A stretch of 64,000 bases of DNA from Amoeboaphelidium protococcarum X5 (taxonomy: Eukaryota > Fungi > Aphelidiomycota), in NCBI GenBank assembly GCA_023515725.1, contig JALDTO010000142.1, forward strand, positions 1-64,000. Reading direction: 5' to 3'. Made by a program: the position numbers and the translations under genes. Of the stretch, positions 1 through 64,000 are shown piece after piece. Under the pieces are notes generated by a model, which saw only the letters and a program-made list of their open reading frames with translations, was not told the DNA's origin and did no database searches. Within the stretch, counting starts at the first letter, position 1, and each line of letters starts with the position of its first letter.

Positions 1-4
1 CGTT

Positions 5-73
5 CCTGCCCTGCCCTGCCCTGCCCTGCCCTGCCCTGCCCTGCCCTGCCCTGCCCTGCCCTGCCCTGCCTGC
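5..73. repeat. (CCTGC)13 pentanucleotide tandem repeat, (GGGCA)n on the minus strand
   Basis: 13 perfect CCTGC units at 5-69 plus a partial unit, read directly. Confidence 0.95.
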
Positions 74-773
74 TGAGTATTTGGTTGAATGGCGTGATCA
101 GAGACTACAAGTACTATAGATTGTGGACTGGGGCTTCTTTAATAGCCAGAGATAGAGCACCAACTTTATCGCTCAGCGTTCCCTTCTTCACCATCTAACG
201 GAAGAAGACCGCCTCAGTTTTACTCTGCTTAAATTTCATGTTCTCATAAGCCTTAGCTTCCTGTGCTTACACAGTTTACGCGTATTCATATAAGATCTTT
301 ACTATTTTACTCTTATTAAGCACCACTTCATTCTTACCAGAGCTTTGAGAAATTCTGACGCGATTAGTATACCATTAACTGCTGGGAGGCAATATCATAT
401 CACCAAGAGATTCTTTCCCAGCAGATTTCACCTAATGCTGATTCTATTGTACGGAATCTAAGATTTCATCTTCAACAGAAGACTCCTATTCAGACTCTTG
501 ATCATCGTCCTCGATACTATCCTCAGCATCAGTCTCCATAATATCACCAGAATCCATTCCACCCAAACCCAATTCTCCGATAAATGATTTGAGATCTTTT
601 TGTAACTTGACATCGTTCACACCATCTTGGTCTTAATTAAGCGATATCACGCTCTCTTCATCAGACTATACACCCAATACCAACTCCAAATCCTTTTTAT
701 CACCTCCCAGTGCCTTCACTTCCTCCTCCAACACATTGCTAGACATTTTACGCGTTTTCTGTTACTTTGACAT
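74..773 (-). CDS. MAK21: Mak21/Noc1/CEBPZ 60S biogenesis factor, N-terminal part only
   Basis: Table 6 translation from ATG 773: MSKQQKTRKMSSNVLEEEVKALGGDKKDLELV...KLQKDLKSFIGELGL...GTLSDKVGALSLAIKEAPVHNLQYLQSLI matches Mak21 N-terminal motifs. Homology is lost near position 95, just before the repeat. Confidence 0.8.
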
Positions 774-897
774 CTTTTCTCTCTTCAACGATTTAATTTG
801 GTCGCAGCGGCAAAGTGTGTAAAGAAGAGAGTTTGCGCGAAGAGTGAGATAGCGATCAAATCCTTCTCTTCACAAGTCTCTTCACCAGAAATTGGAA

Positions 898-1419
898 ATG
901 GAGATGAATGTAGAAACGTCTTGTTCGGAGGATAATTTTTCCGTAATTTAGTCAATCGTTGCAGATATTGTGAATGATGCAGTGATTAAAGCATGCGAAC
1001 GTTAGTAGGATAGTGAAGATATAAAATTTGAGTCGGTCTAAGTATCAGTCGAGTAATCAGAAAAAGTCAAATCTATTTTACAAGATCTTGTGGACGGCAT
1101 AGTCGACCCTCTTACTATGAATGAGCAGGAATTGCAAAATTCGCTCCCATTCAACAACGGTCTACTCCAGGTCATTTACTGGTCTCTCGGTGCATTATCA
1201 ATGCTGTGGCTCATGATGCTAATTGCTGTTTTCATTCTGTCCTTACAGGGGAGCATAGATAACGCGTTTTTTGTGATGGCGCATTGTGCCGGCGGTCTAC
1301 TGTTGACGTGTTCAATCGCGGCGTCTTTGTTCTGGTTTCAGGGCCGAGTGACGCGAGAGTTCACCACCACTTAATAACAGTTATAATAGAAGGTAGACGT
1401 GAAACCAAAGTCTGAGTGA
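898..1419 (+). CDS. Small two-TM membrane protein, possibly Pkr1-like V-ATPase assembly factor
   Basis: Open in table 6 from ATG 898 to TGA 1417-1419 (173 aa). Two hydrophobic helices end in SIAASLFWF. The Pkr1 resemblance is weak. Confidence 0.55.
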
Positions 1420-1445
1420 AATAGTTTAATAATTTATTTAATGTA

Positions 1446-1835
1446 TCATAGTTCATGACTTTAAATTAGTTCCCTTCTACTTAGGCGGCCGTCACCATCT
1501 TGATCATCAAATTGGAGAATAGAATCCACCAGGAACTGGATCTCTGGAAGAATGGTACCAGTATGATCGTTTGCAGTATCGTGAGCCACCGCGTAATGTT
1601 CATGCTGTGGTGCAAAAGAACTCATCAACTCATACCCATCCAAGTGACCATCAGCATTCAAGTCAAACTTCTTGAGCCATAAGTCGATATCATGTTGTTG
1701 CAATTATAATCCTTTTGTGGAATCAAAACGACTCAGAAATGACCAAGGGACAGCAAGCACTTGTTGATGTTGAGACGTGAGCATTAGAGCAGCAAAGACA
1801 AAGAATACCAGAGCGGAGCACGACATAATGCACAT
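1446..1835 (-). CDS. Secretory-pathway double EF-hand protein, MCFD2-like
   Basis: Signal peptide (ALVFFVFAALML), EF-hands FDLNADGHLDGYEL and DDQDGDGRLSRREL, C-terminus QSHEL-TGA. Alternative start at 1826. Confidence 0.8.
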
Positions 1836-2189
1836 GTAATGGATATGATGATATATTTAATAACGACGGTTAGCTCAAAGAAGATGATGAATTTTTTACT
1901 CGTGTAAGCATTGGTTAAAGTAAACAATGCAGTTGAGATGGAAACGCGTTACCATTGTTTCCATAGATTTGTTTTGATCAACATTATTGTTTCGTTTCAA
2001 CATCGTGATCATTGTTGTTGTTTGTTGTTGTTGTTGAAGCGATGAGAAGTGCCTTTGCTTGACTGGTCGCGTCTCGCTCGATTCGGACGGGACGGTTGAG
2101 CTCGCTTAGATTAGTCTTTTAACTATGAGAAACTATCTTCATTCGCTCGCCGATCCCAAGATTTTTGTGTGCAAATAGATCAAAACGAA

Positions 2190-3083
2190 ATGAACAAGAT
2201 TAAAAAGTCTATACGTGATACCCACCGATTAATAAATCGAGATAATACCGATCCTGCTACTAGATAGGAATAGCAGAGGAAGCTGAAAGTCCTCCTCTTT
2301 GATATGGAACAGGAGACCGAGTTGCAGGTTATCAAAAAGTATTAGACGCGTTATTAGCGTGTGAGATTCTTTGAGATGCGAAAAGCTTAGCGAAAGTATA
2401 TGAAATGCCTAAAGGAGGATGTCGCTAGTGCCGAGGCTTAGAATACTCTTGATGATCTGATGTACATTTTATTTTATCCAAAGACTTTCAAGTACATGTC
2501 ACTTTATCGCAATGACTCGATGTAAGATAAAGATAATGAGGATGATGGCGATGATGATGAGCAGTCGAAAAGGTTGAAGGGGAAGAATTAAAAGCTTCTC
2601 GCGTAGAGATAGACAATGTATCAGTTAATAACTAAAGTCTGTAAAGATCTGAATGTCTATGATCGCGTCAAATTTCCAGTCAAATCTCTGAGTGTGCCCA
2701 AGGAGCTGGGTGATGAAGTAAATGCTCGGCTGTTTATTGAAGACTAAACGTTGTTGCTGCAGCATTGGCGTCATTTAGTAATGCGTAATAAGGAAATGTA
2801 CAAATACTGTGGAATAAGTGACTTGGAAGCGTACATAAAGGATAAAGTTAACTGCTTCAGAAGTCCTAAATCTATGGAAAAGGTGGAAAGTATGTAATCT
2901 GTAGGTGTCGGTAATGCATCAGGAGAAGTGGTCGGAGAAGATAGATTAAAATAAGGTGGCTAACAGACACTCCTCAAGGATGATTTTTTGGGCTCTTTTA
3001 GCAATGCTGCTGATGCTGACGGTAAAGCTGTGTCATCGTCTAGACAAGCTCTCGATAAGTACTCGACGCGTTTGAAATTGTGA
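2190..3083 (+). CDS. EFG1: rRNA-processing protein Efg1
   Basis: MNKIKKSIRDTHRL...RYQRVRFFEMRKA...DLMYILFYPKDFKYMSLY are Efg1 motifs. Many in-frame TAR codons, so absent from the ORF track. Ends TGA. Confidence 0.85.
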
Positions 3084-3358
3084 ACTTTCTACTATAATAT
3101 TATTATAAAGTCCTTCACATTACATTTCTAAATTTCTTAATAAAATTACGTTGGGTGTATGTTGTTCAGAGTTTGCCAATCCGATTTTCTATTATGGATT
3201 CGTCCAATGTAAATCGGCTGCTTTGAATCAAGAGAATATCATGCAATCAGATAATCGAAGTTCCATCTGATCTAATATAACAACCATTAGTACATCTACT
3301 TGCTCTTTTTTCTCTTCTTTACTATTATCTGGTCTTATTAAAATTCTTCTTAAAGAAA

Positions 3359-4477
3359 ATGTCCATGTTTAAAATTCTACGTGTGTCTGCAGTTGCTATC
3401 CCACTCCTGAACTTTGTTTCAGGCCACTCTCACTTGGAGTGTACTGACGCCAAAGGTCCTGGTCAATGCGCTGGCTATCCGCGCTATTACTCTCATTATA
3501 AACAAGGCTATGAAGGTAGTGATGAGTCCAAGGACAGAAACTTTATCGTGGCCGCTGGAGCAATTCGCTGTCCCACCGCGCCTGCTGATTCAGGGTAAAT
3601 GTACACTACCAATTACCCCATGGCAAAGTGGATGCCAGGATCTACAGTTGTGGTTTAGTGGCCTCCGCGCGGCCATTTGCAACAAAAGCATTCTGATGTG
3701 TGGATCTATTGCTCTACTGATGCTTCATCTGCCGGTAGTAAAGTTGATGAATAGGCCATCTTCTCTGGCACTCCTGGTGATGAATCTCTCACTTCATCCG
3801 CAGCTACAACAACTTCTGGCGCGTCCAACAACGCGACTGGCGGTATGGAGCTGATTGCCACCACACCTTACGATAATTGCAATGGCTCTGATGTGAGTTG
3901 GGCTAAATGTACGGGCCAAGTCCAGGTCCCATCCACATGGTAGCAAGGTGAAATAAGATCTTGCATGTTCGCCTGGACACTCAATGATGCCCAACAGTAC
4001 ATTGACTGTTTTGAAGTTCAAGTTGGTAGTGGTGGCTTAAATGTCGTCGCGTCCAATAGTAGTGACACTCAGGATCCACGAGCTCTGTTAGGACCATCTT
4101 AAGTTGAAGTTGACAATTCAGTGACTCCTTCTGCACCTCCTTCTGTTGCTGCATCCAGCAACAATAACAGCGCAGCTTCAGCGCCACCATCGTCTCAAGC
4201 AGTTCCACCTGGACACGAAGGCCACAATCACCCTCACAATGTTGTTGCACCAAGTCCTCCTACTCCGTCTCAATCTCCATCTGAAGCCGTTGCCCCTCTA
4301 CAGCAAACTTAAGCCAACTCGGAAGCTTCTGTAAATGCGCCATCACCTCAGCCAATCAACACTGAAAAATCGCTCGAGTAAAAACTGTGTCAATGTGTTG
4401 ACAACTTGTGCACCGGATCTTTGGGAAGTTCTAATCTGTGCTCTATCCTCAAACGTCTTTGCTAGTTTGTAAATTGA
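3359..4477 (+). CDS. Secreted His-brace copper protein (LPMO-like fold) with S/P/T linker and C-terminal Cys-rich module
   Basis: Signal peptide ...NFVSG then HSHLECTD, WPPRGH, CMFAWTLNDAQQYIDCFEV, a low-complexity linker, and LCQCVDNLC...NLC...LC. 372 aa in table 6. Confidence 0.7.
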
Positions 4478-4875
4478 CCTGCCAATGAATGAAATTGTTG
4501 AAAGTATTAGTGAATTGAAGACGATGAAGGATATATATTTTGAATGATGGTTGATGAATAAAAAGTGAATTAGAATTGAATGCGATAGGGACTTATTACA
4601 ATGCAAGCGGTCCACTTACTCTTAAGACCAACGCGTGAAACAAGGATATTAGTTTTGGCATACTGTACATAACAGCAGTGAATTTTCTTCCTTACAGTAC
4701 GATATTGCCTTCCTCTAATCTAACACACTTTCTTCCATAGAAATGTTGCAGTTTTTTATCTAAGTAAGAAAATGCTCCGCAGTATGTTTTATTGCCGTGT
4801 TTTATAAGTTTTAATCGCCCCACTTACTTTAATTCACAATTCTTATCCGAACGCGGATTATTCTACTTTACGGCG

Positions 4876-6115
4876 ATGCCCGAATATAGATTACTTGTGG
4901 ATGTAGAGCTTGACGCGTCTTCAAAATCAAAGATTGAGGATATTTGTGCTCAACTCAGTGGTTATTATCGATTGGAATAAGATTCTGATGATGGACCAGT
5001 ATCGATTGTTATCGGTCATGATCTGAGCGGAACTGCAACGATTTTGTATAATGATTTGATTAATCACGTACTATCCGATTCATCTTTAAATGTGGAATAC
5101 CTGATTAAGTTGAAGCATGATGAGAGGAATGATCTTATTCATAATAGAGAGTCAAGAGAGAAATGGCTGGCGCAGTAGACTGATGCTATATCCCATAGAC
5201 TTTCTCCTGTACTTCGACGTAAAGTTGAGCACTCGCTGTCTGTTATCGCGGACGCTTTCCGATAATACGGCTTTAAAAATCTATCTATAAGTTATAATGG
5301 TGGTAAAGACTGTACAGTTCTTCTGCGATTGCTTTAAATAGGTTGCGCCATTCATTTTACCAACGTTGAGAATGCGACACCAATTGAAAATCGTGAGCCG
5401 TATTATGGACCTGGTTTAATCAATGCTCTCTATATCCGATCTCAATATCCATTCGAAGATGTTGAGAAATTTGTCCACTAAGCATCACAGAGGTAAGAAG
5501 TATCTATACGATTCTGGATTTATATCACTGTATAATCTACTTGTATTCTAATTGTAGCTATAGACTTCGTCTATTTGAATATGACGGGTCAATCAAGAGT
5601 GGGCTGCAGGCGTTCTTATAATAATGGAGTGAATGTTGTTAAAGTCCATCACCATAATCAAGAGCCATCTTTATGGGCACCCGACGTACTGATCCTCACT
5701 GCTGTAAGTATCTATTTTATGAATGTGATCACGTTACGATAATGTATAATTAGAAAGTTAAATTGTTATTGTAGAGCATCTATAGGCATTCAGCCCGACC
5801 GACTCTAATAATGGATGGCCACTGGTGATGCGCGTTAATCCAATCTTGGACTGGTCATTTACAGAAATTTGGCAGTTCATCGACGCGCTCAACGTTCCAT
5901 ACTGCAACCTGTATGACAGAGGGTAATGTATTGTTTTATTTCAAGACTATTTATGCATTGTGTTTATTTGTAGATACACGTCCATTGGTGGTAAGAATGA
6001 TACAATTCCTAATGCATTGCTTGCTGATCCCGAGTTTCCATGCGGATTCAAGCCAGCGCGGTTTATGCCCAGCGATTTGGCAGATATGGAAGAGCGCTCT
6101 GGGAGATTAAAGTGA
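4876..6115 (+). CDS. FAD1: FAD synthase (PAPS reductase family), 4 exons: 4876-5492, 5558-5703, 5775-5922, 5974-6115
   Basis: [48 protein letters not shown]. Three GT-AG introns restore the frame. Confidence 0.92.
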
Positions 6116-6413
6116 TTATTTTGTCCGCATGTATTCCCTTTACTTTTACACTCTGTACCCTATTCTCGTATCCATTTATAGATACATTTTGAGAGCGTCT
6201 ATGCAAAGCTCTACACTATGGAATGACTTTTAGTAGTAGACGGATATAAGTGCAGCTTGTTGATTGTTTGTTCGGAATCTATTTTTAAGGGAAGATTTTG
6301 ATGTTTCAACAACAACTGTCTCTATCGCTAACTTCATCTTCATCTTGTTTACTGTGAAAATCAACTTTATTTATAAGCTTCACTTTAGATCTAATAATAA
6401 TCAGAGTTACACA

Positions 6414-8957
6414 ATGGAGTATTAGACTTTGCCAGTGAGTAGCGATAATAGCGATATACCGGATAAATAAGTGCCCGGTACAAGAATTGTTGAGAGCGAT
6501 TATCTGCACAAGATTGTAGAAGCTAATGAAGGAAGCTCTGCTGGAAGTATAAGTGGATTGAAACAATTGAAATCTGTTGGTAATACACCTCGTTACTCTG
6601 ATGACCTTAAGATGGATTACACTGCCGATGTATAGGCTCCCGGCGAGATTAAAATATCTGCGTTGGTCGATCAGAGTGACATGTTACAATCATCATCGTC
6701 ATCTCATGGTTCATGCGCCGATTAGGCTGTAAATGGTATCCCGAATGACATTAGCGATAGTTAATCACTCAGTATTACTACCATTTAGAAGACAACTTTT
6801 AATGATGACAATGAAATTGGTAAAAGTGGCGCTAGCTCCAAACTAGGCCCTGCGGCAAGTGCGATGTAGGTTGGCCAGCTGTTGGACAACATCCAAGATT
6901 TCCATTAAGCTGTTCTTGCCAACAATAATAATCTATCCAAGTTAGAGCTGGATTAGCTGCACCGGAGCTCGTCTTCTCATTTTAAAAGATAGTCCAATGG
7001 TGTTAGTGTAAATCCTGCATCAGCCACTCAGACAGATCCTGTCAATTAGTTGAATACCATTCTGGTTGATTCTCTGCGGGACATTTAGCGGGAGGTTATT
7101 CGTGTCTAATCTGTCCTATAGCAAGTGATTAATAGTGCTTATAATTCTAGCAGTTTAACCAATAATGTAAATGGCGCCAATTCCACCTTGTCTTCTAGTA
7201 GTGCATCAGTCAGTGGATAGAATTCATCTACTGGTCCTTAAGAGTCAGAGTATGGCACTAAAGGTAGACGCCAGACCAAGAGTCGGTAGAGTCAACCATA
7301 AGTGTCTGAAATGGTGGATGCCGTCATACCATTAACTACGATCAAGCGAATCGAGACCAGTGTTAAAGCGATTCAGAAAGTTGTTGTATCTGCAGTTATC
7401 CGGCACTAGGAGACGTTGACGTCCATCAAGTAGGACAAGTTGATTGCTAAAGATTTGAATGAGCTCATACAGCAGAAGCCTTCAGTGCTCCTTTGTGATG
7501 GATACAAAGTGGAGACTAGTCCTGGTGGACATGAAATTATAGATCTACCCACGTACATTCAAGAAGATGAACCGCGAGAGCATACCAGAAATATGGAATC
7601 CCCACTGCGGGATAAATTTATGGGCAAGGATTGCACTCTGGCCGTGGGTATGTTGTCTGAGCACGAGCCCGCAGCCCTAGTGACTATAAAAAGCGGTGTG
7701 AGTAAGAATGGTTTGGACACTTTTGAAGCGTTGCTGTTAACTAGTCATGGACGTTTCCTGGCGACGTTTAATCTTCCATCGAATGATAAAGTGCAGAGGC
7801 CGGAGATGATTATGAATGTCGCCTTGAAGTAGTTTGAATTGATGTAGCGTACCAAAACTGACTAGTAGAAGGTTGAACTGGACTTTTCACGAATTCTGAT
7901 GCACAAGCTCGATCCGGCAGTTGACTCTCAGGAGTACTAGAATGCAATGTCTCGCCTTGCCAGAATAGAGTAAGATGAGAAGGAGCCGAATTATAAGTTT
8001 GGAGTCCTATTTGCGTACTAAGGCCAAACCACTGAGGAGGAGATGTTTGGTAATCGAACCGGCTCTGTGCATTTTGATGAATTCCTCTCCATTCTGGGTG
8101 ATCGAGTAAAGTTGTAGGGATACCAGGGATTTAGAGGTGGACTTGATGTTAAGAATAACACCACAGGAATAGAAAGTGTTGTGCGGTAGTGGAAAGGCAT
8201 CCAGGTCATGTTCCATGTATCCACCCTTCTCCCGTCAGATGAAGATGAATTTAGCAACTCTCAAGGGGTTGAAGGACGGCGAATGACTATACGATCATAG
8301 TAATTGGCACGTAAGCGGCACATTGGAAATGATATGTGTCTGATTATATTCATTGATGGAGATACACCGTTCTCTGCAGACACTATATCAAGTTAATACT
8401 GTTAGGTGTTTGCGGTAGTGCGGCCAATTTAGGCATAGAGCAGTAGTTATTCTAATGCAGACTCAAGTCCGAGCGAAGTTATCGGTTATAATTTGCAGTT
8501 TGCCATGAAGAAGGACGTGCCTATAGTATCCCCTCATCTGCAAAGTCACTCTTTTGCCAAATCGGATGCTTTCGCCATTCTGTTGATCTGTAAACTAATT
8601 AATGAGTAAAATGCAGCGTATTAGGCTCCAGAGTTTTCATAGAAGATGATCAGGACTAGAAAGACTCTGCTGGGAGATTTGATAGAGACGTACGCACCTC
8701 AGGTTGCCAAAGAGTTGACACTTGGACGGTAGTAGTAATTGGCCAGGGCGCCGAGCTAGGCATCATTTGGCAACCATCCACCTCCACCATCATCATCATC
8801 AGCTGCAGTATCGAAATCTTCTGCCGAATCTTCATCTGCCTGGGGAGGACTAAAAAAAGCTCTTTAATCTGGCAATAGTACGCTAAGTCAAGAGTATCTT
8901 AGACGATCGTCCAGTTCTAAAATGGACGGTAGAAAGACTAGCAAGTAAATGATTTGA
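6414..8957 (+). CDS. Rap/Ran-GAP domain protein (Rap1GAP-like)
   Basis: YKFGVLFAYQGQTTEEEMFGN, FRGGLDV, VMFHVSTLLP, RKRHIGND (Asn thumb intact). Single table 6 ORF, 847 aa. Confidence 0.9.
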
Positions 8958-9107
8958 AATTTCTATTTAGTTATATATGGAATATTAATCTTAAATGAAT
9001 TTTTTGGTTTAGCTTTTATTATCATATCGTAAATAGTTATCGATCAACTAATACAAAAGGTGCAAGGTAAACTATAAAGAGATGCAATAAATTAGTATTA
9101 TAAGTAC

Positions 9108-11048
9108 TCATTAAAGCTGAGATGCGTTCAGACCAAGAGTGTTCAAGAAAATGTTCACCTTCTCTTTGCCTTGTTCTCCTTATCTGCCTATGACTTCAAA
9201 GATTTTATCTCTGAGCTCAGTCACCAACACGCGATGTTACTCTTCATCACAGGCAGGTGATAATGCCGCCAGAAATTACCACACATACGTGTCATCCACC
9301 TAAATTGGTTAAGATTATGCAGATGGCCGTCTGGCACCACCAGCGTTTTATTCACCACCAAACAGAGACTATGACTAGAACAATGGCGGTAGAATCTGAG
9401 CAGGTGGGAATAGACTGACATACCTGGTCTGGAATGCAGCAAATAGAGTAGGAAATAAAGAATTATTCCAAGTATCCAAATCTGCTTATGGAACCTTATA
9501 CGAGCCCTCTTCCACTTTCTAAATGATAATCTGAACACGACTCAAAAGGAGAGTGATAAACAACAGACCCGGCTTAGTTCTACCAATAGACACAATATCC
9601 CCAGTCTAGAGCAGACTCCCACATACATCATTGACGTACGCAAGATCAACATCCCCGATAACATTAGCGAACGGAAACACCACAAAGTTGACATACTCCT
9701 CCAGTTCACGCAATATCAGAAATGCATCACCATTCTGAGGTAGAACAATGGTCTTCAGTGAGAGCATTACGCTTTTCAATAACAGCAGGATCTACTCACG
9801 AGGCAGAAAACGCAAGAAATTACCAATAACTCTTCTACCTTTACCGTACGAACAGAACAGAGATATACCATGCGGAGGTGGAAACTATTTTAGCAGATCA
9901 TTCAAATCCACCTTGTCCACTTCATGCGAGTCTCGTGTTATTTAATGCAAAAGCGTCCATAGAGACTTGACATGACCCGAGTATTTAGCATTACGCTCCT
10001 CCTACTTTCGCGGATTATCAGCAGGGCCATCTTTCTAGAATTCTTAATACAGATCATTGAGGGCAATCAACGTCATATGACAGCGTTCGATACAAGAGAG
10101 AACTTTAAATACGGATTACTGTGCATTATCAGAATCAGATAGTACACCATTCTCAGGTACCAATCTATCAGCAGATGGTAACCTTTTAGGATCTAGTTAT
10201 GCACCATCCTTCACCTCTTCCTCCTTCAAATCAACATTCATCAATTGTTTAGGTCTACGAAGAGAATTTAGCATTGCTCTACCAAGTGCTGGACTTCCAC
10301 TAGATTAAGCTGCTGAACTCTTGGCAATTTTTTACAAGGTATGTAAACGCACCTCCTTCATGATACTCTTCAATTCATCCTCGTTCTTGCTCTTCAACGC
10401 TTCCAAGTCCTGATCAATTACCAGATTAGGATTCTACTTGGCCGCGTTCTGTACCATACTGTTGAAAGCCTTGTTGTAAAAGTCAATCTCAAATGTAGGA
10501 TCCGATGCAAGTTATGACAATTGAATCTTCAAAATAAGATCCTTTTCATAATCCAGCATTAGGCCATCATAATTCTACTGCTGCTGCTGATCAGAGGAAG
10601 TGGCATCGGCGTAAGTTCCACCTTCAATATCATCAGTGGCTGCAGACTCGGATGGAGCAGTTGACGCAACCTCAGCGAGCATTTAAGCCTCAATATCCGC
10701 AGCGCTTAAAGCAGAATCCTGAACAGAAGAAGCAGCTGCAGAAGTCTTAAGTCCAAGCATTTCCGCCTCCAGTTCTTCAACAGTGACTCTCTTGTTATTA
10801 TTACCGCTTGTAATTCCACTTGCTCCGCCGTGAGCAGCAGCAGATACATGACCATGATCTTCCACCTTGACAGGAGCTCCAAATTAAAAATCCTGCTTTA
10901 AATCGCTCACACTAACGCCAAAAGTCTCATCATTATGCTCATCGTCATACTCTCGCAGCGATGCATCGTTCGCAGAGGAGGACTATTGTTGCTATTAAGA
11001 ACTACTACGCGGTACAGAACTAGTATCGAATCCAAAAAAGGAACTCAT
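9108..11048 (-). CDS. PAT1: mRNA decapping activator Pat1
   Basis: N-terminus MSSFFGFDT, NDETFG, KVDFYNKAF, RSVNAKYSG...SSLRRPKQL, C-terminus NIFLNTLGLNASQLQ-TGA. Confidence 0.88.
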
Positions 11049-11486
11049 AATCAATAAGGTAAAAATTCTTATTATTTTAATTAACTAGAGAATACTTTAG
11101 CTGTAATAAAAGCCTATTGGGTGAATTCACTCGCTCGCAACAAAGAAAGCGGAGAAAAGAGACACCTTTAGCGCGCGCGATTGAATTACAGTATGAAGCG
11201 ACTGAACGCGCAACACATCAGCAGCTCTAGTGATGGTACGCTTGAACGGGTGAACTTTAATGGGGCGTATAATCTCATCAGTTTAGTCTCTGAATAAATG
11301 AAACTGCAATCTTACATAAGTGGTAAAATCAATCATATCTCATGAACTAGTACTATTAGAGTAGATTGATACATGTCTGGGGAATGAATTGAGATCAGCC
11401 ACTCACTACAATTCGCCGCATATTATCCCATGAAAAGTATTCAACTTCAAATACAAATAAATCAATTTACTTTATACATTCATTAT

Positions 11487-13082
11487 TCAATATTCCCCCG
11501 AGTTGTGCGTACTTACAGACGGTCTACTCATCAGATCTGCATCTCGCGGCGACTTTAATTTGAGAGCGGCACTCAAATTTACGTAATTTCGACTCGGACT
11601 TTATATATCCTTAATAATGTTATTATTATTATTATTAGACGTTTCAATGCATTGCTTTTTCTCTGCGGATCTTGAGGTATTTACTCCTGCAGTTGACTTA
11701 TTCTTACTAGGACGTCTCTATCGTGGCGCGTCTTTCAATTTAGGTACAGAGTTCAACTTGCTCATCGATGGTAGGAGGTCGCATTTCTATAGCCAAAATC
11801 TTATGCCTGCAGCACCAAGTGAATCTGGATTTTCATTACATCTACCACCACCCAAGCGAATTCTCAGCTGATGAATATTTCGTGAAGACAGATAGCCACC
11901 AGGGCCACTACCACCAAAGGAGAGTGTCAACTAGTCACAATGATCATGAGCGTACTGCATAAATGCATGGCAATCGTGTACGTACTTGGGAGCCTTCAAA
12001 AAGAATTGGGTCGTCTAGTATACATCTTGCAGTTGACAAATCTAGCCTTCATGCATTTTAATCAGGGAAAGGGCAGTTGTGAACAGCACCTTGCCTTACT
12101 TTTCGCGCCCATTACATATCAGACAGTCCCAAATGCGAAGTACCGTCTCAATCGGCAGAATTCCGACATACAGATTCATAAACCATTGGATAGTAATTGT
12201 AGATAGGGGTGGGACGTCATTGTCATAATAATCATTTATCATTCGCTTTAGTGTAGTCTTCCCAAGACCGTGTTATGGCAGCATGTGCTCCCACAAAATG
12301 TCCTGGTCAACTTTAGCGCCTCTATACCCTTCCGTGAACATATTCGTGGGAAGTATGTCATTCAACAGAGTCTCCATTAGCCAGAAAGTGGCCTCCTCGA
12401 CATTGAACTGCATAGTTTTCTAGTTGGATAGTATGAGGAAGATGAGAGATGTAATCTAATACAGCGGCTTAGGTGGATGCTACTTGTTTAATCCCTTGTT
12501 GTGGACCAGTAGCGCCAGAATGATGTTCTTAATCTTTTCTTTAATAGTAACATGCAGCTATTACTTACTTAATGAAGATTATGATTTAACACCACTTATA
12601 GAAGAGGATGCAGTGCCAGGGGACTGAAATAAAGCGGTAGGTGTATGAGATTATTACGGATTGAAGTTGACATTATCCTTAAAAGTGTGATCAAGCTCAT
12701 ATTTAACCACCCGTATGACATCCGCATTAATCTCATTAGGCACTCTGCCAACTAGCTAGCCATAAAGTCCAAGATAGCAATTCATCTTATCCATTGCACC
12801 AGAGTAATGGAGCCACATCACGGGCCTCAGCGAGGATGGAATTCCTTTGCGTATGAATCTATTTAGCTTACTACATCTAGCCGGATACTTGAATGCCTGC
12901 TCATCAATTTTGAAAATCGATAGACAATCTCCAAACAATTTACAGTTATTCAATTCATCCAGCCACTCGATCCATCTTTACTTGCGCTCACTCAAAATCT
13001 GTTAATACTATCCTTCATGCTGCGCGCCGTAATCGTCTTAAACAAATCCATACTTGTCATAACGCGTCAGTTACTTGGCCAT
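11487..13082 (-). CDS. TBC (Rab-GAP) domain protein, Msb3/GRTP1-like, with degenerate catalytic motifs
   Basis: YDKYGF, RFIRKGIPSSLRPVMWLHYSGA, EEATFW, LPIETVLRIWDCL. 531 aa in table 6. Confidence 0.85.
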
Positions 13083-13708
13083 ATTGCATATGATTTTAAT
13101 ATAACAATTATAATCTTGCGTTTAATATATACAAAATATTGTTGTACAAAAAAATTTAAATCGTAAAATAGAAGTGGAGAGTAAGACTAGTAATACTAAC
13201 AGCATCATAGATTGATCTAACAGCCAAGCCATTTGTTTCAAAGCGATATCACGGTGACCAATCAGCGTCGACACAATCTTGCACAACATCGACACCTGAG
13301 ACCAACCAATCCCTATCTATATCATTAGAGATATTCGTTGTCAAGGTTTTTGAAATTTTACTTGATGCAAGTATCCGTGACCAAAGCTCAGCCATTTAGT
13401 TTTAATCGAGAAAGTTTCACAGACATCTCTCACTTCTGTAAGTACAGTAAATGCTACGATTTAACACACGATTTAAAGGTGCAACCAGATCCAAGTTTTC
13501 TACTTTAATCAAGGCTGTATTCATAACAGTTTAGTCACCTCAATCATGGTGAACTATATGTTTTGATTAAAAGACTTAACTAGAATTACGCAATTCAATC
13601 ACGTCCCCCTTGACAATTCGCTTTCAAGTTCCAGGGGACTTTATATGTTTTTCATCCACTGCTTAGTAATTCAACATTTTTACCATAAAAAATCGATTGA
13701 ATTGAAAT

Positions 13709-14836
13709 ATGCAGCTGACTCTCATTTTAGTTTTTGTAATATCAGTTCATTGTATTCCAACATTTAATGGAAGGTAGAATTCTGATATTGAAGCAGTTTA
13801 GGATAGAGGATAGTCCTCTGAGATTGATGTGACGCGTCCGATATCTCCTGACGTGGAAAATGAGATTACAGACAGGCTAGACAGTCTAACACTCAATGGA
13901 GACAATACCCTTGTACGTGATACACCTAACTAAGAAGATTTAAATGAGTTATATGTAAGGGATAGAAGATAATCTGGAGACATAGACGCGTCCTTGACAT
14001 AAGCATAGTCGCAGAAGTAATTGAAATCATCAAGAAATAATAGAGCTCGTCAGTAACAGACTGAAGATCTTGATAGCATCTTGCCCTCTGAGGAGTAATT
14101 AAAAATCGAAAGGCACCGAGTGGAAGAGTTGCTCATTAAATTTAATAATGATCTTTTAAAGATGGATGAAGTGTAAGATACTGTAAAGAGTATGATCAAG
14201 GAAATGAGTTAAATTGACTGGGATCACCTCAATAGATTGGAAAAATTGCTGAAAGAAGCAGGTAAAACTGACGGCTTCCCCGAGGCTTGTTCTCAACTGG
14301 GAAACATGGCCAAAGGTGTTTATCCTGATATGAGTAAAATGGCGCGTTATCTTCAAGGCCCTGTACAGGAAGTTTTGAGCGCGAAATTTTATGACTACTC
14401 ATAGCCGTAGTAACAGAAGTTGCTTAAACTCAAGGCAGTTGTAAAACAGCTAGCCAAAAAGCTGGAAAATTTCTTGGAGCGCGCCAGAAAGAAAGCCTTT
14501 GACTACTATGCTTAAGAGACATTTATTGTCATGAAACACAATGCTGCGATTTCCATGAAGATGATGGAGATATTTAAAGAGCTGGAGGTTTACATATTTG
14601 ATCATAAGCGCGAATGGAGACCGGATGAAGAGTTGTTGGCCAATGCAGATGCGATTGAGCCTATGCTGGACAATTTATTATACTTAAAATCGCAGCAAGT
14701 TTACCGAGACACTTATCACGTCTCCTTGCCCGAGGATTTAGTGAAGAAGGCTGCGGCTGTGGTTGAAAGCATCGTTGTTGCAAATGAGTTGGTGGTAGAT
14801 TTAGCTGAAAAGCTATAACGAATTAAAAGTAAATGA
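13709..14836 (+). CDS. Secreted orphan helical protein (effector candidate)
   Basis: MQLTLILVFVISVHC signal peptide. 375-aa open frame in table 6 ending TGA. No recognisable domain. Confidence 0.75.
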
Positions 14837-15018
14837 TTTAATTGATTAATTAAAAGAGATTTTTCACAATGGTCCTTATTTTAGCGTAAAATTTAAAGTT
14901 GGAGTATAGTTTCCCCCTTTCTTGATCTATGTCCCCTTACTGTTAGTAATTTTTGATCATTTTTTAGAAGATCTTTACTTAGCTTGGTATCTAGCTTTGT
15001 TGATTGCTGATTATATTT

Positions 15019-17526
15019 ATGATGAAAATGCTTCTGGCTTTGATTTTGTATACCGTAGCATTACGCGCTGTGCCAGTCTTGTAGGCCCCATCACACGCTG
15101 ATATCATATAGGAGACTGGTTCTCCATAGCATTATATGGAAAGCAGTGCATCCTTAGCGAATGCTTAGCCTGATATTTAACTTGTTGAAGATGAGGTGTC
15201 ACCATTGAAGGTGGACTAGACATACCGCGCTAGTCTTTTAGAATTCAATAAATAGTTTAATCTGGAGTAGAGAGCCATCATGAACCAGAAAATCCGTGAA
15301 GATCTTTCCCAATAGCTGGCGGAGGTAAAGTCGCGTTTGAGCCCTGTCGAAGTGGTTGAATGGTCACCATCTAATGTAGATTTATCGCGTGCCATCGATT
15401 AATAATTTCATGTGTTGGTAGATATCGCTTAGTAGCTGTTCTATATAGACTGGAATGAAATCAGAACTGTATTTCCCCAATTGATGAAAGATGTTCGCAC
15501 TGATGTATTTCCGTAGTAGAACGCTGTGATTGATGAGGGTCTTAGAAGAGCACCCAACTTTGAACATATGGAATAAGCGCTGGCTTAAATGCTCTAGATC
15601 ATACGCGCTATTTAGAAAAGCATTGTTTTGATGGAAATTAAAGATGTCTAGATGGAAAGTCAGCTCGAGTCTTTAAGGCAGTTTTATGAGACTGTAGTCA
15701 GATCATTCACCCTGGAGGAGGAAACGTATCTATCAATATATGCTAGCTAGACATTATTTATGGGCGAGTATAATATGCATATTGTTGGCTAAATTGAGGA
15801 TATTTTAGAGAAGATCGAGGATTATGGTAAATTGAAATTTGATTATCCTGCTCCGTCTGATGGTGATGCTCTGAGTAGGTATGCTGAGCAATTGGTGGAA
15901 CTCAAATCTAAATTACTACCTCGCTCGCAATTGGAAAAGGGTCAGGCAAGCCAGAACAACATTTTGCTCGTTATAAAGCAGTTTGATGCTGTGAAGAATG
16001 TCCTATAAGAGGTGGACTATGTTCTGGAGCAGATATAGCCTCATCAAGACGCGTCGCGTTTGCAATTGTCTGTTGAGCCTACAGCATATACTCAAAGTGA
16101 TGCTTTAAATGCGGAGATGGAACAGATGGCGCCGCCTTCGTAAAACTAGTAGTAATTGCTCTCAGAGGATAGTGATCATAGTAAAAGTGATGCGTTTGAT
16201 GAAGAAGCAGAATAGATGGCCTCACCTTTGAAAGCTTAACTATCGTCCGTTGAGAATTCAGATTATCGTACAAGTTATGTTTTGGATGAAGAAATTGCGC
16301 AGAGGGCCTCATATTTGCAAAGCTAAGAATCATTGCCCACTGAGGATATAGAGTACCCTCAAAGTCATGCTTACGATGCAGAGATAGAGCAGGCGAGTGA
16401 AGAGATTGCGAATCTTGATTTGCAGGATGATTTCTACGTCAATACTAATGATGTTATTCATGCTGAGTCTCCAACCTTCCCACCGCTCTCAATGACACCA
16501 GAGAAGCCAATTCAAGTCGCTAATAGGTTTGATACTCTCGTGGACTCCGATCCTATTGATGTCGAAACTGAAGAATCTACTATCGCTTAGTTAACTGAAC
16601 AATAGCCATTTAGTGACTAATTGGAGCCTGCTGGCGAGATCACAGATATTTCAGAGTCTGATGCTCAAACTATTAGTAGTAAGACGTATCCCAAGAAGAA
16701 AAAGAAGGGTAAAAAGAAGGCGACTGTTAATCCATAGCTCAACGGCTAGAAGGAAATTGAAAGACTGACAACTGAAAAATCTGTTGATGAAATCGTTAGT
16801 TCTTAATTGAGAGAAGCTAAACAGGTGAAGGAGCTCATGTCACAAATTGAGGAAGTAGCATCAATGGCAAAGAAAGGAGAACACAATTTGAATGGTATTG
16901 ATTGGCGTGATATTTAGAACCTGCAGACTCTTCTTTATCGAAATCATATGAAATCAGATATTAAGGATGTTCAATAGCTGCTGTCTCAAAAGCTATTCAA
17001 CCTAGTTCAGGAGCTGAAATTTATTAGCTATGCTCACAGTTCTGGCATGAAGATTGTGGCGTCTGTCGAGGACCAGATTCTGAAGTAAAATTTTAAGAAT
17101 GCCCAATTATCCACTAGTGTGTTCACCACTTACCGTTCTCTCAACAAAATGATTCAAGCTGCCAGTGTCGTCTCGGGTAAGATTCGAAATCAATATTCCA
17201 CCGCGTCAGATGTTATATTTGAGCATAATGCGTTTGTACTAGTTGCATTGAAGTATCTGCGTGATGATATAAAGAAGCTAATGTCAAAGAGGAGTGAAGA
17301 AGAACTAGCTGGCAATGCAGAAACGTTAAATTCTCTGATTCAAAGATATCAAACTTATGTGACCTTTTTATTGCCAGATTACAATTATAGTCTATCAGAA
17401 AGTAAAAAGAGCTAGCATGATGCTTATTTGGAAACTCTTGAGAAGGACATCAAGGAATTGACCAAGTATGGTGAGACTGTATAGCGCGTATTCAATACTC
17501 TGATTAAGGGGTTGAAGGAGAAATGA
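15019..17526 (+). CDS. Secreted orphan coiled-coil protein with internal basic NLS-like tract (effector candidate)
   Basis: MMKMLLALILYTVALRA signal peptide. 835 aa. PKKKKKGKKK near 16690. The ORF-track fragments at 16333 and 17119 are in this frame. Confidence 0.8.
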
Positions 17527-18000
17527 GAATTCTAGATAGACTAAAATTTATTATTTACACGTTTAAGTTGACTTCTCAGGAAGTTTGATATTGAATGTTA
17601 CTTGGCAGCTTAGTACGAAATTTTTATTCCATGTAAGTACTCTGGATTTGACAGATCTCAGACCTTTAAATCCATCAAAAGGTGTGCTGTATAAGTAACT
17701 ACGGTACGCAGCGAGTGATGTTCTACACTTGCGACTACTTTCAAAAGATAGGAGAGTGAGTGTACCGGTAGAGTTGGATTTGGTGTAGCTAGTTGTCATT
17801 ACATCGTTTTTGGCAATGTATCACACTTTGGATGTGTTTTGATTAAGTGCTAACAGGCTACAGAGAAATATCATGCATAGTCCTTATCAGGCGCTAAATC
17901 TCCTTAAAATCTCGATAAAAATTTTGATGATTTTTCGTTGATTTGTACCCCCTCCTGCACTCCTTCTAAACTTTAAACTAAGAGTGCTGATCCGACTATC

Positions 18001-18576
18001 ATGAAGATGATGAAAAATCTTTATGCTCTGATTCCGTTTATCGTAGTAGTACGCGCCGGACCAGTTAAATAGCTATCATCTAATTCTTATGGTGCACAGG
18101 CGATTGGTGCCGCGCATCTTGACGTCGGAATCCCTCCGCATAATAATGCTATTGAATAATTGCACGAAGCATCTCATCATGGTAATGTGGCCCCGGTGCA
18201 GATAGATTAGATCAATAGCGATAATTATTTGGATTATCTCTAGCACCATAATCTTATGGAGAGAGCTACTATGAACTAAAAAATTCGTGAAAGGCTGTCT
18301 GATAAGTTGGATGAGGTGAAGTCGCGTTTTAGGCCTGTCGACGCCGTTGAATGGTCACCACTTAATCTAGATTTATCGCGTGCAATCGACTAATAGTTTC
18401 ATGTACTGGTAGGTATTGCTTAGTGGTTGGTCGATATAGACTGGAATGATATTAGAGCTGTATTTCCCGCGTTGCTAAAAGATGTTTGCACCGACGTATT
18501 TCCTGAGTAAAACGCTGTGATTGATGAAGGTCTCAGAAGAACACCAAACTTTGAATATTTAGAATAGGCGCTGGCT
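18001..18576 (+). pseudogene. Paralog of the 15019 secreted protein, truncated by the transposon
   Basis: Signal peptide MKMMKNLYALIPFIVVVRA. 18262-18576 aligns with 15271-15585. Similarity stops exactly at the element's left end (GCGCTGGCT|TACGGAATCC). Confidence 0.85.
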
Positions 18577-19366
18577 TACGGAATCCGAGAGCCGCAAAAG
18601 CGCGTCGCTATTTAAAAAGCAGAAACGAATATTTGTTTCTTACAACTGTTTTTGTTTTTAATGTTCGAGAGCCGCAATCAGTGCCTCACATTAATACATA
18701 ACGTTTTTGCACTTGTAATACGCGAATGCGACTTAACAAATTGATTAATTTTTGTGATTACTTTCTTATTTATATCATGCTGCAAAATCAAATGTATTAG
18801 TCATGCACCGTGTGTGTGTTGCTTTACTTTAATGTGCAACTTGCGCAACTGCAGCAGTATTGGTGTAAATATCTCAAGATTTTTAATATAGCAGTATTTG
18901 CTCCGCTTCTCTAGTAAAGAAATATATGCACCAAACCTCAAGCAAAAATTTGCAAACTGTTTGTGAGTAGTGGTTGCTCGATCTTTGTCACAACTGATTG
19001 CTTGATGCGTTAATCTCGAAACTGGCGCTTGCAATTTAACAGTAAGTAAGCGATTATTTGTGATAAATTGTTTTGATACTGAATGATACTTTATTATCTC
19101 TTACACACTATTCACTAAACTACTTTTTAACAACGTACAATCTTATTTGCGAGATAAGCATACAGGTATAAGCAATGCAGCATTGGGACGCCGTAGTGTT
19201 GTCATTACTTGCTGCGCCACCCCCCTTACGCCACTCTAAGATCTTACGCAATCATATTATTAATAACAGCTCTCATAGTTCAGATAACTAAAACGCGACA
19301 AATATACGCAATCTCTTTAGTTGATATCTATATCCTAGTGTCTTTTGAATAGAATCAGTATCAAGC

Positions 19367-21382
19367 ATGTTTAATCCGTTGTAAGATGTGTTATGTCCCA
19401 ATTCGTCCGGACTCAAAAGGGAGGACTGTCATTGTGCTGGATGTAAATCTTGGCAATAGGCGCAAGCCTAGTTGATGCATTCACAAATGCAATTTGAGTA
19501 AAAGAAAAAGCTTGCGGTGCAGACAAGAACCGAGTCAATGGTAAATAGATTGCACAGTGGATACCAGACTAAGCCGCCGCCCCCTGTTCATAGAAACGGT
19601 CCTGGTAGTGGAAATAGAGGTTTGACGCGTAAAAACGCGCTGGTGCAAATTAGCATTGTCCCTTGTATTTCAGGATCAAAGGTTGGATAATTTAAGCGTC
19701 TGGAAAATGTTGGCCCATAGATGATTTAGATTGACAAGTATAATGACAATTATCAATCTGTCTTAGCATAAGCTTGTGCATTGTTTCACTATCAAGTTGA
19801 GCAATCGTCAATTGGACAAAGTCAAATCCACCAAATCCCCTAATTTGGAGTTGATTTTGACGTAATATAATGGACCCAGAATATTCAATTGGCAGGATGT
19901 AAGTATACCTCTAATAAGGATAAGGTGCTATATTTGATTCCGTTGGTTGAAAGCAATCGCGTGTAATTGCATCCTAGTTTAAAGAGAAACTATGAGTCTC
20001 TACAGTAGCTGAATTTTTTGAATGTCGAGGACTTTGATTACTAGTATGGTTTGCCAGATGAGAAGATGCAGGATAAGGATGATTTTGAAATTGTTGAACC
20101 GACGCGTACTTTAGATGAGCCTATTATTCAACCTGTCAAGCCTGTCAAAAAGATCAAATCTGCGCAGGAGTCTACGATCATACCTGTCAGTTCAAATGTT
20201 GCGAGAAATAGTTAGATTGAACATAAGAATAAGTTTTGCTAGTTTGAAAACATTTCCAAGGTGTCCCCTCAGCGTGTAATAAAAAATACGCGCTCCTTGT
20301 AAGGCAGTGTGGTTGTGCATGTCTACGACTATGAAACAGGCTCCTGGTTCACTGAGGATCCAGGAGTAGTTGGAATGCCAGATCTGGCAGGAAAGACTAA
20401 CAAAGGGAATATAAAAAGATGCTACTATAATGGATCTCTGGTCAAGTTTTTTCCAGATCTGCCAGTAGTCTTTAAGTGCGCAATTGATAAGGATGACGAT
20501 GATTATGGATTACATGCTAGGGAAATATTAAACTCTGTTTGCGCTCAAAGGTGCTTCCTAGATTTTGACGCGGAATTGATTAAGACGCTGCTGGGTTAAG
20601 AATATCTATAGGTTGCTGGTGAGTAGCGTGGAGTTTGTGCTGGCGTGATGCTGGAGATTAGAGACAAATAAAATGAGGAATTTGGTGATATGGTGGATCT
20701 AGCAAAGATATGGACAGTTGAACCCTTCGTAGATGGCCAATTTGTGAAGTATATCGACAACGAGCATTTTATGCAAATTTGTGATGATGATCAGACTTAT
20801 GAGGAGAACTTTCGTGAAGAAGTGGCCTGGGCTTTTGCCCATTACTCCTATTATTGGTTTGAGAAGGAGAACTACGAGTAAATGATAGTTGATATTCAAG
20901 GCTCTAAGTGTCACTTTACAGATCTTTAGGTGTGCACTGTCAATGGCACCGATTGCAGTATTGGCAATATGGGTTTACCAGCAATTGTGAAGTTCTTCGT
21001 TATGCACTAGTGCAATTAGATTTGCAAGGCTTTGCATTTAGATGTCGCGACCATTCCGTCTTTAGTAATGGAGAAGATTATGGAAGATTCTCTCTTAATG
21101 GATAAATTCGAGTCCACTGTGTTTGGATCTCCAGCATAGGCCGCTCCTAATCCTCTTGGATAGTAGAAGACATCATTGAAGTCGGATGTCTCCATAACTT
21201 CTGTGTCTAAACAGGTAGAAGTTAATAATCAAGCCACTCAGGATTTGCAGATAGTAAAGGAGAAATCTAAGATTAAGTTGGTGGATCCTATTGTTAAAAA
21301 CATACGTCCGTCTAGCAGAAGACCTAATACGCGTGCTAAAAATGCTGCGTAGAAGAAATTGCCAACTTTGACTGAGGATTGA
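19367..21382 (+). CDS. Alpha-kinase (eEF2K/MHCK/TRPM7-type atypical kinase) domain protein inside the transposon
   Basis: VVFKC, WTVEPFVDGQFVKYIDN, AFAHYSY, IVDIQG, FTDLQV, GNMG, HQCNQICKAL. N-terminal C-x9-CxCxxC cluster. 671 aa in table 6. Confidence 0.9.
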
Positions 21383-21467
21383 GTATTTAGTAGCTCTGGT
21401 GGAGTTAACAATGAGTACGTAAAGATAGTAATAGCAATAAGAAATTTTTAATTATTCAGACCATTCT

Positions 21468-22847
21468 TCACTAAGCAATTTCCTACCCTCTCACTTACTA
21501 TTCTGCTATCAACAATTAATCTCTAAATGCATCCAGCGCGCTTACGAGATCGCCATCGGACACTAAAGCCTTGAACACATCTTGACAATTGTCAAAGGTA
21601 AGTTGATCAAAACCTTTCTCTATAACAACTTCATCAATAAGATGCCTAGCGTAATTAATTCTAAACCTATCATTCATATCTATAGTACTTGGTCCAAACA
21701 ATTGAATAGCCATATCACGCATGTCTTGAGGAGGCTCCAAACCACATTCTACTCCATCAAACATCTCGGGAACTTGATAACGCATGATGGGCTGTCCTTG
21801 ATTTCGAATCTTATGGTAATTCCACAAGGTGGTAATTTTATCTAAACACTCAGCGATATAATGTCCAAAACAATACTGAGAAATTGTCTTATGAGAATAA
21901 AGCGTGGTATTAAAATAACCTGCAAAGTGAAGATTGTTCAGCGTTCCTATCCAATATTCAAGCCCATAATGATTCTATCTGCCCCAGTAACTTTCTATAC
22001 GCGTATTGAAATTGGATGAACCCACAATATAAGAGTTCTCACCTACCAATATTTCTTGCAATTACTTGATGTAATTGTTCTCAGTTCCGCCATCAACACG
22101 AACTTTTCCAGGCATAACATTGCATTTGTCAGCCGCATCCAGAAAATATTCCAGTATGTAACGCGCGGGCCTATTCGTATCTGCGACCATACTAAACACA
22201 ACATACCTACTAAAACCATCTACACACGCACTTATTCCAAAGCCAAACTACGACAGCTTATCGAAGCCATCTATATGCCACACTTAATTAGGACCATCAT
22301 TTTAATATTCACGGCGTTTCAACTTGCGCCTTTTACGCATTTACACAGCCTCTGGATTGTCGAATCTTTAGCAAACCATAACCATGTCTCGAGATACTTA
22401 TTGGCCTGATAGTTCACGAAGGACTTATGTAGTTGATCTAATTCCCAATCTTTCACCTTCATCCTGATTTACAACATGCACTAAATCCAAAACTTCGACA
22501 GGAGATAGCGCACAATGTCTCGTTCCAATTTAATGCTGCGACAAAATCGATTGCAAAGTCCTTAAGGACATTTAAATATTATGCTTCTATTTCAGCCAAT
22601 CCAATAATTATTGTTAAGTGGACCCGCCATTAATTAGATGGCGAGCTTCTTCAATCCAATGTTCACTTTAATCCGCAAATGTGGCTCTATTTAAAGCAGT
22701 ACTCAATCCATGTTCAGTCATAAACCGGTCCAATTTGGACTTGGAGCAGATTGTTCCACTAGAATTTAGAGTATCTAAAATTTCCTTGCGCTTCAAACCT
22801 TAATTTACTAACTGCCGTACCTGTTCCAAGTCGATTTCTTAAGACAT
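21468..22847 (-). CDS. Integrase-core (RNase H-like DDE) transposase with N-terminal HTH-like region
   Basis: KRREYQNDGPNQVWHIDGFDKL, ACVDGFSR, PGKVRVDGGTEN, SNFNTRIESYW, WNYHKIR. 459 aa, uninterrupted in table 6. Confidence 0.9.
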
Positions 22848-23062
22848 TTTGCTGCAAAAAATGAATTCGAGTTAAGATGTCCCCTATTATAAGGCGGATA
22901 TAGTGCATGATAAGAAACAAAATAGCAATGAATTTATTTTTAAAATTACAAAACAAAATAAAAATTAAAAATCATTTAAAATATTAATGGGAACTTTCAT
23001 TTTACTTTCTATGTTTAGTAATTTTAAACTGCGAGGCGGTTTTGCGTTTCTCGAACTCCGTA

Positions 23063-23328
23063 CGCGTCGCTCTAAAGGCGATCGATTGGCGCTGTGGATT
23101 AAGAATAGCGACGACAATGAGAAGGTGATGGAGATTGGCGCCAAGTTTGTGGTGGCTCTTGACTTGGCAAAGTAGAAGGACCTGCAGATTGAGTTTCATC
23201 CTCACTCCAAGGTGCTGACTTCTGTATCTCATGGAAGCAAAAGCAGAAGTAACAATGCTCTCAACGGATTATCAGACATTGACATGAACTAGATGAAGAA
23301 GAGAATCGGCGAATTGTCTCAAGCTTGA
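23063..23328 (+). pseudogene. 3' fragment of an eIF4E-family gene, 5' part removed at the transposon end
   Basis: RRSKGDRLALWIKNSDDNEKVMEIGAKF...IEFHPH resembles the eIF4E C-terminal strand/helix region. It begins at the right TIR and ends TGA. Confidence 0.7.
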
Positions 23329-23519
23329 AATGTTCTATGGAATGGTTAGCCAGAAGTTGGGATTAAGTTAAAGATTTTGTGATTTATTTTGATATATAAA
23401 GTAGTTATCTCTTGGTAACGTATAGAGTTATGGTAACATGGCATGTCGCGCCAAGTTTAATAATCCAAATGTAACTGAAAACGCAGTTTGAGAAACTTAC
23501 AACAATACTCAAAGTATAT

Positions 23520-24932
23520 TCAACAATTTTCACAATCAGATGAAGACAAATAATGTGTTTAAAAGTGATCCAGAGCTGTAGACTCTTCGTAATTCAACGT
23601 TTCTACCGCTGTAACAGCAGGATAATCTTCATCTCCATCTCTCTCGGATTCATCATCATGATCCAAACTTCCCGTCAGTTAAATAAATTCAGCCAAATGT
23701 TACACTCTCACCTCTTGATATAAAATAGTCCCATCAACTGTTTCGCCGCACTTGAAGCGTGGAACAACACGTCCAGCATCTTGTTTAACACCACCTTCTT
23801 CTTCATTTCCTTTCCCATCAATATCATCATATTCATCACCATAACGCACCCTTTTACTGATCTTGACTTTCTCAATACTGTCAGGAATGAACTGTTATGA
23901 TCGCTTTCTACCAGATGCAAGGCGTTCTGACTATTATCTGGGGCTGTGAACGGCATTAGCAGCAGGAGTCTTTGAAAGACGTGACACCAAACCTAATTAC
24001 TATTCAGAAGGCTTCCTCAGTAGGCAGATAATGAGTGCCTTCACCAGTCGATCCCCAATTGGTTCGGATGCATTTGCTCCATCATCCGCTGAGAAGGGGT
24101 ACGTAAATACTTCATTACGTCCCTCATTTTCAACGAAGATCTTGAAGCGGACAGGACTAAGCAAAAAGATTGGTGCATTCAATGAGTACAATGCAGCAAA
24201 CATTTGCGCAGTTCTTGAATCTTGATACCAATGCTGATTGTAAGGGAATGCAGTGCGACTTTTTAATTCTGTGCCAAGCAAAGTAAACGGGACATGATTA
24301 CAATCTTAGAAGAACACATCCATGCAAGATTAATAATCATATTCAGATTTAGCCATTAAGCCTCCGATGCGAGATTTATGCTCTGCTGATGGCCTGGCTG
24401 CAACTTAAAGAGTTATAGCTATGTGACACACCAAAATAACGATAAAATTGTTGATATCAGGCTCAGACTCCGCTTCTTGCAGAAATCTCAAGTACATCTG
24501 GACAGTTTAATTATTACTGACCTTTTACCAATGTTTTACCCATTCTTCACGCGAAACTTTAAGCAAAGTAGCCAAATTATCAAGACCTGCATCTCCATGG
24601 TCCAGAGAGAGAATGTTTCTATAAATTGCCGGGTGGAATAAAACATGCTTTAACTTGGACGCATGAGGAAAGACTATTACACGAACTTGCTTACTTGAAC
24701 CATTATCCTCTGACAGTGATGACACCCTGACTGAATCTTTCTGGACAAATTCATCGAGCTTGGAGCAATGAGATTAGAGCAATTCTTGCAATGGAGTTTT
24801 AACATTCTATTCCAAGTCATCATCAATATCGACCTCCACTTCATCTAAGATGTCCACGATTGATCCAGATCTGGAGAATTTGGCTATATGTAACCACTCG
24901 GCTCTACTCGAACCACTTAAGGATTTAATCTC
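23520..24932 (-). CDS. PD-(D/E)xK nuclease-like (Crinkler-toxin-type) protein, 5' end uncertain or decayed
   Basis: About 470-codon open frame in table 6 with MDVFFQDCNHVPFTLLGTELKS (D..ExK) and WYQDSRTAQMFAALY. Bounded upstream by an in-frame TGA at 24933-24935. First Met at 24497. Confidence 0.55.
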
Positions 24933-25284
24933 TCAAGACTTTGATTGAACGTAGGTATTATTGACATATGACGCGTTCAATAATATTCTGCAATGATAGT
25001 AAGTAGATACTTTAACAGTTAGACTAGACACCGTTTCACTTTGACACTAAACAAAAAGTACAAAGGCAATACTGTTTCACCGGAATGATGGCGAAGATCG
25101 GTGAATTCCGGTGATTCTTACAATGGAGCGTTTACCGTAGACATCGACTGATCTGTCAACCTTAACCCAAACAGCGATCAGTTTGATTGGCTGATTTTTT
25201 ACGCGTACTGTCCGCTCGTGCATTTAATACACTGTAATTGTTGAAGATTTAAATTGCAGAAAATATAACCAAAGGATAACAAAA

Positions 25285-26394
25285 ATGACCAGCAGATAAA
25301 CTGTCAGTATCGTGAACGTTGAGGGAAAGAAGGAGAATTTGCCGGCTGTATTCTCTGCGCCTGTGAGACCAGACTTGATCCATATTGTCCACACTGGAGT
25401 GTCGAAGAATGCTAGATAGGCATACGCTGTGTCTGAGAAGGCTGGCCACCAAACTAGTGCAGAGTCTTGGGGTACCGGTCGTGCTGTTGCCAGAATTCCT
25501 AGAGTTGGTGGTGGTGGTACTGGAAGATCCGGACAGGGTGCCTTCGGTAACATGTGTCGTGGTGGTCGCAGATTCGCTCCAACCAAAGTGTGGAGAAAGT
25601 GGCACCGTCACGTTGCAGTTGGACAGAGACGTTTTGCTGTGGCTTCTGCTATTGCTGCCTCTGCTGTTGCATCGCTGGTCCTGGCTCGTGGTCACAGAGT
25701 CGAGAAGGTTGCTGAGGTGCCTTTGGTTGTCGATGAATCTGTCGAGTCTTTCACCAAGACCAAGTAGGCTGTCGAGCTGCTGAAGAAGATTAATGCGTAC
25801 GCTGACATTGAGAAGGTGATTGATAGCCGTACTCTGCGTGCCGGTAAGGGTAAGATGCGTAACCGCCGCTTTGTTCAGCGTCGTGGCCCTCTGGTTGTCT
25901 ATGCTAATGACAATGGCCTAGTCAAGGCTTTCCGTAACATTGCTGGTGTTGAGCTGTGCAAGGTTGATGATTTGAGCGTGTTGAACCTGGCTCCTGGTAG
26001 CCACTGTGGCCGCTTCGTCATCTGGACTGCTCCTGCTCTGCGCAAGTTGGACGCTCTGTTTGGTACTTTCACTGAGGAGAGCAAGTTGAAGAAAAACTTC
26101 TCTCTGCCAAAGAACTTGGTCTCCAACCCAGATATTGACCGTGTGATCAACTCTGATGAGATTTAATCCGTTCTGCGTCCAGCCAACTCTGTCAAATCCA
26201 AGCGTGGTCACATGGGTGTTGTGCAGAAGAAGAATCCGTTGAAGAATCTGCAGGTGATGTTGCGTCTGAATCCTTATGCTAAGGCTGTCAAGCGCGCTGA
26301 GGCCTTGAAGCAGGAGGGCAAGTTGAAGCGTAAGGAGAAGGTTCAGCAGGTGAGACGCAATGCTGCTTTCGAGAAGATTCTGTTGGCTGACTGA
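25285..26394 (+). CDS. RPL4: 60S ribosomal protein L4 (uL4)
   Basis: [43 protein letters not shown]. In-frame TAG 25417 (RQAYAV), TAG 25765 (TKQAV) and TAA 26164 (EIQSV) fall at Gln-type positions. Confidence 0.98.
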
Positions 26395-26628
26395 AAAGTT
26401 TATTCTGTGTGGAATCAATTGATATCAAGTAGAGCAAGAAATAGCTAATAGGCTTATACGTTTCTCTTAATAATCAATTAAAAATTTTCATTATATCACG
26501 AGACTAATCTTATTGTAATACGCCCGCCTGACTTTGGTTACATTGAGATTGTATATTTTTAGCTTCTGTGCGGGCTGAGGTAAACGAAGCATTGCATCTT
26601 TATCATTATTGTGTAAGGTGATTGCATC

Positions 26629-27495
26629 ATGACTTTGGCGCGTAATTTCTTTAGCATTACCATTTTATATCTGGTTATATACATAGACATTGCATATAGC
26701 AAAATTGCAACCTGTTACGGTCATAGAGGAGCACCGCATTCAGAAAAGCTCCATCCGCCAGAGAATACGGTGCTCTCATTCATGACTGCCCTGCTCCATG
26801 ATGGCGCTGATGGCATAGAGCTGGATGTACGTCTTACTAAGGACAATCAAGTAGTGATATTACACGATACCACTCTGGATAGAACATCTACCGGTGTCGG
26901 ACTAGTATCTGAACACGACTGGTTTGGCGATGTTGAGCATCAACGAACATGGATTGGCCGATAGAGAATACCAACATTGAAAGAAGTGTTAGAATTACAC
27001 AAGGGATTTTAGAGTAACCACAGAAGTAATCCGATCGGAGTATACATTGACATTAAAGATGACAATCAGTTTCATATTGTCATGCAGGTGATTCGCGTCT
27101 TGTAAAGTCTGCACATCTCGCCGGCAGAGAGTAATATTGTGATTGGCGTATGGAAGTATAACTGGGTTACGCTGTTGAAAAAGTTACAAGTTGAATTTCC
27201 TATAATGCTCATATCTAAAGATTTTGATGAGATTAAGAAAACTCTGGGCAGTGTAAATCACGTCAGCTTTAGTTACAAGTTGTTGCAGACTCATTACGTT
27301 GAATTGACGCGTCTGATGCTGGACAATGCCGTGCGATCTTCGCGTCCTGTAAGATGGGCCACATGGACTGTCGACCGGGATGAAGACTTTTCAGTATTGC
27401 ATGAACTCCCAGTCGACCTATCAGTCATTTCCAATAACCCGGCGGCATGCAAAGCTTTCATAAAAAGAAATGACAAACTTGTGCTGTTTGAATGA
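26629..27495 (+). CDS. Glycerophosphodiester phosphodiesterase (GDPD) family protein with N-terminal hydrophobic segment
   Basis: [49 protein letters not shown]. Confidence 0.9.
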
Positions 27496-27819
27496 TATTC
27501 CATATGTTTCTTGATGCTATTAGTGCGTTTGAATGCTCTTAACGTTTCTACCTGCGAGAGATTTCGGTCGTTTAAGTGTTTCGGCGATCGCCACACTCGG
27601 CTAATATTTTTTCTCAGCCAGTCAGCAAAAAAAGAAACCCATCGCTCTTTCCCCATCACTACAATCATCAGCATCATCAGTCGACAGTTAATTAATCAAT
27701 CGTGTTATACTCGTCATTGAGAGATTGAGAACTGGTGGATTTCTGTATAATATTATTTTGTATCTAACTTAAGCATAGTCTAAATTAAATCTGAGTGTGT
27801 GTGTGAGTTTGTGTACAAT

Positions 27820-28767
27820 ATGTTCAATAATATCAATAATGGTAATCCGGATTTTAACAATTATCTTGTTAATAATGGAAATGGAAAGAAGCAGAATTTT
27901 TAGTAATAGTAGTAGTAGTAATATCAATAGTAGTTGCATGTATCAGAGGATGAACATATCTAAGCGTTAGTGAAAGACTTGTTGAATCCTCAGACTAGAG
28001 AATTTGCTTTATTGGAGCTGAGTAAGAGGAGAGAAACGTATGATGATCTGGCTCCCTTGTTATGGTTCTCGTTTGGTGTTACTGCAGTGTTATTGCAAGA
28101 GATTGTGGCCATTTATCCAATGCTCAGTCCGCCCACTCTCACAGTTGGCCACTCTAATCGCGTATGCAATGCACTAGCATTGATTCAGTGTATAGCTAGT
28201 CATCCTGATACTAGGACTCCATTCATGTCTGCACATATTCCCCTGTTTTTGTATCCATTTTTGAATACTGTGAATAGATCTCGACCGTATGAGTATTTAA
28301 GATTGACTAGTCTGGGTGTCATTGGAGCCCTGGTAAAGAATGACAATACAGATGTGATTAACTTTCTATTACAGACTGAGATCATCCCTCTGTGTTTAAG
28401 AATCATGGAGACTGGCACAGAGATCTCAAAGACTGTATCCATTTTTATAATTTAAAAGATTTTGCTTGTCGATGTCGGCCTGTCTTATGTATGTATGACG
28501 TACGAGAGATTTTATGCCGTGTGTACAGTGTTGAATAATATGGTTGCACAACTGGTTGAGAGTCAGAGTCTCCGTATACTGAAGCATGTGATCAGATGTT
28601 ACCTGCGACTGTCTGATAATCCGCGCGCAAAAGAGGCTCTGCGTCAGTGTCTGCCTGAATAGTTGCGTGATAGTACCTTTGCAGCCGTCTTGAAGGATGA
28701 TACTATCACTAAGCGTTGCCTGCTTTAACTATTACAAAACTTGGCCAACTAAAGTCTGGTGGAATGA
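27820..28767 (+). CDS. CNOT9: CCR4-NOT subunit 9 (Rcd1/Caf40)
   Basis: [44 protein letters not shown] (TAA=Q), LPEQLRD (TAG=Q). N-terminal TAR-encoded polyQ at 27901-27933. Confidence 0.96.
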
Positions 28768-29164
28768 TTATCATTTGTTTTATGCTGCGAACAAGCCTAG
28801 ATCTTTATTTGTGTTATCATCCATGTGAGTATTATCAAAGTGTTGAATACAAAAGTTGAATGCTCACTTTTAAGCTATTATATGTCTTGCTTTATTGTTT
28901 TTAGACTGTCCAATAGCCATCACTTTCACCCGTTTCCCTTCATGGTTCTTCAACCTCATTTACCATCCCCTTTAAAAGGAAATGTTTCACAAGATTTTGG
29001 AAGGTTTCGGGCACAATGAGAGAAGTCTGTTCGCGATCTCGTTGAATTGTTTCAACTTTACATCGCCCGCCTATTCACACCTCTATATAGATACACTGTC
29101 TTCAAGAGTTTTGCTTTCATAGTCTATAAGCGAAAATATATTTACCAAGTTTTTGTTTGCAGCG

Positions 29165-30660
29165 ATGGAAAAGTATGAGCCGCTTAATGTCATTGGCAAG
29201 GGCAGTTTTGGTGTTATTAGGAAATGTCGGCGAAAATCAGATGGGCAGGTAAGATGCAAATGTGATACACTGAAGAACCGCATTGTAATATATTGATATG
29301 ATCTATCACTTCACCCCACTCTGTGTAGTGCCTAGTATGGAAAGAAATAGATTATCGCAAAATGTCCACCAATGAAAAGAAGCAACTGGTGTCTGAAGTC
29401 AATGTCTTGCGCGAGTTGAAGCATCCAAACATTGTTCGCTATCATGAGCGAATTGTGGACAAGGAGAACTGCTTGATATTCATCGTGATGGAGTTTTGTG
29501 AAGGTGGCGATTTGTCAAAGTTGATATCAAGTTATAAGCGTGAACTTAAGCTAGTTCCTGAAGATTTGGTGTGGGATATTCTCAGTCAGTTGGTTGAGGC
29601 TCTCCATGAATGCCATTATGGGCATCGCCAGACTCGTGGCATTATCATTCATCGAGATATCAAGCCAGAGGTAACTTTTATTCTGCATGATGGTTCTATA
29701 GTTATTATTTTTTATGTAGAATGTATTTATTGGTAAGAATTTTCAAGTCAAATTGGGCGATTTTGGTTTGTGTAAGCTTATTGGTGGAGATTTATCGTGC
29801 GACTTTGCAAAGACTTATGTGGGAACTCCATTCTATATGTCTCCGGAGATTGTAAATGAATCCGCTTATGATCAGGGCAGCGATATCTGGGCTCTTGGAT
29901 GTCTTATATACGAACTATGTGCTTTGCGGTAAATTTAGAATTTTTCTACTATCAGTGCATTAATATCGCATCATCATTCATTACTTACTAGAATAATTAA
30001 ATGTAGGCCTCCATTTGAAGCTAGAAGTTAATCACAGCTAAATGTCAAGATTAAATCTGGCGATATTCAACGAATTCCTCATTTCTATTCAGATGGCCTA
30101 AACGAAGTTATAGAATCAATGATTCAAGTCGATGTAAGTCTATAACCAATTGCTTTGTATGGTGCAAGTGTAAAATCAAACATTCTATCAATCGTGTGTA
30201 GAGTTAGAAAAGACCGTCAGCAGCGGAAATGAGGCAACATCCGCAGATTGTCCTGGCTAGAAAAGAAAGATCCCTGATGGACAGGGAATAAGTGCTTAGA
30301 TAGAAGGAAGAGTTTTTGATTAGTTTTGAACAGGAACTGGCATAGAAATCGGATACGCTGGAAATGCTTGAGTAAGAGTTGAAACTATCTTATCGCCGCA
30401 AGAGTATTCAGTTGGATTAACGCGAGTAGAAAATAAAAAGTCTGGAGCTGTAGTGCTCCCAAGATTTTGGTCTCAATTTCTCATCATCGGGAGCCAGTCT
30501 ACTACGAGAATCAATTACTGCGACTTAATGGCCAGAGAGCGTCGAGTTTGAATCTACAATCAATCATCAAACCAGTTAGAGATTCTCAATGCCGGCAAGC
30601 AACACGCGCACCAAGTCTGCATACGACAAATACTGGAAAAGTGACTTGTATAGAACATGA
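29165..30660 (+). CDS. NEK2: NIMA-related kinase (NEK2/NimA/Kin3), 5 exons: 29165-29248, 29329-29670, 29720-29928, 30007-30133, 30202-30660
   Basis: IGKGSFG, LVWKEI, EKKQLVSEVNVLRELKHPNIV, HRDIKPEN, GDFGL, YVGTPFYMSPE. Four introns restore the frame. Coiled-coil tail. Confidence 0.92.
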
Positions 30661-30725
30661 TGATTATTAAATTGAAAATTTATGTATATGAACATATCCA
30701 TTTATTATTATTTTATTAAAAGTAT

Positions 30726-34886
<4,161 letters not shown>

Positions 34887-35361
34887 TCCTCTTACTTTTG
34901 ATTTTTATTAATGAATTATATACAATAGTGATTATACTATTACTATAAGATACAAAGGAATATGAGGAGAGGATTAGCAGAGCAGAGTGGAGTGTGAACT
35001 AATCGGATTAAAATTGTCGCAATAGCTCAGCCACTCACATCAAAGCTTGCGATTGTCTTGGATCACTTCAACAGCCAATCAGAGACTATAACTCAGATAG
35101 CACCAACGACTGAGCTGCTAATTATCTAAATTCTAAAAGAGAGCATAGATAAATGCTTATATAAAGAGAAGTTGAATATTTCTCATAAGCATTTTGATGT
35201 AAATATTGTACATAAATTGCTCTTTTAATGAAAGATGACAGAAGAAGCATTGAAACAACGTGACGCCTTTCAGTCCCTCCTGCGCGATTGAATTTATCGA
35301 ATCATTGAGCAAAAAAATTTAATTGTTATCCAGTATATATATTTTGATCAAAGTAATACTA

Positions 35362-38300
35362 TCATTTTGGGGAAGTCAAAATACCAGTCACCGACTTTCT
35401 ACCAACTCCAGGGATACCATGTTCGATACGCTCCATCTCTTTAGGAGTGAATTGAAAGATAGCATTCAAAACTGGTACCAACTGCGGTCTAGTGTGAGCA
35501 TCAGTCATAAACTTGAGCACTACATTGCGCACGTACGTGTGATTGAGATCTTTATCATTCAGAGCTGACTGAGTTTTCTGATCACTCAACTTTTGCAGAT
35601 CCTCCTTCAACCTCTAGTTCAGTGCCTCGAGCTGCTTCTCTTTAGCCGAATACTCCTCCTCAATCTCATCCATCTGTTGCTCTCTTTCACTCAGACTTGT
35701 TTTCAAATTCTAAATCTCTCTCTACATCCCCTCTAATCGCTTCTAATTCTATCCAGCTTCCTTTCTAAGACGCTCCACCTCTTATTGATCAGATTCACTA
35801 CTCTTAATCTAACTCGAAATCTACTAATTCTGCTCCTCAAGCTACTTGACGTGTTATTGAGCTTCCTATAATGCAGTCTTGGTTGAATCTAATTGAGACT
35901 GAAGATTATCTTTATCAGATTATACACTCTAGAGCTGGTTCAATTGCTATTCAAGTTCCGATGACTTTGATTAAAGAGATTCACGAAGACTTTCAACTTC
36001 CTACCTGCTTGAGCTCTAAATCCTCTCCTTTTCATTCTAAATCTACTCCAGCTCACTCTTAATAGACGTCAATTCATTGCGCATCGTCATATTCTCTTCA
36101 GATCTTGATTCAAATAGCTTCTTTGACATTGCCAGTTCCTCTTCAATTATTCCAATCTTATCCGACAGATCCTTGATGGTGGCATCTTTCTGATCAAGCA
36201 TATCTTGGTGCTGGCCGAATTCTTCAGCCATAGATTTAGATTTTACTTAATGATCTTTCAACTATTACTGAACAGAATCACGCAACTCTGCGGTATCCTT
36301 CAGCTGAGTAGTAAGAGATTCAACCTGAGCATTCAACTAGCCAATTCTAGTGTCCAGCTATTACACCTACTCTTTGGCACTTTCCGACTCTTTCAACTGC
36401 GACTGAATATTACTGAGATTGGATCTCAAATCATCAAGTTCCTAATCTTTAGTCTTGATTGAACTCTACAGCTACTAAATCTACTGGTTGGCGGTATCAT
36501 ACTCCTACTGCAATTTATCTTTCTACTACTTGGCAGCTCTAAGAAAATTGATAGTCTTTAATAATTTCTCCTTCTCTTCAGCCAGAGATTGTTCAACTCG
36601 CGACTTTTCACCATTCAACTGCTCCACCTACTCACTCAATTTCTATACACTTTCACTTTATGTCGAGGCACTTTGATCAATACGAGACTACAGATCCTAG
36701 ATGATTTGAGCTTTCTCGGTCAGCTAATCTTACAGCTATCTGCACTAATCATTTAATTGTTGCTTATCGTCATCATGGGAAGCCATCTACTTCTTTACAG
36801 ACTCCAATTCTAATGCAAGAGACTCCATTTTACTATTCGCTTCGTTCAGCTCCGTAATCTTACCATCCAATTCAGCTTTCTACTACTCCAAATTATTCTT
36901 CAAGCCAGCCGATTACTGATCCATCTCACTTTACATCTGAGTTAGCTTAGATTTCATCTCATCACAAAGAGGCTCTAATTCATTACATTTACCACGCAGT
37001 TCCTCCTTCTCACGGGTAACAGTATTCACAATTTACTATTGCTCAACCAACTAACGCTACAAATCTTCAACCTGAGTACGCAACTAGCCAACCTGATCAG
37101 ATTCTGAATCTTTTACCGTGTTCAATGACTAAGTAACATTATCCAATTATAACTTTAAACTGTCAATTTCCTGCTGTCTTTCATTAATCGCTTCAGCAAA
37201 TTGACTCTTTTCAGTTTTCAATTAGTTCAACTGCTCATCAAGTTTACAAAATTCACTCTCCTTCTCCTGGATAGACACAAAATTGGACTTATTCTACTCA
37301 CGGACGCTATTAAGCTCAGTGTCTTTGTCAGATAATTAGGCGGATAATTCAGAGGATTTCTAATTCAACGCTTGCACTTATTGCTACAGATCTTAAATCT
37401 GCGACTGAGCCTACTAAAGCTATTGATCCAACTCAACTTTAGCCTAAGAATCGTTCTAACTTAACTCACTCAGCTGCTATTCCAACTCATTAACACGTGC
37501 AATCTTTTCATCTAATTAGCTTTAAGTCTGCTGAACGGATGACTATAATTCATTCAAAGTGGAATTCTCATCACTAGATTTCTAATCAACTTGACTTTGC
37601 AATTCCTATAGTTAACTCTAGAACTATTAAATTTACTATTCTTTATCTTAAAGTGAGGACTAGAGATTCTCAATCAACTTTTCACCTTCTTTCAATTTTT
37701 ATTCCAAATCCACTTTTGCAGAATCATCATCACTCTTCTAATTTTACTACAGTTGCTCCTAATGCTCCTACAACTTTTCAACTTATAACTTCAATTCATT
37801 CAGCTAAGAATTAAGCTACTCCACTTCAGACTACTTGGACTCTAGATTACCGACCAACTATTACTTATCACGAGATAATTCATCCATCTAAGACTATAAC
37901 TTATTAATCTACTCATCCTTCTCCTTAATGGCGGCTTCAGAGTCAGATGCATTACTATCGCCTTTATTCTACTACTCTGATGACGCCTATTACAGATCAC
38001 TTTTCAACTTTTTATTATCATCAGCCAACTGCTTGGCCTTGTCCATCATCTACTTCAGGTGACCGGCATACTTTTTAACTGCAGCATTCAACTCAGCCAC
38101 CTGCGCTTCTAAAGCTTTCACTTTCTAAGCATTACTACTATCGCCAGTATCTTTTCCCTATTACTAGGAACTATCACTCGACTCTTACTATTACTCAACA
38201 GCTTTCTATTACACAGACTACTTTTACAACTCTTCTCTCAACGTATGAATGGTTAGATGCTGAGAACGCATATGAGATGCCAATTACTCAATGAAATCAT

Positions 38301-38676
38301 CCTACCTGGAATTGTAGTTGTTAATGTACTGAGTACTGACCGGCTAGAAACCATCCAGTGGAGTAAGTTCAGAGACGATCTTGTTCAAAGCATTTCTCTC
38401 CTTCACCAGCACTTACACAGCCTTGTACAAATAGTCATACGACGGTTGTCCTGATTACTATTACTACGACTACGACTACGATCTATCACTGCCCATACTT
38501 AATCTACTACCTGGACGATCGACTTGGCTCAAGTCAACATTATCTGTGGATTAAGACTTGGATTGAGCACCACTACCACTCTATTACTACTATTACTAAG
38601 ATTCACCCCTAACATTCATGTTCATATTGCTCTATAGTTGCTGAGTAGCCTCTTGCAATTTCTTAAACATGCTCAT
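35362..38676 (-). CDS. GRIP-domain golgin (Imh1/golgin-97/245-like)
   Basis: MSMFKKLQ start, about 1000-aa Gln-rich coiled coil (mostly TAR codons), GRIP domain NHTYVRNVVLKFM...QLVPVLNAIFQFTPKE. Confidence 0.9.
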
Positions 38677-39054
38677 TCTATATCACTCCAATTATCAATC
38701 TATTCAATTAAAATAAATACTTGCTATAATAATAACCTAACAAAAATTTTTAGAGAGTAAAGTATATAAAAGATCGCACGATTCTGAGAAGGAACAAGCC
38801 TACAGAAACTGAGAACGAAGCTGGCCGGCGATTAAAGAGCAACGAAAGTTGTCGCAACAAGGCCATCGCTCGCTCGCTCTCTCCCAAATGCAAAAGTAAA
38901 CTGCATGAAAACGCGCTCACGCTCAGGTTTAAATTCTAAGGAGTCGATCGTGTCTCTATTGTGTGGTTGGTCTCCATTCAAAATTTATTCTGTAATTAAC
39001 TCATTAATAATAGATTGAACAGTAGTCTTAGGAAATAACTGGAATAGTCTTATA

Positions 39055-40953
39055 ATGATTTTGCAAGTGACTGTGTATGTAGTGCATAGAAAAGATGTGG
39101 AGTAGTATCGACATTACCCGCAGGATGCCTTGGACAAGATGTATTACGCAAAAGAGATAAAATGTGTCAAATTGTTGTATGATTATGATCAGGCAGCGCT
39201 AAAGATGGACCGATTGAAGTCGGAGTTGTAATAGCTGATTATGCCACTTTTGCGATCGGATAGATTGATTTAGATTGCCTGCTTTTAGTTGAAGGATGGC
39301 TTTGATTTGTATGATGGAATGCTCGTTAAGGAATTGGTCGCGTTGAATGGTCAATTTTTACGCGTTATTGCTTACAAAGGCGAGTAATCATTGAATGTGT
39401 AGTCTAGTGCTCCTGCCGCAATTAAGGAATCTTCTGATACCGTTGATACTGGTGATAGCAGTACAAAGACCAAGTAGAAGAAGAGTAAAAAGAAGCGCTA
39501 AAAGATTGCTGTGGATGATACCGTTGTACCGAAGTAAGATGACGTTGTACATGTGCCTTCGCCAGTTCCTATTGTTTAGTAGTCTGCTGAGGGCGTCAAG
39601 GGTGATAGTGCTGAAGTGGACGCGGAGTTGTAAAAGAAATTAGCCAAGAAGGAGAGGAAGCGTAAGCGTAAGTTAGAGCAAGAATAGGACTAGGTTTAAG
39701 CTGAGGAGCCTAAGGTGGCCACTGATGAAAAGTCTGAAGAGGCTCCTAAAGCTAAGCGAAAGAAGGAGAAAAAGTCCAAGAGCTCTAAGCCCGTACATAC
39801 TCCCACTCTTACTCCTCTTCCTTAAGATTAGCCTTAACAATCCATGTTTGTGATGGTGAGTGATGAAGATGTGTCACCTCAGATTGCTGTATCGGTTCCA
39901 GATGTTAATGAGTCTGTTGCATAAGTTGAAAAAGTTACGGAGAAGCCTGTTGAGATGGATATTGATCAACCATCATTATAATAGGCGTCAAACGATAATT
40001 AAAATTCAACTTTAATTCAGAATGTCGATGAACAGTCTTAATAGGAGAGTCCACCTATAACTGTTGAGGAACCGTAAATTGAAATGGAAGTTGAATAAGC
40101 CCCGACAGAAGACATCTCTGCAGAGACTGCTGAAGACGACGCGCCATTTGAAGCTGCTGGCATTGCTGGTAATACAGCAGAGTCCTTGCCTGTGACTGTG
40201 ACTGAGAAGGAGGCTGCTGAGACTCCAGTGCCAGTTTTAGATGCTCCAGTGATAGATGACTCGTCAAAGGTTGATACTACTGATTAGGAAGAAGTAATCA
40301 GTCACGAAACTGCTGATCATGGCGATGTCATTAATCAGAATGATCAATTTGCTACTAAGAGTGTCGATGTTGAAACTCCTTAGACACCAGCTTAGGAGGT
40401 CAGTGCCTAAAAAGAGTTAGTCTCATCCCCTAGTTAGTAACCTCTGGACGCACCCTCAGATTCAAGTGATGATGATTCGTCTTCATCAGACTCTACCACA
40501 TCTAGCGATGATGATGATGATGAAGACAATAACGTAGCTAGCAAAATCAACACTGGTGGCAATACACTGAGAGTGTCCTTCCCTAATGAAGCCTCAACTC
40601 CAATTACTTTGCCTGTACAGTTGAATTCCACCAGCACTTCTATCACTAAATTGCCAACGCTGTCTGATATCAAATTTAGCTTCCCTCCGGTGACTGTTGC
40701 TAAGAGCAGTGAGTAGAATGCTTCTTCCAAAGTTGGTACTCAAGATAGCTCTACCGCTGCGCCAGGTACAGTCAAAACGTCGCTACCAGTTGCAGACAAA
40801 AAGTCAGAAGATAGCGATGATGACGGTGATGATGGTATGAGTCTGTTGTTGAAATAGCAATAGAAAGCAGTGACACCGCCAGCATCATAGCAGAAGAAGC
40901 GCGTCAGGGCCAAGAAGGTGAAAGATCAACCTGCACCCGTAAAATAGAAATGA
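39055..40953 (+). CDS. Probable nucleolar/nuclear protein: globular (ubiquitin-like?) N-terminus followed by Lys-rich and acidic low-complexity regions
   Basis: 632-aa table 6 ORF. FQLKDGFDLYDGMLVKEL resembles Ubl-type N-termini of Dnt1/Net1/coilin-like proteins (weak). Multiple NLS-like tracts. Confidence 0.6.
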
Positions 40954-40997
40954 GAAATAGTAATAAAGTGGATTATGAAAGTATAGTAAACGATGGA

Positions 40998-41972
40998 TCA
41001 TTGAGTCTTTTTATCCTTCGTCTTACCACCCCCATTAGCTACACGACCATTAACGCGACCTGTAGAAGTTGACTTCTCAGACTTTTTACTATTGCCAATG
41101 CCCACGTACGACAGAATCTTTACAGTGATAGTAAAGAACCATATGAAATTCATATAACCCATGATAACGAGGTATGAAGCGTAAGCCAGTTAACCGTAAC
41201 TTGTGGTGTATCCCTGCTCCGTCAACATTTCGTATATGAACCAAGGCATCGTTAGAATTCTGAAAACAAAGAAGCTCAACCACAACAAGATTCCATTAGC
41301 GAGATAGAGCCTGGAATACCATTTAGGTAAAATCTTTCGCTATTCGCCAGAGTCTTCTTTGTCGTCATTAAGATTCTATGAGGCACCATTAGATTAGAGA
41401 ATGTAATCCTTAATTCGCATTAAAATCCATCGAAAGTTCAGAAATGGAGAACTGAATTCAGCAGAGAGTAATAACAGCGCGGCATCTTCACGGAATGGTT
41501 GATCAACCTGGCTGTAGATGGAGATGCCCATGATCAAATGGTGGATAAGCATTTCGTACCCAACCTTCTATGCCTGAGTGTTGCGCTATCCATTCTATCG
41601 CTTGGATGGTATCAGAAGCCAAATCATCTGGATAGTGTCATACAGCGTGTAACCGAGCGAGTACATCCACAGCGTCCGTATAGAGTATACAAAATTATCC
41701 CAGCTATGCAGCGGAACAGTATTACACTAGTATTTCATACTCCTAAAGTCATAATTGTACATTAAAAATGGCAGCGATAGACCAAATCGGATAGAGTTGA
41801 CGCGTCGAATCCATTCGCTTTGATCAGAGCCTTTTGGCAGTGAGGCCGCAGCGCGATAAGCAGGCACCAACATCAAGCACGGGTGAATTATCAAGTGCAT
41901 AGCCCAGAATGCCAATGCACTATACAGCATAATCTAGATCTCTATCCAAGTGGGAAATTCTTCCAATTTCAT
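40998..41972 (-). CDS. TLC (TRAM/LAG1/CLN8) domain membrane protein, TMEM56/TDA4-like
   Basis: EWIRRVNS, YTLYD, MLIHH, EFSSPFLNFRW, several TM helices. Confidence 0.85.
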
Positions 41973-42154
41973 CCTTAGTAGTATTTGAATCTGAGGCTTA
42001 GCTTGAAGATCTGTTGCAAATGGTAAAGATTAAAAAGGGAGAGAAGAAATCCGATCGCGCTTTTGTCTTGCAGAAAATACTGAAATTTCATCATCATTGT
42101 TTTTTCATATCAACAAAAGCTGAAGAGAATACAGGATATAAATCAGCGATTGTG

Positions 42155-42607
42155 ATGTCTTCGAAAATTATTATTTAGCTTATTATAGCGGGTGCATCTG
42201 TCTTTGGTAAAGCTTTCCTGCAGGCGTATTAGTAAGCCCTGGCGAATGGTGGAAAGAAGGCTGGACAGTAGGCGGCCGAGGCTGCGTAAGGTGGTGCAAG
42301 TCGCGCTTTTTCAGAGCTCACCAGACGTACTGGCTTATCTGCAGAGGAAGCCGCTCAGATCCTAAATGTGGAATATAAGAGTCTCATGGACAAGTATCGG
42401 TAGTAGAATACGCGATAAAGCGCGGTAGAAATGGTTTAGAAGAATTATGATCATCTATTCAAAGTGAACGATTAGAAGCAGGGCGGATCTTTCTATCTCT
42501 AGTCAAAAGTTGTACGCGCGAAAGAGAGATTGGAAATGGAGTTGAAGGCTCTGGAGAAGACTACTGGCTCAGAGTCTCAGAGTGATCAATAGTCGACATC
42601 GAAATGA
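42155..42607 (+). CDS. PAM16: Mitochondrial import motor subunit Pam16/Tim16
   Basis: VFGKAFLQAYQQA, GLSAEEAAQILNV, YDHLFKVND, GGSFYLQSKVVRAKERL (TAG=Q). Missing from the ORF track. Confidence 0.95.
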
Positions 42608-42752
42608 TAATGACTATACTTGATTCTAATAGACATTTTGTTGAATAGCGATTCTTCTTAATTAAGTGGCAATCCGATGCCATAAAGTCTTTAGATTCAA
42701 TACAATGTTTATATTATTCATTACTTAATGCGTTCATCATCTATATTTATCA

Positions 42753-43616
42753 TCACATTGAGACACTTCTGAATCGTTTACCGCGTCGCTTCTAAGCAGC
42801 AAAGTTATCATCATCATAATTTCCAGTCTGTCGATTAGCTGTATCAGAAGCGCGATGAATGGACATTGCGGATGTGGAATCAACTCGCGTTACATTTGAC
42901 TCAAACTCGGGGGTTGGTAATCGCTGCTCATTAGAGTACACCATCACATCTCTTGACTTTTCGTAAACGTTATTAGGCTGACCCTTGTGAACAATAACAC
43001 GACGGTTAACATTATGTAGATCAAAACACACGTTGAAGCAGATGGAAATCCAGCGATCTTGTTCAGTCAGGCCGTGCCGATCAGATACGATGGAATCAAG
43101 TTTCAGATCCCAATCGAGCAACAACAACATTCCGCGCTTAAAAGTAGCCAGTGAGCGACATGCCACACCAGTTATTGCAGACCAAGTACGCGTGGAGTAC
43201 GCATTGTCATCCAGGAAATCGTTGGCGATCATACACGAAGTGATAAGCACAGTGTTTAGAATCTTGATGCACTCAGTCAGAGATGAGACACAGCCCAGCT
43301 TTATAACGCGAAGAAGCATCGGCACCAGACTCTCACCTTTGTCATTCAGATACGTCTTTATATAACTGCTAGCTAGAATAAAGGCAAAAGTAGGCAGGTC
43401 TGCTCTTCTAAACATGACCTATACGAATGCTTGCATCTGAGCATATTAAGCGCTATTGCAAATGGTAGCCAGTATGGTAGAGCATGCATCACCAAAAGAC
43501 TTTGTTTAGCCGAGGCGATCGTTCAGCATTTCCATCAATGAGGTGTTTAGCATGTCCAGCATGAAGCGACTTTAAGCAGGAGCATTGCGACCAATTGCCT
43601 TGTCGAGCTTGTACAT
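42753..43616 (-). CDS. Pho85-type (Pcl/Clg1-like) cyclin-fold protein
   Basis: VLITSCMIANDFLDDNAYSTRTWSAITG...LLLLDWDL. Extended in table 6 from ATG 43616 to TGA 42753. Confidence 0.75.
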
Positions 43617-44143
43617 ATAGGCATCTGACGGAGATAATGTGCGTGTGGGAGGACCGACGCGACGAATCAATACGCCCTACATTGGTTGACCGTAAGATTA
43701 GTAGACAGCATTTGAAACGGCACCAGTACTTTAACGATTACGCGAGGTTGTTACAAGATCAATCTAATCGCGAATGCCCATCTATTCAGCGGAAATTGTT
43801 TCAGTGATTTGCATCATTCCGAATCAATCAATATCTATTTATTCTAAGTGAATTCTATGAGGATAGGGCGAATAATATAAGGATTTATAAATCTAAAAAG
43901 ATTTAAAATCAAATGACCAAATCTAAATGTATGAAACAAAAGAATAAAAAGAAATCTGGTTGATCCCAGTGTGATATTTATAAGCCGGATCAGTCGGTTA
44001 GAGTTTGATCTGCCACGTCGTTTGTGGCACCCAAGATGCAACGTTCGAATCAGACAGAGTTACAGAGCGCGACAATAACACAATCTCTATTGGCCACAGG
44101 CATCATAATGTTACGGAATCTAATACACAGTTCCCCTCAGAAG

Positions 44144-44833
44144 TCATAGAGGAAGAAAACTTGAGGCTGACCTTTAGAACACAGATGTAACCAAAGACAT
44201 TCTTGTACCACACACGAGACGTCCAATAAACAAGAACACACCAGAGAATTGGACTACAATCAGAAAGACACAGAATATCTGACTCTGGAGTACTAGAGTG
44301 CCGTAGAGCATAAGTAGTATCATCACAGCGTTACCAACCATTCCATAATTTATTCTTTGACTAAAATCACGACCATCTCCAGACGTGTCATAAATGGTAT
44401 CTATCATTGCTCGCCCAAACGTCCTAGATGAACCATAAGCTATTCTCATAAACAAGTATCCGACATACAAGAGAACCATACAAATCACGTACAGAAGCAT
44501 AAACTTACTGGGCCGCAACACAATAAGCGGAATTGACCAGAACATAATCATTGTCATTAATAGTGCACCACCAAAGGACATCAATCCGTAAGTGAGAGCG
44601 TAGGATCGATTCTATACTGAGGACATCCATGAGCCACTACCTCCTCCTCCGCTATTACTGTTCTATGACACGGAATTGACTGCCGGATTAGAATTTAATG
44701 ATATCGAAGGTAAAGAGACATTCTTTAGGAGAGGTACATTAAAGTCTTTGAACTGGAAGCCAGTAGATGATGTTGACGCCTTGGACTAATTCTATTTAAA
44801 CGACGAAAATTCCTTTCTAAAATCAGACTCCAT
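44144..44833 (-). CDS. SFT2: Sft2/Got1-family vesicle transport protein
   Basis: Four TM helices, IVLRPSKFMLLY, C-terminus SSFLPL-TGA. Confidence 0.75.
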
Positions 44834-45009
44834 ATCAAGGTACTTATTAAATCTTATTCTCCACTTCTAATAAATAGTGCAAATGGATTTTTATCAGCAG
44901 CTGACAAATTCAGGGGTGAGGCTTTAACCACTTACTTTGCTTTACAAAGGATAGTCGTTCTCTAATCGTGCCCAATTGACGATCGATAATACAAAGCTAC
45001 GGCGCTGTA

Positions 45010-45795
45010 ATGAGCGATTAGGAATAGAATCAGAACGTATTGAAACTATACAGCTTTCCCAACTGCCCGCGAGAGCCTATTCCGCCGGCATTGTCAAACT
45101 TTGTGGTTAAGGTCGAGACGTATCTGAGAATCAAAGGCGTGAAGTATGAAAAGATAACCAGGATGAGTGAAATGGGAAAGTCCCCGACTGGTAAGCTCCC
45201 GTTCATTGAGTACCAGGGAGAGATTGTGGCTGACTCTGCTCTCATTATCCAATACTTGGAGAAGAAACTGAACTTGGAAACTCCATCATTGTCGTACTCG
45301 GAGCAAGAGTTAGCTATTGGATACTCTTTTAAATCCATGATTGAGGAGTGGATGTACTTTTTGTGCCTGTATTAGAGATGGTAAGATGGTGGAGACTATT
45401 TTTGGGATGTCATGTTCGCCCCCAAGCTATCAATGGTTGTCAGTTATTTCTTCAAATGGTACGTTGTCAGCGGAATGAAGAAGAAACTATATGAGCAGGG
45501 TGTGGGCAGACACTCTTCGGAGTAAGTTTTAAAGTTTATTGAAGAGGCTTTGAGTAATTTGAGCGCGTTTTTGGGCTCAAAAAAGTATCTGTTGGGTGAT
45601 CAGGTTCATCCAGAGTATGACGCGTCCGTTTTTGGTCTACTGGTCAACATGGTGTATGCTTCAGCTCCTCATCAAGAGCAGTTTAGGCAGATTGTTTGGT
45701 CCAAGTCAAATTTGGTAAAGTATGTTGACCGCATGCTGGAAGTTTACTATCCTGAAAAGTTTCAGTTGGTCAAAGATTATCCGTATAAACGTTGA
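45010..45795 (+). CDS. Failed axon connections (FAX)/metaxin-like GST-fold protein
   Basis: SNFVVKVETYLR, SPTGKLPFIEYQGEIVADSALII, GVGRHS, FLGSKKYLLGD, DASVFG. Confidence 0.88.
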
Positions 45796-46021
45796 TTGAT
45801 TACGGTAGTGTTACAGTGAAATGAAATATATTTCGAATTTTTAATTCCATGTGAGATAAAGTTTAAGCGTTTAATTACAATATATCGAGTCAGTGCACAA
45901 TCTTGATCATCAAACTCGGCGAAGAGCGCTGCCAAAACGAGCTTTTCGTGGCTCGACACAGTTAACTCGAGTCCACTAAAAGATTCATCCATAGACATTT
46001 ACTTTACATTGTAACGTAGCC

Positions 46022-46822
46022 ATGAATTTAGATACTCTGTTTATTGTATATTATATTGGAATGACGGCTGCAGCAGTAATAGCTCAGTAGCTTGAAGGAA
46101 TTCGAGATTTAGCGTTAAATTATGGAAAGCACTTAAATGGTGATAGTTCAATGCAAAACAATAGTCTGTATAAGTTGATCAGCGATTTAAAAGTCCCAAA
46201 ATCTTGGTTTATACACTTTTACATTGTTGGAATATTGTGTAATATGGCATGTTTATTATACAGTGGTAATAATAGACCGTCTTTTGTCTAATCACTGTTT
46301 ATGCTGCATCTGGTCAGACGCGTAATGGAATGTTACGCGTTTCAAATTAATAACGGTTAGACATCCTCAGGTCGGAAGTCTCAAATGCTGATTATACATT
46401 ATTTTATTGGTATTTCTTTCTACATGGTCACTTCATTGGTATTCCAGACTAGAAATTAAGGTAGATTTAATGCAACATTTCTGAATTTAATCGCCTTGAT
46501 ACTGTTCACTGGTGGATAGATTATACAATTTTAATCACATGCTCATCTGGCCTCTCTTCAAAAGTATACCGTTCCGATCAAATCCTGGTTTAAATACTCT
46601 TCTAATCCTCACTATCTAGCAGAAATTATGATTTACACTGCATTTTTGCTTTTCTTCCAATTTGATGCGTGTGTCATTGCATGTATGGTCTGGGTGGTGG
46701 TCAATCTTAGTATTCTGGCAGACTCGACTCATCAATTGTACCTGAAGATGTCGAAAAGTTTGGAATCAAGCGAAAAAAATATAGTTCATCATCGCGGTGC
46801 ATTATTTGTGCGGATTAAATGA
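46022..46822 (+). CDS. DFG10: Polyprenol/polyprenal reductase (Dfg10/SRD5A3)
   Basis: YGK, VPKSWFIHFY, HLVRRVMEC, HAHLASL, WFKYSSNPHYLAEIMIY. Confidence 0.88.
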
Positions 46823-46995
46823 GTGAGTGGTTCAGTAAAGACTTTTAGTGATGTGTCGATCGTTTTGAAGCGATGAGTGTTCTACTTTCTCCGAAACTTT
46901 TCCTCTTCTTCTTTCGGCCTTCATTTCATTTCATTTCATTTTCTGACTTCAACTTGTGGTATATTCAACCTTTTAAGTTTTTTGATAGACAGAAA

Positions 46996-49900
46996 ATGGC
47001 GGACACTGATTAGAGAATGAATTCATTGAATAAGGAAGATGATGGTAAGCGGAAGAGAGCATTGGCAGAGGAGTAGGACGACGTGGACATGGATGCTGAG
47101 TAGTCTGATTAGGAGCAGGACGGTGACAGCATCGGCAATGAGGAAGATGATGATCGATTGGGTGATAGCGAGGAGGATAGTGAAGAAGAGGAGGAGGATG
47201 AAGAAGATGAACGCCCAAGCAAGTAAAGGTCCAACAAAAAGGTAAAGAGAAACCAGTTTATCGAAGTGGAGGCTGAGGTTGATGAGAGCGACGACGATGA
47301 TGATTTCTATGATGAGGGTGAAGATTTGGATTTCATTGCTAATGAGGCGAATGAAGCCGAGTAATTGCAGCCATAAATTTACCGCCAGCTAGATAGATAA
47401 AGAGAAGTGCAGGCTGGTGAAGATGAAGATGTTGAAGCTCTGACGCAGCGATATAAGGAGCGCTATGGCCGTGGAGCATATAGAGGTCCATCAGCTGTTT
47501 TCAGAGGTGATTCCAATTATATTCCGCAGTAGTTCTTACAGCCGACGTAGAAGGATCCTAAATTGTGGCTGGTGAAATGTAAGTATGGACGAGAACGTGA
47601 TATTGCCATTAATCTCATGCGTAAAGCTATTGCTTTCGAAGAGAAAGGACATTCACTTAACATCAAGTCTGTGGTTGCGCGCGATAACTTGAAGGGATTT
47701 CTCTATGTTGAGGCTAGATCTATGGGGGATGTGCAGATGGCTGTGGATAAAATGAATAACATCTATGCAAGCAAGATAACACTGGTTCCTCTGAATGAAA
47801 TGACTCAAGTCCTGCAACCAAAGAAACTCAAAGCTGAGCTGCAATTAAATTCTTGGGTGCGTGTCAAGAGAGGCAAGTATAAGGGTGATTTGGCACAGGT
47901 ACTAGATGTTGCAGAGAATTATGCTTCATTGTAAATTAGATTGATTCCGAGATTGGATCTGGCGGCTCAGACGAGTTCGTAAGACAGAAGGAGGGGAGTA
48001 GGAGATGATGCCAAGTAGAAGAGCAGAAGACAGCGTATCTCCTAACGACCTGCCTAGAGATTTTTTAATGTCAATGACGTGTCAACCAATGAGCACCTGG
48101 ATAAACGAGGTGGTATGTATTTATTTAGAGGCGAACAATTTGATCAGAATGGATTCATGATCAAGACTATCAAGATGAATGGCGTGGATACTTAGAATAT
48201 CTCTCCATCGCTGGATGAGATTGCCAAATTTAATTCAGTTTTATCTGATGGGGAGAAGATTGATTTGAATACTGTCAATGATAACGGAGCTGCCGGTCAA
48301 TAAGGCGACGCTGATCGATCGGAGAAGAGTAAGAAGTAATCTGCCGAGTTTGTTGTTGGAGATTTAGTTTACATTGCCGAGGGTGATTTGGTGAATGCTA
48401 AAGGTGTGGTTACTGCTGTGGATAAAGCACAGAATCTGATAACGTTGAAGATGCACAATCTGAATGTCGGCGATGTGGTGATTGAGCCAAGTAAGCTCAT
48501 AAAGACTTTCCATGTTGGTGATCATGTACAGGTGGTGCGCGGCAAGTACAAAGATCATTCGGGTATGGTGACTTAAGTGAATGGAAATATCGCCAGTATA
48601 TTCTCTGATCTTACCAAAACGTAGTATGAGGTGTTTATGAAAGATTTGTAAAGCGCTGTGGTGGATAGCATTGTTGGTGAGAAGGATTCCATATACAAGG
48701 TTCATGATTTCGTTCAACTGGGTATCAGTAATGTGGGCGTTATTGTGAAGGTGGAGAATGGCTTATTTAGAGTTCTTGATTAGAATGGAATTTTGAAGAC
48801 GGTGAAGGCTCAGGAAATAACTAGCAAGAAGGATACTAAATTGGCAACTGCTCTTGATGCTTAGAACAACAGTCTTAAAGTTGGTAACATTGTCAATGTG
48901 CTCAGCGGTGAACATGGTGGAATGAAAGCCACTGTATTGCATGTCTATCGCAATTGGGTATTCCTTTTGAATAATAAACAGTTTCATGATACAAGTGGTG
49001 TATTTGTGGTTAGATCTAGAGTTGTACAGCTGCTTGGCCGTACTAATGCTGGTGTGTATGATAATCTGTAATAGCCTCAAATGGCACCACCCACTTAGAT
49101 GCGCCCTCAGGCTCGTATTGGTCAAGGAGTTCCACGAGAGACTGCCAATCTTCTACACAAGACTATAACAATTACACAAGGCCCGTACAAAGGATATCAG
49201 GGAAGTGTTAAGACTGTTAGTGAGAAAGGGTGTAGAATTGAGCTTAACTCTAATGGCAAGGTTGTGAATGTTCCCCATACCGCAGTCATGCTATATGGAT
49301 CACTGAATAAGAATGGTTCTATGTCACAGTCATAGTCTTCATCTGGTGGAGATAACTTTAGCAGAAGAGCAGCCGGTGCTCAGACTCCAATGGGAGGATC
49401 CAAGACGCCTAACGTGTACAGTGGCTCTCAGACACCTAATGTTATGAGCGGAGCTGATGGTATGAAAACTCCAGCGTGGGATGCAGCAGCCAAGACCCCG
49501 ATGGTCTACTCTGGAATGGCCTCACAACCACAATAGTTAGCGTCTGGCTCGTAGTAGGATGCGGATTTTGGAAGATAATTTGCTGCAACTCCGAAAGATT
49601 ATCGTAATCAGGTTGCCACTCCTAACATATAACGCCCTGTTGACGACTATACTGCTGATTAGACGACATCTTCATAGAACACCATCAACAATTATAACAA
49701 TGCCGCTGATGGTTATGGTAACTAGTAGCAGACAGAAAACGGAGCATATTCTTACTTAGAAGGTGCGTGGCTTATTGAGAATATCATTGTCACTTATAAC
49801 GGCGCAGAAGGTTGGATAAAATCTGTAATTGATGGCGGTCAGACGGGTATATTTTGCGATTCTCAGACAGAAAAAGATGTTCAAGTCAATTCTAGCCAAG

Positions 49901-50070
49901 TGGTGCCTGTACCGCCTGTTAAGAAGGATCTATGTGTCTTTGTGGATTCAGATTTAAAAGGAACCAAGGGAACCATTATGGGATTCGACGATGATGAAGC
50001 TATTGTATCAGATGATCTTGACAATTGGCACATGGGATCTGTAAAGCACTTATGCAAATTGAAAGCTTGA
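46996..50070 (+). CDS. SPT5: Transcription elongation factor Spt5
   Basis: Acidic N-terminus, NGN domain (DPKLWLVKCKYGRER...KGFLYVEA), KOW motifs (WVRVKRGKYKGDLAQV, ITQGPYKG), CTR-like KTP repeats. 1024 aa. Confidence 0.96.
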
Positions 50071-50187
50071 ATTGTATTAGCAATAATAGTACGGATTATA
50101 TATTTCTAGTTTGATTTTTAATCGTGGACATATAAAACTAGATCTTAAGCATCCTAATTGACAATTCTTCCAGCTAAAAAATTTGCA

Positions 50188-51771
50188 TCAGCTATATTAA
50201 CTAACTTGACGAACACTTTGTACTTTCATCTCAAGAGAATAAGTATCCAAATCCCTGATACGCTGTAATAGGAGACAGAAATAACCCGTGCTTGGATTGC
50301 CCGGTTACTTTTTTTACTGCTCAAGGCAGTGTCTGATCTAACCGCCAAGACTTTACATGTTAAGTTTTGACACTGTTAAATCATAATTTTTTTCTGACAA
50401 CTTGTACTTCAGCTATGCAACTAAGCTGTTATCAAACTCACCTTACTATACGCGTTATTCAAAATTTGTAGTGATATCGCTAATAGAACTCTACTTCTAG
50501 AAATCGATAAAAACATCAGCAAGCAACTCGAATCGCCTCGCGTAACTCAGACACTAGAACACTCCATCACCGATCCATTCAAAGGGGATGTTCTTTTATT
50601 CAGCCAAAAGGATTTGACGTTAGAAGGAAAGCTCGTCATACACAGCGCCACTACCAAAGAAAGGATCAAAGGTTGCCAGCAACTTATCTTTTGACATGGT
50701 ATTGTAAATCTCTCCTAAAAACTTGTAACTGTATATGGAAAGCTTTTAATCTTTTACCAGCATATCAAATCCACTCCTGACATAATTAGGGACATCCGAA
50801 CTAGCCATACGAGCAGTGATAGCGGCCATGAAGATTGTTCTCTACGACGCTTACAACTTCTACGACTACTACTAATAAGGAATATACGACTTGAAAGACC
50901 AATAAATCTGAGCGACCGAGGAGGTCAACTCCATCACAAGCTAAATTTTATTCTTCTAATCTTCATCGGATATAAATTTACAGAATACCGTCATCACATC
51001 CGACATTGTACTGCGCGTTGCCGGTAGTAAAAGGTCATGGAAGAGCTGATACGCGAAATCGTTCTTTAATTCATAAGTGGCATATAAGTAAGTTCTTGCT
51101 AATGCCGCTACAAATGGTTTATAACGGGAGGATTTTAAATAATTCAGCACAGCCACGGCATAATGGGCATCCTACAAGTCACTTACCAGAAAAGCGGGAA
51201 GCTAATTTATAATGCAAACAGAGGGAAGTAAGTCCAGCAAATCAGAAGAATATAGAATCTAAGCGCCAAGATTTACCTATATTCTATCTTAACCTGAAGC
51301 CAGTTGAGTCAAAATCATAACTAATACTTGTCCAGTGCTACCGTCTTCAGGTGAATTTAAAGCATCCGGCTGATTTACATACTTGATAGTTGATATGCTA
51401 AAGTCAAGCAGACTTTACATAAGCTCATTATAAAAAGGAAATAGGCAAAGTACATAGTCAGCGACATTGATCTATCTTGCCAGCGCAGCTGCAAGAGACT
51501 TTACGAATTGAGATATGTCTAATCTATACCTTGGTACTCCAAAATTGGTGGCAGCATAATTGTTATTAATCTAATCACTGCGCTCCATTTCAAAGGAAAC
51601 CATATCTTCTATAAATGACTGGCATTATCGGCGTTAATCAGCAACGCTGTACAGAAGATTGTAGCTGTCTACAGCATTAAGTCCTTTACGCGTTGACATT
51701 ATCTAAGACCAGCTCTCACATACCACAGCAGGCAATAGAAACGACGCGACAACAAAGCAAAATAATATCAT
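50188..51771 (-). CDS. Secreted orphan protein, family A copy 1
   Basis: MILFCFVVASFLLPAVVC then ESWSQIMSTRKGLNA. 527 aa. Colinear paralog of 52556-54136. Confidence 0.8.
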
Positions 51772-52555
51772 TATGGTATCAGAATATATAAAAATAAAAT
51801 TGATATATCTAACAAATTACTTTATATCAGGCTATGCCTTAAATCAGGTACAAAAGTGGGGGCAAATTGTGGGGCGCCAATGACAGGCCTCTAGTGCTAG
51901 ATTAGACTCTCGATCAGGGCAAATCCACAGATCGATTGATTGGAGCTCCGAGTCACGAGAATTTTCAGTGAAATTACCATTAAACACTAGACCAATTTAA
52001 TTCGAACAGGCTTTGATACTACCAAGTAGGCCGACAAGAGGTAATATAAGTAATTGATTGACTCCGATTGGACCTTTGAGAGCGTGTTGAGATATTGCAG
52101 CTTCGATCACTCATAATCTCCGTATTTTTTCGAAGCACCAATGAACGAGTTGAGTCGGTATGAAGCATGGATTGGTCTGCGTGAAAAGGGAATCCAAATG
52201 TGGTTAAACTACCGCAAATAAGCCGTATAAAATTTTTAAACAGAATGGGAATCTAATCGTGTTAAATTGTACCATAGAATGCAATTTGAGTGCCATGGGG
52301 AAATGCTTTTTTAAGAAATCTATGCTTAGGATCTGAAACAAGTCGCTCAAAGAGTAAGTGCTATACCACCGACTAACTTTATAGCAAACTCAATTCCGTA
52401 CGCGTTACTCACTCCTCATGAAATCGTCACAAACTAAATATCTAATTAATCATGTTCTATTATTCTATCTCGAATGATTAGGATGCGAGATTAGCACTCA
52501 CAACTTTACCACATCTATTAAAATCTGTCAGATTTGTATTATTCTATCGACTCCA

Positions 52556-54136
52556 TCAAATCTCATCGTCCATTACTTTTCGTTTTAATTATTTTTGGGG
52601 AATCTCTGTAGCACTTTCCAAATCAAGCTCCAAATACTAGATACGCTTCAGCAGTAGGCAGTAATAGGATGTGTGTGTATTGCTAGATTCCTTCTTTTCT
52701 TCTTAGAGACACTATCTAATCAAACGGCCAATCTTGGACATGTTACGACGGTGTTCATTCCCGTCTCCACTTGTGAACGATAGTCTTTTCGTAAGCAAAT
52801 CGACCAGAGTGTTGTCATAGTCACCCAAATCTAAGCGAGTTTCAAAGTTATCAGTAACATCACTCATTGCAACGTACTGGCTGAAATTAGTATACGCGTC
52901 AGCAAGCAATTCAAAGCGCTCAGAGCAACTTAAACGCGTAAAAACTTCATCATTGATCCATTCATAAGGGATATTCATCGTCTTAGCCAGAAGGACTTGA
53001 CGATCAACTGGTAGATCGTCAAACACCGCGCCACCACCAAATAATGGATCAAATGTAGCCAATAGCTTATCCGATGGCATTGTCGAGTATATGTCACCTA
53101 GAAATTTGTAATTATATATACTAAGCTTTTAATCACTCGCCAACAACTAGAAACCACGCCGGACGTACTCGGGAACTTTATCACTGTACATATGAGCGCT
53201 AATAATTGCTAGCTATTACCACTACTACCACTGCTATTATTAGGGAGCATATACTTTGAACTACCAGAAAAGCGAAGCCACTGAAGACGTCAACTCCATT
53301 ACAGTTTACATTTTGTGCTTATCGTCTTCAATGGATATGAATTTGCAGTAAATTGTCATCAGATCAGACAGAGTACTTGGCGTAGCGGATAGTATAAGCT
53401 CAGTGAACAGCTGATACGCGAATTGCTCCTTTTAATAATACGTGGCCTAGAAGTGAGTTCTCGCTGATGTCGCGACAAATACTTTATAACGGGAGGATTT
53501 CAAATGTGTGAGCAGAGCCACGGCATATTTTACTTCTTAAATTTAATTCACAAAGAGAGCAGGGAGCTCGTTAATAACCCATGAGGATGTGAGTTAGTCT
53601 ACCAAGTCTGGAGAATAAAGCAGCTCATTGCCTAAATACAACTGTAATATATCTTGTCCAGCAGCCATTTGAGTCATAATCATTGATACAATATGATCAA
53701 TACTCGTATACTCTCGTGAATTTAAATCATACGCTTGATTAACATATTTGATAGATACGATATGAATCTGATGTCGACTATACATTAATTCATTAAAAAA
53801 AGGGAGCAGACAATTCACATAGTCAACGACGTTGAATTATCTCTCCAACGCAGCAGCAAGAGACTTAACGAATGGAGACACGTCTAACGTATAACTCGCT
53901 TCACCTATGCTGGTCGCTTATTAGTTGTCATCCACTTATTCACTACTCACTACTTCAAAATAAACCATATCTTCTATAAATGACTGGCATTATCGGCGTT
54001 AATCAGCATCACTGAACAAGTGCTTGTAGCTGTCTGCAGCATTTAATCCTTTACGCGTTGACATCATCTGAGACCAGCTCTCACATATCACCATGGGCAA
54101 TAATAACGACGCGACACCAAAGCAAAATATTATCAT
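52556..54136 (-). CDS. Secreted orphan protein, family A copy 2
   Basis: MIIFCFGVASLLLPMVIC then ESWSQMMSTRKGLNA. 526 aa. Shares KSSRYK and DKLLATFDP.FG.GAV.D.L with copy 1. Confidence 0.8.
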
Positions 54137-54620
54137 TACGGTATCAGAATAAATGAGAATAGAATATCCAATTTATCAAAATCTAACGGGTGAAAAAAAT
54201 GATGGACAATTGAGGGGCAGCATTGCATGATAAAAATCACAAAACCAAATTTCATAAAAATCAACATGATCGACGCTACTCCCACAAATCAAACTTGATA
54301 GGGGCTCCAAATCGCAAGAACTTAAAGTTCTCATTTATGTTCAAATGAATAGTGACCTGCAATTCGTTATTCTGTACCAGGGAAGAAGATAAGAGTCCCT
54401 TGATTAATGGAGATCTTCAGATAGATGGGAGCTTCGGTAAAAAATACCAGCATATGATATCATAGATTATGACGAAATTGCTAAGCAATCCACGGCTTCC
54501 CATTTAACAATGCTCCAAAACAAGAAACCACCGTTTCAACGTTCAATCGTAAGGTGAAAATCAATCTAAGACCTCAAAAGTCGTCGATATGAAATAAAGT
54601 GATAATGTAAAAAAACCAAT

Positions 54621-56360
54621 TCATTGATATATTTATTCTAGCAATTGAGCAAATTCAGGACTGTTAAAGTCATCATCAACCATATCAGCTTCAATAAAAT
54701 AAGGATCAAAGGTTAAATCCTAATTGTACGCGAATTGTTATGGTATTTCATACTGTGTTATACCATCAGGCTCCAGTTATACACCAGCCTGCGCTTCCAC
54801 CTGCCAATTCGCATCATTTACGAAGTCTGTCAATTAAGATGCGCCATTGTCATTCTAAAGAATCATCTAACGAAAACGACTACCACCGTAAAGAATCAGA
54901 ATTCGTTTGAACAGGATGTAATACGCCCAGAGTTCAAGATAGTCATTAGCCACAAAAGTATTGAATATGTAATCAAGAAATTCGTGTTCCTACCATATAA
55001 GATCTAATTATACCGCGCCAGTTGAATCGCAATACCTATTATAAAGTTTATCAGCGTAGATATCAATTGCAGGTATGCTATCAGCATCTAAAGTAGCGTG
55101 TTGATATGCCATTACAATATCTAGCGCCTTACTCAGTGGAGATTCATCTTTCTTGACACCTAAAATCAAGCCTAGTCGCGTCAGATGCGACATTGAAAAG
55201 AACTCTATAGCGCTTATATACTCCAATGGAACCATAAAGTTTGCTATCAACGCCAATTTAGAACTCTCTTATAGTCCCGAGTAGATTATCCCATTATATG
55301 GTAGAGTATCAAAATACTGAACCACGTCAGCTTCAGTCATTACCTAAACTACACGCTGAACCTAATCAACAGAATACTATCCATGGCGCATCTCCCGACT
55401 CTATAGCAATTCTTCATATAATAGCATTGCATATGGCGGAAGCTCATGTTCTTTGATTAAACGACTAATCAGATCAGAAGTTGATCCATAGAATTGGCTA
55501 TAAATCAGGATGGTATTCATCTCAGCCAAGACTGTGATTTCAGAGCATAGCTCACTGAAGTCGTCGAATTATGGTAGAGACCTCTTCAAGTTAGCCACAG
55601 CTCTAAAAACTACTTGATATTCAAAAAGGGAGTTTCCATGGATATAATTCTTGACAATATCCCAAGCTCTCTACAAGTTACCATCGCGAATGGAATGGAT
55701 GACCACATCAGCAATTATATCATGAGCGAAGTCTTGATGCGATTATAACATTGCTCCTATTACAGAAAATTAATGGCTCTTGCTCTTGATTTGAGACACA
55801 GCACGAGTGAGATACTGCAATATCACAGGCGAAGGTTAAATCTTAATAGCAGAGTCTACTGCGCTTTAAACGCGAACACGAGTCCTCTTACTCTTACCTT
55901 CCGCTAGAATTGGGAACAGCACGTCCGTTATGATCTCAATCACTACTTTATATACAGAATTAGCGGCTTCTGCTTAAGAATTAGTCATCTAATCTTGGTC
56001 AATCCACTTAAAGCCACTTAATTCAAAAGGCCAATCATGCTATAAGAGGAAAGTCAGACATTCATTAACAATACGCGTGTGCGGTTCAACATCAGTATAC
56101 TCGTCTGTGCTTTACTCTTAAACGATCTTGGTTACGTCTAGTTAATAATTAGGTAATAACGTGCCTTGAATTTGAGTTATCGGACTAAAATTAATATCTA
56201 CATTCAGAATGGTAGAGCATCGGTACATCATATCCTTGCCAGACGCGTCCAAGCCATATACACTGTCATGATATCTGTGAGCCGGATAAAGGCTGGACAA
56301 AACATTGTGAAAACTTACTGCTTGCACAGATACCAAGAATAATGGAACCAGCAGCATCAT
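54621..56360 (-). CDS. Secreted orphan helical protein, family B copy 1
   Basis: MMLLVPLFLVSVQA signal peptide. 579 aa. Shares YIHGN, YFDTLPY, YL.LWAY.IL.KRIL and the acidic tail with 62981-64000. Confidence 0.8.
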
Positions 56361-56963
56361 CTCAAGTATCAGATAAAAGTAACGCGTTCAAAAAGTTATG
56401 ATAGCTGGTAAAAGCATTTCATTCATATGTCGGTAAGTTCAAAAAAATTCAAGATCATACCCCTTGAACCGATGCATGCTTCAAAGTAGCTTTCACTTTG
56501 AAGCACTTGGATACTCCAGACATATGTGTGTATATGTTAATATTAATAATGCTTGCTATGTTAACAACGACTCATTGTGTTATCCATTGTGAATCAATTT
56601 CGAGCATATAACACCACTTCACGACCATTACATCACAAAGTACCGTAGTGGGAAAAAATCTGTTTCATCGCACGAACAAGTATAATAAGACTCTTAAAGA
56701 TTATATATATTTCTATAATATTTCTAATTGATGTTAAAATTCAACTGATATCGCGAAACTTGCTGTCAGCTGGAGCCAGAAGTGCCATTACGTTTTTACC
56801 GTTTCTGGTAAGGACGTGCTCGCTTTTTGGATTCAGCAGCAGTCTACACTACTCGCGAATGAGGCATTGGCATGGCATATTGCGGTACGAACTGCGCTCC
56901 AGTAGTCAGTACCGGAAATCCAGAATCATACGAAATCGTAGTATCACCCATAAGATTATATTA

Positions 56964-57203
56964 CCGCTGTTGCCTACTATAGAAAGGATCAGCCAGCATC
57001 GACTATTAGTCGGAATGATCTTGATGTGATGAAGCAGTATTTCCTGTAGTCACTACACGGCTTTTGAAAGGTAAACCATCCATCTGCTGTTGCCCACTGT
57101 AGAGAGGATCACTCTGCATTGACTAAAGGTTGGAATTATCTTGATGTGATGAAGCAGTATTTCCTGTAGTCACCACACGTCTTGTATAAGGTATGCCATC
57201 CAT
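56964..57203. repeat. Intragenic 120-bp (40-aa) tandem duplication, 2 diverged copies
   Basis: ATCTTGATGTGATGAAGCAGTATTTCCTGTAGTCAC occurs at about 57018 and 57138. The paralog has one copy. Confidence 0.9.
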
Positions 57204-57382
57204 CATGCTAATATCACCGATCATTTCAGGTTGAATAGGTGGTGCTGAATTCACAACTAACTCGTTCTTTCCAACTGAATTAACTTAATCTTGATCTTGA
57301 TAAAGTAGATTTTACAATCTGCCTAATAGGGTACAATAAGCTTTCGCGTCCTGACTTAGCGCTATATTAATCTTCCGGCAAT

Positions 57383-58087
57383 AGGGACGTTGCGAAACCG
57401 TTTTTGTTTCGCGAAATTGTTTCGTTTGACAGCAACAAACAAAGCGACGAAAGAAAAGCGAGCGCTCGCGAAGCAAAACTCCAGCAAAATTGCTTCCCGG
57501 AAGCACCTGCGAAGCAAAAATAAATTTTTACTCAAACAGCTCTCAAACTTGCTCTTACCATTTTCGATGGTGGGCAAAATGATACCAGCATCCATTTTGG
57601 GCCGAAAAGCGATTATTAGCCAGAATTCATGGCTCAACATGTGTAGGTAGCCTCTGCACCTTACAGCGCTGTTAATTTTATGCCTCTCTGATCAAATTAT
57701 CCACTTTTCCATAAGGTTGTAATATTGAAAGACTTGAGAAAGTAGATAGTTACCTCTAGAGATGTCTGAAAAGTAAAAAAGGTCCCCTTGGCCTGAGTAT
57801 TTGAACTGCTAGGTGCTTCAGTGCAATGCTATGTACCAACTCTCAGTGATTAGCTGAATACCGTTCCAGTTTTATTTATATGTTAATATTTACCCTCTAG
57901 AGTACTCTAATAACTTTCTAGCATAAAATATTATAAATATATATACTACTCTGTAAATTTACCAACGAAAGATTTTTGCTTTAAATGCGCCCGCAACGGC
58001 CTTCGAAATTAGTTCGTTCGCAAACGCTTCGTCTGTTTGTGCGCGAACGAAAAGCGAGCGAAGAAAAAACAGTTTCGCAACGTCCCT
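57383..58087. mobile_element. 705-bp non-autonomous TIR element (MITE), 3-bp AAT TSD, PIF/Harbinger-type ends
   Basis: TIR AGGGACGTTGCGAAAC...GTTTCGCAACGTCCCT (16 bp perfect). AAT at 57380-57382 and 58088-58090. Removing it gives GGCAATAACTCC versus paralog GGCATTAACTCC. Confidence 0.9.
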
Positions 58088-60598
58088 AATAACTCCAATC
58101 TTTATTCAATAGTGCCAAATTCGGCTGGCCATTCACCTGGAGATAATACCAGCGAAACGACGACATAATACTCTGGTCGAATACACCCGACACCAATGCC
58201 TTCAAAAATATCTATTAATTAAATGCAACAGCCGAGCCGGCCTGAGTACTTGAGCTAGATTTAATGTCCCTAAAGTTATGATCCTTTAGCTGATCCAATG
58301 ATAGCTACCGATAAATCAACGCGAATCTAGTCTCAAAATCAAGTTAGTGCAGCTCTTAAGGAGATGACAATTCTTATAGAGTGAAAAGCCCAAACTTAGC
58401 TAACACCAATTTTTTACTAGACTCCATTTGGAGGAATATATGTAATCCATTATTAGAAGGACGGAAGTAGCGCTTCAGTTCTGCATCATTCATACTCCTG
58501 AACGCAATCACCATTATATCAAAATCGCGCGGCGATAGAGACTCTTTCTAACATATCTTATAGAAAGCGGAAGTGACAAATTAGCAATGCACCAGAGATT
58601 ATCCAAATGTCGAAGCGGCAAGCATATCGAGATCTTTTATCTCTTTTTAAATCCCAGCCAGCTGATTGAATTATTTGACGAGAAATAGTGTCTAAAACAC
58701 ACCCTCTAACGAATTCTTGGTGTCATAATTGTTTATAAGTTTAACGCACATCTCATAGAATGTAGAAATCTTATCAACATGCTGGTGATAGTATGCACGG
58801 AAAATCATTGAGGAAAGCTCTTTCTTGCCTTGATTCAAAGCTTTAGATGTAATATGCGCCATATAGTCAGCATGAGCGTCTTGGTCTAGCCTTTGTATGA
58901 TCAATCTTATAATTTAAAACCCAAACTTGTAATCAGTAAATTACAACACCCAATTAGTTGGACCAACAAGAAGCTCCCTGCTCGGCAACACAGGTATCAA
59001 GCATTAAGTAGCAAGCAATGGTTTGCCTTGAGCAAACAGTACTTGATCACGTTAAAGTGACAGGGGAGTGGCAACCTCGTAAATCTTTTAGAGCAACTTC
59101 TGCTTGAGATCATTATCTTCTCCGGACATGATCTCTGATGACAAGTATACAATAGAGATGATAGGCAGAGGCTTATAAACCTGTGTAGCATCTTGAAAAT
59201 CAATAACATCCAACGCGTCATACAAAGGCTTAAGGCATTGCTAAAGAAATGCAGGATTTGTACTGCTGATTCGACTGTCAACGGTCAGCTCTGCCATCAA
59301 AGAACTCAAATCCAATTGAAATGCATCAGTATCAGGCGATACTTGAACCAATTCTATATGCTCATACAGCGGATAGCATTAGACATTCTGCAATTAGTCA
59401 ATAAAGAGCTCGTGATTAATCGCATCGTAAAGAGGATGTCTTACTCTAAGCGGAAGTAGCTCTAACAAGGGATAAGCATTGGCATTGATCTACAAAGCCA
59501 AATAAACGGAGATTACTAAGCCATACAATAACCTCATTGGCGCCACTACCATCACTTTTTGTCAAGGTCTTAGTACCTTCTATAAGAGAGAACAGATAGT
59601 TGAGGAGAAGAATAAACTATATATAAAAATTTTTACATTTTTGGAAATTCGGACATTTCGCTAGTTAGGGGTCAACCACGTGTATTTTCAGTTGAGTTTG
59701 TGCACGCGTTATCGCGTTAAGTACATTTTAAATGTAAAGACTTTTTATAAGCAATATTATTGAAGGATTAAGACTATTAAGAGCAGCAGCAAATTAACTA
59801 AATCTCGATTTGTTTTAATACGATTGAACGCTACCACGGGGAGTGTAGCTTCGTGCGTTGCTTCAGCTTTAAACTCATCCATAATACTATAGAGCTTTGA
59901 TAAGCTGAGAATCATTGTGGCTGTTTGAAGTATCGCCAGCTTGATATCGGACAGACTGTTAAAGCTCATGTCGTTTGAGAATTTTATTATACACGATTAA
60001 TGCGTTTAGGCGCTGAGGATTTAAGCAAGCTCATATGTGAAAAATGATTATTGACAGTTACTCGGTCCACGTACTCTGAACTATGAGAGTTTGCGTACTA
60101 ATTGTTAAGAATAGTATAAGAGAGTGAAGTGAATATGAGATATAATAAGTATATTTACAGTTGTTTCAACTCTTGTATAATAAAGAGAGAGAGAGTGAGT
60201 GACTGAAACGCGTCAACACGGTTTCAGCTCAACACTAATCGCATCTAGTTCCGTTAAACTTCTCTAGCAGTAGGCGACTAAAAACTATTGTACCAACGCG
60301 TAAGCGATTAAGAATTTACAATAATTAATTCTTAGACAGCCACAAGTGTTTTTACTCAACCTGCTCCAAATCTTGAGGTGATATCAAGTATTATCTTCCT
60401 TTTCACATACTGATAACCCATGGGATGATATAGAACAATGCGCACTATATGAAGGGCGTTTAATACTATGAGACAGTTGTAAAATGTTTTCGACCGAACT
60501 ATTAAATGAGTACAGAGGTAATAAAATTATATCTTGATAATATTTTAGGGTGTTATCATTCATAATAATACAAGTTAATCTAGCTGATAAAAAACCAA

Positions 60599-62542
60599 TC
60601 AAATCTTTTATCTCTTCTTTTACGGACGTCCTCGCTTTTTGGGTTCAGCAGCAGTCTACGGGACTTAAGTGAGTTGTGGCAGTACTGGCACAGGATATTG
60701 TGGCACGAACTGTGCCCCAGAGGTAAAGGCTGAATATCCGGAATCATCTGTATTTGGAGAATCGCCCATAAGATTAGGATGTTGCCCGCTTATAAGAGGA
60801 CTATTCAGCATCGATTTAAGGTTGGAATAATCTTGAGGTGCTGAAGCAATATCTCCTGTAGTCACTACGCGTCTTATAAAAGGTATACCATCCACTAAAC
60901 TTATATTGTCAGTCACCGCAGATTAAATAGGTTGTGTAGGCTTGACAATAAACTCGTTTCCACTTGCGGACTAAGCTTTGTCTTGACCTGGTTGAATTAG
61001 ATTTTACAGTCTACCCAGCAAGATGCAATAGGATTTAGCGTCTTGACTTAGCACATTCTTCCCTTAACGGCATTAACTCCAATCTTCATTCAGTAGTGCC
61101 AAATCAAGCTCACCATTTTTAACTTAAAGATAATACTAGCGAAAAGATGACGTTATACTCTGGTCAAAAACACCCGACGCTAATGACTTCAAAAATTTCT
61201 CCTAATTAAATGCTACAGCTTAGCCGGCAGAAGGTGCTGATGTTGATCCGTAGATAGTGCTGGCCAAGTCATGAGCATTAGGCTAATCCAATGATAAATG
61301 TCGATAAAGCAACGCGAACCTAGTCTCAAAATTTAAAAGGTGCAGCTATCTTGGAGGCGATAATTCTTATATCGTAAAATATCCATGTTGCGCTAAATGC
61401 ATTTGTTAACTAGGCCCCAACTAGAGAAATATATCTTAACCATTCATAGGAGGACTGAAATAGAGCTACAGCTCAGTTTTGGTCATACTGTTAAAAGCAG
61501 CCACTACAACATCGGGATCAGTAACTAGCGATGGGACTTATTTCTAGCACATCTTATGGAAAGCAGAGCTAACAAATCTGTAATGACCCAGAGATTGGTC
61601 AAGAGCCGAGTCAGCCATGATATTGAGATTTTAAATCTCTTTCGAGTTTCCAGCCAGACGATTGAATTTATCGACGAGAATCAGCATCTTAAGCACACCT
61701 TATAATTAATTTTTACTCCCATACTTCTAAATAAGTCTTATGCACATCTCATAGTACGCCTAAATCGTGTCTGCCTGCTAAAAGTAGTAAGTTTGGAAGA
61801 TCATTGAGGAAAGTTCACTTTAGCCTAGAGTCAAGGTCTTTGCGATAATATGCGCGACGTATTCAGCCTTTGCATGATTATCCAGCTTCTGCATGATCAA
61901 ATTTATAATAACATACCCAAAATTTTAATTAGTGAATGATAACGCCAAATTGGTGAGACCGACAAGAAGCTCCTTAGTCGGCAACACAGGTACCAAGTAC
62001 AAAGAGGCCACTAGAGGCTTGCCTTGAGCAAAGAGTTCCAGATCACGCTCAAGTGACAGGGGAGTGGCAACTTGGTAAATCTTCTAGAACAATTTCTGAT
62101 TCAAATCGGTACTTTAACTGGACAAGATCCAATTTGGCACGTAATTAATAGAGATGATAGGCAGAGGCTTATAAATCTGTGCAGCATCTTGAAAATCAAT
62201 AACATCCAACGCGTCATACAAAGGCTTAAGGCATTGCTATAGAAATGTAGGGTCCACATTACTGATTTGACTGTCAAACGTCAGCTATGCCATTAAAGGA
62301 CTCAAATCCAATTAGAACGCATCAGTCTCAGGCCATATTTAAACCAATCTGATATGATCATACAGAGGATAGCACTAGACATTCTGCAGTTGATCAATTA
62401 AGAGCCCATGATTAAAGACATCATACAGCGGATTACTCATTCTAAGAGGTAGAAGCTCTAACAAGGAATACGTCGTCGCATCAATAGGAAGCATCAAGCA
62501 AAGCGAGACCATTAGACAACAAAAATACCTGAAAGACACCAT
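60599..62542 (-). CDS. Secreted family C copy 2 with C-terminal AT-hook/NLS
   Basis: MVSFRYFCCLMVSLCLMLPIDA signal peptide. 647 aa. Ends EPKKRGRPQKKRQKI-TGA. Confidence 0.82.
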
Positions 62543-62980
62543 GTTGATCACGCTGTCACCAAGATTTATGACTGTAAATCAGAGCAAATGGAAGTGTGAG
62601 AGATGCTAAGCAGAGAGTAAGAAGCGGATAAATTTTTTTCACACTTAGGACCCCTAATTCGTATATTCACTTTATATTCCGCGAATCAGGGGTCTTCCAC
62701 GAGTAGGTGAATCATTAGTGCATTGGCTCTACATCTATGACAAAGTTTAACATTTCTTATGCGGAAATCGACTGACTGCTTTATTGTCGTCGCGTTGAAC
62801 TTCTAACTGAATACAGTGTGGTTTACTCGAAGCTTTTTTTAGTAAGTGTTGAACTCACATGCTTTGGTACTGTTTTTAGTTTCCTTACAGTTCTCCCCGC
62901 TCCTGAGCGACTGAATTACACGCGGCCGAGTCTTAAGAAGAAACAACACTTGCATACTAAATTCAATACGTTTATTCCAG

Positions 62981-64000
62981 TCATTTGTATATATCTTTTA
63001 ATACTTTTGCAAATTCTTCACTATCAAAGTCAAAGTCTTCTAAGTCTGCCTAAATTTAATGTGGATTCAACAGATGATCAGTATTGGAGATGTTGTTATC
63101 AGAGGTCGATGGCTGGACGCGCTCTATTTCCATTTAATCGCCCTGAGGAAACAAGTACTCAGCATTTGCATCCAGTACAAATTCTGCAAGCATCTTTTGC
63201 TCATCCTCCTAATTTAACTATCTAGGATGCTATTGAGTGCTCTCGTAGAGGAACAAAATGCGCTTAATCAGAATATGATACGCCCACAACTGTAGGTACT
63301 CTTCAACGAATTACAGCTTCGACAGCTGTTCCAGCACTAAATGTTCCTGCTGAACGTCCTCAATGAATAAGACACCATTCGAGTCAGAATATCTAGGAAT
63401 TAACTCGTCGACATAATCATCAATGACAGAGATTCGCTCAGCAGTCCAAGGAGACGTCTACTCCTTCATCACAATGTCAAAGGCTTTGATCAAGTCAGAT
63501 TCTCCCTTTTAGATGTCCATCAGTATCTTGAGACGCGTCTGAAAAGATAGCTGCAAAAACTGTTTATTAGATATAAACTTTTCAGGGACAAGTAACTGAT
63601 TCATAAGTTCCAGCTTTACTCTTTAAGAAAAATTGGCGTACAAGTTCCATCGATAAGGCAGAGTATCAAAATACCTAATCAAGTCAGTCTCGGTCATCAG
63701 CTACACAATGTTAATGATTTGGCTTAATGTGAGCATACTCAACTCCAACTACTCATTCTAAAGCATCTCTTGAAATAAATGTTACGCGTATTGAGGAATC
63801 TAATGTGCAGTCATTTAACGGTTAATAAAATCGATTGTCAATCCGTAATAATTACTCTGTGGCATCAATCTGTTCACCGTGACTAATGCAGCAATTTCAT
63901 CACGCAGACGATTGAAATCCAGAGTTGGAAGAGTTGTTGCCAGATACTCCACTAATTTGTCTACAGCCTAAAACTCAAACGCAACGTTGCCGTGGATATA
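62981..64000 (-). CDS. Family B copy 2, 3' part (5' end beyond window)
   Basis: Open frame from the window edge: YIHGNVAF...YFDTLPY...ADLEDFDFDSEEFAKVLKDIYK-TGA, homologous to 54621-56360. Confidence 0.8.

Follow-up and report, generated by a model that had tools for sequence, protein, structure and literature searches.

The gene at positions 3359..4477 (+) of the window, the 64,000-nucleotide stretch of Amoeboaphelidium protococcarum DNA analysed here, raises the question of whether an aphelid secretes an LPMO that stands apart from the named families, as the first-pass annotation had proposed. With every LPMO family added so far has come, to our knowledge, a substrate or a biological role not seen in the earlier ones. 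Aphelids, the sister group of fungi, enter living algae from a cyst with a chitin wall, and the Paraphelidium transcriptome paper leaves open whether they get in by mechanical or by enzymatic means; that paper and the A. protococcarum dual RNA-seq study report hydrolases and AA15 only. Under standard CAZyme annotation the gene at this locus, a conserved, expressed and predicted-secreted His-brace candidate, carries the label 'hypothetical protein'. Inspection of the window sequence located each of the sequence elements that the first-pass annotation had listed, at the coordinates it had given, and what they may amount to is argued below.

The region 3359..4477 is a single intronless open frame (372 codons plus a TGA stop at 4475-4477) only under a code in which TAA and TAG are read as Gln. 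Eight such triplets lie in frame, at codons 80, 100, 132, 195, 248, 318, 341 and 369, and applying the bacterial code to the region leaves short ORFs only. The translation is identical to a database protein, P0001, which came up when the first stop-free piece was searched exhaustively against proteins and whose 90% cluster holds three NCBI entries, all named 'hypothetical protein [Amoeboaphelidium protococcarum]'. A ciliate origin, which the code would suit, was rejected in view of these names. The genome examined (23.6 Mb in 346 contigs) carries just two copies of the gene, the second of which (C162:197445-198572, -) has 375 codons, 93% DNA identity and a syntenic context, which fits a duplicated or hybrid genome. 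TAA or TAG occurs in either copy at nine positions; six are common to both, while each of the remaining three is matched by CAA or CAG in the partner copy, which shows that TAA and TAG encode Gln in A. protococcarum. These codon swaps between copies are direct within-genome proof of the reassignment.

Transcription of the gene can be read from contigs of three runs of a 2021 study (X6, X10 and X11), which in this stretch are confined to 3257-4537 and cross it without joints. Their identity to the window, 95-96%, marks them as another strain's allele. Run X10 shows non-templated poly(A), with a loose end of 24 A at 3122 where the genome has no A-run, and because of this poly(A) on the upstream gene we regard the three runs as RNA-derived; they are probably the Graesiella/A. 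protococcarum dual RNA-seq. Since RNA-derived runs cover 3257-4537 without joints, the gene is transcribed and unspliced, with a minimum transcript extent of 3257..4537 (+), a 5' UTR of about 100 nt and a 3' UTR of at least 60 nt; as evidence, these contigs of a different strain carry neither expression level nor timing. GC content is 0.44-0.50 across the ORF versus 0.35-0.37 in the flanks. Between the window copy and the C162 copy, dN/dS is 0.075 in the putative catalytic part and 0.04 in the Cys-containing tail; the value of 0.38 in the linker points to relaxed constraint there. The gene is therefore real, transcribed, intronless and under purifying selection, and a chance ORF was rejected on the strength of homologues, selection and RNA evidence.

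The first 22 residues (3359..3424, +) form a predicted signal peptide, with a Lys/Arg n-region, a hydrophobic core, Val at -3, Gly at -1 and predicted cleavage at V-S-G / H. The -3/-1 rule is satisfied in all 14 distinct N-termini of the family, i.e. the window protein and 13 relatives, almost all metagenomic. Each has a hydrophobic leader whose -1 residue is small and whose -3 residue is either small or aliphatic; H-S-H-[LVI]-E-C follows directly, and sequence conservation across the family starts exactly at mature His1. The cleavage suggested by the first-pass annotation, exposing His1 (3425-3427) of HSHLEC, is accordingly predicted both by the -3/-1 rule and by the onset of conservation at His23. 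The mature N-terminus His1-Ser2-His3 (3425..3433, +) would supply a candidate brace His together with a conserved His at position 3. This H-S-H start is present in every member that retains its N-terminus and absent from one distant relative, P0027. A His at position 3 also occurs in ATCUN copper-binding peptides; for the conserved His3 and Glu5 we know of no counterpart in known LPMOs.

The candidate second brace residue, His106 (mature His84) of W-P-P-R-G-H at 3674..3676 (+), had also been picked out beforehand and lies in the loop after strand 74-79. It is invariant in eight full-length domains and nearly invariant among all members, at a position comparable to that of the second His of AA9 and AA15. 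Gln212-x-Tyr214 (mature Gln190 and Tyr192; 3992..4000, +) begins the last strand and offers a candidate second-sphere Gln and axial Tyr. In the family alignment Tyr192 is invariant and Gln190 nearly so, and the Gln-x-Tyr within the previously noted FAW...QQYIDC stretch, with Tyr214 at 3998-4000, is conserved and aligns with that of AA9. Invariant in the eight full-length domains are H1, S2, H3, E5, eight Cys and W79-P-P-R-G-H84, as well as D-x-S-W-A-x-C-x-G, W184, L186, Q190, Y192, D194, C195 and F196. The alignment shows that His1, His84 and Gln190-x-Tyr192 are conserved in the family, and by conservation and alignment the latter three residues correspond to the second His, second-sphere Gln and axial Tyr of the LPMO superfamily.

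The family behind these alignments is small. An exhaustive search with a 79-residue piece returned twelve homologues (E 2e-17 to 1e-5), and two word searches added only P0015, P0025, the fragment P0026 and the distant relative P0027; almost all homologues are unnamed metagenome proteins. A word search with stop-free piece 1 gave no match, as expected from that search's length window, and a scan of metagenome contigs matched the patterns and confirmed a relative in none of them. In P0027 (metagenomic, 268 aa, E 5.9e-8) the Cys, Trp and Tyr of the scaffold are present and His1, His3 and His84 are absent; judged by these residues, P0027 is a natural, apparently brace-less version of the fold.

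We modelled the protein with AlphaFold2. A first model, built from 13 sequences, had a pLDDT of 71 and a poorly defined N-terminus (pLDDT 43). The second, of the mature full length and from 17 sequences, reached 85-91 over residues 1-30 and 84-94 in the core strands; at 17 sequences its alignment is shallow, and the N-terminus is confident in this second model only. AlphaFold2, VIA-align and Foldseek together place an LPMO-fold beta-sandwich at mature residues 1-204 (3425..4036, +), the part with a dN/dS of 0.075, with the eight conserved Cys at mature 6, 15, 49, 96, 152, 162, 180 and 195. A Ser/Thr-rich surface insert (mature 97-140; 3713..3844, +; pLDDT 41-60) varies in length and sequence among homologues.

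In an unbiased VIA-align comparison with 48,161 PDB chains, LPMOs and LPMO-like proteins filled ranks 1-24 (Z 11.3-7.3), ahead of the first chain unrelated to them at 7.0. These ranks comprise AA10 (Z 11.3), AA15 (10.2), AA13 (9.8), AA9 (9.7), AA11 (9.6), fusolin, X325, NIS1, AA14 and AA16. The top 31 Foldseek matches were likewise all LPMO-like (best E 5.6e-5), as were the top 50 when VIA-align was run on Foldseek's matches (Z 10.1-7.4). In the ESM Atlas the nearest entries were two Mucoromycota clusters (LPMO, chitin-binding type-4) and an Ascomycota DUF7492 cluster (TM 0.61-0.64), with bacterial AA10 ranking after them; language-model features gave the same neighbours, a BIM1-like cluster among them. 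Residue 1 of the model superposes in VIA-align on the N-terminal His of solved LPMOs, and the predicted model has the Ig/FnIII-like beta-sandwich of the LPMO superfamily, with the N-terminus at the copper face. The model thus shows an LPMO beta-sandwich fold with the first mature residue on the N-terminal His of solved LPMOs, and the agreement of AlphaFold2 with the Foldseek and VIA-align matches bears out the earlier expectation of such a sandwich. The best structural matches favour no single LPMO family, which fits a separate family.

The best match was the AA10 enzyme ScLPMO10C (CelS2; 4oy7), with Z 11.3, rmsd 3.0 over 147 residues and a Foldseek E of 5.6e-5; however, identity is 14-16% and the LPMO_10 Pfam match is absent, and the window protein has Tyr and Gln where most AA10 have Phe and Glu. 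AA9 (PF03443; AfAA9B 5x6a, TtAA9 9fdl) shares with it the N-terminal His, a second His after a W-containing strand, a Gln-x-Tyr-x-x-Cys starting the last strand in register, and the beta-sandwich (Z 9.7, rmsd 3.4 over 147 residues). In contrast to AA9, the window protein does not conserve the second-sphere His of the I-A-L-H strand, has an eight-Cys pattern of its own and starts with H-S-H-x-E-C, which is not an AA9-type start.

Assignment to a named family was examined with Pfam-A models, a partial stand-in for dbCAN AA9-AA17. Full-length P0001 scored 11.8 bits against AA9 (E 0.23), below the cut-off of 27.8. Among the stop-free pieces the only match was again a weak one to AA9, from the piece with Q-x-Y (13.8 bits, E 0.056, profile positions 153-181), and relatives gave colinear weak AA9 matches, e.g. 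P0003 residues 59-250 against profile 8-186. A sequence search of the PDB with the Q-x-Y piece returned three best matches that were all AA9, with the Gln, Tyr and Cys of Q-x-Y-x-x-C in register. LPMO_10 (PF03067, cut-off 23 bits) gave no match at E up to 1 with P0001 or any of 15 family members, and a DUF3304 match to P0001 was taken as chance. A family profile searched against PDB sequences found no LPMO, and no sequence link to a characterized LPMO family reached significance. The profile's only match, to ribosomal protein uS12 (E 0.007), was taken as chance because it lacks structural or biological support, and the nanobody matches of piece 1 in the PDB sequence search were also put down to chance. 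Genome profile scans with Pfam AA9, LPMO_10 and DUF7492 gave no candidates; they carry little weight, their controls having matched in none or one genome.

The nearest family is DUF7492 (PF24320, cut-off 27 bits), an uncharacterized one, mainly of Ascomycota and with no described function, an Atlas cluster of which is a top structural neighbour (TM 0.64 over 179 residues). P0001 has no match to it at E up to 1, and P0016, a strain variant of the window protein, scores 11.8 bits. Of 15 relatives scanned, 10 match at E 0.008 or better, and two, P0008 (34.6 bits) and P0011 (27.2 bits), pass the cut-off; where the match is N-terminal, the family's His1 always falls at profile position 4. As P0008 and P0011 pass while P0001 fails, the family lies at the edge of the DUF7492 model. 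The proposal of a candidate unclassified LPMO family therefore stands in so far as no Pfam model of a named LPMO family was reached, and has to be tempered in that relatives touch the uncharacterized DUF7492, so that the window protein is not wholly without kin. Literature searches found no paper mentioning DUF7492 and nothing relevant on aphelids together with LPMO or AA18-20. An LPMO-type reading of the family would supply a first functional hypothesis for this uncharacterized fungal domain.

Beyond the sandwich, residues 227-334 (4037..4360, +) form a predicted disordered linker (pLDDT about 33) rich in Ser, Pro and Ala (20, 19 and 15 of 108). It contains, at 4211..4237 (+), the G-H-E-G-H-N-H-P-H cluster already noticed in the first-pass annotation. 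All four A. protococcarum copies retain this cluster, and in several relatives the C-terminus is rich in His. The last 37 residues (4361..4471, +) are predicted to form a helix-loop-helix, with helices at mature 313-330 and 337-349 (pLDDT 66-83). As had been described, five Cys fall within the last 31 residues (344, 346, 351, 361 and 368), arranged as twin C-x6-C pairs, one per predicted helix, plus one spare Cys. One or two C-x6/7-C twin units each occur in P0003, P0010, P0011, P0013 and P0015, and four other relatives have a single Cys near the C-terminal end; from these patterns, most tails of the family have an odd Cys count.

The further idea that the tail is a possibly new binding module found no support: we saw no sign of carbohydrate binding in a predicted two-helix hairpin, a Pfam search of the tail gave no match, and a known carbohydrate-binding module was rejected on that ground. 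In the literature, His- and Cys-containing tails of LPMOs bind copper and dimerize: in CoAA9A a tail Cys drives dimerization and affects host penetration, and in PcoAA14A tail His bind copper and a tail Cys dimerizes (PMC10990093; bioRxiv 10.1101/2025.11.04.686606). Like these, the window protein has a glycosylation-prone low-complexity linker ahead of a short tail containing His and Cys; its His cluster is conserved, and most tails of the family have Cys in odd number. Unlike them, it is predicted to end in a hairpin of helices that two disulfides staple together, and not to be fully disordered there. By analogy, the five-Cys end looks more like the copper-binding or dimerizing tails of some AA9 and AA14 enzymes than like a carbohydrate-binding module.

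Taking fold and conservation together, we lean, with modest confidence, towards the gene encoding a secreted copper-dependent LPMO-type enzyme whose family is small, unclassified and borders on Pfam DUF7492, where copper binding and catalysis are what we infer from sequence and model. Signal peptidase would free His1, whose amino group and imidazole would, with His84, hold one copper ion; Tyr192 would take the axial position and Gln190 would lie in the second sphere. Once its copper is reduced to Cu(I), the enzyme would use O2 or H2O2 to oxidize C1 or C4 of a polysaccharide and so break the chain. The linker His cluster and the disulfide-stapled hairpin with its one free Cys would probably hold extra copper, and, like some AA9 and AA14 tails, linker and hairpin may also tie the molecule to itself or to a partner. 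The target would be one of two, each plausible: chitin in the cyst or germ tube of the parasite, or the wall of its green-algal host. The window protein is on this basis a credible candidate for cutting the wall of the host or of the parasite itself, and the gene a concrete candidate for a part in breaching the algal wall or remodelling the cyst. It is also relevant to pest control, because mass cultures of algae are destroyed by A. protococcarum.

A fuller version of this picture can be drawn more tentatively, and we hold it to be possible, on balance doubtful: the protein would be the founding member of a new LPMO family restricted to aphelids and a handful of uncultured relatives, in which H-S-H combines the brace with an ATCUN-like His3, and the copper-binding His cluster and the thiol hairpin deliver or anchor the enzyme at the cyst germ tube, where the algal wall would be opened oxidatively.

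Not every LPMO fold cuts polysaccharides: X325 proteins, which bind copper and are non-catalytic, and the effector NIS1 have it too and are both among the structural matches. A non-catalytic copper protein like fungal X325/Bim1, capturing or buffering copper at the parasite cell surface, would share with the window protein the fold (6ibh and 6ibi match at Z 7.4-8.5), secretion and the N-terminal His. The BIM1-like cluster among the language-model neighbours points the same way, and metal handling is suggested by the conserved His cluster of the linker, by the His-rich ends of several relatives and by the His at position 3 in H-S-H, as in ATCUN peptides. We nevertheless think this reading unlikely. 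BIM1-like (PF20238) gave no Pfam match at E up to 1, the other Pfam models being silent on P0001 as well, and the C-terminus, ...KRLCQFVN, lacks a hydrophobic tail and with it the GPI-type ending usual for X325. Moreover, the Gln-x-Tyr typical of catalytic AA9 is conserved, and catalytic LPMOs outscore X325 structurally.

A His brace does not guarantee polysaccharide cleavage either, as AA14 and AA16 illustrate; a role in making H2O2 or supporting other enzymes has been proposed for AA16 and is debated for AA14. The window protein might similarly be an atypical His-brace oxidoreductase that cleaves no polysaccharide and instead makes H2O2, or uses another substrate, in support of other enzymes. 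AA14 (5no7, Z 7.7) and AA16 (7ze9, Z 7.3) are among its structural matches, its tail architecture is like that described for an AA14 enzyme, and its variable Ser/Thr-rich insert is located where other families carry surface loops. Structural similarity is, however, higher to the cellulose- or chitin-active AA10, AA15, AA9 and AA11, and the sequence offers nothing specific in favour of such a role, to which we give little credence. Least probable is a secreted wall or effector protein with a metal-free beta-sandwich scaffold, like the Magnaporthe effector NIS1 (8xgl, Z 7.5-8.2): a true relative, P0027, shows by its lack of His1, His3 and His84 that the scaffold can exist without the brace, but the window protein and every close relative keep the three His, Gln and Tyr without exception, and a dN/dS of 0.075 would be unexpected if the brace residues had no role.

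Among these readings the LPMO-type enzyme remains the one we prefer, and its gene can be followed into another organism through its neighbourhood. On a metagenome scaffold (L005), the homologue P0010 lies immediately upstream of a PAPS-reductase-family gene (9071-10144), and matches to that gene in A. protococcarum fall only immediately downstream of both LPMO-like copies. The L005 organism reads TAA and TAG as stops (standard code). The common PAPS-reductase neighbour indicates that the locus is orthologous in an organism that uses TAA and TAG as stops.

The surroundings offer a few further observations. The PAPS-reductase-family gene directly downstream of the LPMO-like gene occupies 5197-6112 (+) of the window, with the same arrangement at the C162 copy; its matches in the window are broken into separate blocks, possibly by introns. 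On L005, 4 kb upstream of P0010, the region 2816-3823 codes for a protein whose N-terminus is hydrophobic and which carries, by Pfam, a tyrosinase domain; tyrosinases are another copper enzyme family. The gene upstream of the LPMO-like gene in the window (2190-3083, +) ends with a TGA stop and is polyadenylated at about 3122 in one RNA run, giving a 3' UTR of only about 40 nt. Finally, a run from a 2013 biofilm metagenome (X5) contains a 2.7-kb contig about 97% identical to the window over the stretch 3000-4900, which indicates that a close strain of the aphelid was present in the 2013 biofilm sample.
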